A model generated the notes under the pieces. That model saw only the letters and a program-made list of their open reading frames with translations, had not been told where the DNA came from and searched no databases. From Macrostomum lignano (lineage: Eukaryota): a stretch of DNA of 64,000 nucleotides. The stretch is from positions 62,001 to 126,000 of the forward strand of contig NIVC01002014.1 of NCBI GenBank assembly GCA_002269645.1, read 5' to 3'. Made by a program: the position numbers and the translations under genes. Positions 1-64,000 of this stretch are shown one piece after another (position 1 is the stretch's first letter; each line of letters starts with the position of its first letter).

Positions 1-595
1 TGGAGAGTCCGGGTTTGGAGGGTCCGCGTTTGGAGAGTCCGCGTTTGGAGAGTCCGGGTTTGGAGACTCCGGGTTTGGAGACTCCGGGTTTGGAGAATCC
101 GGGTTCGAGAGATTGGGTTCGAGTGTCCGGGTTTGGAGGTTCCGGGTTTGGAGAGTCCGGGTTTGGAGAGTCCGGGTTTGGAGACTCCGGGTTTGGAGAC
201 TCCGGGTTTGGAGAATCCGGGTTCGAGAGGTTGGGTTCGAGTGTCCGGGTTTGGAGGTTCCGGGTTTGGAGAGTCCGGGTTTGGAGAGTCCGAGTTTGGA
301 GATTCCGGGTTTGGAGACTCCGGGTTTGGAGACTCCGGGTTTGGAGGGTCCGGGTTTGGAGGGTCCGGGTTTGGAGGGTCCGGGTTTGGAGGGTCCGGGT
401 TTGGAGGGTCCGGGTTTGGAGACTCCGGGTTCGAGAGGTTGGGTTCGAGTGTCCGGGTTTGGAGAGTCCGGGTTTGGAGACTCCGGGTTTGGAGACTCCG
501 GGTTTGGAGACTCCGGGTTTGGAGACTCCGGGTTTGGAGACTCCGGGTTTGGAGACTCCGGGTTTGGAGACTCCGGGTTTGGAGACCCGGGTTTG
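1..595. repeat. Intronic 15-bp minisatellite GGAGACTCCGGGTTT
   Basis: Direct reading. Confidence 0.95.
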
Positions 596-729
596 AAGCC
601 ATTAGGGCCAGACTCCAAGACACAAAGTGCACGAATGTTTGTCAATGGCAAAGGCCGCTGTGCACCCTGTGAGTCCCTGTGGATCAGCAGAACGGTCCTG
701 ACTGCTTGCCAAGCTCAGCGCGAACTCAC

Positions 730-3700
730 GGTCATGAATCCGTACAGGATGACCTTCTCCAGGTACTCGTCCAGCAGCATCTCCTGCTCCTTGGACTTGA
801 CGAGGTGCCGCTGCTCAGCGAACGCCAGCTTGCCGCTCGGCCTGGTCTCGCCGAGCTTGGCCATGTGGTTGCGCTCCAGCTCGGCCAGGATCTCCAGCTC
901 CACCGAGTAGCCCAGCATCCTGATGCAGGGGCAGCAGGCTCTGAGGAAGCCGCGCAGCCCCCGGAGAGTGCAGCCCGTGAGCATTGACCGCTTCAGGTAG
1001 CTGAGGGGATCAGGGCAAATGCCTGAAATCTGCCACGCCGTTTATGAGCATAAGCGACATTAAAAGTAGTTGATAAACCATAAGCGACACAGTCCATGAA
1101 CCTCAGACCAGTCCATGAGCCACAGACCAGTCCATGAACCTCAGACCAGTCCATGAACCTCAGAAACCAGTCCATGAACCTCAGACACCAGTCCATGAAC
1201 CTCAGACACCAGTCCATGAACCTCAGACACCAGTCCAAGAACCTCAGACACCAGTCCAAGAACCTCAGAGACCAGTCCATGAACCTCAGAGACCAGTCCA
1301 TGAACCTCAGAGACCAGTTCATGAGCCAGAGACCAGTCCATGAACCTCAGACACCAGTCCATGAACCTCAGAGACCAGTCCATGAACCTCAGAGACCAGT
1401 CCAAGAACCTCAGACACCAGTCCAAGAACCTCAGACACCAGTCCATGAACCTCAGAGACCAGTCCAAGAACCTCAGAGACCAGTTCATGAGCCACAGACC
1501 AGTCCATGAACCTCAGAGACCAGTCCAAGAACCTCAGAGACCAGTCCATGAACCTCAGACACCAGTCCATGAACCTCAGAGACCAGTCCATGAACCTCAG
1601 AGACCAGTCCAAGAACCTCAGACACCAGTCCATAAACCTCAGAGACCAGTCCATGAACCTCAGAGACCAGTCCAAGAACCTCAGACACCAGTCCATGAAC
1701 CTCAGACACCAGTCCAAGAACCTCAGACACCAGTCCATGAACCTCAGAGACCAGTCCAAGAACCTCAGAGACCAGTCCATGAGCCACAGACCAGTCCATG
1801 AGTCACAGACCAGTCCATAAGTCGCGGGTCTACAAGAACCCGATCAATTCCTACCCATAAAAGCGGCACCGCAAGAGCAATGAACACTACAAAACTTTGA
1901 CTGCTGCTATCTAAAAACCCAAGCCAAACAAAAGCGCAATTCTCTGCTCACGGCCACATGATGTCGGCACCGCTTTTGAGCAGCGACTTGCCCACCATGT
2001 AGCCGGCGGTGGTGATGTTCAGCAGGTTGAAGCAGTCGATCGTTGCGTTGGCGAGGGTGCACGAATCGCTGAAGCTCCCGATTTTGATGCGGCCCTGGAT
2101 GTTGGGTTTGGGTTGAGTGGAGTAGTTTGGGTTGAGTGGAGTGGTTTGAGGCTAAATGGAGTGGCTTGGGGCTTGGGTGGAGTGGTTTGAGGCTGAGTGG
2201 AGTGGTTTAGGTTGAGTGGAGTGGCTTGGGGCTGAGTGGAGTAGTTTGGGTTGAGTGGAGTGGCTTGGGGCTGAGTGGAGTGGCTTGGGGCTGAGTGGAG
2301 TAGTTTGGGTTGAGTGGAGTGGCTTGGGGCTGAGTGGAGTGGCTTGGGGCTGAGTGGAGTGGCTTGGGGCTGAGTGGAGTGGCTTGGGGCTGAGTGGAGT
2401 AGTTTGAGTTGAGTGGAGTGGCTTGGGGCTGAGTAGAGTGGTTTAAGGCTGAGTGGAGTGTTCGAGGCTGAGTGGAGTGGCTTGAGGCTGATTGGAGTGT
2501 TTGAGGCTGAGTAGAGTGGTTTGAGGCTGAGTGGAGTGGCTTGAGGCTGAGTGGAGTGGCTTGAGGCTGAGTGGAGTGGTTTGAGGCTGAGTGGAGTGGT
2601 TTAGGTTGAGTGGAGTGGCTTGGGCTGAGTGGAGTGGCTTGAGGCTGATTGGAGTGTTTGAGGCTGAGTGGAGTGGCTTGAGGCTGAGTGGAGTGGTTTA
2701 AGGCTGAGTGGAGTGTTTGAGGCTGAGTGGAGTGGTTTGAGGCTGAGTGGAGTGGTTTAGGTTGAGTGGAGTGGCTTGGGCTGAGTGGAGTGGCTTGGGG
2801 CTGAGTGGAGTGGCTTGGGGCTGAGTGGAGTGGCTTGGGGCTGAGTGGAGTGGCTTGGGGCTGAGTGGAGTAGTTTGAGTTGAGTGGAGTGGCTTGGGGC
2901 TGAGTAGAGTGGTTTAAGGCTGAGTGGAGTGTTTGAGGCTGAGTGGAGTGGCTTGAGGCTGATTGGAGTGTTTGAGGCTGAGTGGAGTGGTTTGAGGCTG
3001 AGTGGAGTGGCTTGAGGCTGAGTGGAGTGGTTTAAGGCTGAGTGGAGTGTTTGAGGCTGAGTGGAGTGGTTTGAGGCTGAGTGGAGTGGTTTAGGTTGAG
3101 TGGAGTGGCTTGGGGCTGAGTGGAGTGGCTTGGGGCTGAGTGGAGTGGCTTGGGGCTGAGTGGAGTAGTTTGAGTTGAGTGGAGTGGCTTGGGGCTGAGT
3201 GGAGTAGTTTGAGTTGAGTGGAGTGGCTTGGGGCTGAGTGGAGTGGTTTAAGGCTGAGTGGAGTGTTTGAGGCTGAGTGGAGTGGTTTGAGGCTGAGTGG
3301 AGTGGTTTAGGTTGAGTGGAGTGGCTTAGGGCTGAGTGGAGTGGCTTGGGGCTGAGTGGAGTGGCTTGGGGCTGAGTGGAGTGGCTTGGGGCTGAGTGGA
3401 GTGGTTTGAGGCTGAGTGGAGTGGCTTGGGGCACTGGAGGGAGGGCACGGGAGGGTGGGCACTGGAGGGTGGGCACTGGAGGGAGGGCACTGGAGGGAGG
3501 GCACTGGAGGGAGGGCACTGGAGGGAGGGCACTGGAGGGAGGGCACTGGAGGGAGGGCACTGGAAGGTGGGCACTGGAGGGAGGGCACTGGAGGGAGGGC
3601 AACTGGAGGGAGGGCACTGGAGGGAGGGCACTGGAAGGAGGGCACTGGAGGGAGGGCACTGGAGGGAGGGCACTGGAGGGAGGGCACTGGAGGGAGGGCA

Positions 3701-6700
3701 CTGGAGGGAGGGCACTGGAGGGAGGGCACTGGAAGGTGGGCACTGGAGGGAGGGCACTGGAAGGTGGGCACTGGAGGGAGGGCACTGGAGGGGGCACGGG
3801 GGAGGGCACGGGAGGGTGGGCACTGGAGGGTGGGCACTGGAGGGAGGGCACTGGAGGGAGGGCACTGGAGGGAGGGCACTGGAGGGAGGGCAACTGGAGG
3901 GAGGGCACTGGAAGGTGGGCACTGGAGGGCATTACGGCAGCCGGCCTCACCTGCCGCACGAAGGCGATATAGAACAGTGGAGCATAGTTGTTGGCAAAGC
4001 GGAAGGCGAAGGCCTTGATGGCGAATGAGTTGTCATAGTCTGTCGGATACTCGTGACACTCTGCAAAAGTTCAAAGATTGTTTATTCGCTTTTGCTTTTT
4101 TGAAACTAGACTCATATTCATAATATATGGAAGAAATTCATATTTAACGGCAGGATACTTTTGCGCCGAAGAAACGGAAAGTTCCTGTCTCCTTAGCGTA
4201 TTATTCCCTCCTTGGAACCGAACTCGTCCCTGATAAAAAATTGACAAACTGCTCACCCAGTTGGTCACCGCTTTGGCCAGCACGCTGTACAGCTGCAAGG
4301 TGAAAGGCGATTCACTCTTTGATCAAAATAAACACAAATGCTCGCTTATGAGGGCTGCGGGCTCCCTGGCGCAACGCATCGGCGACATTGTCCCGCACAA
4401 CCAGTGCTGAGGGAGTAACTGCTCATTCTGCTGACTTCTGAGCACATACAAGCGCGCGGGTGCTGTACTGTAATGTACCCTAATGTACTGTAATGTACCC
4501 TAATGTACTGTAATGTACCCTAATGTACTGTAATGTACCCTAATGTACTCTAATGTACTGTAATGTACTGTAATGTACTGTAATGTATTCTAATGTACTG
4601 CAATGCACTTTAATGTACTGTAATGCACTGTAATGTACTGTAATGTACTGCAGTGTACTGTAATGTACTGTAATGTACTCTAGTGTACTTTAATGTATTC
4701 TAATGTACTGCAATGCACTCTAATGTACTGTAATGCACTGTAATGTACTGTAATGTACTGCAGTGTACTGTAATGTACTGATAATGTACTGTAATGCACT
4801 GTAATGTATTCTAATGTACTGCAATGCATCTAATGTACTGTAATGTACTCTAGTGTACTGTAATGTATTCTAATGTACTGCAATGCACTCTAATTTACTG
4901 TAATGCACTGTAGTGTACTGTAATGTTTTTTAATGTACTGCATTGTAGTGTTATGTATTGTAATGTACTGCTCTGTGGATACTGGTTAGAGCGTGCGCAG
5001 ACAAGCACTCATGCGCACGCTCACACGGGGTGTACACTGGCCCTGGCTTTCTAATCGTCAGGCATGTACACTCTCTGTGATTTGGGAGGCTCGGGTGCAA
5101 ATCGTGCGACATCCCCCTGGGCCAATTTTAGTGCGCACCAGCCCCAAATGGAACCGGGGCTCGTGGCGCGAGAGTCAGGCGCGTGCACAAAGTGATCCGC
5201 CTGCTGTGAGATGAGAATTTCATTCGGTCTTTTCTGTCCCGCCATCCCCAGCCCGGACTGACCGAGTCCAGAATGGAGATCACGATGACCTGGCCGGTGA
5301 TGGGCAGCACGGTGCTGACAATGAAGCAGGAGAAGGCGGAGGTTTCGGCTGTGCAGTAGGACCTGTCACCGACCAGCCGGGCCACCTGGAAACCCACCGT
5401 GATGGCAAACACCAGAATCACCTGGCGGTGGGTTGAGAAAGCGGTTGTGCTGTGGTGGTGAAGGGTTTGATGTGATGTGCTATGGTGTGGTGGGATGTGT
5501 TCTGATATCTTTTGATGTGATTTGGTGTGATGTGATGTAACATGACGTTTAGTGATGTGTTCTATTGTCATTGGATGTGATGTTATATGTTCTAATATCA
5601 TTTGATGTGATATGTGTTGTGACGTAATGTTATGTGATGTGATATGATGCGATGTATTCTAATTTCCTTTATATAATGTGATTTGATGTGATGTATTCTA
5701 ATGTACTTTGATGTGATGTGATGTGATGTGTTCTAATGTCATTTGATGTGATGTGATGTGTTATAATGTCATTTGATGTGATGTGACGTGATGTGATGTA
5801 TTCTAATGTCCTTTACATGTATATAATTTGGTGTGATGTGATGTGTTCTAGTGTCATTTGACATAATGTGATGTGATGTGATGTGATGTGATGTGATGCG
5901 ATGTGATGCGATGCGATGTGATGCGATGTGATGTGATGCGATGTGATGTGATGTGATGTGATGCGATGTGATGTGATGTGATGTGATGTGATGTGATGTG
6001 ATGCGATGTGATGTGATGTGATGCGATGTGATGTGATGTGATGCGATGTGATGAAGCCAGTCAGCAGCCAGCCCAAGCCGCTCACGCAGGACAGCACGCA
6101 GGAGTAGAACCCGATGCACTTCCGCCTGGTGGTCTGCTGGGTGCACCAGATCTGCAAAGCCGGATGAAAATGAGATTACAAGCTGCTGTGGGGATTATCT
6201 GAGCACTGCCGCAGATCCACTCACGGGCTGGCAGCGGCTCTTCCTCAGCACGTAGGCGGGCCGGCGGTTCTCTGCGATGTAGTGGTGGTTCACGTCCCAG
6301 CGGTAGCTCAGGCTGCTCTCGTACCGCTTCCAGGCCTCGGTTGTGAGCAGGCTCCACACCGTCAGGATGCAGCCGAACACGATCGTGAGGTGGTTCTCGA
6401 AGGTCAGCAGGATGAACTGCATCAGATCCACCACGTAGACAGAGAGGCTGGAAAGGGAGTTCGGGTTGAATTGGATAGCGGTCGAGATTGACTTGGGCAA
6501 TGTATGATGGGAGAGATGGGAGAGAAGGAGAAAGGAAAGAGAGAGAACTGAAAAGGGGCACAAACCGGAGCCATTGAGGCTGCGTGCTGAGACAAGGGGT
6601 ATTAGCGATGGGGTATAGGGAATGGGGTATTAGCGATGGGGTATTGGGGATGGGGTATAGGGAATGGGGTATTGGGGATGGGGTATTGGGAATGGGGTAT

Positions 6701-9700
6701 TAGCGATGGGGTATTGGGGATGGGATATTGGGGATGGGGTATGGTGGATGGGATATTAGCGATGGGGTATTGGGGATGGGGAATGGTGGATGGGATATTA
6801 GCGATGGGGTATTGGGGATGGGGAATGGTGGATGGGATATTAGCGATGGGGTATTGGGGATGGGGTATGGGGGATGGGGCATGGGGCATGGGAATTAGGT
6901 ATTGGGGGTTGGGGATTGTGATGGGGTATTGGGATGGGGTATTGGGATGGGGTATTGGGATGGGGGATGGGGGATGGGGTATTGGATGGGGTATTGGATG
7001 GGATATTGGGATGGGGTATGGGGGATGGGGTATTGGGGATGGGGTATTGGGTGGGGTATTGGGGATTGGGTATTGGAGATGGGTATTGGCGATTGGGTAT
7101 CGGGGATAGGGTAATGGAGACGGGGTATTGGGGATGAAGTATTGGGGATGGGGTATTGGTGGTTGGGTATTCGAGATGGGGCATTGGCGATGGGGTATTG
7201 GGGATGGTGTAATGGCGCATTGGGAATTGACAATCCGCACTGGCCATGGGTACGCAAATGTGCTGCGGAGCTGAGCTGCAGGCAGCCAATAAAAACGCAA
7301 GGCTGCTTCGCCCAGTTACCAAAATCGAACGCCACTCACGCTGTGGACACGGAGGGGTCGGTCGGAACCGCCGAGAGCTGGCTCAGAAACTCGATGGACG
7401 AATTTTTGTAATTTACCGATCTGCAATATGAAGCAAGGTGAGCCTTCGGTAATTTTTGCGGGTCACTGGGGTTGCTGACAATATCAGGGACACCAGGCAA
7501 ACCAGGGACACCAGGGACGCCAAGGACACCAGGGACACCAGGCACACAAGGGACACCGGAGACACCAGGGGATACCAGGGACACCAAGGACACCAAGGAC
7601 ACCAGGGACACCAAGGACACAACACCAAGGACACAACACCAAGGACACCAGGGACACCAGGGACACCAGGGACACCAAGGACACCAAGGACACCAAGGAG
7701 TTAGGACACCAGGGTCACCAGGGAAACCAGGGACATAAAAGTCAGAGACACTATGTTAGCTTCCACTGTTGATCCCCTGGGGTCTCAAACGAGTCCCGAG
7801 CGAGTCCCGAGCGAGTCCCGAGCGAGTCCCAGTCCACTCACGCATTGGCCAGTCCGTACACGAAGAAGCAGAGGCCGATGGCCGTGAGGAACAGCAGGCA
7901 CCAGATGATGTAGCCGAACCAAGCATAGTAGAAGGCCAGCCGCTCGCCAAAGTACAGCCGGATGAGGCGCAGAGGCTGGAAGCGACAGCAGCAGTCCCAC
8001 GAGCGGCTCAGCTGGTACCGCAGGTCCAGGTTGAGCCGCCAACCGTCGCGAGAATCGCCGCCGCCGTTGTCGGATTTCGTGTCGGCGTCCTCCACGACGC
8101 CGCCGCCGGTGCGGCAGCCGCAGCCGCCTGTCGGGCGCTTCGCCGGTCCCGACGTCTGCGCGTCGTGCATGGCGAAGGCGTCGGCAAAAACGTTCGACTC
8201 CAGCAGGTGCTCCAGCACTGCCAGGGTGTTTTAGAACATGCGGGAGGGGGTTGAGACCATGGCAACAGAGGGGACTGCAGCGCCTTGACAACACGATGGG
8301 ATCTCACAGCACCTTGACAACACGATGGGGATCTCACAGCACCTTGACAACACGATGGGATCTCATAGCACATTGAAAAAACGATGCGATCTCACAGCAC
8401 ATTGGAAACACGATGGGGATCTCACAGCGCCTTGACAACACGATGGGATCTCACAGCACCTTGACAACACGATGGGAATCTCACAGCACATTGGAAACAC
8501 GATGGGGATCTCACAGCACCTTGACAACACGATGGGAATCTCACAGCACATTGGAAACACGATGGGGATCTCACAGCACCTTGACAACACGATGGGGATC
8601 TCACAGCACCTTGACAACACGATGAGGATCTCACAGCACATTGGAAACACGATGGGGATCTCACAGCACCTTGACAACACGATGGGGATCTCACAGCACC
8701 TTGACAACACGATGGGGATCTCACAGCACCTTGACAACACGATGGGGATCTCACAGCACCTTGACAACACGATGGAGATCTCACAGCACCTTGACAACAC
8801 GATGGGGATCTCACAGCACATTGACAACACGATGGGGATCTCACAGCACATTGACAACACGATGGGGATCTCACAGCACATTGGAAACACGATGGGGATC
8901 TCACAGCACATTGGAAACACGATGGGGATCTCACAGCACATTGGAAACACGATAGGGATCTCACAGCACCCAGGCGCTCCTCACCAATCGGGGAGTCCTC
9001 TTTATCCAGCCAGGTCCTGAGGCTCTTGCAGTACATGCAGGACGGAGGACAGCCCAGCAGCTCGGGATCCGAGCGGACGGCCTTGCGCAGCTCCAGGCCG
9101 ATGTCGATTCGCTGCAGCCTGGAGTAGGTCTGCTCGGGGAAGGACATTCGTGCCAATCTGAGGTACTAGAATTATGACTAAAGGATGGCCAAATATTTTT
9201 TGTTTTTGCTTTTCTAAATTCTTAAAAACAGTTTAAGAACTGCCCCTCTCGGGGTAACATTAAGTGATCTTTACTTTGAGCACTGCTGGTTCGTAACTGC
9301 ATGACCCAGCCGCTTCATCATAAGTTATTCATATTTGCCATCAGGCATCTTCAATCTCCTACAAGTTCGGTTCCAACTCGCCCAGCCTCACCAGGTAGAT
9401 TCGCTGAGCTCCGGTGAGGCGAAACTCGCTACCGTCGCGGCCGCCGCCGAAGAACATGTGCTTCTTCTTGAAGATGAACGGGGCACAGATGAAGTCCGCT
9501 GAGGGATTGGAGGGCCTTCTAATGTTAGAGCGGTGAGATAGACAGGGCGCACATGTGTTATACTGGGTGTGCATGCGTTAGACAGGTGTTAGACAGGGCG
9601 CACATGTGTTAGACAGGTGTTAGACAGGTGTTAGACAGGGTGCGCATGTGTTAGACAGGTGTTAGACAGAGTGTGCATGTGTTAGCCAGGTGTTAGACAG

Positions 9701-11140
9701 GGTGTATGTGTTATACCGGGTGTGCATGTGTTAGACAGGTGTTAGACAGGGTGCGCATGTGTTAGGTAGGTGTTAGACAGAGTGTGCATGTGTTAGCCAG
9801 GTGTTAGACAGGGTGTATGTGTTATATCGGGTGTGCATGTGTTAGCCAGGTGTTAGACAGGGTGTATGTGTTATATCGGGTGTGCATGTGTTAGACAGGT
9901 GTTAGACAGGGTTTGCATGTGTTAGACAGGGTGTACATGCTCCCCAAGCCCACCATTCTCGTCGGTGATTGCGGCGTCTTCCGCCTCCCCGATGGCGGCG
10001 GTCTCGGGCCGCAGGCAGCCGCAGCAGCAGGGGTTGTCCCCCTCAATCTTGGCTTTGTCGTCCGGACAGCACAGCGGGGTGGTTTCGGTCTGGGAGGGTT
10101 CACGAAGTCGGCTGTGAGGCAGCGGCAACGGATTTTTCAAGATCAGATATAAGGTCAAAGTTCAAGCCATTGCTCTGAGATCAGAGAATAGATATGAAAA
10201 CTGATCAAATGTCAGAGAATAGATATGAGAACAGCTCAAATGTCAGAGAATAGATATGAGAACAGCTCAAATGTCAGAGAATAGATATGAGAACAGCTCA
10301 AATGTCAGAGAATAGATATGAGAACAGCTCAAATGTCAGAGAATAGATATGACAACAGCTCAAATGTCAGAGAATAGATATGAGAACTTTTCAAATGTCA
10401 GAGAATAGATATGAGAACAGCTCAAATGTCAGAGAATAGATATGAGAACTGCTCAAATGTCAGAGAATAGATATGAGAACTGCTCAAATGTCAGAGAATA
10501 AATATGAGAACTGCTCCAATGTCAGAGAATAGATGAGAACAACTCAAACGTCAGAGAATAGATGAGAACAACTCAAACGTCAGAGAATAGATGAGAACAG
10601 CTCAGAGACCAAAGAATAGATGAGAACAGCTCAGCAGTCAATCAGCCTCACCGCCTTCAGCGGCATCTCCATCTTCACAAACTCAGCCTCGTGCAGCAGA
10701 ACGTCAACATCCTTGGCGCGGAAGCCCCAGTAGGTGGATTGGTAGGGCGCCCACTTCTTCCGCTTCGGCGTGTCCTTGGCAACGGGCAGCTGCAGCTTGA
10801 GCTTGTCGATCTGCAGGTCCATTTTGCGGGCGGCGGCCCAGTACAGCTGCCTGGCCGCCACCTTCAGGCGGCACTGCAGCTGGTTGTCCTCCGGGAACGA
10901 GTGGATCTGCGCGTAAAACAGCACGTAGTCAGCGGCCAGCAGCTCCTGCGGGACCTCCATCCTGACAGGCTTGAGTTGCTGGAATTAGCGAGCTCTGCTC
11001 TGAGTGAGCAGTTAAAATAGCGCTGCCATCACCTGCAGCCCGCTAGCCTGCGTTATCGCTATTTGTGGCGTTTTGTTGAGCTCTCACGCCACCGCAGGAG
11101 AGGGGGGCTGCACTGTTGCCGAGGCGACAAGTGTACAGAC
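730..11140 (-). CDS. Anoctamin/TMEM16-family Ca2+-activated channel/scramblase, 3'-partial (continues beyond position 1)
   Basis: Exons in gene order: 11088-11140 (tentative), 10652-10961, 9954-10089, 9392-9498, 8985-9165, 7842-8217, 7340-7420, 6225-6447, 6086-6151, 5263-5421, 4257-4292, 3951-4060, 1952-2094, 730-1000. All have GT-AG borders. Phases are consistent except at the 4257/4060 junction. TMEM16 motifs: DYVLFY, EMPLK, TGAQR, AFAMHD, LIRLYFGERLAFYYAWFG, FEN..T..WKR, YDNSFAIKAFAFRFANNY..FYIAF, MVGK, DEYLEKVILYGFMT. If 11088-11140 is non-coding, the start is ATG 10960. Confidence 0.92.
1085..1820. repeat. Intronic 21-bp minisatellite CCAGTCCATGAACCTCAGA(C/G)A
   Basis: Direct reading. 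Confidence 0.95.
2105..3930. repeat. Intronic compound array: 20-bp TGAGTGGAGTGGCTTGGGGC (to about 3425), then 14-bp ACTGGAGGGAGGGC
   Basis: Direct reading. Abrupt unit switch near 3428. Confidence 0.95.
4465..4970. repeat. Intronic 10-bp repeat TAATGTACTG
   Basis: Direct reading. Confidence 0.95.
5450..6052. repeat. Intronic 5-bp microsatellite GATGT
   Basis: Direct reading. Purest toward the right end. Confidence 0.95.
6598..7205. repeat. Intronic G-rich repeat (GGGGATGGGGTATT-like)
   Basis: Direct reading. Confidence 0.9.
7485..7735. repeat. Intronic 9-bp repeat GGACACCA(G/A)
   Basis: Direct reading. Confidence 0.9.
8270..8970. repeat. Intronic 30-bp minisatellite GATGGGGATCTCACAGCACCTTGACAACAC
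   Basis: Direct reading. Confidence 0.95.
9535..9935. repeat. Intronic modular repeat GTTAGACAGG(GTGTGCATGT)
   Basis: Direct reading. Confidence 0.9.
10180..10632. repeat. Intronic 31-bp minisatellite TCAAATGTCAGAGAATAGATATGAGAACAGC
   Basis: Direct reading. Confidence 0.95.
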
Positions 11141-11294
11141 CTGAGCGCCTGTCTCTCTTCATCGGAGTCTGTGCGGGCTTGAAATACAGCTTTTTTCGTA
11201 TAGCAGGGCTTCTGTTATGCCCAGTGCTGAGAGGGTACTTGGAGAACTGAGTTTGGGCAGAGGAGAGTTGAATGCCAGTGGCATTCGTGCTGCG

Positions 11295-12085
11295 TTTGCG
11301 AGCTCTACAGTATGAGATGGGTGAGATCTGCGAGCTCTACACTATGAGATGGGTGAGATCTGCGAGCTCTATAGTATGAGATGGGTGAGATTTGCGAGCT
11401 CTAAAGTATGAGATGGGTGAGATTTGCGAGCTCTAAAGTATGAGATGGGTGAGATTTGCGAGCTCTACAGTATGAGATGGGTGAGATTTGCGAGCTCTAC
11501 AGTATGAGATGGGTGAGATTTGCAAGCTCTACAGTATGAGATAAGTGAGATCTGCGAGCTCTACAGTATGAGATAATTGAGATCTGCGAGCTCTACAGTA
11601 TGACAGGAGTGAGAGTGACGGCAGACAGGAGTGAGAGTGACGGCAGACAGGAGTGAAAGTGACGACTAAGAGGAGTGAGAGTGACGGCAGACAGGAGAGA
11701 GTGACAGCAGACAGGAGTGAGAGTGACAGCAGACAGGAGTGAGAGTGACAGCAGACAAGAGTGAGAGTGACAGCAGACAGGACAGGAGTGAGAGTAACAG
11801 CATACAGGAATGAGAGTGACAGCAGACAAGAGTGAGAGTGACAGCATACAGGAGTGAGAGTGACAGCATACAGGAGTGAGAGTGACAGCAGACAGGAGTG
11901 AGAGTGACAGCAGACAGGAGTGAGAGTGACAGCAGACACGAGTGAGAGTGACAGCAGACAAGGGTGAGAGTGACAGCAGACAGGAGTGAGAGTGACAGCA
12001 GACAGGAGAGAGAGTGACAGCAGACAGGAGAGAGAGTGACAGCATACAGGAGTGAGAGTGACAGCAGACAGGAGTGAGAGTGACG
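11295..12085. repeat. Compound array: 32-bp TTGCGAGCTCTACAGTATGAGATGGGTGAGAT, then 22-bp ACAGGAGTGAGAGTGACAGCAG
   Basis: Direct reading. Unit switch near 11602. Confidence 0.95.
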
Positions 12086-12319
12086 AAGGCAGTGCGCGTT
12101 TAGATGTTGGGCGCAAATAACTCCAAATGAGAAAACAGAAACGAGACAAAATTTTTTATTAGGAACTCCTGAAAAATCGGGATCCGTGACGAAATTCTGA
12201 ACTTGAGCCACTCAGTAGCGATTTGAGCATTCCGTGTATTTTCTGGTAGGCGCAAAAACTTGGCTCGTGTGGGACAGTGCGATACTGGGGGTGAATTATC
12301 TGCAGACAGGGGCACTGAG

Positions 12320-12351
12320 ACAGACAGTCAGGCAGACAGACAGACAGACAC

Positions 12352-12390
<39 letters not shown>

Positions 12391-12424
12391 CACAGACAGA
12401 CAGACAGACAAGACAGACAAGCAC

Positions 12425-12463
<39 letters not shown>

Positions 12464-12559
12464 CACAGACAGACAGACAGACAGTCAGACAGACAAACAG
12501 ACAGACAGTCAGACAGACAGACAGACAGGCACACAGACAGACAGACAGAGAGACAGACA

Positions 12560-12600
<41 letters not shown>

Positions 12601-12603
12601 GGC

Positions 12604-12680
<77 letters not shown>

Positions 12681-12871
12681 CTAAGACAGGCAGAGACAGG
12701 CAGGCAGACAGACAGGCAGGCAGGCAGACACACAGACAGACAAACAGACAAGACAGACAAGCACACAGACAGACAGACAGACAGACACTAAGACAGGCAG
12801 AGACAGGCAGGCAGACAGACAGGCAGGCAGGCAGACACACAGACAGACAAACAGACAAGACAGACAAGCAC

Positions 12872-12906
<35 letters not shown>

Positions 12907-13195
12907 AGACAGACAAGCACACAGACAGACAGACAGAGAGACAGACAAACAGACAAGCACACAGACAGACAGACAGACAGACAGACAGGCACACAGACAG
13001 ACAGACAGAGAGACAGACAAGACAGACAAGCACACAGACAGACAGACAGACAGACAGGCACACAGACAGACAGACAGAGAGACAGACAAGACAGACAAGC
13101 ACACAGACAGACAGACAGACAGACAGGCACACAGACAGACAGACAGAGAGACAGACAAGACAGACAAGCATACAGACAGACAGACAGACAGACAC
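12320..13195. repeat. (AGAC)n microsatellite with higher-order blocks
   Basis: Direct reading. Confidence 0.95.
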
Positions 13196-13529
13196 GGAAG
13201 GCAAGAAGTCAAATTTGTAAAGTTCATCAGTTTGGTCAAGAAATTTGAGCTGGAACAAAGTCAAGCACAAGCATGATAATAGTTATAAGGTCATACGCAA
13301 AATTAGCACATTATACAAAATCTAATATCCACCAGTTCCTATAAACTGTTTAAGTAAGCTCACTGGGCTTGGCTAAGAAGTATTTGCAAATGAGGGAAGG
13401 TGGCCAAACAGCTCGAACTTACATGGCTCACTGTAAGCAAAAGCGTTCGTTATGAAGTGTGAAAACTGTTCAGGTGATGGCGAAAACGCCTGCCAAGGAT
13501 GGGAGAGACGGCGGTCCTTTGAGGGACAA

Positions 13530-14335
13530 CTGAGACAGGGGTGAGACAGTGAGAGACTGGGGTGAGACAGTGAGAGACTGGGGTGAGACAGTGAGAGACG
13601 GGTGAGACAGTGAGAGACGGGTGAGACAGTGAGAGATAGGGTTGAGACAGTGGGAGACACGGGTGAGACAGTGAGAGACAGGGTTGAGACAGTGGGAGAC
13701 ACGGGTGAGACAGTGAGAGACTGGGGTGAGACAGTGAGAGACTGGGTGAGACAGTGAGAGACTGGGTGAGACTGTGAGAGACAGGGTTGAGACAGTGAGA
13801 GACAGGGTTGAAACAGTGGGAGACACGGGTGAGACAGTGAGAGACTGGGGTGAGACAGTGAGAGACTGGGTGAGACAGTGAGAGACTGGGTGAGACAGTG
13901 AGAGACAGGGTTGAGACAGTGGGAGACACGGGTGAGACAGTGAGAGACTGGGTGAGACAGTGAGAGACTGGGTGAGACAGTGTGAGACTGGGTGAGACAG
14001 TGAGAGACAGGGGTGAGACAGTGGGATACCAGACAGGGGTGAGACAGTGAGAGACAGGGGTGAGACAGTGAGAGACTGGGGTGAGACAGTGAGAGACAGG
14101 GGTGAGATAGTGAGAGACAAGGGTGAGACAGTGAGAAACAGTAGTGAGACAACTATAAGTGGCACAGGGGTGAGACTGTGAGAAACAGGGGTGAGAGTCG
14201 AGACAGTGAGAGACTGGGGTGAGACAGTGAGAAACAGGGGTAAGACTGTGAGAAACAGGGGTGAGATAGTGAGAGACAGGGGTGAGAAAACTATAAGTGG
14301 CACAGGGGTGAGACAGTGAGAGACAGGGTGAGACA
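13530..14335. repeat. About 20-bp minisatellite GGGTGAGACAGTGAGAGAC(T/A)
   Basis: Direct reading. Confidence 0.95.
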
Positions 14336-14411
14336 ACAAACACAGGGGTAAGTACACAAGGCCATACAATGTCAGTAAGCAGGCAGGCGTCATACACAGG
14401 TCGCATGAGGT

Positions 14412-17400
14412 TCAGCAGGGGTTCTCATCTTGGTCCGCTTCCTCCGTGTCCGGGTTCACCTCGTGGGCGGTCAGCTTGGATCGCTGCAGTGGAGGCGGGT
14501 TACAAAACAGGTTCAAGTTAGGCGTTGGTGAGATGGCAGCTTGAGCACGCAAATATGTAGGTTCGAAAACTAGATACAGGACCCGCAACTCAAAATCCTG
14601 AATTATCAGCCTGAAATCCCAAATCCCTAGCCTGAAATCACAAATCCCCAGCCTGAAATCACAAATCCCCAGCCTGAAATCACAAATCCCCAGCCTGAAA
14701 TCACAAATCCCCAGCCTGAAATCCCAAACCCCAAGCCTGAGATCCCAAATCCCCAGCCAGAGATAACAAATCCCCAGCCTGAAATCCCAAATCCAGTCTG
14801 TAATCACAAATCCCCAGCCTGAAATCACAAATTATCAGCCTGAAATCCCAAATCCCCAGCCAGAGATAACAAATCTCCAGCCTGAAATCCCAAATCCAGT
14901 TTGAAATCCCAAATCCGAATCCTGACATCCTTAAATTCCAAATCCCCAGTCTGAAATCCCTAATCCCCAACCTGAAATCCCAAATCCCCAGTCTGAAATC
15001 CCAAATCCCCAGCCTGAAATCCCAAGACCCAAATCTCCAGCCAGAGATAACAAATCCCCAGTCTGAAATCCCAAATCCCCAGTCTGAAATCCCAAATCCC
15101 CAGCCTGAAATCCCTAACCTCCAGCCTGAGATCCCGAATCCCCAGTTTGAAATCCCAAATCCCCAACCTGAAGTCCCGAATCCCCATCCTGAAATCCCAA
15201 ATCCCCAGTCTGAAATTCCAAATCTCCAGTCTGAAATCCCAAATTCCCAACCTGAGATCCCAAATCCCCAGCCAGAGATAACAAATCCTCAGTCTGAAAT
15301 CCCAAATCCCCAGTCTGAAATCCCAAATCCCCAGCCTGAAATCCCTAACCTCCAGCCTGAGATCCCGAATCCCCAGTTTGAAATCCCAAATTCCCCAACC
15401 TGAAGTCCCGAATCCCCAGTCTGAAGTCCCGAATCCCCAGTCTGAAATCCCAAATCCCCAACCTGAGATCCCAAATCCCCAGCCAGAGATAACAAATCCT
15501 CAGTCTGAAATCCCAAATCCCCAGTCTGAAATCCCAAATCCCCAGCCTGAAATCCCTAACCTCCAGCCTGAGATCCCGAATCCCCAGTTTGAAATCCCAA
15601 ATTCCCCAACCTGAAGTCCCGAATCCCCAGCCTGAAATCCCAAATCCCCAACCTGATATCCTAAGTCCCCAGCCTCACCGAGTTGATCTTGGGCAGGCCG
15701 GTGGCCTCAGTGGAGCGGTTCAATCGCCGGTGCCGCCTCAGGCATGCAGCAGCGAGCGCGGCGCCGGCGGCCAGGCACAGCAGGAGGCCCGACACGGCCA
15801 CCGCGGCAGCTACGAGGCTCTGCTGCTGCCCGGCCGCCGCATCGGAGCCGTCCTGAGCAGCTTCGGTGGACTCGGCCGCGACCGGCTGCTTCCGGCCGGG
15901 CTTGCGGCCAGCATCGCCGCTCGGCACGCAGACTCCGTCCTTCATCACGCTGAGCTGGTCGCACAAGCAGACGGGGCTGCCGCCAGCCTGGATGCAGATG
16001 TGACCCCTGCAGGTGCACCGCCTGCTGCCCGCCTGACCTCCCAGCGCCTGCCGCACCGAGTGGTACACCACTGCCGACAGCACCGAGCCACTGTGCTCCG
16101 GCGGCAGCACCAGCTTCAGCGGCTGGCCCGCGAATTTGTCGATGGAGTAAACGGCGCCGGCGCGCAGGTCGCTCCAGAGCAGGCGGTCCTCGAACTGCGC
16201 CAGGCCCAGCGGGATGCCGTCGTAGCCGCTGCCCATGTGCCAGATGGCCCGCCTGTCCGAGCCTGCGGGCGGGGTTTATGGCTGTGGATTGGGGTTTCTG
16301 GCTGTGGATTGGGGTTTCTGGCTGTGGATTGGGGTTTATGGCTGTGGATTGGGGTTTATGGCTGTGGATTGAGGTTTAGGGCTGTGGATTGGGGTTTATG
16401 GCTGTGGATTGGGGTTTATGGCTGTGGATTGAGGTTTAGGGCTGTGGATTGGGGTTTATGGCTGTGGATTGGGGTTTATGGCTGTGGATTGAGGTTTCTG
16501 GCTGTGGATTGGGGTTTATGGCTGTGGATTGGGGTTTATGGCTGTGGATTGAGGTTTAGGGCTGTGGATTGGGGTTTATGGCTGTGGATTGAGGTTTATG
16601 GCTGTGGATTGGGGTTTATGGCTGTGGATTGGGGTTTATGGCTGTGGATTGAGGTTTCTGGCTGTGGATTGGGGTTTCTGGCTGTGGATTGGGGTTTCTG
16701 GCTGTGGATTGGGGTTTATGGCTGTGGATTGGGGTTTATGGCTGTGGATTGAGGTTTAGGGCTGTGGATTGGGGTTTATGGCTGTGGATTGGGGTTTATG
16801 GCTGTGGATTGAGGTTTCTGGCTGTGGATTGGGGTTTATGGCTGTGGATTGAGGTTTAGGGCTGTGGATTGGGGTTTATGGCTGTGGATTGAGGTTTATG
16901 GCTGTGGATTGGGGTTTATGGCTGTGGATTGGGGTTTATGGCTGCGGATTGGGGTTTATGGCTGTGGATTGGGGTTTATGGCTCTGGGTTGGGGTTTATG
17001 GCTGTGGATTGGGGTTTATGGCTGTGGATTGCAGGGTTCATGGCTATTGGGTGGGGTTTAAAGCAAAAGGGAGAGGGGGTTTGTCCAGGGATTTATGTCC
17101 CGGGGTTTCAGACCCTGCGCCAGGCGCGCTGGATTGGAAGCCCCTAACAAACCGTTGAGCCTGGCGGAGAAGACGCCCCTCAGCTCCATGTCCAGCCAGT
17201 ACAGCCGGCCCTGCTCGCTGTCCAGCGCCAGGTGTCCGGGCGCGCCCCGGCCGCCAGTCAGCAGCGGGCGCAGCTCGGAGCCGTCCATGCGCAGGGTGTA
17301 CAGGCCGGGCCGGGCGCCGCACCACAGGCTGATGTACAGAAGGCCCCTGGCCGGGTCCGCAGCCAGGCCCCTTGGGCAGGTGAGCCTGGCCAGCCAGGTG

Positions 17401-20400
17401 TACCGGCCGTGGTCCACGTTGAGCACCCCGACGCCGCCGCTGTTGTTGCGGGCGTCGGCGGCGTCGGGCACCAGGTAGAACAGCAGGCCGCGGGTCCAGT
17501 CGTAGGCGATGGCGTCCAGCACGGCGTCGCGCATGAGGATTTCGGCCGGGGCTGCCGGGCGGTCCAGCCGCAGGCGGCCCACCTGACCGTCGCGGGTGTG
17601 GAAGAACACGAGCCGCCTGCTGGAGTCGAAGTCCAGGAACTTCACCAGCTTCAGCTCGGAGCCGCCGTCAGTCAGCTGCAATGTCGGAGCGAATTACTTT
17701 CAGCACTCACCGCTGGCTTAGCAGGGCTGGGAATATCACAAATCTCACTGTTATGCCGCATCTCATCTCATCTTATGTCACCCTATCTCACCGAATCCCC
17801 CCTATCTCACCGAATCCCCCCTATCTCCCCCTATCTCAACCTATCTCCCCCTATCTCAACCTATCTCACCGAATCTCCCCTATCTCACCGAATCCCCCTA
17901 TCTCACCGAATCCCCCTATCTCCCCCTATCTCCCCTATCTCACCGAATCCCCCTATCTCCCCCTATCTCCCCTATCTCACCGAATCCCCCTATCTCCCCC
18001 TATCTCCCCTATCTCACCGAATCTCCCTATCTCCCCCTATCTCCCCTATCTCACCGAATCCCCCTATCTCCCCCTATCTCCCCTATCTCACCGAATCTCC
18101 CTATCTCACCGAATCTCCCCTATCTCACCGAATCCCCCTATCTCCCCCTATCTCCCCTATCTCACCGAATCTCCCTATCTCCCCCTATCTCCCCTATCTC
18201 ACCGAATCCCCCTATCTCCCCCTATCTCCCCTATCTCACCGAATCTCCCTATCTCACCGAATCTCCCCTATCTCACCGAATCCCCCTATCTCACCGAATC
18301 CCCCTATCTCACCGAATCCCCCTATCTCACCGAATCCCCCTATCTCACCGAATCTCCCCTATCTCACCGAATCCCCCTATCTCCCCCTATCTCAACCTAT
18401 CTCACCGAATCCCCCCTATCTCCCCCTATCTCCCCTATCTCACCGAATCCCCCTATCTCACCGAATCTCCCCTATCTCACCGAATCCCCCTATCTCCCCC
18501 TATCTCCCCTATCTCCCCGAATCCCCCTATCTCACCGAATCCCCCTATCTCACCGAATCCCCCCTATCTCACCGAATCTCCCCTATCTTACCGAATCCCC
18601 CTATCTCCCCCTATCTCCCCTATCTCCCGAATCCCCCCTATCTCACCGAATCCCCCTATCTCACCGAATCTCCCCTATCTCACCGAATCCCCCTATCTCC
18701 CCCTATCTCCCCTATCTCCCCGAATCCCCCCTATCTCACCGAATCTCCCCTATCTCACCGAATCCCCCCTATCTCACCGAATCCCCCCTATCTCACCGAA
18801 TCCCCCCTATCTCACCGAATCTCCCCTATCTCACCGAATCTCCCTATCTCACCGAATCCCCCTATCTCACCGAATCTCCCTATCTCACCGAATCCCCCCT
18901 ATCTCACCGAATCCCCCTATCTCACCGAATCCCCCTATCTCACCGAATCCCCCTATCTCACCGAATCTCCCCTATCTCACCGAATCCCCCTATCTCACCA
19001 AATCCCCTATCTCACCAAATCCCCCTATCTCACCAAATCCCCCTATCTCACCGAATCCCCCTATCTCCCCCTATCTCAACCTATCTCATCTTATGTCACC
19101 CTATCTCACCGAATCCCCCTATCTCACCGAATCCCCCTATCTCCCCTATCTCAACCTATCTCACCCCCTATCTCACCGAATCCCCCTATCTCACCGAATC
19201 CCCCCTATCTCACCGAATCTCCCCTATCTCACCAAATCCCCTCTATCTCACCGAATCCCCCTATCTCACCGAATCTCCCCTATCTCCTCCTCATAGAATC
19301 TCCCCCTATCTCACCCCTGAGCTAGCCGAATCTCACCTAATCTCACTTATAGACATACCCATAGATCTTATTCTTACATCCCATATGAGCTTTGACACCA
19401 AAGCCTCCCTTTAAGCCATGGCTTAACCTTCACTCTCCCTGTAATGCTTGGCCTACCAACAACTCCCAATTGGCCTCTTGGCATTTCAGCAAACCCATAT
19501 AAGCCTTGAACTCTCAGCAACCCCCCACGAGCAGTTGCATATTACTGCTCCTAAGTAGCAATATAAGAATTTCGCCATATAAAATTGCGAGCTATAAAGC
19601 TGCAGTGACCAGCTCACAATTTCTGGGACTGCTCAATGCCAGTTTGAGCAACAGAGCAAATTTTGAATGGAGAGAGCCGTTAGACAATAAAAAACAAGAA
19701 TTTTTCAAAGCAGAGAAAAGTTGGCATCTTAGATAAGGCCAGAAAAAAGAAGCAGTACACAAGACGGGTCAGGAGAGAGGGTGAGCCAGACAGAGTGGCA
19801 GTGTGGGAATTGTCACGAGAATGCGAAACTGATGTCGGATGCAGAGCTCTACAGACACTGTAGGTTGAGACTCGCTCAGGTACTAACATATCAGATGGCT
19901 GACATGGGGTGAAGTAGGGTGAGCTGCAGTGAGATAAGCTTCAGGAGACAATGGTGCGAAATGAGTGAGATGGGGTGAGACAGGGTGAGGTGGGTGAGAC
20001 AGGGTGAGATGAGATGACATGAGGTGAGACAGGGTGAGATGAGATGACATGAGGTGAGACAGGGTGAGATGAGATGACATGAGGTGAGACAGGGTGAGAT
20101 GAGATGACATGAGGTGAGACAGGGTGAGATGAGATGACATGAGGTGAGACAGGGTGAAATGAGATGACATGAGGTGAGACAGGGTGAGGTAAGGTGAGAC
20201 AGGGTGAGATGAGATGACATAAGGTGAGACAGGGTGAGACAGGGTGAGATGAGGTGAGATGAGGTAAGACAGGGTCAGATGAGTTGAGACAGGGTCAGAT
20301 GAGTTGAGACAGGGTCAGATGAGGTGATACAGGGTCAGATGAGGTAAGACAGGGTCAGATGAGGTGAGACAGGGTGAGATAGGGTCAGATGAGGTAAGAT

Positions 20401-23276
20401 GAGGTGAGACAGGGTGAGATAGGGTGAGACAGGATGAGATGGGGTGAGATAGGGTGAGACAGGATGATATGGGGTGAGATAGGGTGAGACAGGATGAGAT
20501 GGGGTGAGATAGGGTGAGACAGGATGATATGGGGTGAGATAGGGTGAGACAGGATGAGATGGGGTGAGATTAGGCTCACTTTGGTGACGGCCTTCGTGTC
20601 GGAGTCGAGCAGCCTCACGCCAGCCTGGGTGGAGTAGAGCAGCTTGGCGGCTCCCACAGCCCTGCAGCGGCGGCCGTCCTTGCCATCGGGCAGGTAGCCG
20701 GGCAGGCAGGAGCAGGCCGGGCCTGTCGGGGTGCTCCGGCAGCGGTGGTCGCAGGTGCCGAACTCCTCGGTGCACTCGTCAGCCACCTGGCAGGCGCCCG
20801 CAACGGAGCGGCGGCCCGGGGGGCAGCCAGCCGAGTCTGGCAGGGCGGAAGCCGATGGGTCCGGCAGGGCGGTGGGCGCGGGCGCTGTGGCGCAGCCCCG
20901 CTCGTCGCTGCCGTCTGGGCAGTGCAGGAGGCCGTCGCAGCGCTGCTTTACTGGGATGCAGTGCTGCCCGTTCTTGCAGGTCCAGTAGGAGTCCGTGGCG
21001 CAGAGCACTCTGCGATTGGGATTGGGGAAATCACCTGTGCGACATCGCCTGAGGCAGACACCTACCTGTCTATGGGGCAGACACTCACCTGTCTATGGAA
21101 CCGACACTCACCTGTCTATGAGGCAGACACTCACCTGTCTATGGGGCAGACACTCACCTATCTATGGGGCAGACACTCACCTGTCTATGAGGCAGACACT
21201 CACTCACCTGTCTATGGGGCAGACACTCACCTGTCTATGGGGCAGACACTCACCTGTCTATGGGGCATACACTCACCTGTCTATGGGACAGACACTCACC
21301 TGTCTATGGGGCAGACACTCACCTATTTATGGAGCAGACACTCACCTGTCTATGGGGCAGACACTCACCTGTCTATGGGGCAGACACTCACCTGTCTATG
21401 GGGCATACACTCACCTGTCTATGGGACAGACACTCACCTGTCTATGGGGCAGACACTCACCTATTTATGGAGCAGACACTCACCTGTCTATGGGGCAGAC
21501 CTCGTCCTCGCCGTGCAGGCACTCGCTGATGCCATCGCAGACAAAGTTGATGGGCACGCAGGCGGGATCCCGCGGCCCCTTGCCGGTGGAGAACCTGCAG
21601 GAGAACTCGTAGCTGAAGCCGCAGTTACCGCGGCCGGGACAGCCGATCTCGTCCTGGCCGGAGCTGCAGTCGATGGTGCCGTCACAGCGCACGCTGGCTT
21701 TGAGGCAGCGCCCGTCGCAGTGGAACTCGCAGTCGGCCGCGGCCGCCCGGCAAATGTCCGGCGACTCGTCCGAGCCGTCAAAACAGTCCTTGAAGTCGTC
21801 GCAGACGAAGCTGCGGGTGACGCAGGACTTGCCGTCCAGGCAGCGGAACTGGTCGGGGCCGCAGGCTCCGCGGGCCACGGCCCCGGGCGCGGGGCAGTCC
21901 ATCTCGTCTGAGTAGTCTGCCAGGCCTGGGCGGGATGGAGAGGCGAAGCAGCGGGGTTTAAGAAAGGGATTTCTGAGGACCGGAGTCTGGGCGGCTATCA
22001 GGGCGGGACAGAGGGGCGTCATGGCGGGTATGATATGGGGGAATCGGAGGGAATAAGAAATCAGAAAGGGGATCAGGGTCAGGGAGAGGATCAGGGATCA
22101 GGGAGGAGATCAGGGAGGGGATCAGGGATCAGGGAGGGGATCAGGGATCAGGGATCAGGGAGAGGATCAGGGATCAGGGAGGAGATCAGGGAGGGGATCA
22201 GGGAGAGGATCAGGGATCAGGGAGAGGATCAGGGATCTGGGAGGAGATCAGGGAGGGGATCAGGGAGGGGATAAGGGATCAGGGAAGGGATCAGGAAGGG
22301 GATCAGGGAGGGGATAAGGGATCAGGCATCAGGGAGGGATCAGGGATCAGGGATCAGGGAGGGGATCGGGGATCAGGGAGGGGATAAGGGAGGGGATAAG
22401 GGATCAGGGAGGGGATCGGGGATCAGGGAGGGGATAAGGGAGGGGATAAGGGATCAGGGAAGGGATCAGGGAGGGGATCAGGGACAGGGAGGGGATAAGG
22501 GATCAGGGAAGGGATCAGGGAGGGGATCAGGGACAGGGAGGGGATAAGGGATCAGGGAAAGGATCAGGGAGGGGACCAGGGAGGGGATAAGGGATCAGGG
22601 ATCAGGGAGGGGATAAGGGATCAGGGATCAGGGAGGGGATAAGGGATCAGGGATCAGGGAGGGGATCGGGGATCAGGGAGGGGATAAGGGATCAGGGAGG
22701 GATCAGGGATCAGGGAGGGGAATAGGGAGGGGATCAGGGAGGGGATAAGGGATCAGGGATCAGGGAGGGGATAAGGGATCAGGGATCAGGGAGGGGATAA
22801 GGGATCAGGGATCAGGGAGGGGATCGGGGATCAGGGAGGGGATAAGGGATCAGGGAGGGATCAGGGATGAGGGAGAGGAATAGGGAGGGGATCAGGGAGG
22901 GGATTAGCAAGGGGATCACTGGCATCAGCTCACCAGTTCTCTCGCAGTCGAAGCTGCCATCGCAGCGCATGGTGGCGGGTAGGCAGTGGCCGGGGCTCTG
23001 GGCGCAGGCGAACTGTCCGTGGGCGCAGCGCCGCCGCTTGCACAGCTCCAGGGACTCGTCGGCCGCGTCAGGGCAGTGTGGCCGGCCATCGCAGACGAGG
23101 TGGTCGGCGATGCAGCGCAGAGGCTGGCTGAGGCTGGAGCTGTTCCGCTGGGGGCAGGAGAACTGGCCGGGCTCCGGGCAAGTCAGCGTGGCAGCGGAGG
23201 CTGCGGATTTTCCGACGTCGGCGGCAGCTGCAATGTACAACAGCAGGGCGATGAAGCTCAGCTGCTTGCCTGGCAT
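14412..23276 (-). CDS. LDL-receptor family protein (signal peptide, 6 LDLa, EGF, YWTD propeller, EGF, TM, short tail), about 794 aa
   Basis: Exons 22934-23276, 21484-21916, 20580-21009, 17153-17675, 15679-16262, 14412-14483. All are GT-AG with consistent phases and total 2385 nt. Shows LDLa motifs (CDGRPHCPDAADE, CDDFKDCFDGSDE, CPDGSDE), EGF_CA (DECTEEFGTCDHRC), propeller blades (AYDWTRG, LAADPARG, LALDSEQGRLYWLD, FEDRLLWSD) and a hydrophobic TM followed by RRHRR. Confidence 0.9.
14605..15672. repeat. Intronic 21-bp minisatellite CCTGAAATCCCAAATCCCCAG
   Basis: Direct reading. Higher-order duplications present. Confidence 0.95.
16272..17030. repeat. Intronic 20-bp minisatellite GGGGTTTATGGCTGTGGATT
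   Basis: Direct reading. Confidence 0.95.
17760..19320. repeat. Intronic C-rich modular repeat CTATCTCACCGAATCCCC
   Basis: Direct reading. Confidence 0.95.
19965..20570. repeat. Intronic 30-bp/10-bp repeat GTGAGACAGGGTGAGATGAGATGACATGAG
   Basis: Direct reading. Confidence 0.9.
21055..21500 (-). repeat. 23-bp minisatellite made of the exon end plus 5' splice site (GTCTGCCCCATAGACAG|GTGAGT), about 19 copies
   Basis: The first unit overlaps the last 17 nt of LDLR exon 2 and its donor. Confidence 0.9.
22060..22915. repeat. Intronic G-rich repeat (GGGATCAGGGA/GGGGATAA)
   Basis: Direct reading. Confidence 0.9.
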
Positions 23277-23747
23277 GCTTTCTAATTGCTGCTACTAGAA
23301 GAAGACTACTACGGAGAAAATGAAAGCACAGGCAGAGAAAAAGAGAACAGAGCAGAAAGAATCTCTACTCAGTGCTGTGTTCTTATTTCACAGCCCAGCC
23401 AAGACAATCAATGCCTACTCAGGACAAGGGCGGGGCAGCTGCTCCGCTCCCTCCGAGCACTGAATGGCCGCTCGCACAAAAAACCCGCCACTCCCTGTCT
23501 GCCTCTCCGCCCTCCCCCGCTCATCAAAGTCTGCTCGTCTGTTCAGCGGCTGCTCGTACCTGAGCGGGTGGGGGGCAACTGCTGGTCTCTCGCTGCATTC
23601 ACTGAATTTGCACGCACACTGCTCAGTGCTCAGCGAATCTGCTTAGGATATGCGATTGCGGAGTTTACAGAACGAAGTGAACGGTTCCGTCCATTTCCCG
23701 TGAGATTGGAGGAGCATTGGGCATTATGGGCAGGATTTCAATAATAT

Positions 23748-24750
23748 ACAGTGGGGAGGTCAACAGGCTATCCATAACAGACAGTGGGGAGGTCAACAGG
23801 CTATCCATAACAGACAGTGGGGAGGTCAACAGGCTATCCATAACAGACAGTGGGGAGGTCAACAGGCTATCCATAACAGACAGTGGGGAGGTCAACAGGC
23901 TATCCATAACAGACAGTGGGGAGGTCAACAGGCTATCCATAACAGACAGTGGGGAGGTCAACAGGCTATCCATAACAGACAGTGGGGAGGTCAACAGGCT
24001 ATCCATAACAGACAGTGGGGAGGTCAACAGGCTATCCATAACAGACAGTGGGGAGGTCAACAGGCTATCCATAACAGACAGTGGGGAGGTCAACAGGCTA
24101 TCCATAACAGACAGTGGGGAGGTCAACAGGCTATCCATAACAGACAGTGGGGAGGTCAACAGGCTATCCATAACAGACAGTGGGGAGGTCAACAGGCTAT
24201 CCATAACAGACAGTGGGGAGGTCAACAGGCTATCCATAACAGACAGTGGGGAGGTCAACAGGCTATCCATAACAGACAGTGGGGAGGTCAACAGGCTATC
24301 CATAACAGACAGTGGGGAGGTCAACAGGCTATCCATAACAGACAGTGGGGAGGTCAACAGGCTATCCATAACAGACAGTGGGGAGGTCAACAGGCTATCC
24401 ATAACAGACAGTGGGGAGGTCAACAGGCTATCCATAACAGACAGTGGGGAGGTCAACAGGCTATCCATAACAGACAGTGGGGAGGTCAACAGGCTATCCA
24501 TAACAGACAGTGGGGAGGTCAACAGGCTATCCATAACAGACAGTGGGGAGGTCAACAGGCTATCCATAACAGACAGTGGGGAGGTCAACAGGCTATCCAT
24601 AACAGACAGTGGGGAAGTCAACAGGCTATCCATAACAGACAGTGGGGAGGTCAACAGGCTATCCATAACAGACAGTGGGGATGTCAACAGGCTATCCATA
24701 ACAGACAGTGGGGAGGTCAACAGGCTATCCATAACAGACAGTGGGGAAGT
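23748..24750. repeat. Highly homogeneous 33-bp minisatellite CAGTGGGGAGGTCAACAGGCTATCCATAACAGA, about 30 copies
   Basis: Direct reading. Only a few variant bases. Confidence 0.97.
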
Positions 24751-25574
24751 CAAAGGAGCGGCTGGGAACGGGAACAGGGCGGGGTGGGAGAGGGGAGAGA
24801 CAGTAGGGCAGAGAAAAGGGTAAGGGAGGGGGAGGGAAGAGTGGAGGGTAGAGAAGAGCAGACGGGAAAGGGCAAAGGAGGGTAGTGGAGAGGGTAGGGG
24901 AGACGGAGCAGAGAGAGAGGACAGGGTAGAGAGTGGAGGTAAAGAGTAGGGAAGGGAGAGGGTAGAGGAGAGGGTAGAGAGGGTAGTGGATAGAGGAGAG
25001 GGAGACTGGAGAGTAGAGGGTAGAGATGGTAGAGGGTACAGTAGAGGGTAGAGAGGGTAGAAGACAGGGAGAGAGAGGAGGAGGGGAGGCAAGACAGCAG
25101 AGGTAGCTGGTGGAGAGCTCAAATACAAGTATTGGGCAGGTAGGCAGACAGGCAGAGCCGAGTATTTAGCTGCAGGCAAACACGGAAAAGCACAGAAGTG
25201 CAGCACAATGGCCAGGCTCAAACACACAGAATACTGCGCTGCATCAGTCAAAAAAAATTTGGCTGTTTAGTTGGACAAAAAAGATTAAAAGAACAAAAAG
25301 CACAGCGGGGTGGGGTATGGCGAGGCAAGACAGGCAGTCAGGTGAAATAGGCGGGCGGCAACTGGCCTGCCTGCAGTGCCTGCTGCCTACTCAATGGAGC
25401 GAAGAGAACGATATGGCTATTGTCCCAATGTGAATGGCCGACCAGCTACTCAAGCTCTGATAAAAAAAACAGTTCAGATTTTTGAGCTGTTTGTCTATGC
25501 AGGCTAGCAGGTAGGCGGGCTGAACACGTGAAATGGCCTGGGGGTGTGTGACTTAGTGCTTGTGCGAGCTACTT

Positions 25575-26030
25575 GTCTGAGATAGCTGGCCCCAGCATCC
25601 TGTCTGAGCTGATGATGCCAGGTAGCTGGCCCCAGCATCCTGTCTGAGCTGATGATGCCAGGTAGCTGGCCCCAGCATCCTGTCTGAGCTGATGATGCCA
25701 GGTAGCTGGCCCCAGCATCCTGTGTGAGCTGATGATGCCAGGTAGCTGGCCCCAGCATCCTGACTGAGCTGATGATGCCAGGTAGCTGGCCCCAGCATCC
25801 TGACTGAGCTGATGATGCCAGGTAGCTGGCCCCAGCATCCTGACTGAGCTGATGATGCCAGGTAGCTGGCCCCAGCATCCTGTCTGAGCTGATGATGCCA
25901 GGTAGCTGGCCCCAGCATCCTGTCTGAGCTGATGATGCCAGGTAGCTGGCCCCAGCATCCTGACTGAGCTGATGATGCCAGGTAGCTGGCCCCAGCATCC
26001 TGTCTGAGCTGATGATGCCAGGTAGCTGGC
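25575..26030. repeat. 40-bp minisatellite AGCTGGCCCCAGCATCCTGTCTGAGCTGATGATGCCAGGT
   Basis: Direct reading. Confidence 0.95.
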
Positions 26031-26296
26031 AAGGTGAAGGGAGAAAGAGAGAGAAGGGGAGATGAAAGGAGAAAGAGGGAAAGCTGAGGAGATATAAAAG
26101 GCTGGAGATGAAGATGCAAGATTTGGAGAGACGGAGATGGAGGATTGAAGAGAGACAGTGTGACCCTTAGCCCCGCTGTAAGCGCATTCGAAATGCCACG
26201 TGACTAAAAACTAGCTTAAACAAGCAATAATTTGCTACCCACTGCCATAGCCAGGCCAGCGCAGGCAACCTACAACCCGATTCGCGAATAACCAAC

Positions 26297-26434
26297 CTCG
26301 GTCGCATCCGAAATCGGCATCGTTGGAGCACTGAATCTGACACTTCAGCGACTCCGGCAGGCAGTACACCTTGTCAGCGGTGGCGTTGTGACACTCGAAG
26401 TAGCCCGTATTGGGTTCGCAGTACACCAGCAGTT
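26297..26434 (-). CDS. Orphan phase-1/phase-1 exon encoding a degenerate LDLa-like 6-Cys module
   Basis: Bounded by cag acceptor and GTTGGT donor, 138 nt. Reads ELLVYCEPNTGYFECHNATADKVYCLPESLKCQIQCSNDADFGCDR with LDLa-like Cys spacing. Parent transcript not established. Confidence 0.55.
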
Positions 26435-26519
26435 CTGCGCATCGTGTTGGAGTTGGAATTTATTTTTGTGATTTCATATCAATATAGTTGCTGAGCTGCT
26501 TTATCTAGTGTACTGCTGT

Positions 26520-27420
26520 GGGTCGCCGCTCACTCCCTGGTCTTCTAGTGGGCCGCCGCTCACTGCCTGGTCCTCTAGTGGGCCGCCGCTCACTGCCTGG
26601 TTCTCTAGTGGGCCGCCGCTCACTGCCTGGTTCTCTAGTGGGCCGCCGCTCACTGCCTGGTTCTCTAGTGGGCCGCCGCTCACTGCCTGGTTCTCTAGTG
26701 GGCCGCCGCTCACTGCCTGGTCCTCTAGTGGGCCGCCGCTCACTGCCTGGTTCTCTAGTGGGCCGCCGCTCACTGCCTGGTTCTCTAGTGGGCCGCCGCT
26801 CACTGCCTGGTTCTCAGTGGGCCGCCGCTCACTGCCTGGTCCTCTAGTGGGCCGCCGCTCACTGCCTGGTCCTCTAGTGGGCCGCCGCTCACTGCCTGGT
26901 TCTCTAGTGGGCCGCCGCTCACTGCCTGGTTCTCTAGTGGGCCGCCGCTCACCACTCCCTGGTCCTCTTCTAGTTGGCGGCCGCTCACTCCCTGGTCCTC
27001 TAGTTGGCGGTCGCTCACTCCCTGGTCCTCTTCTAGTTGGCCGCCGCTCACTCCTTGGTCCTCTAGTTGGCCGCCGCTCACTCCCTGGTCTTCTAGTGGG
27101 CCGCCGCTCACTCCTTGGTCCTCTAGTTGGCCGCCGCTCACTCCCTGGTCTTCTAGTGGGCCGCCGCTCACTCCCTGGTCTTCTAGTGGGCCGCCGCTCA
27201 CCACTCCCTGGTCCTCTTCTAGTTGGCCGCCGCTCACTCCTTGGTCTTCAAGTGGGCCGCCGCTCACTCATTGGTCCTCTAGTGGGCCGCCGCCAACTCC
27301 CTCCCGGGTCATCTAGTGGGGTAAGTGGGCCGCCGCTCACTCCCTGGTCCTCTAGTGGGCCGCCGCTCACTCCCTGGTCTTCTAGTGGGCTGTCACTCAC
27401 TCACGGGTCCTCTAGTGGGC
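26520..27420. repeat. About 30-bp minisatellite CTAGTGGGCCGCCGCTCACTGCCTGGTTCT
   Basis: Direct reading. Confidence 0.95.
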
Positions 27421-30400
27421 CGTATCAATTCTACTACAATATTACGTTACGAGTTAATACAACGCAAAGCAAAGCACTCACTCATAAAGTCCTCCTTGGA
27501 CAATCCGGTCAAAGAAATGGCCGGAACCGGAACAGTCAGACTAAGCAGTGAAGAGTACAATAGCAGCATAAATTTCACAGCATGCCGGCCGCTGCTGTAT
27601 CGCATTTTGGGTATTATATTCCGGTTGAGCTCGATCCTACTTTATCTGTCTGTCGGGCTGGCAAACCAATTAAAAAACAATCAAAAAGTACGGCAGCACA
27701 AATGCAGCCACTTTGAACTTGAGCCGTCCTTGACTGATCTGATCTGGCCGGCCGCTCCAGTTTATTTATTTATTTTGTTTGTTATGTTTCAGCAGTGCTG
27801 CCGAACTGCAAATATTCCTAAAGTTACGATTTACATTTTAATTATCGTTACAGTTACAGGGCATGCAGCCACTCATGCACTAAGTAAGCCCTATCCTGTC
27901 TTGTTTTATAATGTTTCTGACATAGCAGTTTGCAAATATCAGATACAATACAATTCTCAAGGCCATGAATAGTCTGGACGCGCGTCCTATTCTGAATGGG
28001 TGGTGTGGTCGGCGGGGGGTTCAGTTCAAATGTACATCTGCTAGCAAAGTGTACATTCAAACCCTTCCTTTCCACCCTTCCGTCTGAGCGAATCAACCCC
28101 CTCACACCACTCCCCCACGCTGGCGTAAACCCCCAACCAAACATCGGCCGCACTAGGAGGAGAACCAAAAATACTCTACCCAAAGCGAAAGCGAAGCCCA
28201 GTTTAGTCAGTTCAGGCCTGGAGGCGGCGTTTTGATCACGTGACTCGTCACCCCATGTTTTTCCGAGGTTTCCCCTTGCCCTCCTGGGAAGTTGGGAGTC
28301 TCGCCAGTCGCCAGCCTACAGTTAGTTGTATTTGTGAAGTTATGAGTGAAGCTTGCTACGCGTCTGCCACAAATCACAATGGATTCACATCACTGTTACA
28401 AAAATTCCTTTGAATTTCTAGCATGAATCAGCTTTCTCAAATAATTTGCGCCTGTCTGCTAATGCCAGCAAAATTTACATTTCTCCAGCAATATAGCTAA
28501 ACAAGTTAAACAAGTTAACGCCCGTTTGGTGTCTATAAGTTAGTAAGGCCAATAGGAAGAGCCGATAGCCATATGTCAGTCGCCAGGTGTGCTGCGTGCA
28601 GTGCATGACAAATGAGGAGTCACGAGTGACAAGGAAAAGTTCTTTTGGCCAGCCGAATCCCACTGCAGTCCGCATTACTTTCTGCTGCTTCTGTACGTGT
28701 TAATCAATTTCGAGTTTAGCAATCCCGACAGAAATAAAAAGATAATTCTCTAACTTTCTTGAGTTTATATAGGGACCAATACGTTGATAATACTGTCTGT
28801 CTGATTGTAGGGTTGTACTTTCGTGTAGTGTGACAGTGTTTCAATCAGACATTTTATCACTAGTCAAGCTGTCATTTCTGTTAGGCGTCAACAAGGGCAG
28901 GACAATCGAGAACAATTCGGTGTCAAGTGGTTTCGGTGGACACGAAACAGCACTTGCTCGGATCGTGACACTCGGCACTCTTATCAGAGATAAGAATAAG
29001 TAGTTAATGAACACGCCATCATGCCATGCTCGTGGTGCCATGCGTGCCAGCGCTGATATTCAGATCTTGAGTGCGATAAGCTACGTTATTGAGTTCCTGG
29101 AGTAATAAACTGCAATTGAAATACACTGTACCCCGTGCGTCATAACAGATATCGTAGTTAAAGCGCCTGCTGTGAACTCAAACCTATCATGTCACCCCTC
29201 AAAGCAGGTAGATATAGTGGCGGACACTGCGTATTCTACTTATAATAAGGCAATCTGTGAGCTCTATCTGCCTGCTTATCTCCGAAAAAATGAAAGATTA
29301 TTTGCAATCTATCAATCAAAAATGATTCTGCGGTCAGCAGAGACACGAGAAATGGGAGTTTAATATTTAACTCGATAATCGTTGATTTAAATTAGGGCTA
29401 AGATTAATATCAAGTAAAGGTTTATTATAAGGTTTGGTAGGTTAATGTTTAGGTTATAGGGCTAGAGCTCATGTTTAGTGTAAGTTAAGGTAAGATAAAT
29501 TACCGTTAAGGCTTAGGTTAATGCTATATAGCATTCTAGTGCCCCCAACAAAGAATGGAATAATTTTTTAAATAAACTACATGTAAGCTTCTGACTTTTC
29601 AGCCTTGACATCTCAGCAATTCCCCCTGTAAGCCTTGACATCTCAACAATTCTCCGTTAAGCCTTGACATTAAGGTTTAGATTGGTAAAAGTTTAGGTTA
29701 AGGTTTAGGTTAAGGTTTAGGTCTGGATCGGCAGTCAGTTATGGCAGTCAAATTTCGGGAACCCTCAAGGAATACGAGTATTTCAATTTTTCTTGTACTT
29801 CCTTTTTACAACACACTACTTACAACTCAGCCGTGTTTCGTGATCCGGCCGTCCCGGTTCAGTAAGCCATGTGCATCCTCCGAGCATTGCGAGTCGCAGA
29901 GGTCACAGTTCCTAGAATAATTTTTTTTTATAATTGCTAACTGGTATTAGTTTCTAGCTGCCTTTGTGTCAGTGTGCACATCAAGAAGCTAAATTAAATC
30001 ATTCGCAAAAATTTTCGTTCGCAAATTCTCGTTTTGTTACTGCAAGTAGCGCGAATAAACTCTGGCTACGAGCAGTATTCATTATCTCACAATTACCGGT
30101 ACTTTACGAGCGTAGATTACGCTCCAGATATTGGCATATTTCAGTTGATATTCACTGAGTCTAATGGAAACAAAGGTTTATTGTAATTTATACTTCAAAA
30201 AACCTTTAATTTTTTCTAACGTACATGTTATGCTATGAAGGACTGCCGCATGTAACGACGTACAATTAATTGACTAAATAAAGTATAAAAAATAGCTTGA
30301 ATATCACTGGATATGAGCAGAGTGCTCTGCCTACTGTCTCATCATCCCTGACGCACTTTAAGCGACATTGTTACAACCGGCGAGCCGCATTACTGCCCAT

Positions 30401-32744
30401 TCCGCCGATTCACCTGAGCAGGCACACAAGTGCGCGAATACAGTGTATGGCGCCCCAACTTTATTTTTCGTTAGGCATGTACTTGGGGGTTGGATCTCAA
30501 GAGCGTTAATTGCAAGAGCAGATCGCCAAGCCGAGATTCCACAAGTTAGTCCCAAATTAATGTGACTGAACTTGGAAACGAACCCTGGCCGCCGGCACAT
30601 AAGAGCGCTGAGCTATAGACCACTGGGCACCCCAATAGCCTAACTCTTTAATTATCAGCCTAATTCAGTCATGCTCTAGAGTCTAGACTACTAAGGATAC
30701 ATTTAGCTGTTGACAGGATAAGATGCCAAATCCTCTGCGAGAGACACTTGTTTCCCCGGAGTTCATTGCGGCGCAACTTTGGCTCTGAACAGATCGAGAG
30801 CATGGGCTTCACCTCAAGAAGACAGTTCCTGACTTCCTGATCGCCAAAGGGGGTGGGCGTTGTTCGTGGCAATTGTCGAGACCGTCTTGCTCAACTGAGC
30901 CAAGTCGTGGATTGTGGATGCTGAAATATTTGCAGTTGGAGCTGACGGAGCTCATCTGAACCAATGCCAATTCATGTGCGACTAGTCGTACTTCATGTAC
31001 TTTGATCTGGATCTGTTCGCTTTTGTTAATTACTAGATGACAAATAACAATCATCAAACAATGAGGTGAATCGATTCAGTTAGTCCCGGATCTCGCACTC
31101 GGGGAAATTAAGACTCACTGCAGCGGGCTCCGGTCTGTCTGTCGGAGAGCCTCTCCTACAAGCCTTCTCTAATACTTCCGTGAGCCTCCATTGCCTCATC
31201 CGCCCCTGCTGAGCACCAAAACAGGAGGATAAAGCAGGTCACACAGAGTCTGAAGATATGAGAGGTCTGCAGCTTGACAACCGTTTTCACCCTTTCTATA
31301 CGAGTAATTACACACCTATTTCCTTCACGCTAAAACTATTCAACTGGGAATGCTGCCGCCATTGTTTCGTGAGTCGCCATCTTTCTCTATCGTTCGTGGA
31401 GGATCTTTCTAATGGGAGGGGAAAAGTGAGAGAGAATCTGCTGGTATCACTTGGAGGGCATTAGAATACCAGCAGACTATTTGGGAGCTTTGACTTACTT
31501 TTGCCAAGTAGCTTTTCAACTTTTCAACGACTCTATTGAACAGCGCCGTGTCCCTATACTCGTAATTCCATAGGGGCCCAGTGCCGTCTGTCCTCTCCTG
31601 TCTGTCTGTCTCGCTCCAGTCAGAGCGAAAATTGCTGGGGAGGGAGACTTACGGGGAATCTGTGCAAGGGGGGAGTTGACCACTTTTATCTCGCCACGGA
31701 ACTCTTCTGTTTACAGCCACGCCATGTCCTCTAAATGTGAGACGATTCTAGCCTGTCGATACGGGCCCAAGACTTCAAGACGCTTCCATGAAGGCATTCT
31801 TTTGCAGCAGTCTGAGCGCTCTCTTCTCGTATATTCGTAGAATGGATGAAGCTCGCGCCAGCTTGCGCCAGTGGAGGAGCTGCGCGGCGAACTCAGGTCA
31901 CAGAGCATGCAAAAGTAACACCTAATAAGCAGGGCATCATCAGGCATCTTCTATTATAACAAGCGGGCTAAAGTTACAGTTCATTATCAATCACTTTCTC
32001 GAAAGCAGGGAAGTGAGAACGCGAGAGAAAATTGTTATACAGACGCGAAAGAGGGAGATTGAGATATTGAATGGAAAGAGTGACCACAAAAAGAAACGAA
32101 GTAAACTGCTCAGAGTCGAGTGCTATCAAGTGAGACACGAGCCTGTAGGAGGACTCGACAGTCAGAGAATGAGGAGGCGCAGCAAACAATGTAGGGGCTG
32201 CGTTGAACTGATTTGGAGAAGTTTTGCTCAGCCACTCAGCGCCTATCACAATTTTCAATGCTACGGAGGGACTCGAAGGAAAAACTTCGGAGCCGAGATG
32301 CCAATTAAGACTCGGGTTTGGGGAACCGGTAGCTCGCGCGAGAAGTGCCTGACATCTGTGCTTCTGCGCGAAGCGAATTCAGAGCGGACTGTGCAGGCAT
32401 TTGACTCGGTCAGCCAACCATTAATTAGCTTATTAGCTGGACATTTGGGCGACTTCGTTGTTGTCCGATTTCCTTACTTCCAATTTCTAGTCAAGGACTG
32501 AGCAAGAGCAACATACCAGCTATCTCGTCCGCAGTGTCAACTCCCATCACTACCAGTATAGTCTGGTCTGGTTTGAAAATGAGCCTTCTTTTCAAATGCA
32601 AAACGCATGGAAACAAAGTCTCTGATTTGCTAATTAATAAATTCTTGTATTTAGAGATTCTCTGACTCTGAAAGTCCGAGCCAGTCAGAAACGGTCAGAA
32701 TCAGACTCAAAGTGAAAATCAGTCAGAGTCAGTCAAATTCAGAA

Positions 32745-34065
32745 TCAGAGTCAGAGTCAGAGTAAGAGTCAGAGTCAGAGTCAGAGTCAGAGTCAGAGTC
32801 AGAGTCAGAGTCAGAGTCAGAGTCAGAGTCAGTCAGAGTCAGAGTCAGAGTCAGAGTCAGTCAGAGTCAGAGTCAGAGTCAGAGTCAGAGTCAGAGTCAG
32901 AGTCAGAGTCAGAGTCAGAGTCAGAGTCAGTCAGAGTCAGAGTCAGAGTCAGTCAGAGTAAGAGTCAGAGTCAGAGTCAGAGTCAGAGTCAGAGTCAGAG
33001 TCAGAGTCAGAGTCAGAGTCAGAGTCAGAGTAAGAGTCAGAGTCAGAGTAAGAGTCAGAGTCAGAGTCAGAGTCAGAGTCAGTCAGAGTCAGAGTCAGAG
33101 TCAGAGTCAGAGTCAGAGTCAGAGTCAGTCAGAGTCAGAGTCAGAGTCAGAGTCAGAGTCAGAGTCAGAGTCAGAGTCAGTCAGAGTCAGAGTCAGAGTC
33201 AGAGTCAGAGTCAGAGTCAGAGTCAGTCAGAGTCAGAGTCAGTCAGAGTCAGAGTCAGAGTCAGAGTCAGAGTCAGAGTCAGAGTCAGAGTCAGTCAGAG
33301 TCAGAGTCAGAGTCAGAGTCAGAGTCAGAGTCAGTCAGAGTCAGAGTCAGAGTCAGAGTCAGTCAGAGTCAGAGTCAGAGTCAGAGTCAGAGTCAGAGTC
33401 AGAGTCAGAGTCAGAGTCAGAGTCAGAGTCAGAGTCAGAGTCAGAGTCAGAGTCAGAGTCAGAGTCAGAGTCAGTCAGAGTCAGAGTCAGAGTCAGAGTC
33501 AGTCAGAGTCAGAGTCAGAGTCAGAGTCAGAGTCAGTCAGAGTCAGAGTCAGAGTCAGAGTCAGTCAGAGTCAGAGTCAGAGTCAGAGTCAGAGTCAGAG
33601 TCAGAGTCAGAGTCAGTCAGAGTCAGAGTCAGAGTCAGAGTCAGTCAGAGTCAGAGTCAGAGTCAGAGTCAGAGTCAGAGTCAGAGTCAGAGTCAGAGTC
33701 AGAGTCAGAGTCAGAGTCAGAGTCAGAGTCAGAGTAAGAGTCAGAGTCAGAGTCAGAGTCAGAGTCAGAGTCAGTCAGAGTCAGAGTCAGAGTCAGAGTC
33801 AGAGTCAGAGTCAGAGTCAGTCAGAGTCAGAGTCAGAGTCAGAGTCAGAGTCAGAGTCAGAGTCAGAGTCAGAGTCAGTCAGAGTCAGAGTCAGTCAGAG
33901 TCAGAGTCAGTCAGAGTCAGAGTCAGAGTCAGAGTCAGAGTCAGAGTCAGTCAGAGTCAGAGTCAGAGTCAGAGTCAGAGTCAGAGTCAGTCAGAGTCAG
34001 AGTCAGAGTCAGAGTCAGAGTCAGAGTCAGTCAGAGTCAGAGTCAGAGTCAGTCAGAGTCAGAGT
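32745..34065. repeat. (AGTCAG)n hexamer microsatellite with interspersed AGTC tetramers, about 1.3 kb
   Basis: Direct reading. Confidence 0.97.
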
Positions 34066-34567
34066 GATCAAATGACTTCTTCAAGCGCAATTAGGAAAGT
34101 GCGAGCACACAAACTTAATGGGTCGGATTGACAGAAAGTTTCATAAGTTCAATCATTTATGTTTTGACCATGCAGTTTAATATGATGAAATTTCCCACAC
34201 CACATGTGAGCACAGCAATGCATTATATAAAGTTGCAACACGAGTGGATTGGATTCGTGCAGTGACAACCGGAAGCAAGGTATATAATACTGACTATATA
34301 CACGCGCCCTTCGCTATTGTGACCGCTCAGGCATGTAACATGGGTGGGCAGCAGCTGCTCAATCAGTATGCAGTATGAACTATTAACAATTTGGCAAGCG
34401 TGACATCATTCAGCAGACAGAGGAGAATAAGCAAATTAGATAACGTCCACGACTGACGTGCTCTACCGGTATCGCTCGCACTTGGACTCCAAAACTAACA
34501 AGCATGCTGATGAATAACATTTAGAAAAAAACGAAAGCAATCGGGTTAGAAATGTCGGCGAGTTTCA

Positions 34568-35441
34568 TCAATTTGTCTTCGATGGGTCCCAGATTGTTGA
34601 CGAAGTTGCAGGAGCCGCTGCATCCCACGGGTATTGCAGCTGAAGCTGCGGCTGCTGCAGCATCAGGGATGTTGGCTGACTACTGGCCTGGAACTGAATG
34701 GCGTGCTGCGGCTGCGGCTGCGGCTGCGGCTGCGGAGTGCAGACCGCTCCTCTAAGCCGGACCTGGTGGGGGGGCACCCCGTTGATCACCTGGCCCATGA
34801 ATCGGATGTAGGTGATGGCCAGCCTGAGCGTCTCAATCCGCGACAGTCGCTTCTCGAAGGCGAAGGTTGGCACCTTGGTGCGCAGCGTGTCGAAGGCCTC
34901 GTTCAGATTGAACATGCGGCGTCTCTCCCTGACAAGTTTCCGGGGTGTTTTGTTTACAGTTAAGCAAATTAAATTAAGACTCGAAAAATTTCAGGAGCAA
35001 GGGTAGACAAGATTTTACTTTCACAACTCACCTGACATTTGCCGCTTTTCTCTGGGCCTGCGACGCCACTCGCTTGCGTTTTGGCTTCTGGGGCCGAGCG
35101 GCTTGCTGCTCCTGCTGCTGCAGCTGCTGCTGAGCCTGTTGCGGAGGGAACTGCGGCTGAGGGTACTGGGCGTACTCACAAGGCATTGAACAGAAGTACT
35201 GCGGCTGCTGCGGCGGCACTGGCGGCAGCTGAGTCTGCAGCTCGTCGGGCTGCCAGCACTGAGCTGCCGTCTCTGGGACGAACAGAGCCGCTCCCGAAGT
35301 CTCCATCGAGGAGGTCATGTTGGCTGCGCTGCCCACGCTGCCGATGCTGCTGCTGCTGCAGTTGCTGCTGAAATTGCTGATGCTGCTAGCGACCTCTGCC
35401 GCCTGCTGCTGGCTGGCTAGACACGCAGGGGACGTGGCCAT
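34568..35441 (-). CDS. ferd3l: bHLH transcription factor, Fer3/FERD3L (Nato3) subfamily, 256 aa
   Basis: Exons 35032-35441 and 34568-34928 (phase-2 GTGAGT..cag intron). b[56 protein letters not shown] closely matches FERD3L/Fer3, not Ptf1a. Q/S-rich N-terminus, good Kozak context (gcagccATGG). Confidence 0.92.
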
Positions 35442-35683
35442 GGCTGCGGTCCTGTGCTCCGAGTATTCTGCCTCGGGCTGCTCCGGCTGCTCAAGAACGT
35501 GACTTCTAGCTGACTGGCCTCAAGTGTTTATTCGCCAATTGGCACCAGCGAAGCTGCTGATCTGAGAGCAATTCGCGCGTGACTGGACTGCCTTTTTAGC
35601 GATGATGAACTGGGGATGCGCGCTCTGAGGTTGTTCCGGCCTTGTCCCTCTGCTGCTCGGCACGTGCCTGTTGCGGCCTCCGC

Positions 35684-35837
35684 CTTTTATCTTTGATGGA
35701 GAGAAGGAAAGCGAGGACCGGGGGTGGGCTCGGTCCAATCCCCCCTGAGCAGTGTTTCCCACCATATTCCCCGCTACCGGTTTAGAAGGGGGGGAGGCAG
35801 CGGAGGGGAGGGAGGGACCGCGCGAGGCGGTTCATTG
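35684..35837 (-). promoter_or_regulatory. Putative core promoter of the Fer3 gene
   Basis: TATA-like GATAAAAG at 35684-35691 (minus), CCAAT boxes at 35735 and 35833, GC-rich context, about 245 bp upstream of the ATG. Motif match only. Confidence 0.3.
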
Positions 35838-36279
35838 GTCCGCGCCTTCCCATGCTCCCGGGAAAGTTAATTAGCGGCTGCGGCGGCACGGCTGCGCGCC
35901 CGAGTGTGAGAACCGCGGCCCGAGGGTTCTCATGAGCTCCCCTCTACAGGCTACAGATTGCCCCCGAAACGCCAAGGTGAAGACTTGTTTTCTAACGCAC
36001 ATGGGATTTATGGCCGAATCAAGTTAGTAGGCGGTCCGCTGTCTGATCGATCGATTATAAAACTTATAGCTAATTCTGCTCAATTTATGCTTGAATTTTA
36101 CAGCTTTTTACAGGCAAATTTAAGATCCTTCTAGTGGTGGGAGTTCGTGCCCAACGAATGCGCTCAAAACTCCGGAGGGACTGCTCGGTGCGAAATTTTC
36201 AAGTCCATTGTTGACCTGCTGGCGGCAGGGCTGGACGGTTCGCATTTGAAAACACGTCGTAAAGACAAGCAGTTCTCTT

Positions 36280-36720
36280 AGACTATCGGTGATGGGGTGA
36301 GACTATTGGTGATGGGGTGAGACTATCGGTGATGGGGTGAGACTATCGGTGATGGGGTGAGACTATCGGTGATGGGGTGAGACTATCGGTGATGGGGTGA
36401 GACTATCGGTGATGGGGTGAGACTATCGGTGATGGGGTGAGACTATCGGTGATGGGGTGAGACTATTGGTGATGGGGTGAGACTATCGGTGATGGGGTGA
36501 GACTATCGGTGATGGGGTGAGACTATCGGTGATGGGGTGAGACTTTCGGTGATGGGGTGAGACTATCGGTGATGGGGTGAGACTATCGGTGATGGGGTGA
36601 GACTATCGGTGATGGGGTGAGACTATCGGTGATGGGGTGAGACTATCGGTGATGGGGTGAGACTATCGGCGATGGGCTGAGACTATCGGCGATGGGCTGA
36701 GACTATCGGTGATGAGGTGT
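36280..36720. repeat. 20-bp minisatellite GACTATCGGTGATGGGGTGA
   Basis: Direct reading. Confidence 0.95.
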
Positions 36721-38384
36721 GAGTATCGGAGAGAGAGTGAGAGCATCAGGAGCCCATGGGTGAGACTGAGTATCAAAATGTCGTCCAGTCGCTCAGAGCT
36801 CCGCAAGGCTGGTTCGCAAGAATCCAAATGAATTTGGATAAAACGGCAAGGGGTTTCGAGGGCCAGGTGTAACCTTTCTCATTCCAGCACGCAGCTAACG
36901 GCTCGGTACATGCTAATGCTCACCTGTGGAGCCGCCCACATCCCCGGCTGTGATGGGTCTGCATGGTCGAGTCTGCAGCGGGTCTGCATGCATATTAATG
37001 CTGCTGATTTTCGCAATTCTCGCCCATAGGCAGCCCCGCCCGCATGCCACTTGATTTTGGGGATCACGGAGGATCAGACCAGCTCGATCGGTTATCCCAG
37101 CCCGAATAGTTAAGCACCAGCCCGCAGAGTCTGTGCTCGAATTCGAAATGCGGCCCGACACATGGCAACAGTGTAGCCAAAGCTGTATGGGACATTTCTG
37201 CAGGCCTGGAAGATTTCTCCCACTGCGTTGCTATTTTGGAAAACCATGCGCGGCCTTCCCTCATCGGGATTCGGATCCCAGATCATTTTTTGGCCATTCA
37301 TCTTTCCAAATCACCCCCTGCACGATTTCATTTCCATACAATTCTCGCGCAAAGAAAGCCGCTCCGCACCTCTGGCCCGCAGCGGGGGCTCAGCGGATTT
37401 GCGGCTGCTCTATGCGGGCATCTCCGAGTCCGCTTGAGCTCCTGATTCCAAGAAATTCTCCACTGCGGCTCAGGCGGAGCCAAGGAGATCTGCATAACCT
37501 GCGCTTGGAGGCCCCACTGTAGTCAGTTCGCACACAAGAGTCAGAAGAGTTTCAGGTGTTTTTTCAAAAAAACAATCCAAGACTACAGCAGAACAGTCTA
37601 ATTTTCCTGAGCAATAGGCCACCATTCGGTATTTATTGAATTGAAGTTTTGAAATTGAAACTGAATATTTTTTTATTTTTTATTCCTAGTAAATTGTTCA
37701 AAGTTTTGCATTCCTAACTTTTTCATGCCTACCGCAAAATATAGATTCTCCCAGGGTTTTCAAATATTGAATGTTATTTCTGGATGCCATGGCATTTTTA
37801 CGCAAATAAAGGAAGACTTTTCAGCATTGAACTGCCACTACAAGCTCGGAAAATGCTTCATCAGCCAAACCAAAGTTACGCTAAACTTAAAAATAATATG
37901 ATGCGGGAAGAGTCGCTGGTCCGGGTTCGGGGCTCAGATCTCCATGGCACTGCAGCTCAGAGGCGGGCACGGGGGGGGGGGTTTGTGGTGGTCACACGTG
38001 TTCCTGACCAGCTGTTGCTCACCTCTTCTCAGCAGCTACCGCTGCGCCTCTCCTCCACAGCGGGAGCCGGGCTGTGATAAATAAATCCATGCGGTAGAGA
38101 AGTTTCTCTGCTCGCTCACCTACCAGGAGCCACTTGAGCAGACAGGGCCCGGGCTGAGGGCGGAGTGACCGACTGAAACCAACTCTTTAACAATCCATTC
38201 AGATCTGCCAGCTCTGCGGGCGGGAGGGGATTAGCGAGCTAATCCGGACCGCGGCTTGTGAAGCTTGTGAACTGCTGCATTGCTGGGAAACTCTGTATAT
38301 GAGGAAGGCTGCAAGGACCAAATCTGTTCAATGATACTGAGGACTGAAGCAGTGCGACCGTTCAAGTTTCTGAGCAATACTAGG

Positions 38385-38635
38385 GGTCTATGACCTCCTT
38401 CATAGTTTCTGTGAAATATTAGGGGGTCTATGACCTCCTTCATAGTTTCTGTGAAATATTAGGGGGTCTATGACCTCCTTCATAGTTTCTGTGAAATATT
38501 AGGGGGTCTATGACCTCCTTCATAGTTTCTGTGAAATATTAGGGGGTCTATGACCTCCTTCATAGTTTCTGTGAAATATTAGGGGGTCTATGACCTCCTT
38601 CATAGCTTCTGTGAAATATTAGGGGGTCTGTGACC
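38385..38635. repeat. 40-bp minisatellite CTATGACCTCCTTCATAGTTTCTGTGAAATATTAGGGGGT
   Basis: Direct reading, about 6 copies. Confidence 0.95.
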
Positions 38636-38861
38636 TCTTGAATTCCGTGATATGTGGCCTGGTTTGATCTGGTTTCTAGAAAATCTAGGGGACTATGCCT
38701 GTTTTCTAGAAAATAAAGGTGTATAACTTTCTGTAAAATAATACGGTACTATATGTGATAAATGATCTCCTTGCAAAGATTAAACAGGGAACTATAGGAC
38801 ATCCTTGTTTCTTAGGAAATAAAAGAGAACTATGAGATCCTGGGTTTTTAGGAAAAAGTTT

Positions 38862-39240
38862 AGGAAACAAGGGAACAGTGACATTCAGGTTTCTAGGAAA
38901 CAGGGGAACAGTGACATTCAGGTTTCTAGGAAACAGGGGAACAGTGACATTCAGGTTTCTAGGAAACAGGGGAACAGTGACATTCAGGTTTCTAGGAAAC
39001 AGGGGAACAGTGACATTCAGGTTTCTAGGAAACAAGGGGAACAGTGACATTCAGGTTTCTAGGAAACAAGGGGAACAGTGACATTCAGGTTTCTAGGAAA
39101 CAAGGGAACAGTGACATTCAGGTTTCTAGGAAACAAGGGAACAGTGACATTCAGGTTTCTAGGAAACAAGGGAACAGTGACATTCAGGTTTCTAGGAAAC
39201 AAGGGAACAGTGACATTCAGGTTTCTAGGAAACAAGGGGA
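38862..39240. repeat. 33/34-bp minisatellite GTTTCTAGGAAACAAGGGAACAGTGACATTCAG
   Basis: Direct reading. Confidence 0.95.
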
Positions 39241-40134
39241 AACTTGACCTTCTGATTCATTGCGTGACAATTTCTGTTGTGAGTTCATGTCTTTCTGGCA
39301 AGCCAATGTACGACGGCACCCCAGTCGGACCCGTCGGCAGGCCAGGATAATTGATTCCGGGGAGGAACAGCAGCCGACAAAGGGAAGCAGAGCGAAACAA
39401 AGGGATTCCTGTGCAATCGCAGCGGATTCACAGAGTTGCAGGCAGACTTGTGCCGAGCTCAGGGCGGCATTGTCAGGTCCAACTTTCCTTTTGCAATTCA
39501 TTCAAAGACAACAATATTCAGACCGGAATGACAATGGAGAACAACACAATGGTCACGTGACCAGATCAAGCGCTCCCGCGGATTTTCGGCGCCAAATTTG
39601 AGCAGACTTGATGAATTATAATCCGCTAATTAATCTGCAGAGGCTGTCACATTTCTTATTTGTTTTTCCCAATAGCGCTCAGGAAGCTCCGGCTCAGTCA
39701 GCAACCACGCGGGCAGCTGTCGGAGGGACATCTCTACGCTCGTATCGCCGTGGCTTCCAGACCAAACATTGCGGATCTGTTTATCATGGAAATTCGGGCA
39801 TTTGGAGCCGGCACAGGACACGCATTTTATTCCTTATTATTTTTCCCCGCCTGCCAGCTACTCGGCTCTGTTTTGTTTCAATGCACGCAACCGGTATCGG
39901 TCTTGTCACCAAGGCAGCAGCAGAGGATTAATGAGGAGCTCTACCGGCTGACTCAACGATTAATTCTCGACGAAGAGGAAGCAGGAAGCTCTGACTGGGG
40001 GAACTGATCAGTAAACACTGACAGTTGAGCTGCTTGGAATTTCTGCGGTGGAGATGTCTCTGGCTTATTGTTGAACCGTCTGCTTGTTGCATCCTTCTAG
40101 CAACCATACAATGTTGATCCGGGTTCCGGCCCGA

Positions 40135-40563
40135 AGGGAGAGGGGCGGATGGGAGGGGCGGATGGGAGAGGGGTGGATGGGAGAGGGGCGGATGGGAGAG
40201 GGCGGATGGGAGAGGGGCGGATGGGAGAGGGCGGATGGGAGAGGGGCGGATGGGAGAGGGTGAATGAGAGAGGGGCGGATGGGAGAGGGTGGATGAGAGA
40301 GGGGCGGATGGGAGAGGGTGGATGAGAGAGGGGCGGATGGGAGAGGGCGGATGGGAGAGGGCGGATGGGAGAGGGCGGATGAGAGAGGGGCGGATGGGAG
40401 AGGGCGGATGGGAGAGGGGCGGATGGGAGAGAGGTGGATGAGAGAGGGGCGGATGGGAGAGGGGCGGATGGGAGAGGGGCGGATGGGAGAGGGGCGGATG
40501 AGAGAGGGGCGGATGGGAGAGGGGCGGATGGGAGAGGGCGGATGGGAGAGGGCGGATGGGAGA
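40135..40563. repeat. 14/15-bp G-rich repeat GAGAGGGGCGGATGG
   Basis: Direct reading. Confidence 0.95.
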
Positions 40564-41167
40564 GAGAGGAGCATTTTCCATTTAACACACCAGCCAGGCG
40601 CAGTCATTTTCCGCAATATTATGTCCAGAAAGTTCCCGCCGGAGGCTCGGGAAAGAGAAAAAAGCAGAAAAGCATTGTATAATCGAGAATAAAAGCAACA
40701 TTCAATTCTCAAGTTAAAGCTTCCCATAGCAGCGCACAATGAGCAGCAGGCAGAGGTGAGTAATTAAGAATTATGCAGGCTGCCGACACGCAGCACAATC
40801 GAAATGGAACAAAAAAGGTTAGAAATGGCGCGGATGTGAATGATGAGGACGACCTCAGCAGATTTGCTCAAGCCGTCACCAGTTGAGTTCATGGCTTGTC
40901 AATAAAACACAGCCAGCCGCCCGACCCTAAAAAAACCGCAGCGGGATGAGCAGCAGTTCGGGCGGCTCCTGAATTCAAGCGGCAATGAAAATTGCATTAA
41001 AAATGCATCGCTTCTGACTTCTCCGCTGTGCTTGGGGCTTTGGAGCCCCGGTTTATGGCTTGTTTATCAGCTAATGCGGGTGCAGCTATGCTGACCTTTG
41101 CAGCACTGAGTAGTGCAGAGCGACCCGGCTGAGAGGCTTTGTGGGCTGGCTGGGCCCCTGGCCTTTG

Positions 41168-41501
<334 letters not shown>

Positions 41502-42873
41502 ACAATCCACCTGCCAGGAAAATATTTTTTCTGAGACACTTCAAGATCAGAGAATTACACGATATTTCAAACACTGACAGCTAAATGACAGACTGACTTA
41601 AGTCGAAGCTGGCGCGCAGACCCTCAGCTGAAAATTCACTCTAGGCTGTCAGCAAGAATAATTGTAATGACTTTTGAGAACTTGTCGATAAAGAAATGGG
41701 AGGATACTGAGCATGGGGATCTGAGTCTGGCATCCCATTGGGATGTTTAGACAGACAAAAGCAGCCCTCCTGCGCCCGCCACTTCAGCAGTCAAGTGGCG
41801 ACATTCATATGAATCCTTGCGGCAGTGGCCGGGCCGGAGTCCATGCAGCTCAGCGGACTCATCCGAATGCTCACTCAGCTATGAAATCGGCTCAGCTGAT
41901 CTCTCTGTTATTTTGACTGCCACACGTGAAGGCAGAATCCGGTCACAGTGCCACCTCACTGTAAGCTTCTTCCACCTTATTACTCAACTATCGAGTTAAA
42001 AAAGCGTCTTTTATTATTTATTGAGTGAATCCTTTTGTCCTCCTAATAATTTGTTTCCAGCTTCAGTTGAAACTTCACTGTGTCTGTGTTAGTTCTCCAT
42101 CCATTTAGAGTAAATACTAATTATAAATTGATATTTAACTAGCTTCTAATTCTAATATAAATCCCTTATAGCAACATTACAACATTGAATTAGCTCGTAC
42201 AGCAACAGCAGTGTCAGTTGCATTACAGTATCGGTACTTCTGGAACAGATGTATTCCCTATAGTGCCCCTTTGTAGTGATGGATTTTGGTTAGTGAGCGG
42301 CCGTCTGCAACCAGCATGCGCTGCTTGAGCATCTGATCACCGTAAAGGGCATGCATATTCAAGCGGACTGTCTTCGGTCGTTCAATCCTGGGTCGTTGCT
42401 AGGCGGTTGCTATAGGCAGCGTATGCATGTTCCTAATTTAAAAGTAAGTGGCGAAGGCTCCGATCGCGAACGGGATCGCGCGTGAAAGTGTTTGGCTTTT
42501 GGGAGCGCTGATTGGGGCTGCTGGAGCGCGGCCACACGAGTTGCCTGGCAATTCAAAATTTTGCTGCTGTAAGAACTCGAACTCATGCAGAACGCGAAAG
42601 CGCAAAATGCCACGGAAATGACTAGGAGATTTGAATCTGATATTCGAAAATCACTACTTTAATCATTCAGTATATGTGATTGATGGGACACAAACGACCT
42701 TTTTTATATTTTACTAATTTTAGTCACCTGGACTTGGATAAACAATCAATTGATCAAAGCGTCTTTCCATCGTCACTCAAAGCAAAAAAATCATGCGAAA
42801 TCCTTTTGAAATTCATCCATGAAATTTGCGAATTCGTACATGTAAATTGGATCATGCTTGAACGTCATCACTT

Positions 42874-43118
42874 GCACGCGAAGGCGTATTCAGCATGCCA
42901 GTGAAGTATGAGACAGACTAGGCCCATGGGCTAAGGTCTGCGATGCTTCACGCCTGCCCCTATCTTCAGCAGGTCAAGGCTGGTGGGAGGTCTGCACCCT
43001 CTATTTGCCTCTGGCAGCCGCAGACCCCCCCCCCCACGCTGTCTCGCAAGTCGACCCAGGGTACTCGTCCCCGCGTGTGTTCAAGGCAGTCCCTAGGGCT
43101 GCTGGACAGACTGGGCTC
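42874..43118 (+). ncRNA. HDV-like (nested double pseudoknot) self-cleaving ribozyme at the LINE 5' end
   Basis: P1 GCACGCG 42874-42880 / CGCGTGT 43072-43078 (G1-U wobble). P2 CCCA 43055-43058 / TGGG 43112-43115. P3 GGG 43059-43061 / CCC 43069-43071. L3 TACTCGT. P1.1 AC 43063-43064 / GT 43079-43080. P4 43081-43106. J4/2 CAGAC with putative catalytic C43107. Confidence 0.8.
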
Positions 43119-43393
43119 CGGCGCTGGCGACCCTATCCAGTGGCTTCGGCCGAATTTGGGTATGCGGGTCTGGCTCGCCAACCTGCAGGCCGTGGTACTG
43201 CTCAACGTACTCTCTAATGCCTAAGGTGTTGACCGTGCCGATGGGCTGGAAGGCCGGGGAGTAGTCCGGTCGCAAGCGGTCCCCCTCCTGGTGTCGGGCC
43301 AGCCTTGAGGGTGCTATTGGCCTACTGCCCGGTCAGGTGGAGCGGCCGGGTGGGTACCGCGCCCCTTTGAGGGTAGCCCACCAACCTTTTATC

Positions 43394-44914
43394 ATGGCCT
43401 TCGAGCCGACTATGGATAAACAAGCTATTTCTAGGGATGGGGACCCTTCTAAACCCCAACCTCAGTCCGAAGGACCGGCCGGCCCTGCTGGCAGATCCCA
43501 ACCGACTGATTCAACTGTGGCAAAGGAAGGACCGGCTGGCTCTGCTGGCAGATCCGACCAGAGCTACCAAACTCAAAATACCCTAAGACCTGCCAGCTCC
43601 GCTGGTGGATCTAAGGGAACCGCGAGCTCTGAGCCTAAAGGACCGGCCAAATCTGGCAGATCCGATGAAGCTCAGCGGGCTCGGCTTGAGCGCAAACGCG
43701 CTAAACAACGCGCCAAAAGGCAGGCCAAGAAGGGAGCTGCGGGGGCCAAAGCGGCGGCGTCCACCATGGATGCTGAAGCGACTGGAGTCCCAAGGCAACC
43801 AGGCGGGCCGGCCGGTGGAAGCTCCAGTAGTTCAGCGGCGGCGCTCCCTGGAGCTGCTGCCGCGGCTGCTGAGGCCGAAACCACGGCGCAACAAATGGCC
43901 ACTGCCAACAAGGAGGTTCCTTCGGGAGCTACCTTTGCGGCGAAGGCCAAGGCCAAAATCCCGGGAGTGATCATCCAAGGTCGCGACCAGGACTGGACCA
44001 CTGATCAGCTTCAAAAAGTGTGGAGTGCTGTTGACTCCTATCTGATTGAGCTGACTGTCGAGGAGGGAATCTCCATCGGCGTTGAGCGGATGGTGCTGCG
44101 AAGCACATTCGTTCTTATTGCTCCTAGCAGCGAGGAGGACGCTCGGCGGCTGCTCCAGCGGCTACCGACGGTCTCCTTGGATGCTGACCTTGGCGGAGCT
44201 CTTTTTCTTCGCGAGGGCCAGCGTCCAAAGACGATACCCTATGTGGTTTTCGTCCCTGCTAAGAGCACCGCAGCTGGACCAGACGTTATTCGCCGGGTCC
44301 TACTGCGTCTGAACCCCGACCTCCCTGCTAGTGGACTGGTGTATCACCGTAAAGTCCGCAGGGGGGAGACGGGCAACTCAATTGTCCTCGGCCTTTCCAG
44401 CACTTGGGCGAGTCGGTACCCTAATGGATCCTCTTTCCAGCTGGGTGCCCTCAAGCTCAAGTTGCGCCGAGGAAAGTCTGCCAAAGGGAAGGCTACTGCC
44501 AACCCCGGCATCTCCGGCAAGAGCGGGGCGCAGTCTAAGGCCCAAGGAAAGGCGCAAGCCGATCCCAAAGCCAAAGCTGCATCTCGCCCCTCTGCTAGCA
44601 GCAGTTCGGCGACCGCGGTAACGGCTCCGGCCGAGCCCCGGGAACCAAACCTGCCAGTCGGAGAAGGAGTTGAGGACGAGGCCGGGTCTTCGGAATCCGA
44701 GCTCTCCTCGGCCACCTTGGTGGGGTCTGAAGGTAAAGATGCAGGTGAGGAAGCTTCCTCCATCCTGTCATCGGAGCCTGAGGAGTCTGCTGGGGGGCCG
44801 GTGGGGGTGAGGAGGCCATGGACGTCGACCAACTCCCATCTCCCAGTCAAGCCCCAGCGGCCTGGGACGAGGACGATCTGTTGTCCAAGTCTCCTTGATG
44901 ACCCTGGGCTCTAG
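43394..44914 (+). CDS. LINE ORF1 (506 aa from first ATG), DUF4780-like central domain
   Basis: Long open frame with a basic coiled segment (ARLERKRAKQRAKRQAKK). Central region DQLQKVWSAVDSYLIE..LLRLNPDLP..SIVLGL..FQLGALKL resembles DUF4780 of LOA ORF1 (recalled similarity, not searched). Confidence 0.8.
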   Translation: MAFEPTMDKQAISRDGDPSKPQPQSEGPAGPAGRSQPTDSTVAKEGPAGSAGRSDQSYQTQNTLRPASSAGGSKGTASSEPKGPAKSGRSDEAQRARLERKRAKQRAKRQAKKGAAGAKAAASTMDAEATGVPRQPGGPAGGSSSSSAAALPGAAAAAAEAETTAQQMATANKEVPSGATFAAKAKAKIPGVIIQGRDQDWTTDQLQKVWSAVDSYLIELTVEEGISIGVERMVLRSTFVLIAPSSEEDARRLLQRLPTVSLDADLGGALFLREGQRPKTIPYVVFVPAKSTAAGPDVIRRVLLRLNPDLPASGLVYHRKVRRGETGNSIVLGLSSTWASRYPNGSSFQLGALKLKLRRGKSAKGKATANPGISGKSGAQSKAQGKAQADPKAKAASRPSASSSSATAVTAPAEPREPNLPVGEGVEDEAGSSESELSSATLVGSEGKDAGEEASSILSSEPEESAGGPVGVRRPWTSTNSHLPVKPQRPGTRTICCPSLLDDPGL

Positions 44915-44937
44915 CCAGATATTGCATTTAATACAGT

Positions 44938-47900
44938 ATGACTAAGCTCCACGCTGCCAAAGGAGCGACATTCTGTCTGCAAATAAATTTACAGCATTGC
45001 GTATCTGCGTCAGTAAATCTGATGAAGATTGCTGAGCTGTACAGGCCAGGCCTCATCCTGATCCAGGAACCCTGGATGCGCAACGGTAAGTTGCCCAACA
45101 TTCCCTCTGGCTACTCTGATTTTTATGTGTGTGGCCCGGGGAACAGCCGCCCTAGAGCGGCTATCCTCGCTGCTAGCCATCTCCAGGCTTGGCTGAGGAC
45201 TGATCTCTCTGATGGAGACCTTTGCGTCATCCAATCTAATCATTTCTCTCCGCGTACGTGTCTTGTTGCCTCGGTTTATATCCCAGGCGACAGAGACCCT
45301 GCTCCGAGAGTTTACTGCGCCTTGCGCAGTACTGCGAGTCCCAGAACGCTGAGCTGTGCTTAGGGGGCGACCTCAACGCGCACCACAAGCACTGGGGCAG
45401 CAAAGATACCAACACTAGAGGAGAGGAGCTTCTGGCCCTCATCTCTAACACAAACCTCATGCTCTGCAACCGCGGCAGCACTCCTACCTTTAATAATGGC
45501 AGATGGACCGAGGTCCTCGACGCCACACTCGTTACCCCAAGACTCTTTGACAGAGTCAAGGAGTGGAGAGTCTGGTCTGAGGAGCCCTCCCTGTCTGACC
45601 ACTGCTTTATTGCCTTTAATATCGCGGACACTAAAACCCAGTCTCCGATCACTTGGAGACGCAATATCCGCAACACTGATTGGGCGGCCTACAAGGCTGC
45701 CCTTGATCTGCACCTGCAGGAACTCACGGACTTACGTCCGATTGAGACCTGCGAGGATGTGGATCATATGGCTGAGACGCTGACAGGTTGCATTATTGCA
45801 GCCTACGAAGCGGCTTGTCCTGCTCGCGCCTACAGAGGCAAGACCTCGGCGCCGTGGTGGAACCCGGAGCTGGGGAAACTCAGGCGGAAGGCCAAAAGCC
45901 TTCATCGCCGTGCCATGAAGACCGGAAACCCGGAGGACATGGAGCTTTTCCGGCAAGCCTCCCGCAATTTCAAATCTGAAGTGCGCAAGGCCAAGGAATG
46001 TAAGTGGCGCCAATTCTGCAATGAATTGGATCAAGACAGACCTACTTCTAGGCTTGTCAAGGCCCTTACAATGGACAAAATGTCCAAATTAGCCATGATC
46101 AAAAAAGATGATGGCTCTCTTACTAAAGACCCTGAAGAAGTGCTTCAGCATATGCTTAGCACATTCTTCCCGAGGGTACCTACTGCTAGACCGGAGCCCA
46201 ACCATTCGATGGATGGAGCCACCCTAGCGGCGGGCATTGTCACTGAAGACCTAATCGCTCGTGCGGTCAGAACCTTCAAACCCTTCAAATCTCCTGGACC
46301 TGATGGTATCTACCCTGTTCTCCTTCGTGAAGCAGCCAAGATACCCTCGTTCCTGAGACTCACCCGCAATCTTATGCGGGCCTCTATCCAGCTGGGATAC
46401 GTTCCCAAAAGCTGGACTGAAGCTCGAGTAGTCTTTATTCCCAAACCTGGGAAGGGTGACTACCAAAGCGTCAAGGCCTTCCGGCCAATTAGCTTAACGT
46501 CAGCAATGCTTAAGCTCACTGAGAGGCTTATTCTCTGGCGGCTGCTCTCCTGCGAGCTGACAGCGATGCCCCTCAGCAATAATCAGCACGCCTTCCGTAC
46601 CGGGAGGTCGACTGACAGCGCCCTGCATGCGATTGTCGAAAAGATTGAACGGGCGGTACTGGGTGACGGTTACGCCCTGGCTCTCTTTCTTGACATTGTT
46701 GGCGCCTTCGACAACGTTATCTTTGAAGCGTTTCAGAGGGCCCTTCAAAATCGCAAAGCTCATGCTACCCTCATACGGTGGATCATGTACATGATCTCCA
46801 ACCGTACGGTCACTGCCCAACTTCTTGGGCAAACTGCCTCCACCAGAGTCTGTAAGGGTGGACCCCAAGGCGGAGTCCTCACCCCGACGCTCTGGAACCT
46901 GGTCATGGACGCTCTTCTGAGTGACTCCCGACCTGACCCCGTCTTCAAAGTCGGGTATGCTGATGACGTCACGGCCATTGTGGCAGGACCGTCTCCCAGC
47001 ACGCTCAGGGATCTGATGCAGAGCTTTATCCGCAAAGCAGAATCCTGGGCCAATGACAATGGTTTGGAACTCTCTGAGCCCAAAACCGTTGCCATTATGT
47101 TTACCAGCAGACTACGCTGGAACATACGTCCTCTGCAGCTCTACGGCAGAGATATTGCCTTCGCGCACCAGACCAGATGTCTCGGGGTCACACTTGACCA
47201 CCGGCTCAACTGGTCCTTCCACGTGAAAGCAAAAGCTAAGCGTGCCTCAGCCATCCTGGCCCAGCTCCGACGAGCACTTGGCACTTCTTGGGGTCTATCC
47301 CCAAAGCGGCTTTGGTGGATCTATACTTCCGTAGTTAGACCTGCCATTACGTACGCCTCTGTTGTCTGGGTTAGCGCTACCCAGGTCAAAAGCCATGCAG
47401 ACCTGCTCAACACGATCCAAGGCAGAGCGTGTAGGCTCATCTGCAACGCCACCAGGTCCACGCCCTTTGCTGGCATGGGGGCCTTTCTTAATCTTCCGCC
47501 TCTTGACCTCTTCATCAGGGGTGAGGCGGCTAGAACGACGCGGCGTCTAATTGATGCCGGCGTCAAATTCATTTACATGAGAGCACCTGCTAAGCGGAAC
47601 CTTGTCCCGCATAGCGATCTGTGCCTCAACTTTCTCAACGAGTGTCAGGCCAATCGCGTCTTCACCGATGGCATTGCCTCAACGCTCAACCTGAGACAGC
47701 GCTACTCCGTAGCTATCGACTCGCGCGATAACATCAATGACCATTGGAACCCTGGTGAGCTTCATTGCTACACCGACGGTTCTAAGCAGTCAGCCAACAC
47801 CGGCTTTGGTGTTGGAATCTTTCTGAACGGGAGGGTCATCGCTACCCACGCTCAATACACTGGGGTCAACTCCAGTGTTTTCCAAAATGAAGTTCTGGCC

Positions 47901-48677
47901 ATCAGCTCCTGCACTGTAGAGCTTCTCGCCACTGGCGTTACTGGTAAGAACATCATTTTCCATTCGGACAGCCAAGCTGCCTTGCACGCCATCAGTGGCT
48001 GCAGCACCAACTCTGCTACAGTCCTTGACTGTATCAAACTCCTCAATGTGTTGGGTTCCGCCAACAAAATTACCCTTAAGTGGGTTCCGGGGCATGTGGG
48101 GATCCGAGGAAATGAGTTGGCTGACACCCTTGCAAAAGTTGGTGCCTCCGGCTCCTCTCTCGGCCCCGAACCTCTTGTCCCGATTCCTGGCTGTGTCATC
48201 GACTCGCGCATCAAAGCGTGGATCAGGACTCAGCACCGCTCGACTTGGGCGAACCGCACGAACTGCAGGCAATCCAGAGGCGCTGTCCCTCAGCCCTCTC
48301 ACCAGCTCCGGAAGCTCCTCTTGCGCCTCTCGCGCAGAGACATCCGGGCTGCCACCATGACCCTCTCTGGTCACGGCTGCTTCTCCAGGCACCAGTACCT
48401 GCAGGGCAACGCCACCAACGCCACCTGTAGTTTCTGCAACTCAGGTGACGAAACCGCTGAGCATTTCGTCAGCATCTGTCCCGCCTTCACGCGGGCCAGA
48501 CTCACTTACCTCGGGCCACACACATCTATTACTGAAGCGTGCAAACCCGAAAACTTTAATCAGCTCATGCGCTACCTTCGGGCCACCCGCAGGGCTGAAC
48601 TCTCCTTTCCAGAGAGCACCATAGCTGCTGGCGACACTGGGGGACCTCCCTGGGCGGCGCCAACCCTCCGTCCATAG
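44938..48677 (+). CDS. LINE ORF2: AP endonuclease, reverse transcriptase, RNase H, CCHC finger; 1-bp frameshift near 45305
   Basis: APE motifs QINLQH, LIQEPW, GDLNAHH, LSDH. RT motifs KSPGPDG, FRPISLTS, GGPQGGVLTP and YADD at 46956-46967. RNase H YTDGS/QNE/SDS/GNELAD. C-terminal CSFC-x8-H-x4-C. The N-terminus is in the frame of 44938 and the rest in the frame of 45258. Confidence 0.93.
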
Positions 48678-50821
48678 CGACGCGTCGGCCGTTCAGGGAC
48701 TAGCGGAATGGGCGCCCGCGCCTTCCCGCTGTGTCCCCTCCGGGACAGCCCTGCAGCTAAGTCAAGTAAGTCAAGAACGTCATCACTTAAATAAGGCAAT
48801 GTATACATGCATATCGGCAACTACATGTAGGCGTCCAAGACGACCGAAATTGCGATAATTAATTGACAATTGAATTGCTTGCAAGTGAATTGTAATTTTT
48901 GCAATTTTTGCTTACGATTATTGAATAGCAATTATCGCAAATTTATTTTGAAAAGTTAATTCAATAAGATAATGGAATGATTTCACCATAGTCATGATTC
49001 GATCTGTTTCGAATGATTTTCTGTAGGGGCAAAAACAAAATTTAAATAACAAAAATGAGAATTTAGTCAAAACATTCTTATTTTATAAATGTAGGCCTGG
49101 CCTAATGAACTTTTTTATGCTAGAAATTAACCATTTAATTTTTGTTTGGTTTTAAAAAATAAAATGCTTTGATTTTAAAAGCTTATTATTATCCCCATGC
49201 ATTAAAACTTGATTTATTTGGTAGGCCTATATTTAATGATCAATGTGCTTCCCAACCCCATCAAGTTTGATTTTAATTTTTCTATGCCAATTGTTAAATA
49301 GGTTGTAAATTAGGCCTATCAAATAAAAAAATCAAAGTACCTTAGTAATCTGCAATCACCCCATTCCAAATTTTCTGGATCCCAATGAAATGAAACCAAT
49401 AGAATAGGTCTAGTCTAGTCTAGTCAGTGTGGCAGAACCAGGTAGTAGGCCTAACGATGATGATATGATCTATTTTAATGATATTCTGACGATCCATCTA
49501 TCTAGGCTAGGCCCCTAAGTCATATCTAATATCCATATCTGTATTTTAGGGCTCGCAGTCGCAGTCAGCTCAAACAAGCCTGCTGCTGGCACTTGTACTC
49601 AAAATTAAGCATATTCAAAATTGATGATGTATCGAAAGTTGCTTTAGGAATAACTAACTCTGTACAGTGAAATGTATGTAACTCCCGTTTTTTTATAAAC
49701 GAATAGAAAGCAATACTATAACTCTAGCAAACTATACTATACTATAGCAAACTGTAACTCCCGTTTTTTTATAAACGAATAGAAAGCAATACTAATAATT
49801 CAGTTGTGATTAGGCTACAATATTGAATTTAGACGGTACTAGTTTGTTTGTCATTGTGCAGGCAATATGTACGAGTATCCAGCATGCAGTAAAGGCAACT
49901 AGCATGCTGGATATGCATGTTTATCGTACCTAAAATAGTGCTGAATTCGCGTATAAACTGCTGACACATTGTGCTGAATTCGCGTATAAATGCTGACACG
50001 GGTGATAATGGTTTAAAGTTTATGAACATGCGTGCAGAATTGAAAGTCTGCGACTGCGACGCCGCGCGCGCGACTTTCAGTATCAGTAGGAACAGTGCAA
50101 CGCAAGATATTAAGACTACAGTTCATTTCTTTTCTGTTTGTACTAATGTTCTGAGAGTCTGATGGTTGCCATGCATCAGTGCATAACCCCAGGGGCCGCA
50201 AGCTGGGTATCCATGGTTGATGATTAAGTTGACGTCACGACCTGGCTGGCTGGAGTTTCGGAAAATTTGGATAGTTTATATAATTTATATAGCCTATGTT
50301 GCATTTATAGGTTTTTCATATTTTAAATAGTTTTAAATATACATTTAGGCCTACATTATTTGTTATTCTTATAAATTGAAATTGCTAGTTGATTTACAAT
50401 TAATGACCATTAATCAGGGGTCATTACTATTAAACCTATTAAATGACATGAAGTAAAATGAAATGACATTTTGATCTATGTTGACTTAGCTAAAATTGGT
50501 ATAATAGGTTATATAGGCCTAATATATTATTAGTGATTATTAGATGGAAAAAGTTTTCTAAATATAAAAAATCTTTTTTATTATTGCTATTGTTGTTTTC
50601 TTAAAACTTTCTTTGACAAGTATTAATGATAAAATGTGAATATAATTTCTGATATTATTTAATTCATTTTCTAATAATTTTTGTTATGTTAGAATGTCTA
50701 ATAGTAAGTTTATACTAGCATTGATGACTATGATATAAATTGTTTAGCTTTTTTAATTCTTTTAGTTTTTATTAAAAGTCTTAAAAGTCTTAGTTAAAAG
50801 TCTTAGTTTTTTATTATTGTA

Positions 50822-51000
50822 ATACTCTTATATCTAAAGCTGAGTGGGTCGATCGATTGATCGATCGACCGGCCGGGTTTAACGCATATCTCCTCCTAGA
50901 AAGCTGGCAACTCAAATGCGAGACCTATATCTATCAATGCAGAATTTTCCTACACAACAAATAGGCTATTTAAATGTTGAAATTTTCAATATTAAGTCTG
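50822..51000 (+). mobile_element. Possible 5' end of a non-autonomous Helitron-like element
   Basis: ATACTCTTATATCTAAAGCTGAG..(GATC)n..AACGCATATCTC resembles my recollection of invertebrate Helitron 5' termini. No CTAG 3' end with hairpin identified. Confidence 0.3.
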
Positions 51001-51644
51001 TTAAAAAAGCAGAAAACTGTTTTCTTAACCTTCTTTGGCCACTTTTTCTGCTCTGAACTGAAAATTTGCATCAATTTTGAGCGATTGCGCCACAACTTTT
51101 CCTATCTCGGCAGTGTATTTTCTCTCCAGTGGGGGGATGGGGGCGTTCTAAGTGGCTGCGTGCGTACACTTGGACCCTTGCTAACTGGCGGGCAGTGAAA
51201 TTCAATGCATAAACTTGCAAGCCTCTCACTGTAGCAGGCAGTGAATTTACACTAAAAAATTCAATGCTTTAAACTGGGAAATTTCAAACGCAAACTGTTA
51301 CTTGAGTTTTGAACTTTGAGAAAAGGGACTTATATTGCTGGAAAGTTCTTTTAATGCTGAATTAAGTTGCTTGCTTTAAGTATGAAAACTAAAAGCACAG
51401 CATTCAAAAAACGATTTCCTTACTTTTAACTTTCTGCATATTGTACTCATTTTGCGAGATGCAATAGATAAATTTGGAGGCTTCAACTTCTAACTGCTGA
51501 TGTGTATTGGAAGGTTGATTTAGATTGTGCAATCATTTTGTTAACTTTAACTGAGACTGATACTGACTGACTGAAAAATCGATTTTGCAACTAATTGGTT
51601 CAATTTTTTTATCGGCACCTTTTAACAGGCAGCACTGTGCAGCT

Positions 51645-51668
51645 CTAACCCTAACCCTAACCCTAACC
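51645..51668. repeat. Interstitial telomere-like (CTAACC)4
   Basis: Four perfect units, TTAGGG on the minus strand. Confidence 0.8.
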
Positions 51669-51839
51669 ACTGAATCCTTTTCTTTGCATATATTTAAGCC
51701 AGACAATTAGAAAGCGTTTTTAATACACTCCAATTTAACAGTCTAATTGGTTAAATTAAATTGATGGATTTTTGCTTGAAGAAGATAATATTGATAGATA
51801 TTCGTTTAACAGAGTGAATTTTGATGAATATCGGGTTCA

Positions 51840-52160
51840 CGGAGAGGATTTTGATGGATTTAAGTTTCAAGAAAAGGATTTTGATGGATTTAAGTTTCAA
51901 GAAGAGGATTTTGATGGATTTAAGTTTCAAGAAGAGGATTTTGATGGATTTAAGTTTCAAGAAGAGGATTTTGATGGATTTAAGTTTCAAGAAGAGGATT
52001 TTGATGGATTTAAGTTTCAAGAAGAGGATTTTGATGGATTTAAGTTTCAAGAAGAGGATTTTGATGGATTTAAGTTTCATGGAGTGGATTTTGATGGAGT
52101 TCTGTTTCACGGAGAGGATTTTGATGGAGATCTGTTTCACGGAGAGGATTTTGATGGATT
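51840..52160. repeat. 30-bp minisatellite GAAGAGGATTTTGATGGATTTAAGTTTCAA
   Basis: Direct reading. Degenerate at both ends. Confidence 0.95.
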
Positions 52161-52885
52161 TTGGAGAGAACTTGGATGATAAGATTCGGGTCATAGGATT
52201 CAGCTGATGGATTTCAGGCATGGGATTCCGGTGATGGGAGTTCTTCCCCTTTCTCCTCCAACTGAGGAGTTGGCCTCGTATTATATATGCATGCATATAT
52301 TATTATATATTATTGTATACTAGATTTTTGATAGAGCTCATTTTTGTTAACACTCATCCTTATTCCTTTTGTATGTTTTTTTCAAAGAAGCATCCTTTGT
52401 TATTTAAGATATAAACATTTAATCAAAATTAACTTTGGATCTACTTAGACTAGGCCTAGAGCAAGGAGTGGCAAACTCTAGCTTGCAGGCCAGATGCAAC
52501 TCACAAAGACCATGGATCCTTTAAAACTTCACAATAGCAATCTGGCCTACTCAAGGTTTGTCTCTTCTCAGTCTTACCTCTTTTCTTATTTCCTGTATTG
52601 TTCTATCCTTTCTTTTCTCTCTACTACTCTTATCTATTTGATCTCTTCTCTCTCTTCTTGATCAATAAGCCTCTCTTTTCTCATATTTCTCTTCTCTATT
52701 ACCTCTCCTCCCCACTTTGGCAGTCATGCGCTGGGTTCTCTATCTGGCCCTTGACACAAAAAGTTTGCCAACCCCTGACTTTGACCATATTTTTGGGAGG
52801 ATTATAAATAATATGCTATGAGTAGACCTGTTTTGCTTTTTGCATGTTCCTTTCTGAGAGTCTGAGAATAGCGAGAGACACAAGC

Positions 52886-54421
52886 ATGGCACTCGAACAA
52901 ACTAAGGAGGAACGAAAGTTGACGTCGCCGTCTTTGGCACAGACCCATATGCAGGGTCCACTAGCCGTAAATGGCAGCGGCAAAGCGCTTACCAGAGCCG
53001 AGCTCGAAGAAGTCAAAAAGGATCTCGAGAAGATCAAGGCCGAGTTCGGACTGGAGGAACCCGTCCGCAGCTTCATGGGCGAGGAGGACACCAGTTGGAT
53101 CTTCGGGGGCCCACCAGATTACTCGCTCACAAACTACCTTTACTTGAAAGAGCGAACCCACGTGCACAAGCCCGGTTCCCTCGAGCAGATCGTCGAGAAT
53201 CTCGTTAAGACATGGGAAATGGAGCGCTCCCACAAGGCCGACTGCAGGCAGCACCAGTCCGTGGACCAGGAGCGATTTGCCATCTCAGCCAATGGCGGCA
53301 AGGTTTTCAACAACTCCGAGGCGAACAAGGTAAGCCAGCCATAGCATCTCATGCCATAGCATCTCATGCCATAGCATCTCATGCCATAGCATCTCATGCC
53401 ATAGCATCTCATGCCATAGCATCTCATGCCATAGCATCTTATGCCATAGCATCTCATGCCATAGCATCTCATGCCATAGCATCTCATGCCATAGCATCTC
53501 ATGCCATAGCATCTTATGCCATAGCATCTCATGCCATAGCATCTCATGCCATAGCATCTTATGCCATAGCATCTCATGCCATAGCATCTCATGCCATAGC
53601 ATCTCATGCCATAGCATCTCATGCCATAGCATCTCATGCCATAGCATCTTATGCCATAGCATCTCATGCCATAGCATCTCATGCCATAGTTATAGCATCT
53701 CATGCCATAGCATCTTATGCCATAGCATCTCATGCCATAGTATCTCATGCCATGGCATCTCATGCCATGGCATCTCATGCCATGGCATCTCATGCCATAG
53801 CATCTTATGCCATAGCATCTTATGCCATAGTTATAGCATCTCATGCCATAGTTATAGCATCTCATGCCATAGCATCTTATGCCATAGCATCTCATGCCAT
53901 AGCATCTTATGCCAAAGTGCCATTGCGTGTCAGCTCAACATTTAAATTCTCAAAGATTCTCGAATTCTTTTCCTCTCCGCTTGCTTGATTATGTATCTCA
54001 TTCTTTCAAACAGGTAGGAAACTATAACGTTCTTCTCAACGCGTGCCCAGCCGACCTCTGGGATTCTGAAAAGTCTACTTGGGAGGACTCGCATCACAAG
54101 TTCCGCGAAGCCTTTGCCGCCTTTCCCTGGGAGGTCCTCCAGGTCTACAGCGGCCCCCCGAAGGTGGCATTCACCTGGCGCCACTGGGGGACCTTCACGG
54201 GAACTTACGAAGAAAACAAGGGCAAGGGCGAAAAAGTAGAAATGTTCGGCTTTGGGACAGCCGTTGTCAACGACAAGCTTCAGCTCTGCGACGTTGAGAT
54301 CTTCTACAATGCCGAGGAGTTCATAAGCGTCCTGCGGGGACAGAAAACTGTTGACGAGGTCAACGCTGACTGGAACAGCGGCGCCACCTGTCCCTTTGCC
54401 GCAATGGTTGCCAAGAAGTAA
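52886..54421 (+). CDS. Pathogen-related protein (PRP)-like, NTF2/SnoaL-like fold, 283 aa
   Basis: Exons 52886-53329 and 54014-54421 (phase-0 GTAAGC..cag intron). Family motifs GSLEQIVENLVKTWEMERSHK, GNYNVLL, FPWEVLQVYSGPPKVAFTWRHWG, VEIFYN. An in-frame upstream ATG exists at 52844. Confidence 0.88.
53340..53912. repeat. Intronic 15-bp minisatellite ATAGCATCTCATGCC
   Basis: Direct reading. Fills the PRP intron. Confidence 0.95.
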
Positions 54422-54931
54422 ATCGTCCGGAGTTTGACAATTATGGATACCGTTATTTTCATGCGATTGATTGATATGATAATATTTATATAATATTGAT
54501 ATTGCAACTAAAAAAATCATTAGCCAAAAAATTTTTTTCAGACTATATTTTTAATCCCTTTTTGAGCTGTGCGCAATAGTTGATTTGTATCTTATTACAT
54601 TTTCTCGATTGCTACAATAATATTGTGATGCTTGTCACTTTCTTCGTATACTGATAAAGGCGCATTCTTTGTTATAAATATAATTTCAATATCGTGATTT
54701 ATCGTTCAAGTCGTGATTTATCGTTCAAGTCGTGATTTATTAGCTGAGAATTTAGTATTTGTTATTGCATATCGAAATATTTTTGTAATATCCAATGTCT
54801 ACGAGACTCAAGATTATTTTGTTCTTTTTGAGTTCTTGCTCAACAAATGACCTGTTCGAGCACGCCTTGCTAACAAACACTGTCTTTTTGCAGCGTCCAT
54901 TTCCGTAGTAGACTTTGCAACGCTTTGAAAG

Positions 54932-55640
54932 TCAAGGCTGCGATTCAGTAGACTCGATGAGGTCCTGACAGTGACGAACAGGAAGGGGGAAATCTCTTAG
55001 TGGCATCGCACTCCGTGCGTACAGGATCCAGGCGTTCCGTACCAGCTGCAGGAGGAAGTGGAACAGGAGCTTGTGGAACCACTTGTATGTGCGACGGTTG
55101 GTACGTGCTGCGTCTATCCTGTCCATTCCTCCCATGCGCTTGCTGTATGCTGCAACGCTTCAGCTTCAGAGCGTCCTCCGCTCCGATTATATCAAAGTGC
55201 AGAAGTGACCTTGGTCGACTGTGTCGAAAGTTGTAAAAACTATCTATTCCATAGTTTTTTTCCATAGCTGAAGGGTCTGCAGAATTCCACCTATCGGTAC
55301 CCGCTCTGCAGAAGGGATTCTCTGGTGTCGGAGTTCTCGGGACACATGTTGGAAGCCAGGTGTCCCAGGTGTTCGGGCAGCTTCAATGCGAACCTGGCTG
55401 GCAGCGACCTGGCGCTGAACCTGTACCTCACCTCGCTGCTGCACAAAGTGGATGAGAAGGCAGAGTAGGTGCCGTGGAGTGTCGCCATCCAAAAGTCTAT
55501 TTTGGCACTGACTGGTGGAGCTCTGTGCTTAACTTTTTTAACGCACTTTTGATAGAAAATCGGTATGCCTCTAAATTGCGTAGTTTCTCTGCATAGTTGC
55601 CTCTGAAGTGCCTCTGGCTTGGAAACTTTTTCGCAACCGC
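54932..55640 (-). mobile_element. Degenerate piggyBac (PGBD4-like) transposase remnant
   Basis: AYSKRMGGMDRID..RRTYKWFHKLLFHFLLQLVRNAWILY matches the piggyBac YN..MGGVD..R..KW..K..FH....NA.ILY block. Weaker, frameshifted similarity continues upstream. No TIR pair found. Confidence 0.72.
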
Positions 55641-56674
55641 TGCTTACATGATCTCGTGTTGCTCTCCAAGCGTAGTTTTACCTCATGCTGACAATTCTAA
55701 TCTTTACTGACTTTGGACGGAAAATTGAAAAATTGGATAAAAAATTAAACAAATGACAATGAAAAAGAAATTTATAAATGTATTCTGTATTTTCGCGCAC
55801 CGAATTTCCGTGCTCAAAAGCCATGTCTCATGTCTCGAGTAAAATTATCCCATCCACATCATCTCAAATCCCATGCATCATCGTATAGAGCACCCTGAGC
55901 ACCGCGTAGTTTTCGGTGGTCCTTTGAAAAAATTTGAGACATTCACGTAGTTCTTATTTTTATATTTGTTTTTCTCAAAGCACTCTGATTGAGCTCCTGT
56001 GTGTTTTATAAGTATAAGCATGGAATTGTTTAAAAAAATATTTAAATAAATTTAAAAGTCGAATATTATAAATATTTGCTCAAAAATTTCAGCTCGAAAA
56101 TTTTGTTTTTACCAAAAACTTCGCTAATAAATACATGTACGCAAGCACAAGAGTACAGGCCCAGTTTCCCAGCTCTGGCTGAGGCTGACTGGCCTCCGGC
56201 TCTCCTGGGGTCCGGCAGCAGGCAGCCATTATCGTGCTCAGTGCCTGAGCACACAAGACCAGATGTTTTTAACTCCCTAAACTCGTCTGTCAGACTCTTG
56301 AACTTCAGCACAATATCCGCCTTAAAAAACATCAGCGGAAAGGCTGCGGGCATCCTGGCGCAACGCCTTCGGCAAAATCGTCCCAAAATAAGCGTCGAGG
56401 CAATTCAATCCTCGTATCCAGAAGACACCAAGCTATTGTGGAGACAAGGCCTGAAAAAAGGATACCTTAGAAGCGAGTATCATCAGCTATTGCCTCAAGC
56501 CTCCGTTGCTTGCATGGGTCCGGCTTCACAGGTTTCTGTACTCATTTAGCTTTACTCCAAGGTGCGCACCTGTCGGGTGTACACTGGAGATGCTCGCAGA
56601 TTGTGCAGGCAAAACTGAAGTTCTCCTTCTATTGTGCAACTGTGACTTAGCTTAGTTCAGCTTACTTTTTTCTT

Positions 56675-57343
56675 CTCTCCTCTCCTCTCCTCTCCTCTCC
56701 CCTCCTCTCCTCTCCTCTCCTCTCCTCTCCTCTCCTCTCCTCTCCTCTCCTCTCCTCTCCTCTCCTCTCCTCTCCTCTCCTCTCCTCTCCTCTCCTCTCC
56801 TCTCCTCTCCTCTCCTCTCCTCTCTCTCCTCTCCTCTCCTCTCCTCTCCTCTCCTCTCCTCTCCTCTCTCTCTCCTCTCCCTCTCTCTCTCTCTCCTCTC
56901 CTCTCCTCCTCTCCTCTCCTCTCCTCTCCTCTCCTCTCCTCTCCTCTCCTCTCCTCTCCTCTCCTCTCCTCTCCTCTCCTCTCCTCTCCTCTCCTCTCCT
57001 CTCCTCTCCTCTCCTCTCCTCTCCTCTCCTCTCCTCTCCTCTCCTCTCCTCTCCTCTCCTCTCCTCTCCTCTCCTCTCCTCTCCTCTCCTCTCCTCTCCT
57101 CTCCTCTCCTCTCCTCTCCTCTCCTCTCCTCTCCTCTCCTCTCCTCTCCTCTCCTCTCCTCCTCTCCTCTCCTCTCCTCTCCTCTCCTCTCCTCTCCTCT
57201 CCTCTCCTCTCCTCTCCTCTCCTCTCCTCTCCTCTCCTCTCCTCTCCTCTCCTCTCCTCTCCTCTCCTCTCTCTCTCCTCTCCTCTCCTCTCCTCTCCTC
57301 TCCTCTCCTCTCCTCTCCTCTCCTCTCCTCTCCTCTCCTCTCC
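56675..57343. repeat. (CTCCT)n pentamer microsatellite
   Basis: Direct reading. Confidence 0.97.
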
Positions 57344-59299
57344 ACTTATCTTAGTTAGTTTAGTTTAGTTGCAGCAAAAGGCACAAGACACAGCAGCATC
57401 CTTTTCTTGATTAGAATTATGATGACTACAGTTGAAAGTGTCACAAAAAATCACATTGAGGTCCATTCTTCCATCTTCTTCCAACCCGCTTCTGAGCCTT
57501 TTTGCTCTCCTCTCCTCATCTGATTTTCAACTCCAGCCAACGTACAGCTGTAACTACCTGTTAATCCCAGACTGTGGAGGAAGGACACAGAATGAGCAAA
57601 CAGTTCGGCAGGGACAAGCTCACATCAAACTCTCAGTTTCAAACCCTGCTGCTATGCTCATCTCTCAGTGCTCATCGGAGTCGCCAAACAGTCTTGTACA
57701 GGTGATGATGAGCGCAATGGAACAGAAGTTCGGCTCCATTGTCCGATGCGCGCACAAAAGCTGAAAAACACTTTAACCGTTGCCACCGAGCGCAGAAAGA
57801 ATGCATGCAGTGTTTCAACTAAAGGCTACGTATATCTGTCTCAAGCTCATTAATCGTCATGTTGTCCGAGACAAAACTGCAATATTTTATTCTGTTGCGT
57901 GAATGCTCGTCATAAATTAGAGTTCTCTCAGCCATTGTTTTTCAAGGGTTTCGCGCAATGCTAAATAAAAAATAAGCTGTTTGTGAGTGCAGCCGCACCA
58001 TCTCAGTGCACAATGCTTCTGTCTCATTGGTAAGATTTTAAGTTTTTACTGTGCCCAGCCGATTGCAGCGAGAGCAAACGGTCATAGAGGCAATTGTCAC
58101 ATGATTCACGCGGCTAAATGTTTATGCAAGCAGGTAATGGGCCTGTTCTATAAAGCCATCGTAAGATAAGATCGTTCTTAGCTCCTATCTCCGCAGTGTA
58201 AAAGTTCCGACGTACGATCGAACTTAGGCTACGACAGCTTTACTCGTATAGTACGACCCCCAGTGCCTAAATCAGAGTATGCAACTCGTAAGTGGCCCAG
58301 CCTGTGATTTTAGTGTCTGAGTTTCCAGTTGCTGAGAGAAGATTTTGACTTGTTTTGGTGCGCCTTCGCTTGATCGTGGGAGGTTTTTAACTGCAGATGC
58401 ATAACAGCTGCGACACTTCCAGCAAAGCTTATTCTATCTGGTTATAAACATTTTCCACAGTGGGATTCAGACAGTGCTTCGTATCGACGGATAAAAACTT
58501 CAAGCCAGTTTTAGAAATTGTACATAGAAAAGTACCTATCAAGTGCAACCTCAGCAACTGCGCAGTGGAGGCCGAACCGAACGATTTTACTAATTAATTT
58601 AAGCTCACAGGTGGCTGGCATGCTACTTTCAGCAGTAATTAGTATAATTAATATTGATTTATTTGTCATCTCTAGCCCCAGTCCCTTGCAATGATCCAGC
58701 TGTAAATGAGAGAAATTCGACAAGTTCAGACTGAACTACGCTGTCTCCGTACTTTGTAACTGTGCGTGTGCAGACTGTACAGGTAAGACCTGGTTGAGCT
58801 GTGCAGCTCTGGTAAACTGCAGTACGCTAGGGCTGCTCATCAGCTGAAATATAATTTATAAAAAATAACTTGGGTTGGCTGATTGAAAGAATAGTTATAG
58901 GTTTTTTGGTAAAAGAGAACGATTGCACTTATGCCATGGGTTACTGTATTTTCCTCTCCCATCGTTTTCTATATCTTATATATCTTATCTTATATCTTCT
59001 GTTCCCGATTCGTTAATAAGGTGCCTGTCCTTATCCTCCAGCTGCTTGTCCAGCCAGCTTGAATGAGTCTAAAAGTGAAAATGAATTTTCGCCATGTGAG
59101 GTCGGTGCTCACCGAAGCTCTGCTAGACTCGTCCGGCTCCATGCAGCGCAGCTTCGACCGCCAGCAAGCAGCGGGCGCGGCCAGATACGACCATCATGCA
59201 CCTGAGCGTGGAGAGAGGTGCATCGAGACAGCGGGCATCTGGACTTCTTGTAAATCAGAAAAGTGATTATATTATAGAGCTCGGAAGGCCAAGGAAGTC

Positions 59300-59431
59300 G
59301 ATGTTGAGATCTTCTACAATGCCGAGGAGTTCATAAGCGTCCTGCGGGGACAGAAAACTGTTGGCGAGGTCAACGCCGATTGGAACAGCGGCGCCACCTG
59401 TCCCTTTGCCGCAATGGTTGCCAAGAAGTAA
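59300..59431 (+). pseudogene. 5'-truncated duplicate of the PRP-like gene 3' end (DVEIFYN..AKK*)
   Basis: 4 differences in 132 nt versus 54290-54421. No upstream PRP sequence is present. Confidence 0.85.
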
Positions 59432-59864
59432 ATCGTCCGGAGTTTGACAATTATGGATACCGTTATTTTCATGCGATTGATTGATATGATAATATTGATA
59501 TGTTGTAACTAAATAGATCATTAGCCAAATACTTATTTTTGGCAGACTTTCCATTCTAAATTCCTTTTTAAGCTGTGTGCCTCATTCGATGTATCTTATT
59601 ACATTTTCTCGGCTGCTATAACAATATTGTGATGCTTGTCACTTCGTTTACAAATAAGAGTGCATTCTTTGTTATAAATATACTTAAAATGTCGTGATTT
59701 ATCGTTCAAATCGTGATTTATCAATTGAGAATTAAATATTAGTTATTACATATCGAAATATTTTCGTAATTTTCTGCGAGAGTCACAAGATTTTTTTGTT
59801 CTTTTTGAGTTCTTGCTCAACAAATGACCAGTTCGAGCACGCCTTGCTAACAAAGTGTCTTTTT

Positions 59865-59999
59865 GCAGCGTCCATTTCTGTAGTAGACTTTGCAGCGTCC
59901 ATTTCTGTAGTAGACTTTGCAGCGTCCATTTCTGTAGTAGACTTTGCAGCGTCCATTTCTGTAGTAGACTTTGCAGCGTCCATTTCTGTAGTAGACTTT
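59865..59999. repeat. 27-bp unit GCAGCGTCCATTTCTGTAGTAGACTTT x5
   Basis: Direct reading. Single copy in the paralogous segment at 54890-54916. Confidence 0.95.
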
Positions 60000-60325
60000 G
60001 CAACGCTTGGAAAGTCAAAGGTGCGATTCAGTCGACTCGATGAGGTCCTGACAGTGACGAACAGGAAGGAGGCAATTTCTTAGTGCCACCACACTCCGTG
60101 TATACAGAATCTAGGCGTTCCGTACCAGCTGCAGGAGGAATTGGAATAGGAACTGGCGGAACCACTTGTACGTGCTGCGTTTATCCTGTCCACTCCTCAC
60201 AGGCGCTTGCTATATGCTGCAATACCCAATTTAACTTTAGAGCGTCCTCCGCTCAGATTATATCAAAGGCAGAAGTGACCTTCGTCGACTAAGTGCGAAT
60301 AATGTAAAAACTATCTATTCCATAG
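60000..60325 (-). mobile_element. Second, more decayed copy of the piggyBac transposase fragment
   Basis: Homologous to about 54920-55254, with deletions. Confidence 0.6.
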
Positions 60326-60394
60326 ATTTCAAGACGAGTAACACGATGGAGACAGTGCTCTTCTCTGCCGCATTTCTGCTATCCATCCCCACCT

Positions 60395-60690
60395 TTTCTC
60401 TCTCCTCTCCGATCTCTCCTCTCGGATCTCTCCTCTCCGATCTCTCCTCTCGGATCTCTCCTCTCTGGTCTCTCCTCTCCGATCTCTCCTCTCCGATCTC
60501 TCCTCTCTGATCTCTCCTCTCTGATCTCTCCTCTCTGATCTCTCCTCTCCGATCTTTTCTCTTCTATCTCTTCTTTCTCTCCGATCTCTCCTCTTACAAG
60601 TATCTCTCCTCTCTGATCTTTCCTCTCCGAGCTCTCCTCTCCTATCCAATTTTTCCTCCCAGATCTCTGATCTCTCCTCTCTCCTCGTCC
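60395..60690. repeat. CT-rich repeat (CTCTCCTCTCCGAT-like)
   Basis: Direct reading. Confidence 0.85.
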
Positions 60691-60804
60691 TGTCCCTTTA
60701 CTCGTTTAGCTTCTCCACAACGGCAATTCCATCATTCCAAGTGGCAACATGCATCGCAACATGCTACTTTATTGACAGTGCGAGTAGCACCAAATGCGCG
60801 CAGA

Positions 60805-61073
60805 TCAGGGAGTCAGATAAATTGTCTTCTGCAATCGCTGCTGCCGGTCTCGCGGCTTTGTTGGCGCGCGAGATTCTTCGTCGCTGAATTCTTCGACGTC
60901 TTCCTGACTGCCGCCACCGCCGCAACAGCAGGAGTGAAGAAGCAAAGCCATTAGGCCGGCGAACAGCCCGAGGCCCGCCAGACCGCCGAGGACTCCGCCA
61001 ACGATGCAGGGCAGCTCGCAGGACGGCATCTCGAAGTGTTGATGGCGGCGAAGTCCTTGGCAGCTGGAGTTGC
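60805..61073 (-). CDS. Terminal exon of a single-pass membrane protein gene entering from the right
   Basis: Strong acceptor tctctgtctccctgcag, phase 1. Reads NSSCQGLRRHQHFEMPSCELPC-IVGGVLGGLAGLGLFAGLMALLL-HSCCCGGGG..acidic tail..stop. A possible upstream exon ends at donor 62069/62070. Confidence 0.6.
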
Positions 61074-61099
61074 CTGCAGGGAGACAGAGACTGGGATTT

Positions 61100-61760
61100 G
61101 AGGGGAGATGAGAGCCTGATAGGAGTAAGATCGCGAGATAGGGGATGGAGGTGGCAGATGGGAGATTAGAGATGGTAGAAAAGATATTAGAGAAGGCAGA
61201 TAAAGAATTACAGATGACAGGTAGGAGATGGGAGATAAGAGATGGCAGCGAGGAGATGGAAGATTAGAGATGGCAGATGGAAGATTAGAGATGGCAGGGA
61301 GGAGATGGAAGATTAGAGATGGCAGATGGATTAGAGATGGCAGGGAGGAGATGGAAGATTAGAGATGGCAGATGGATTAGAGATGGCAGGGAGGAGATTA
61401 GAGATGGCAGATGGAAGATTAGAGATGGCAGGGAGGAGATGGAAGATTAGAGATGGCAGGGAGGAGATGGAAGATTAGAGATGGCAGGTAGGAGATGGAA
61501 GATTAGAGATGGCAGAAAGTATATTAGAGAAGGCAGATAGAAGATTATGGATGGCAGGTAGGAGATGGGAGATTAGAGATGGCAGTTGGGAGATTAGAGA
61601 TGGCAGATGAGAGATTAGAGATGTCAAATATGAGAGGAGAGGTGGCAGATGGGAGATTAGAGATGGCAAATAGAAAGAGGAGAGGTGGAAGATGGGAGAT
61701 TAGAGAGGGCAAATGGGAGAGGAGAGACGGCAGATGGCAGATTGGCGATGGTAGATAGCA
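61100..61760. repeat. Intronic purine-rich repeat (GATTAGAGATGGCAG-like)
   Basis: Direct reading. Confidence 0.85.
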
Positions 61761-62499
61761 TATTAGAGTTGATAGTTAAAAGACTATAGGCGGGAGGCTA
61801 GACATGGAAGACGAGAGATTAGATGTAAATTGAACACGAGAGAATATAGGCTAAGGAATAGACATAAGAGATCACAGACTAGAGATTGGAGACTAGGTAG
61901 TGGAGAGTAGAGGGGGGACTTAAAGATGGGAGACCAGAGATGTGAGACTAGAGATGAAAACCCTGGCTGAACTTGCCGCATTGTAAATCTAGCAGCAGAG
62001 GTTTGATCAAAATGATTACCTGACAAAATGAATTGAGCAGCTGAGTCTCCAGTGCTTTTCCGCTGATACCTGTCTGCAGAACCCGCTGCTCCAGTGAGTT
62101 CAGATCTGATCGGCTCAATAAATTCTCAATCATGAAGCCCTCACTGAGATTGCACTGCTCACAGAGGGACACCCGCAAGAACTTGCGCCTGCACTGATCG
62201 ACAGCCTCAATACAGATGCTCATTATATATTAATTAAACGGCATGTTGCCCTCTCCAGACAGACCGGGGGTTGAGGCACCAGGAACTGTCTTGTGCAACT
62301 GAGCTCTGGTTTGTATATTTGAAACTCACTGCTTTCAGCTGGTGTATTGCGTGCACTTCACACTGTCTAGTGGAAAGCAGGTAAAATGGTTGTGAGCGCA
62401 GCACTACTGATTGTAAGTAGTAACTCTTGTCCTGAGTGAGGATAATTTAGTAAAATAACCGAACTAAAATTCAGTGGGGGTCGGTCTGTCGAGTTCATC

Positions 62500-63455
62500 T
62501 GCCACCTCCCTGCAATTTCCTGCCATCTGCAATCTGCCACCTCCCTGCAATTTCCTGCCATCTGCAATCTGCCACCTCCCTGCAATTTCCTGCCATCTGC
62601 AATCTGCAATCTCCCTGCAACTCCCAGGATTTTCCTGCCATCTCCCTGCATGCCATTTGCAATCTCCCTGTCATCTCCCTGCATTTTCCTGCCATCTGCC
62701 ATCTCCTGCCATCTCCCTTCATGCCATCTGCAATCTCCTGCCATCTCCCTGCATGCCATCTGCAATCTCCTGTCATCTCCCTGCATGCCATCTGCAATCT
62801 CCTGCCATCTCCCTGCATGCCATCTGCAATCTCCTGCCATCTCCCTGCATGCCATCTGCAATCTCCTGTCATCTCCCTGCATGCCATCTGCAATCTCCTG
62901 CCATCTCCCTGCATGCCATCTGCAATCTCCCTGCAACTCCCAGGATTTTCCTGCCATCTCCCTGCATGCCATTTGCAATCTCCCTGTCATCTCCCTGCAT
63001 TTTCCTGCCATCTGCCATCTCCTGCCATCTCCCTTCATGCCATCTGCAATCTCCTGCCATCTCCCTGCATGCCATCTGCAATCTCCTGTCATCTCCCTGC
63101 ATGCCATCTGCAATCTCCTGCCATCTCCCTGCATGCCATCTGCAATCTCCTGCCATCTCCCTGCATGCCATCTGCAATCTCCTGTCATCTCCCTGCATGC
63201 CATCTGCAATCTCCTGCCATCTCCCTGCATGCCATCTGCAATCTCCTGTCATCTCCCTGCATGCCATCTGCAATCTCCTGTCATCTCCCTGCATGCCATC
63301 TGCAATCTCCCTGCCATCTCCCTGCATTTTCCTGCCATCTGCCATCTCCTGCCATCTCCTTGCATTTTCCGCCATCTCCCGTCATCCCCTGCCATCTGCC
63401 ATCGATCCTGCCATCTCCCTGCATTTTCCGCCATCTCCCGTCATCTGCCATCTTT
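62500..63455. repeat. Modular repeat (CTGCCATCTCCCTGCATGCCATCTGCAATCTC) with a roughly 317-bp higher-order duplication
   Basis: Direct reading. Block CTGCAACTCCCAGGATTTT recurs at about 62616 and 62933. Confidence 0.9.
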
Positions 63456-63640
63456 TTGCAGAGATGAAGCAAGCTAATTGAGCTGGATAAAGGGTATCCC
63501 AAAATGTTTGGCTGCATCCCCCTGCCATTAATAATCAGTTCTAAAGCAAGCACTCTATTTTCTTTCCAAGTTTGGTCCCGAAAATATATTCAGTTCGAAG
63601 GCAAGTTATTGAGCTCAAAAGTCTACGATTCAACCTTCAT

Positions 63641-64000
63641 TTCAACATGCATATAGGCTGACTAAAACACACATTGCACTGAACCAATGGTCTTTTGGCC
63701 ATAGACAGTCTCAGTGGGCTGCCGAGCGCTTCGACATGCATAGGCTGACTAAAACACACATTGCACTGAACCAATGGTCTTTTGGCCATAGACAGTCTCA
63801 GTGGGCTGCCGAGCGCTTCGACATGCATAGGCTGACTAAAACACACATTGCACTGAACCAATGGTCTTTTGGCCATAGACAGTCTCAGTGGGCTGCCGTG
63901 CGCTTCAACATGCATAGGCTGACTAAAACACACATTGCACTGAACCAATGGTCTTTTGGCCATAGACAGTCTCAGTGGGCTGCCGTGCGCTTCGACATGC
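63641..64000. repeat. 87-bp tandem repeat (TAGGCTGACTAAAACACACATTGCACTG...), runs off the window
   Basis: Period 87 bp (63654, 63741, ...). Confidence 0.93.

What the first reader, a model, noticed from the sequence alone, without database searches (positions are those of the whole stretch)
42874..43118. HDV-like self-cleaving ribozyme whose cleavage site is exactly the 5' boundary of a full-length LOA-clade LINE
Seen: the first base after the TSD (G42874) opens a 7-bp P1 (GCACGCG/CGCGTGT) with the canonical G1-U wobble. P3 is GGG/CCC around a 7-nt L3 UACUCGU that keeps the U20/G25 equivalents. P1.1 covaries (AC/GU instead of CC/GG). An 8-bp P4 is followed by J4/2 C-A-G-A-C (the C-N-R-A pattern) and P2 CCCA/UGGG. 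Known: HDV-like ribozymes process the 5' ends of R2, RTE, L1Tc and the LOA-clade element Baggins. Inferred: this copy frees itself from read-through transcripts, which explains the precise 5' end. I do not know of one described in a flatworm LOA family.
Basis: partly seen in the sequence, partly recalled or inferred. Interest (0 to 1): 0.88.

Follow-up and report, generated by a model that had tools for sequence, protein, structure and literature searches.

The report
HDV-like ribozyme heading a flatworm LINE
The first 242 bases of a Macrostomum LINE retrotransposon can fold into the double-pseudoknot of an HDV-like self-cleaving ribozyme whose cut would fall on the element's first base; related elements keep the fold through compensating changes, but this is a further example of a known trick, not a new one.

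Summary
P1 begins at G42874, the first base after a perfect 14-bp target-site duplication.

A motif match alone is weak evidence: loose HDV descriptors hit hundreds of times in this window. Three other results carry the case.
- A stringent descriptor starts at only about 3 other positions in 128 kb.
- A sister family (L001, ORF2 57% identical) shows the same fold from its contig's first base. P1, P1.1, P2 and P4 have different sequences but still pair. The L3 CGU and the junction C are kept.
- Two distant LINEs (L055, L056) carry the same architecture in their sense-strand 5' UTRs.

The 174-nt J1/2 is a closed three-hairpin domain, also conserved.

Caveats:
- No Rfam HDV-like model matches; the long J1/2 makes that expected.
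- Only four sequences are available, and the covariation alignment was cut to fit the structure.
- The relatives have G1-C instead of G1·U, and two lack the junction A.
- At least ten other related loci show no motif.
- Cleavage is untested, and the LOA-clade assignment could not be tested.
- This copy has a frameshift in ORF2.

Verdict: probably a real HDV-like ribozyme, a new member of a known kind, of moderate interest.

The parts
42860..42873 (+). 5' copy of the 14-bp target-site duplication GAACGTCATCACTT
   Evidence: The exact string occurs only at 42860 and 48775. Joining the flanks gives a continuous empty site.
42874..42880 (+). P1 5' strand, GCACGCG. The predicted cleavage site is the phosphodiester between 42873 and 42874.
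   Evidence: Pairs with 43072-78 over 7 bp, with G42874·U43078. It is the first base after the TSD. L001 starts at the homologous base.
42881..43054 (+). J1/2: a 174-nt peripheral domain closed by a stem (42884-86 with 43045-47, 42891-94 with 43038-41) and holding three hairpins
   Evidence: MFE fold -67.5 kcal/mol, z -1.85. L001 folds to the same architecture. The consensus fold has 11 pairs with double changes. L055's J1/2 is also closed, z -3.9.
42901..42951 (+). Strongly conserved long hairpin inside J1/2
   Evidence: 88% identical over 41 nt to L001, at the same offset from the 5' end (33-73 in both). Two compensatory pairs. Function unknown.
43055..43058 (+). P2 5' strand, CCCA
   Evidence: Pairs with 43112-15. 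The homologous P2 in L001 is CUCAGA with UCUGAG, and in L056 AACCUGAA with UUCAGGUU.
43059..43071 (+). P3 (GGG with CCC) enclosing L3 UACUCGU. U43062 and G43067 are the U20 and G25 equivalents.
   Evidence: L3 ends in CGU in all four sequences.
43072..43078 (+). P1 3' strand, CGCGUGU
43079..43080 (+). 3' half of P1.1 (GU), pairing with A43063 and C43064 of L3
   Evidence: Both P1.1 pairs change on both sides among the relatives: AC/GU, CU/AG, CC/GG, CU/AG.
43081..43106 (+). P4 hairpin: 8 bp (43085-92 with 43096-103) plus two outer pairs (43081-82 with 43105-06)
   Evidence: The relatives have hairpins of different sequence at the same place.
43107..43111 (+). J4/2, CAGAC. C43107 is the candidate general-acid cytosine and A43110 the candidate minor-groove adenine.
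   Evidence: A C sits 4-5 nt before P2' in all four sequences. C is the first J4/2 position and the last position is optional (PMC10879173). C57 and A60 play these roles in the C. briggsae ribozyme structure (PMC13635239).
43112..43115 (+). P2 3' strand, UGGG
43394..44914 (+). ORF1 (first AUG at 43394; the open frame runs from 43337)
   Evidence: 32% identical to L001's ORF1 overall and 40% in the central domain. No Pfam hit.
44974..48677 (+). ORF2 (APE, RT, RNase H), broken by one frameshift near 45306-45312
   Evidence: Pfam hits. tblastn with P0002 and P0001 splits into two frames at element nt 2433 and 2439.
48758..48774 (+). 3' tail, about two copies of TAAGTCAAG
   Evidence: L001 ends with the related motif CTAAGTCAA.
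48775..48788 (+). 3' copy of the TSD

Best explanation
The 5' UTR of this Macrostomum LINE begins with a large HDV-like self-cleaving ribozyme, 42874-43115.

Inferred mechanism:
- The element is transcribed as part of a longer RNA, either by read-through from an upstream promoter or from an upstream tandem copy.
- The RNA folds into the nested double pseudoknot, with two stacks: P1-P1.1-P4 and P2-P3.
- The structured 174-nt J1/2 domain holds the outer ends of P1 and P2 together.
- C43107, with a divalent metal ion positioned near the L3 U43062/G43067 pair, catalyses attack of the 2'-OH of U42873 on the adjacent phosphate.
- The product is an RNA that begins with 5'-OH G42874. This is exactly the first base that is later copied into new insertions.

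Shown here: the fold, its position at the TSD boundary, and its conservation with compensatory changes.
Inferred: catalysis, the role of J1/2, and the source of the co-transcript.

The family-level ribozyme is more secure than the activity of this particular copy. The copy keeps every core position but has a frameshifted ORF2.
For: 1. All helices and junctions are present in the right order.
2. P1 starts on the first base after a perfect 14-bp TSD.
3. A stringent descriptor finds only about 3 other start positions in 128 kb of window, and none of those has a 7-bp P1.
4. L001, a sister family with ORF2 57% identical, starts its contig at the homologous base. Its conserved hairpin lies at the same offset, 33-73.
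5. L001 has the same fold with different helix sequences. P1 is GCCUGC with GCAGGC, P1.1 is CU/AG, P2 is CUCAGA with UCUGAG, and P4 is a 10-bp hairpin. P3 is the same and L3 is UCUCCGU.
6. L056 and L055, with ORF2 about 36% identical, carry the same architecture in the sense-strand 5' UTR. L056 has an 8-bp P2 and a canonical C-U-G-A junction.
7. A unified descriptor gives 15 cores in 985 kb. Four of them lie in roughly 8 kb of sense-strand LINE 5' UTR.
8. On the four cores, 60 of 60 cells pair and 13 of 15 pairs show double changes. Slid controls give 33-52% paired.
9. G1, the L3 CGU and the junction C are invariant.
10. J1/2 folds into the same closed three-hairpin domain in the window, L001 and L055.
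11. Published precedent exists. J1/2 spans 23 to more than 700 nt and P1 is 6-7 bp in R2 ribozymes (PMC3774820). Peripheral J1/2 helices activate large HDV-like ribozymes (PMC4908430).
Against: - No Rfam HDV-like model matches the window or the relatives, even at E up to 10. These models cannot absorb a 135-196-nt J1/2, so the negative result is weak.
- Only four sequences are available, and no second copy from the same genome could be obtained.
- The core alignment was cut to fit the structure, so 100% pairing is partly circular.
- The descriptor was tuned on the same sequences.
- The frozen descriptor found nothing in the sense strand of five new loci. L034, L035, L038, L049, L051 and L054 also lack the motif.
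- The relatives have G1-C rather than G1·U. L001 and L055 have C where the junction A is expected.
- P2 in the window is only 4 bp. An alternative P2'/J4/2 exists at 43151-43161.
- The nested MFE fold gives the window's P1 pairs a probability of only about 0.09.
- TSDs could not be found for L055 or L056.
Confidence: 0.78

Rival explanations
1. The precise 5' end is set by an internal RNA polymerase II promoter that starts transcription at G42874. The conserved pseudoknotted fold is then a non-catalytic 5' UTR structure, for example for translation initiation or for binding the element's own proteins.
For: - Many I-group and jockey-type LINEs use internal promoters. This rests on established knowledge and was not tested here.
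- In L1Tc the ribozyme cut coincides with the promoter's start site (PMC3185411, PMC3383444). A precise 5' end therefore does not discriminate between the two.
- The most conserved part of the UTR is the J1/2 hairpin at +28 to +78, not the ribozyme core.
- Two relatives depart from canonical core positions.
Against: - A promoter does not need the first 6-7 transcribed bases to pair with the segment that directly follows a P3/L3 hairpin.
- That pairing is kept through double changes in four sequences, together with P1.1 and P2.
- G1, the L3 G and the junction C are invariant. These are the positions expected to be kept for catalysis.
Confidence: 0.12
2. Both mechanisms operate, as in L1Tc. [quoted passage not shown]
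For: - L1Tc Pr77/L1TcRz is a precedent (PMC3383444, PMC3185411).
- The J1/2 hairpin shows sequence conservation beyond what its pairing requires: 88% over 41 nt, against much lower identity elsewhere in the UTR.
Against: There is no direct evidence for promoter activity. The hairpin also shows compensatory pairs, which point to a role as RNA.
Confidence: 0.25
3. The fold is a chance match of a permissive motif to a GC-rich 5' UTR.
For: - Loose descriptors hit hundreds of times per 64 kb.
- Even the final descriptor finds 11-12 cores in unrelated DNA, about 1 per 90 kb.
- Rfam finds nothing.
Against: - The hit starts on the one base fixed independently by the TSD.
- The fold recurs, with changed helix sequences, at the start of L001 and in the sense-strand 5' UTRs of L055 and L056.
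- About 0.09 chance cores are expected in that search space, and 4 were observed.
Confidence: 0.04

Closest known systems
[quoted passage not shown]
   Same: - Double-pseudoknot fold at the 5' end of a LINE RNA.
- P1 of 6-7 bp.
- Very long J1/2 loops, 23 to more than 700 nt between the P1 strands.
- Variable P4.
- Conserved P3/L3/P1.1 core and a catalytic C.
- Compensatory changes in P1 between species (PMC3774820).
   Different: - R2 is site-specific in 28S rDNA, is co-transcribed by Pol I, has a single ORF and a restriction-like endonuclease. In many species it cuts upstream, inside the 28S sequence.
- The element here has two ORFs with APE, RT and RNase H domains, is flanked by a 14-bp TSD at an ordinary AT-rich site, and would cut exactly at its own first base.
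L1TcRz / Pr77 of the Trypanosoma cruzi L1Tc (ingi clade) LINE
   Same: An HDV-like ribozyme occupies the first bases of an RNase H-bearing LINE with an APE endonuclease. Cleavage falls at element base +1 and frees the element from read-through transcripts (PMC3185411, PMC4035085).
   Different: L1TcRz is compact (77 nt) and doubles as a promoter. The candidate here spans 242 nt because of a structured 174-nt J1/2. Promoter activity here is unknown.
Baggins (LOA clade) and RTE HDV-like ribozymes
   Same: [quoted passage not shown] 2011, was not available to read).
   Different: No sequence or clade comparison with Baggins was possible here, so homology of either the element or the ribozyme is untested.
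Large drz-Agam-2 type ribozymes with a J1/2 peripheral helix (P1.2)
   Same: A helix within J1/2 brings the ends of P1 and P2 together. In that system it speeds cleavage by up to about 1000-fold (PMC4908430). The window, L001 and L055 all have a closing stem at the base of J1/2.
   Different: Here the domain is a three-hairpin multiloop with one highly conserved hairpin, not a single helix. Its effect on activity is untested.

Membership tests
HDV-like self-cleaving ribozymes | Nested double pseudoknot with the strand order P1 - J1/2 - P2 - P3 - L3 - P3' - P1' - P1.1 - P4 - J4/2 - P2' | tested here: met
   All strands are present in this order at 42874-43115. A stringent descriptor also finds it.
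HDV-like self-cleaving ribozymes | Cleavage site immediately 5' of the first P1 nucleotide, so the whole ribozyme stays on the 3' product | tested here: met
   Positional test only. P1 nucleotide 1 is G42874, the first base after the TSD. The cut itself was not observed.
HDV-like self-cleaving ribozymes | Catalytic cytosine at the first position of J4/2 | tested here: met
   With P4 extended by two pairs, C43107 directly follows P4. A C lies 4-5 nt before P2' in all four sequences. The feature definition comes from PMC10879173.
HDV-like self-cleaving ribozymes | L3 with the U20/G25-equivalent pair, the G being functionally important | tested here: met
   U43062 and G43067 are present. The G, within the CGU motif, is invariant in all four sequences. 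The U is replaced by G in L055. The feature comes from PMC13635239.
HDV-like self-cleaving ribozymes | Two-base-pair P1.1 between L3 positions 2-3 and the two bases after P1' | tested here: met
   A43063-U43080 and C43064-G43079 form P1.1. Both pairs covary in the relatives.
HDV-like self-cleaving ribozymes | Adenine three bases after the catalytic C, contacting P3 | tested here: inconclusive
   Present in the window (A43110) and in L056 (C-U-G-A). L001 has C-U-G-C and L055 has C-U-A-C instead.
HDV-like self-cleaving ribozymes | G1·U wobble closing P1 at the cleavage site | tested here: inconclusive
   Present in the window (G42874·U43078). L001, L055 and L056 have G1-C. The wobble is not universal: the very active C. 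briggsae ribozyme has C at +1 (PMC13635239).
HDV-like self-cleaving ribozymes | Match to a curated covariance model (the Rfam HDV-like families) at the gathering score | tested here: not met
   There is no HDV-like hit in the window or in L001, L055 or L056, even at E up to 10. This is expected, because the models are built on compact ribozymes and the J1/2 here is 135-196 nt. A version with J1/2 removed could not be submitted.
HDV-like self-cleaving ribozymes | Helices supported by covariation among homologues | tested here: met
   13 of 15 core pairs show double changes, and 0 of 500 shuffles reach the observed values. The test rests on only four sequences, and the segments were chosen for pairing.
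HDV-like self-cleaving ribozymes | Mg2+-dependent self-scission that is abolished by changing the catalytic C to U | not testable with these tools
   This needs a transcription and cleavage assay.
LOA-clade LINE | Reverse transcriptase groups with LOA, Baggins, Lian or Bilbo in a phylogeny with reference elements | not tested
   No reference LOA sequences could be reached. No hit carries a clade name.
LOA-clade LINE | Two ORFs, with ORF2 carrying APE endonuclease, RT and RNase H | tested here: met
   Pfam finds Exo_endo_phos_2, RVT_1 and RNase_H. The I, R1, Tad, ingi and Nimb groups share this layout, so it is not diagnostic.
Full-length, intact LINE copy | TSDs, a complete 5' UTR, both ORFs open, and a 3' tail | tested here: not met
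   The TSDs, 5' UTR, ORF1 and 3' tail are present. ORF2 is split by a frameshift near 45306-45312.

The most novel reading that the evidence does not exclude
This is a distinct sub-class of large HDV-like ribozymes, spread patchily through RNase H-bearing LINEs of flatworms and other aquatic invertebrates. Its conserved, structured J1/2 domain, and above all the near-invariant hairpin at +28 to +78, would be more than a passive clamp. It could act as a second function, such as an internal promoter, a binding site for the element's proteins or a translation start platform. Such a function might couple ribozyme folding to the element's life cycle. The sub-class would also work with G1-C and without the junction adenine.
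Probability: 0.2. Interest if true: 0.6.

Novelty: new member of a known kind. Interest (0 to 1): 0.45.

Why it matters
If the ribozyme is active, it explains how a dispersed flatworm LINE gets an exact 5' end without depending on its own promoter. It adds a macrostomid flatworm and an RNase H-bearing, two-ORF LINE lineage to the hosts of HDV-like ribozymes. It also provides a natural set of large ribozymes with a conserved multi-hairpin J1/2 domain, and with variants at the G1·U pair and the junction A. These could be used to test ideas about activation by peripheral domains. M. lignano can be made transgenic, so the role of the ribozyme in retrotransposition could be tested in vivo. The finding does not change the current picture, because the same strategy is established for R2, R4/Dong, RTE, L1Tc and Baggins.

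Tried and rejected
- **Rfam scans.** Scans of the window at gathering score, and of 42800-43200 and L001/L055/L056 at E up to 10, found no HDV-like family. Only weak hits came up (snoZ17, NPPA-AS1_3, int-alpA, CRISPR-DR9), which I treat as chance.
- **Metagenome scan.** The conserved J1/2 block GGCCCANGGGCTAAGGTC gave 32 loci. All were chance 18-mers with no flanking similarity and no ORF2.
- **ORF1 searches.** The full ORF1 was swamped by low-complexity words and gave 3 UniRef hits without contigs. The central-domain alignment gave nothing. An exact look-up of ORF1 was not on record.
- **Viral contig scan with ORF2.** No relative was found.
- **Other copies in the window.** None.
- **Loose HDV descriptors.** They gave hundreds of hits and were useless alone.
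- **Related loci without the motif.**
  - No convincing motif turned up in L034, L035, L038, L049, L051, L053, L054 or L057-L061.
  - A terminal 7-bp pairing in L034 does not sit next to a P3/L3 hairpin, so I rejected it.
  - I set aside a 9-nt-L3 hit in L056 at 861 in favour of the better fold that starts at 872.
- **TSD searches for L055 and L056.** Nothing was found, so their 5' ends rest only on composition shifts.
- **Nested MFE folding.** It cannot represent the pseudoknot and gave mixed support for P1.
- **Primary papers.** The descriptor and Baggins papers (PMC3159031, PMC3308841) are not held.
- **Literature.** Searches found no report of an HDV-like ribozyme in a Macrostomum LINE. 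The library is incomplete.

Full report
**1. What is at the coordinates**

The window holds one GC-rich insertion (about 55-62% GC) in AT-rich surroundings. The string GAACGTCATCACTT occurs exactly twice, at 42860-42873 and 48775-48788. Joining the two flanks restores a continuous site. The element is therefore 42874-48774 and its first base is G42874.

It carries these parts:
- ORF1: the open frame runs from 43337 and the first AUG is at 43394, ending at 44914. It has no Pfam match.
- ORF2: Pfam finds APE endonuclease, reverse transcriptase and RNase H domains.
- A 3' tail of about two TAAGTCAAG units.

ORF fragments are 95-98% identical to Macrostomum lignano proteins. M. lignano is a macrostomid flatworm.

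ORF2 is not intact. Its first ~110 residues align to relatives in one frame and the rest in another, with the break near 45306-45312.

**2. The proposed fold is there**

Read from the sequence:

| Part | Sequence | Coordinates |
|---|---|---|
| P1 | GCACGCG with CGCGUGU, 7 bp, G·U at the cleavage end | 42874-80 with 43072-78 |
| J1/2 | 174 nt | 42881-43054 |
| P2 | CCCA with UGGG | 43055-58 with 43112-15 |
| P3 and L3 | GGG with CCC around UACUCGU | 43059-71 |
| P1.1 | AC with GU | 43063-64 with 43079-80 |
| P4 | 8 bp, extendable by two outer pairs so that it stacks directly under P1.1 | 43081-43106 |
| J4/2 | CAGAC; C43107 is first, A43110 is three bases later | 43107-11 |

These positions match published descriptions of the family:
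- two coaxial stacks, P1-P1.1-P4 and P2-P3;
- the catalytic C at the first position of J4/2, with an optional last junction base (PMC10879173);
- an L3 U·G pair whose G is needed for activity, and an A three bases after the C that contacts P3 (PMC13635239).

A second possible P2' (UGGGU, 43157-61, preceded by C-G-A-A) also exists. The nearer P2' agrees with the spacing seen in the relatives.

**3. Is it more than chance?**

The motif alone is not significant.
- A loose descriptor with a J1/2 of up to 700 nt hit 820 and 760 times on the two strands of the window.
- A stringent version required a 3-bp Watson-Crick P3, a 7-nt L3 with U1 and G6, P1 of at least 6 bp, a 2-bp P1.1, P2 of at least 4 bp and a C-N-N-A junction. 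It gave four start positions in 128 kb.
- One of those is 42874, and it is the only one with a 7-bp P1.
- The chance that such a hit starts on one pre-specified base is therefore about 2×10⁻⁵.

Rfam finds no HDV-like family, at gathering score or at E up to 10. I give this little weight. Those models are built on compact ribozymes and cannot absorb a 174-nt insertion between P1 and P2. I could not submit a version with J1/2 removed to test that.

**4. Comparative evidence**

No second copy exists in the window, and no M. lignano assembly could be reached. The nearest relatives had to be fetched through ORF2 homologues.

*L001.*
- It is a 6.5-kb Logan contig. Its ORF2 is 57% identical to the window's and 68% identical to another M. 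lignano protein.
- It starts at the base homologous to G42874. The conserved block lies at offset 33-73 in both sequences.
- The contig runs about 530 bp into the 3' flank but stops exactly at the element's 5' end.
- It has the same P3 (GGG with CCC) and L3 UCUCCGU. The other helices differ in sequence but still pair:
  - P1 is GCCUGC with GCAGGC.
  - P1.1 is CU with AG.
  - P2 is CUCAGA with UCUGAG.
  - P4 is a 10-bp hairpin.

*L055 and L056.* These come from ENA metagenome assemblies. Their ORF2s are about 36% identical to the window's and 63% to each other. Both show the same plan in the sense-strand 5' UTR, 430-600 nt upstream of ORF1.
- L056 has these parts:
  - P1 is G872-G877 with C1033-38.
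  - J1/2 is about 135 nt.
  - P2 is AACCUGAA with UUCAGGUU.
  - P3 is ACC with GGU.
  - L3 is UCUACGU.
  - P1.1 is CU with AG.
  - P4 is CUGCAG-GAGA-CUGCAG.
  - J4/2 is G-C-U-G-A.
- L055 has these parts:
  - P1 is GGGCGCG with CGCGCCC, starting at 178.
  - J1/2 is 195 nt.
  - P3 is GCC with GGC.
  - L3 is GCCACGU.
  - P1.1 is CC with GG.
  - P2 is CGGU with ACUG.
  - J4/2 ends C-U-A-C.

Four of them are these LINE 5' UTRs. About 0.09 chance cores would be expected in the roughly 8 kb of sense-strand 5' UTR examined.

*Covariation on the four 38-nt cores.* All 60 cells pair and 13 of 15 pairs show changes on both sides. No shuffle out of 500 reaches the observed values, and sliding the partners drops pairing to 33-52%. 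G1, the L3 CGU and the junction C are invariant.

**5. Limits of that evidence**

- The cores were cut to fit the structure, so the 100% pairing is partly built in.
- The descriptor was refined on the same sequences.
- When frozen and applied to five newly fetched loci, it found nothing on the sense strand. At least six further relatives with 5' UTR sequence also lack the motif. The ribozyme is therefore patchy in this group, or too variable for my descriptor.
- I could not find TSDs for L055 or L056. Their 5' ends rest on composition shifts only.
- The relatives have G1-C, not G1·U. L001 and L055 have C where the junction A is expected. The first point is not disqualifying, because a very fast C. 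briggsae HDV-like ribozyme has C at +1 (PMC13635239). The second is unexplained.

**6. The J1/2 domain**

Folded on their own, the J1/2 segments of the window, L001 and L055 each give a closing stem near the P1 and P2 ends that encloses three hairpins.
- The MFE z-scores are -1.85, -2.15 and -3.86.
- The consensus fold of the window and L001 has 11 pairs with double changes.

This fits the reported activation of large HDV-like ribozymes by a J1/2 helix that pinches P1 and P2 together (PMC4908430). It also fits the 23 to more than 700 nt spacing seen in R2 ribozymes (PMC3774820).

One hairpin (42901-42951) is far more conserved than pairing requires: 88% over 41 nt. I cannot say what it does.

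**7. Mechanism and rivals**

*Best explanation (confidence about 0.78).* This is a genuine HDV-like ribozyme that trims read-through or tandem transcripts to begin at G42874.

*Main rival.* An internal promoter sets the 5' end and the fold is a non-catalytic UTR structure. This does not explain why the terminal 6-7 bases must pair next to a P3/L3 hairpin through compensatory changes, nor why the catalytic positions are invariant. The two mechanisms can coexist, as in L1Tc, where the cut and the transcription start coincide (PMC3185411).

*Pure chance.* This is disfavoured by the TSD coincidence and by recurrence in relatives.

**8. Comparison with known systems and novelty**

HDV-like ribozymes at LINE 5' ends are established for R2 (including a planarian R2), R4/Dong, RTE, L1Tc/ingi and Baggins (PMC3774820, PMC6765202, PMC4035085). 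This candidate works like those. I found no report for a Macrostomum LINE, but the library is incomplete.

The 'LOA clade' label could not be tested, and the domain layout is shared by several I-group clades.

I rate this a new member of a known kind. It is credible and tidy, with some interesting variants, but it would not surprise a specialist. Interest is 0.45.

Noticed in passing
window 45306-45312: ORF2 changes frame here. Residues 6-114 of the relatives align in one frame (element nt 2101-2433) and residues 117 onward in another (from element nt 2439). This copy is full-length in layout but cannot encode an intact ORF2, unless the break is an assembly error.
   Followed up: yes
window 42901-42951; L001 28-78: This hairpin inside J1/2 is 88% identical between two families whose ORF2s are only 57% identical. 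It lies at the same distance from the 5' end in both. That is more conservation than its pairing requires. Its function is unknown; it could be a promoter element, a protein-binding site or a folding clamp.
   Followed up: partly
window 43151-43161: There is an alternative 5-bp P2' (UGGGU, pairing with ACCCA at 43054-58) preceded by C-G-A-A-U-U. It would give a second HDV-like solution with a 70-nt P4 domain. L001 has no equivalent.
   Followed up: partly
L056 872-1072 and L055 178-451: HDV-like folds sit in the sense-strand 5' UTRs of two LINEs from ENA metagenome assemblies. Their ORF1 carries DUF4780 and their 3' tails are (GGTAA)n-like. L056 has an 8-bp P2 and a canonical C-U-G-A junction. 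Their 5' ends are not confirmed by TSDs.
   Followed up: partly
window 43320-43400; L001 500-560: A block just upstream of ORF1 is conserved between the two families (GGUGGGUAC and its flanks, about 75% identical). L001's ORF1 has no AUG near its start; its gene call uses GUG. Initiation may therefore be non-canonical or internal, as proposed for other ribozyme-headed LINEs.
   Followed up: no
L057 3997-4359: An ORF2 is followed after only 362 nt by a DUF4780 ORF1 on the same strand. This suggests head-to-tail tandem LINE copies, an arrangement that would produce read-through co-transcripts. The descriptor found no HDV-like motif there.
   Followed up: no
window about 10-575: A tandem array with a period of about 15 nt (CGGGTTT...) showed up as dozens of repeated P1 matches in the loose scan. 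Strong GC-skew blocks lie at about 2-4 kb and 18-19 kb of the window.
   Followed up: no
window 43469-43498 and 43526-43555: A 30-nt direct repeat (93% identical) lies inside the low-complexity N-terminal part of ORF1.
   Followed up: no
L034 236-292: The apparent first 7 bases of this related LINE (CGCCACG) pair perfectly with CGUGGCG 50 nt downstream. No adjacent P3/L3 hairpin is present, so this is a terminal stem that is not HDV-like.
   Followed up: partly
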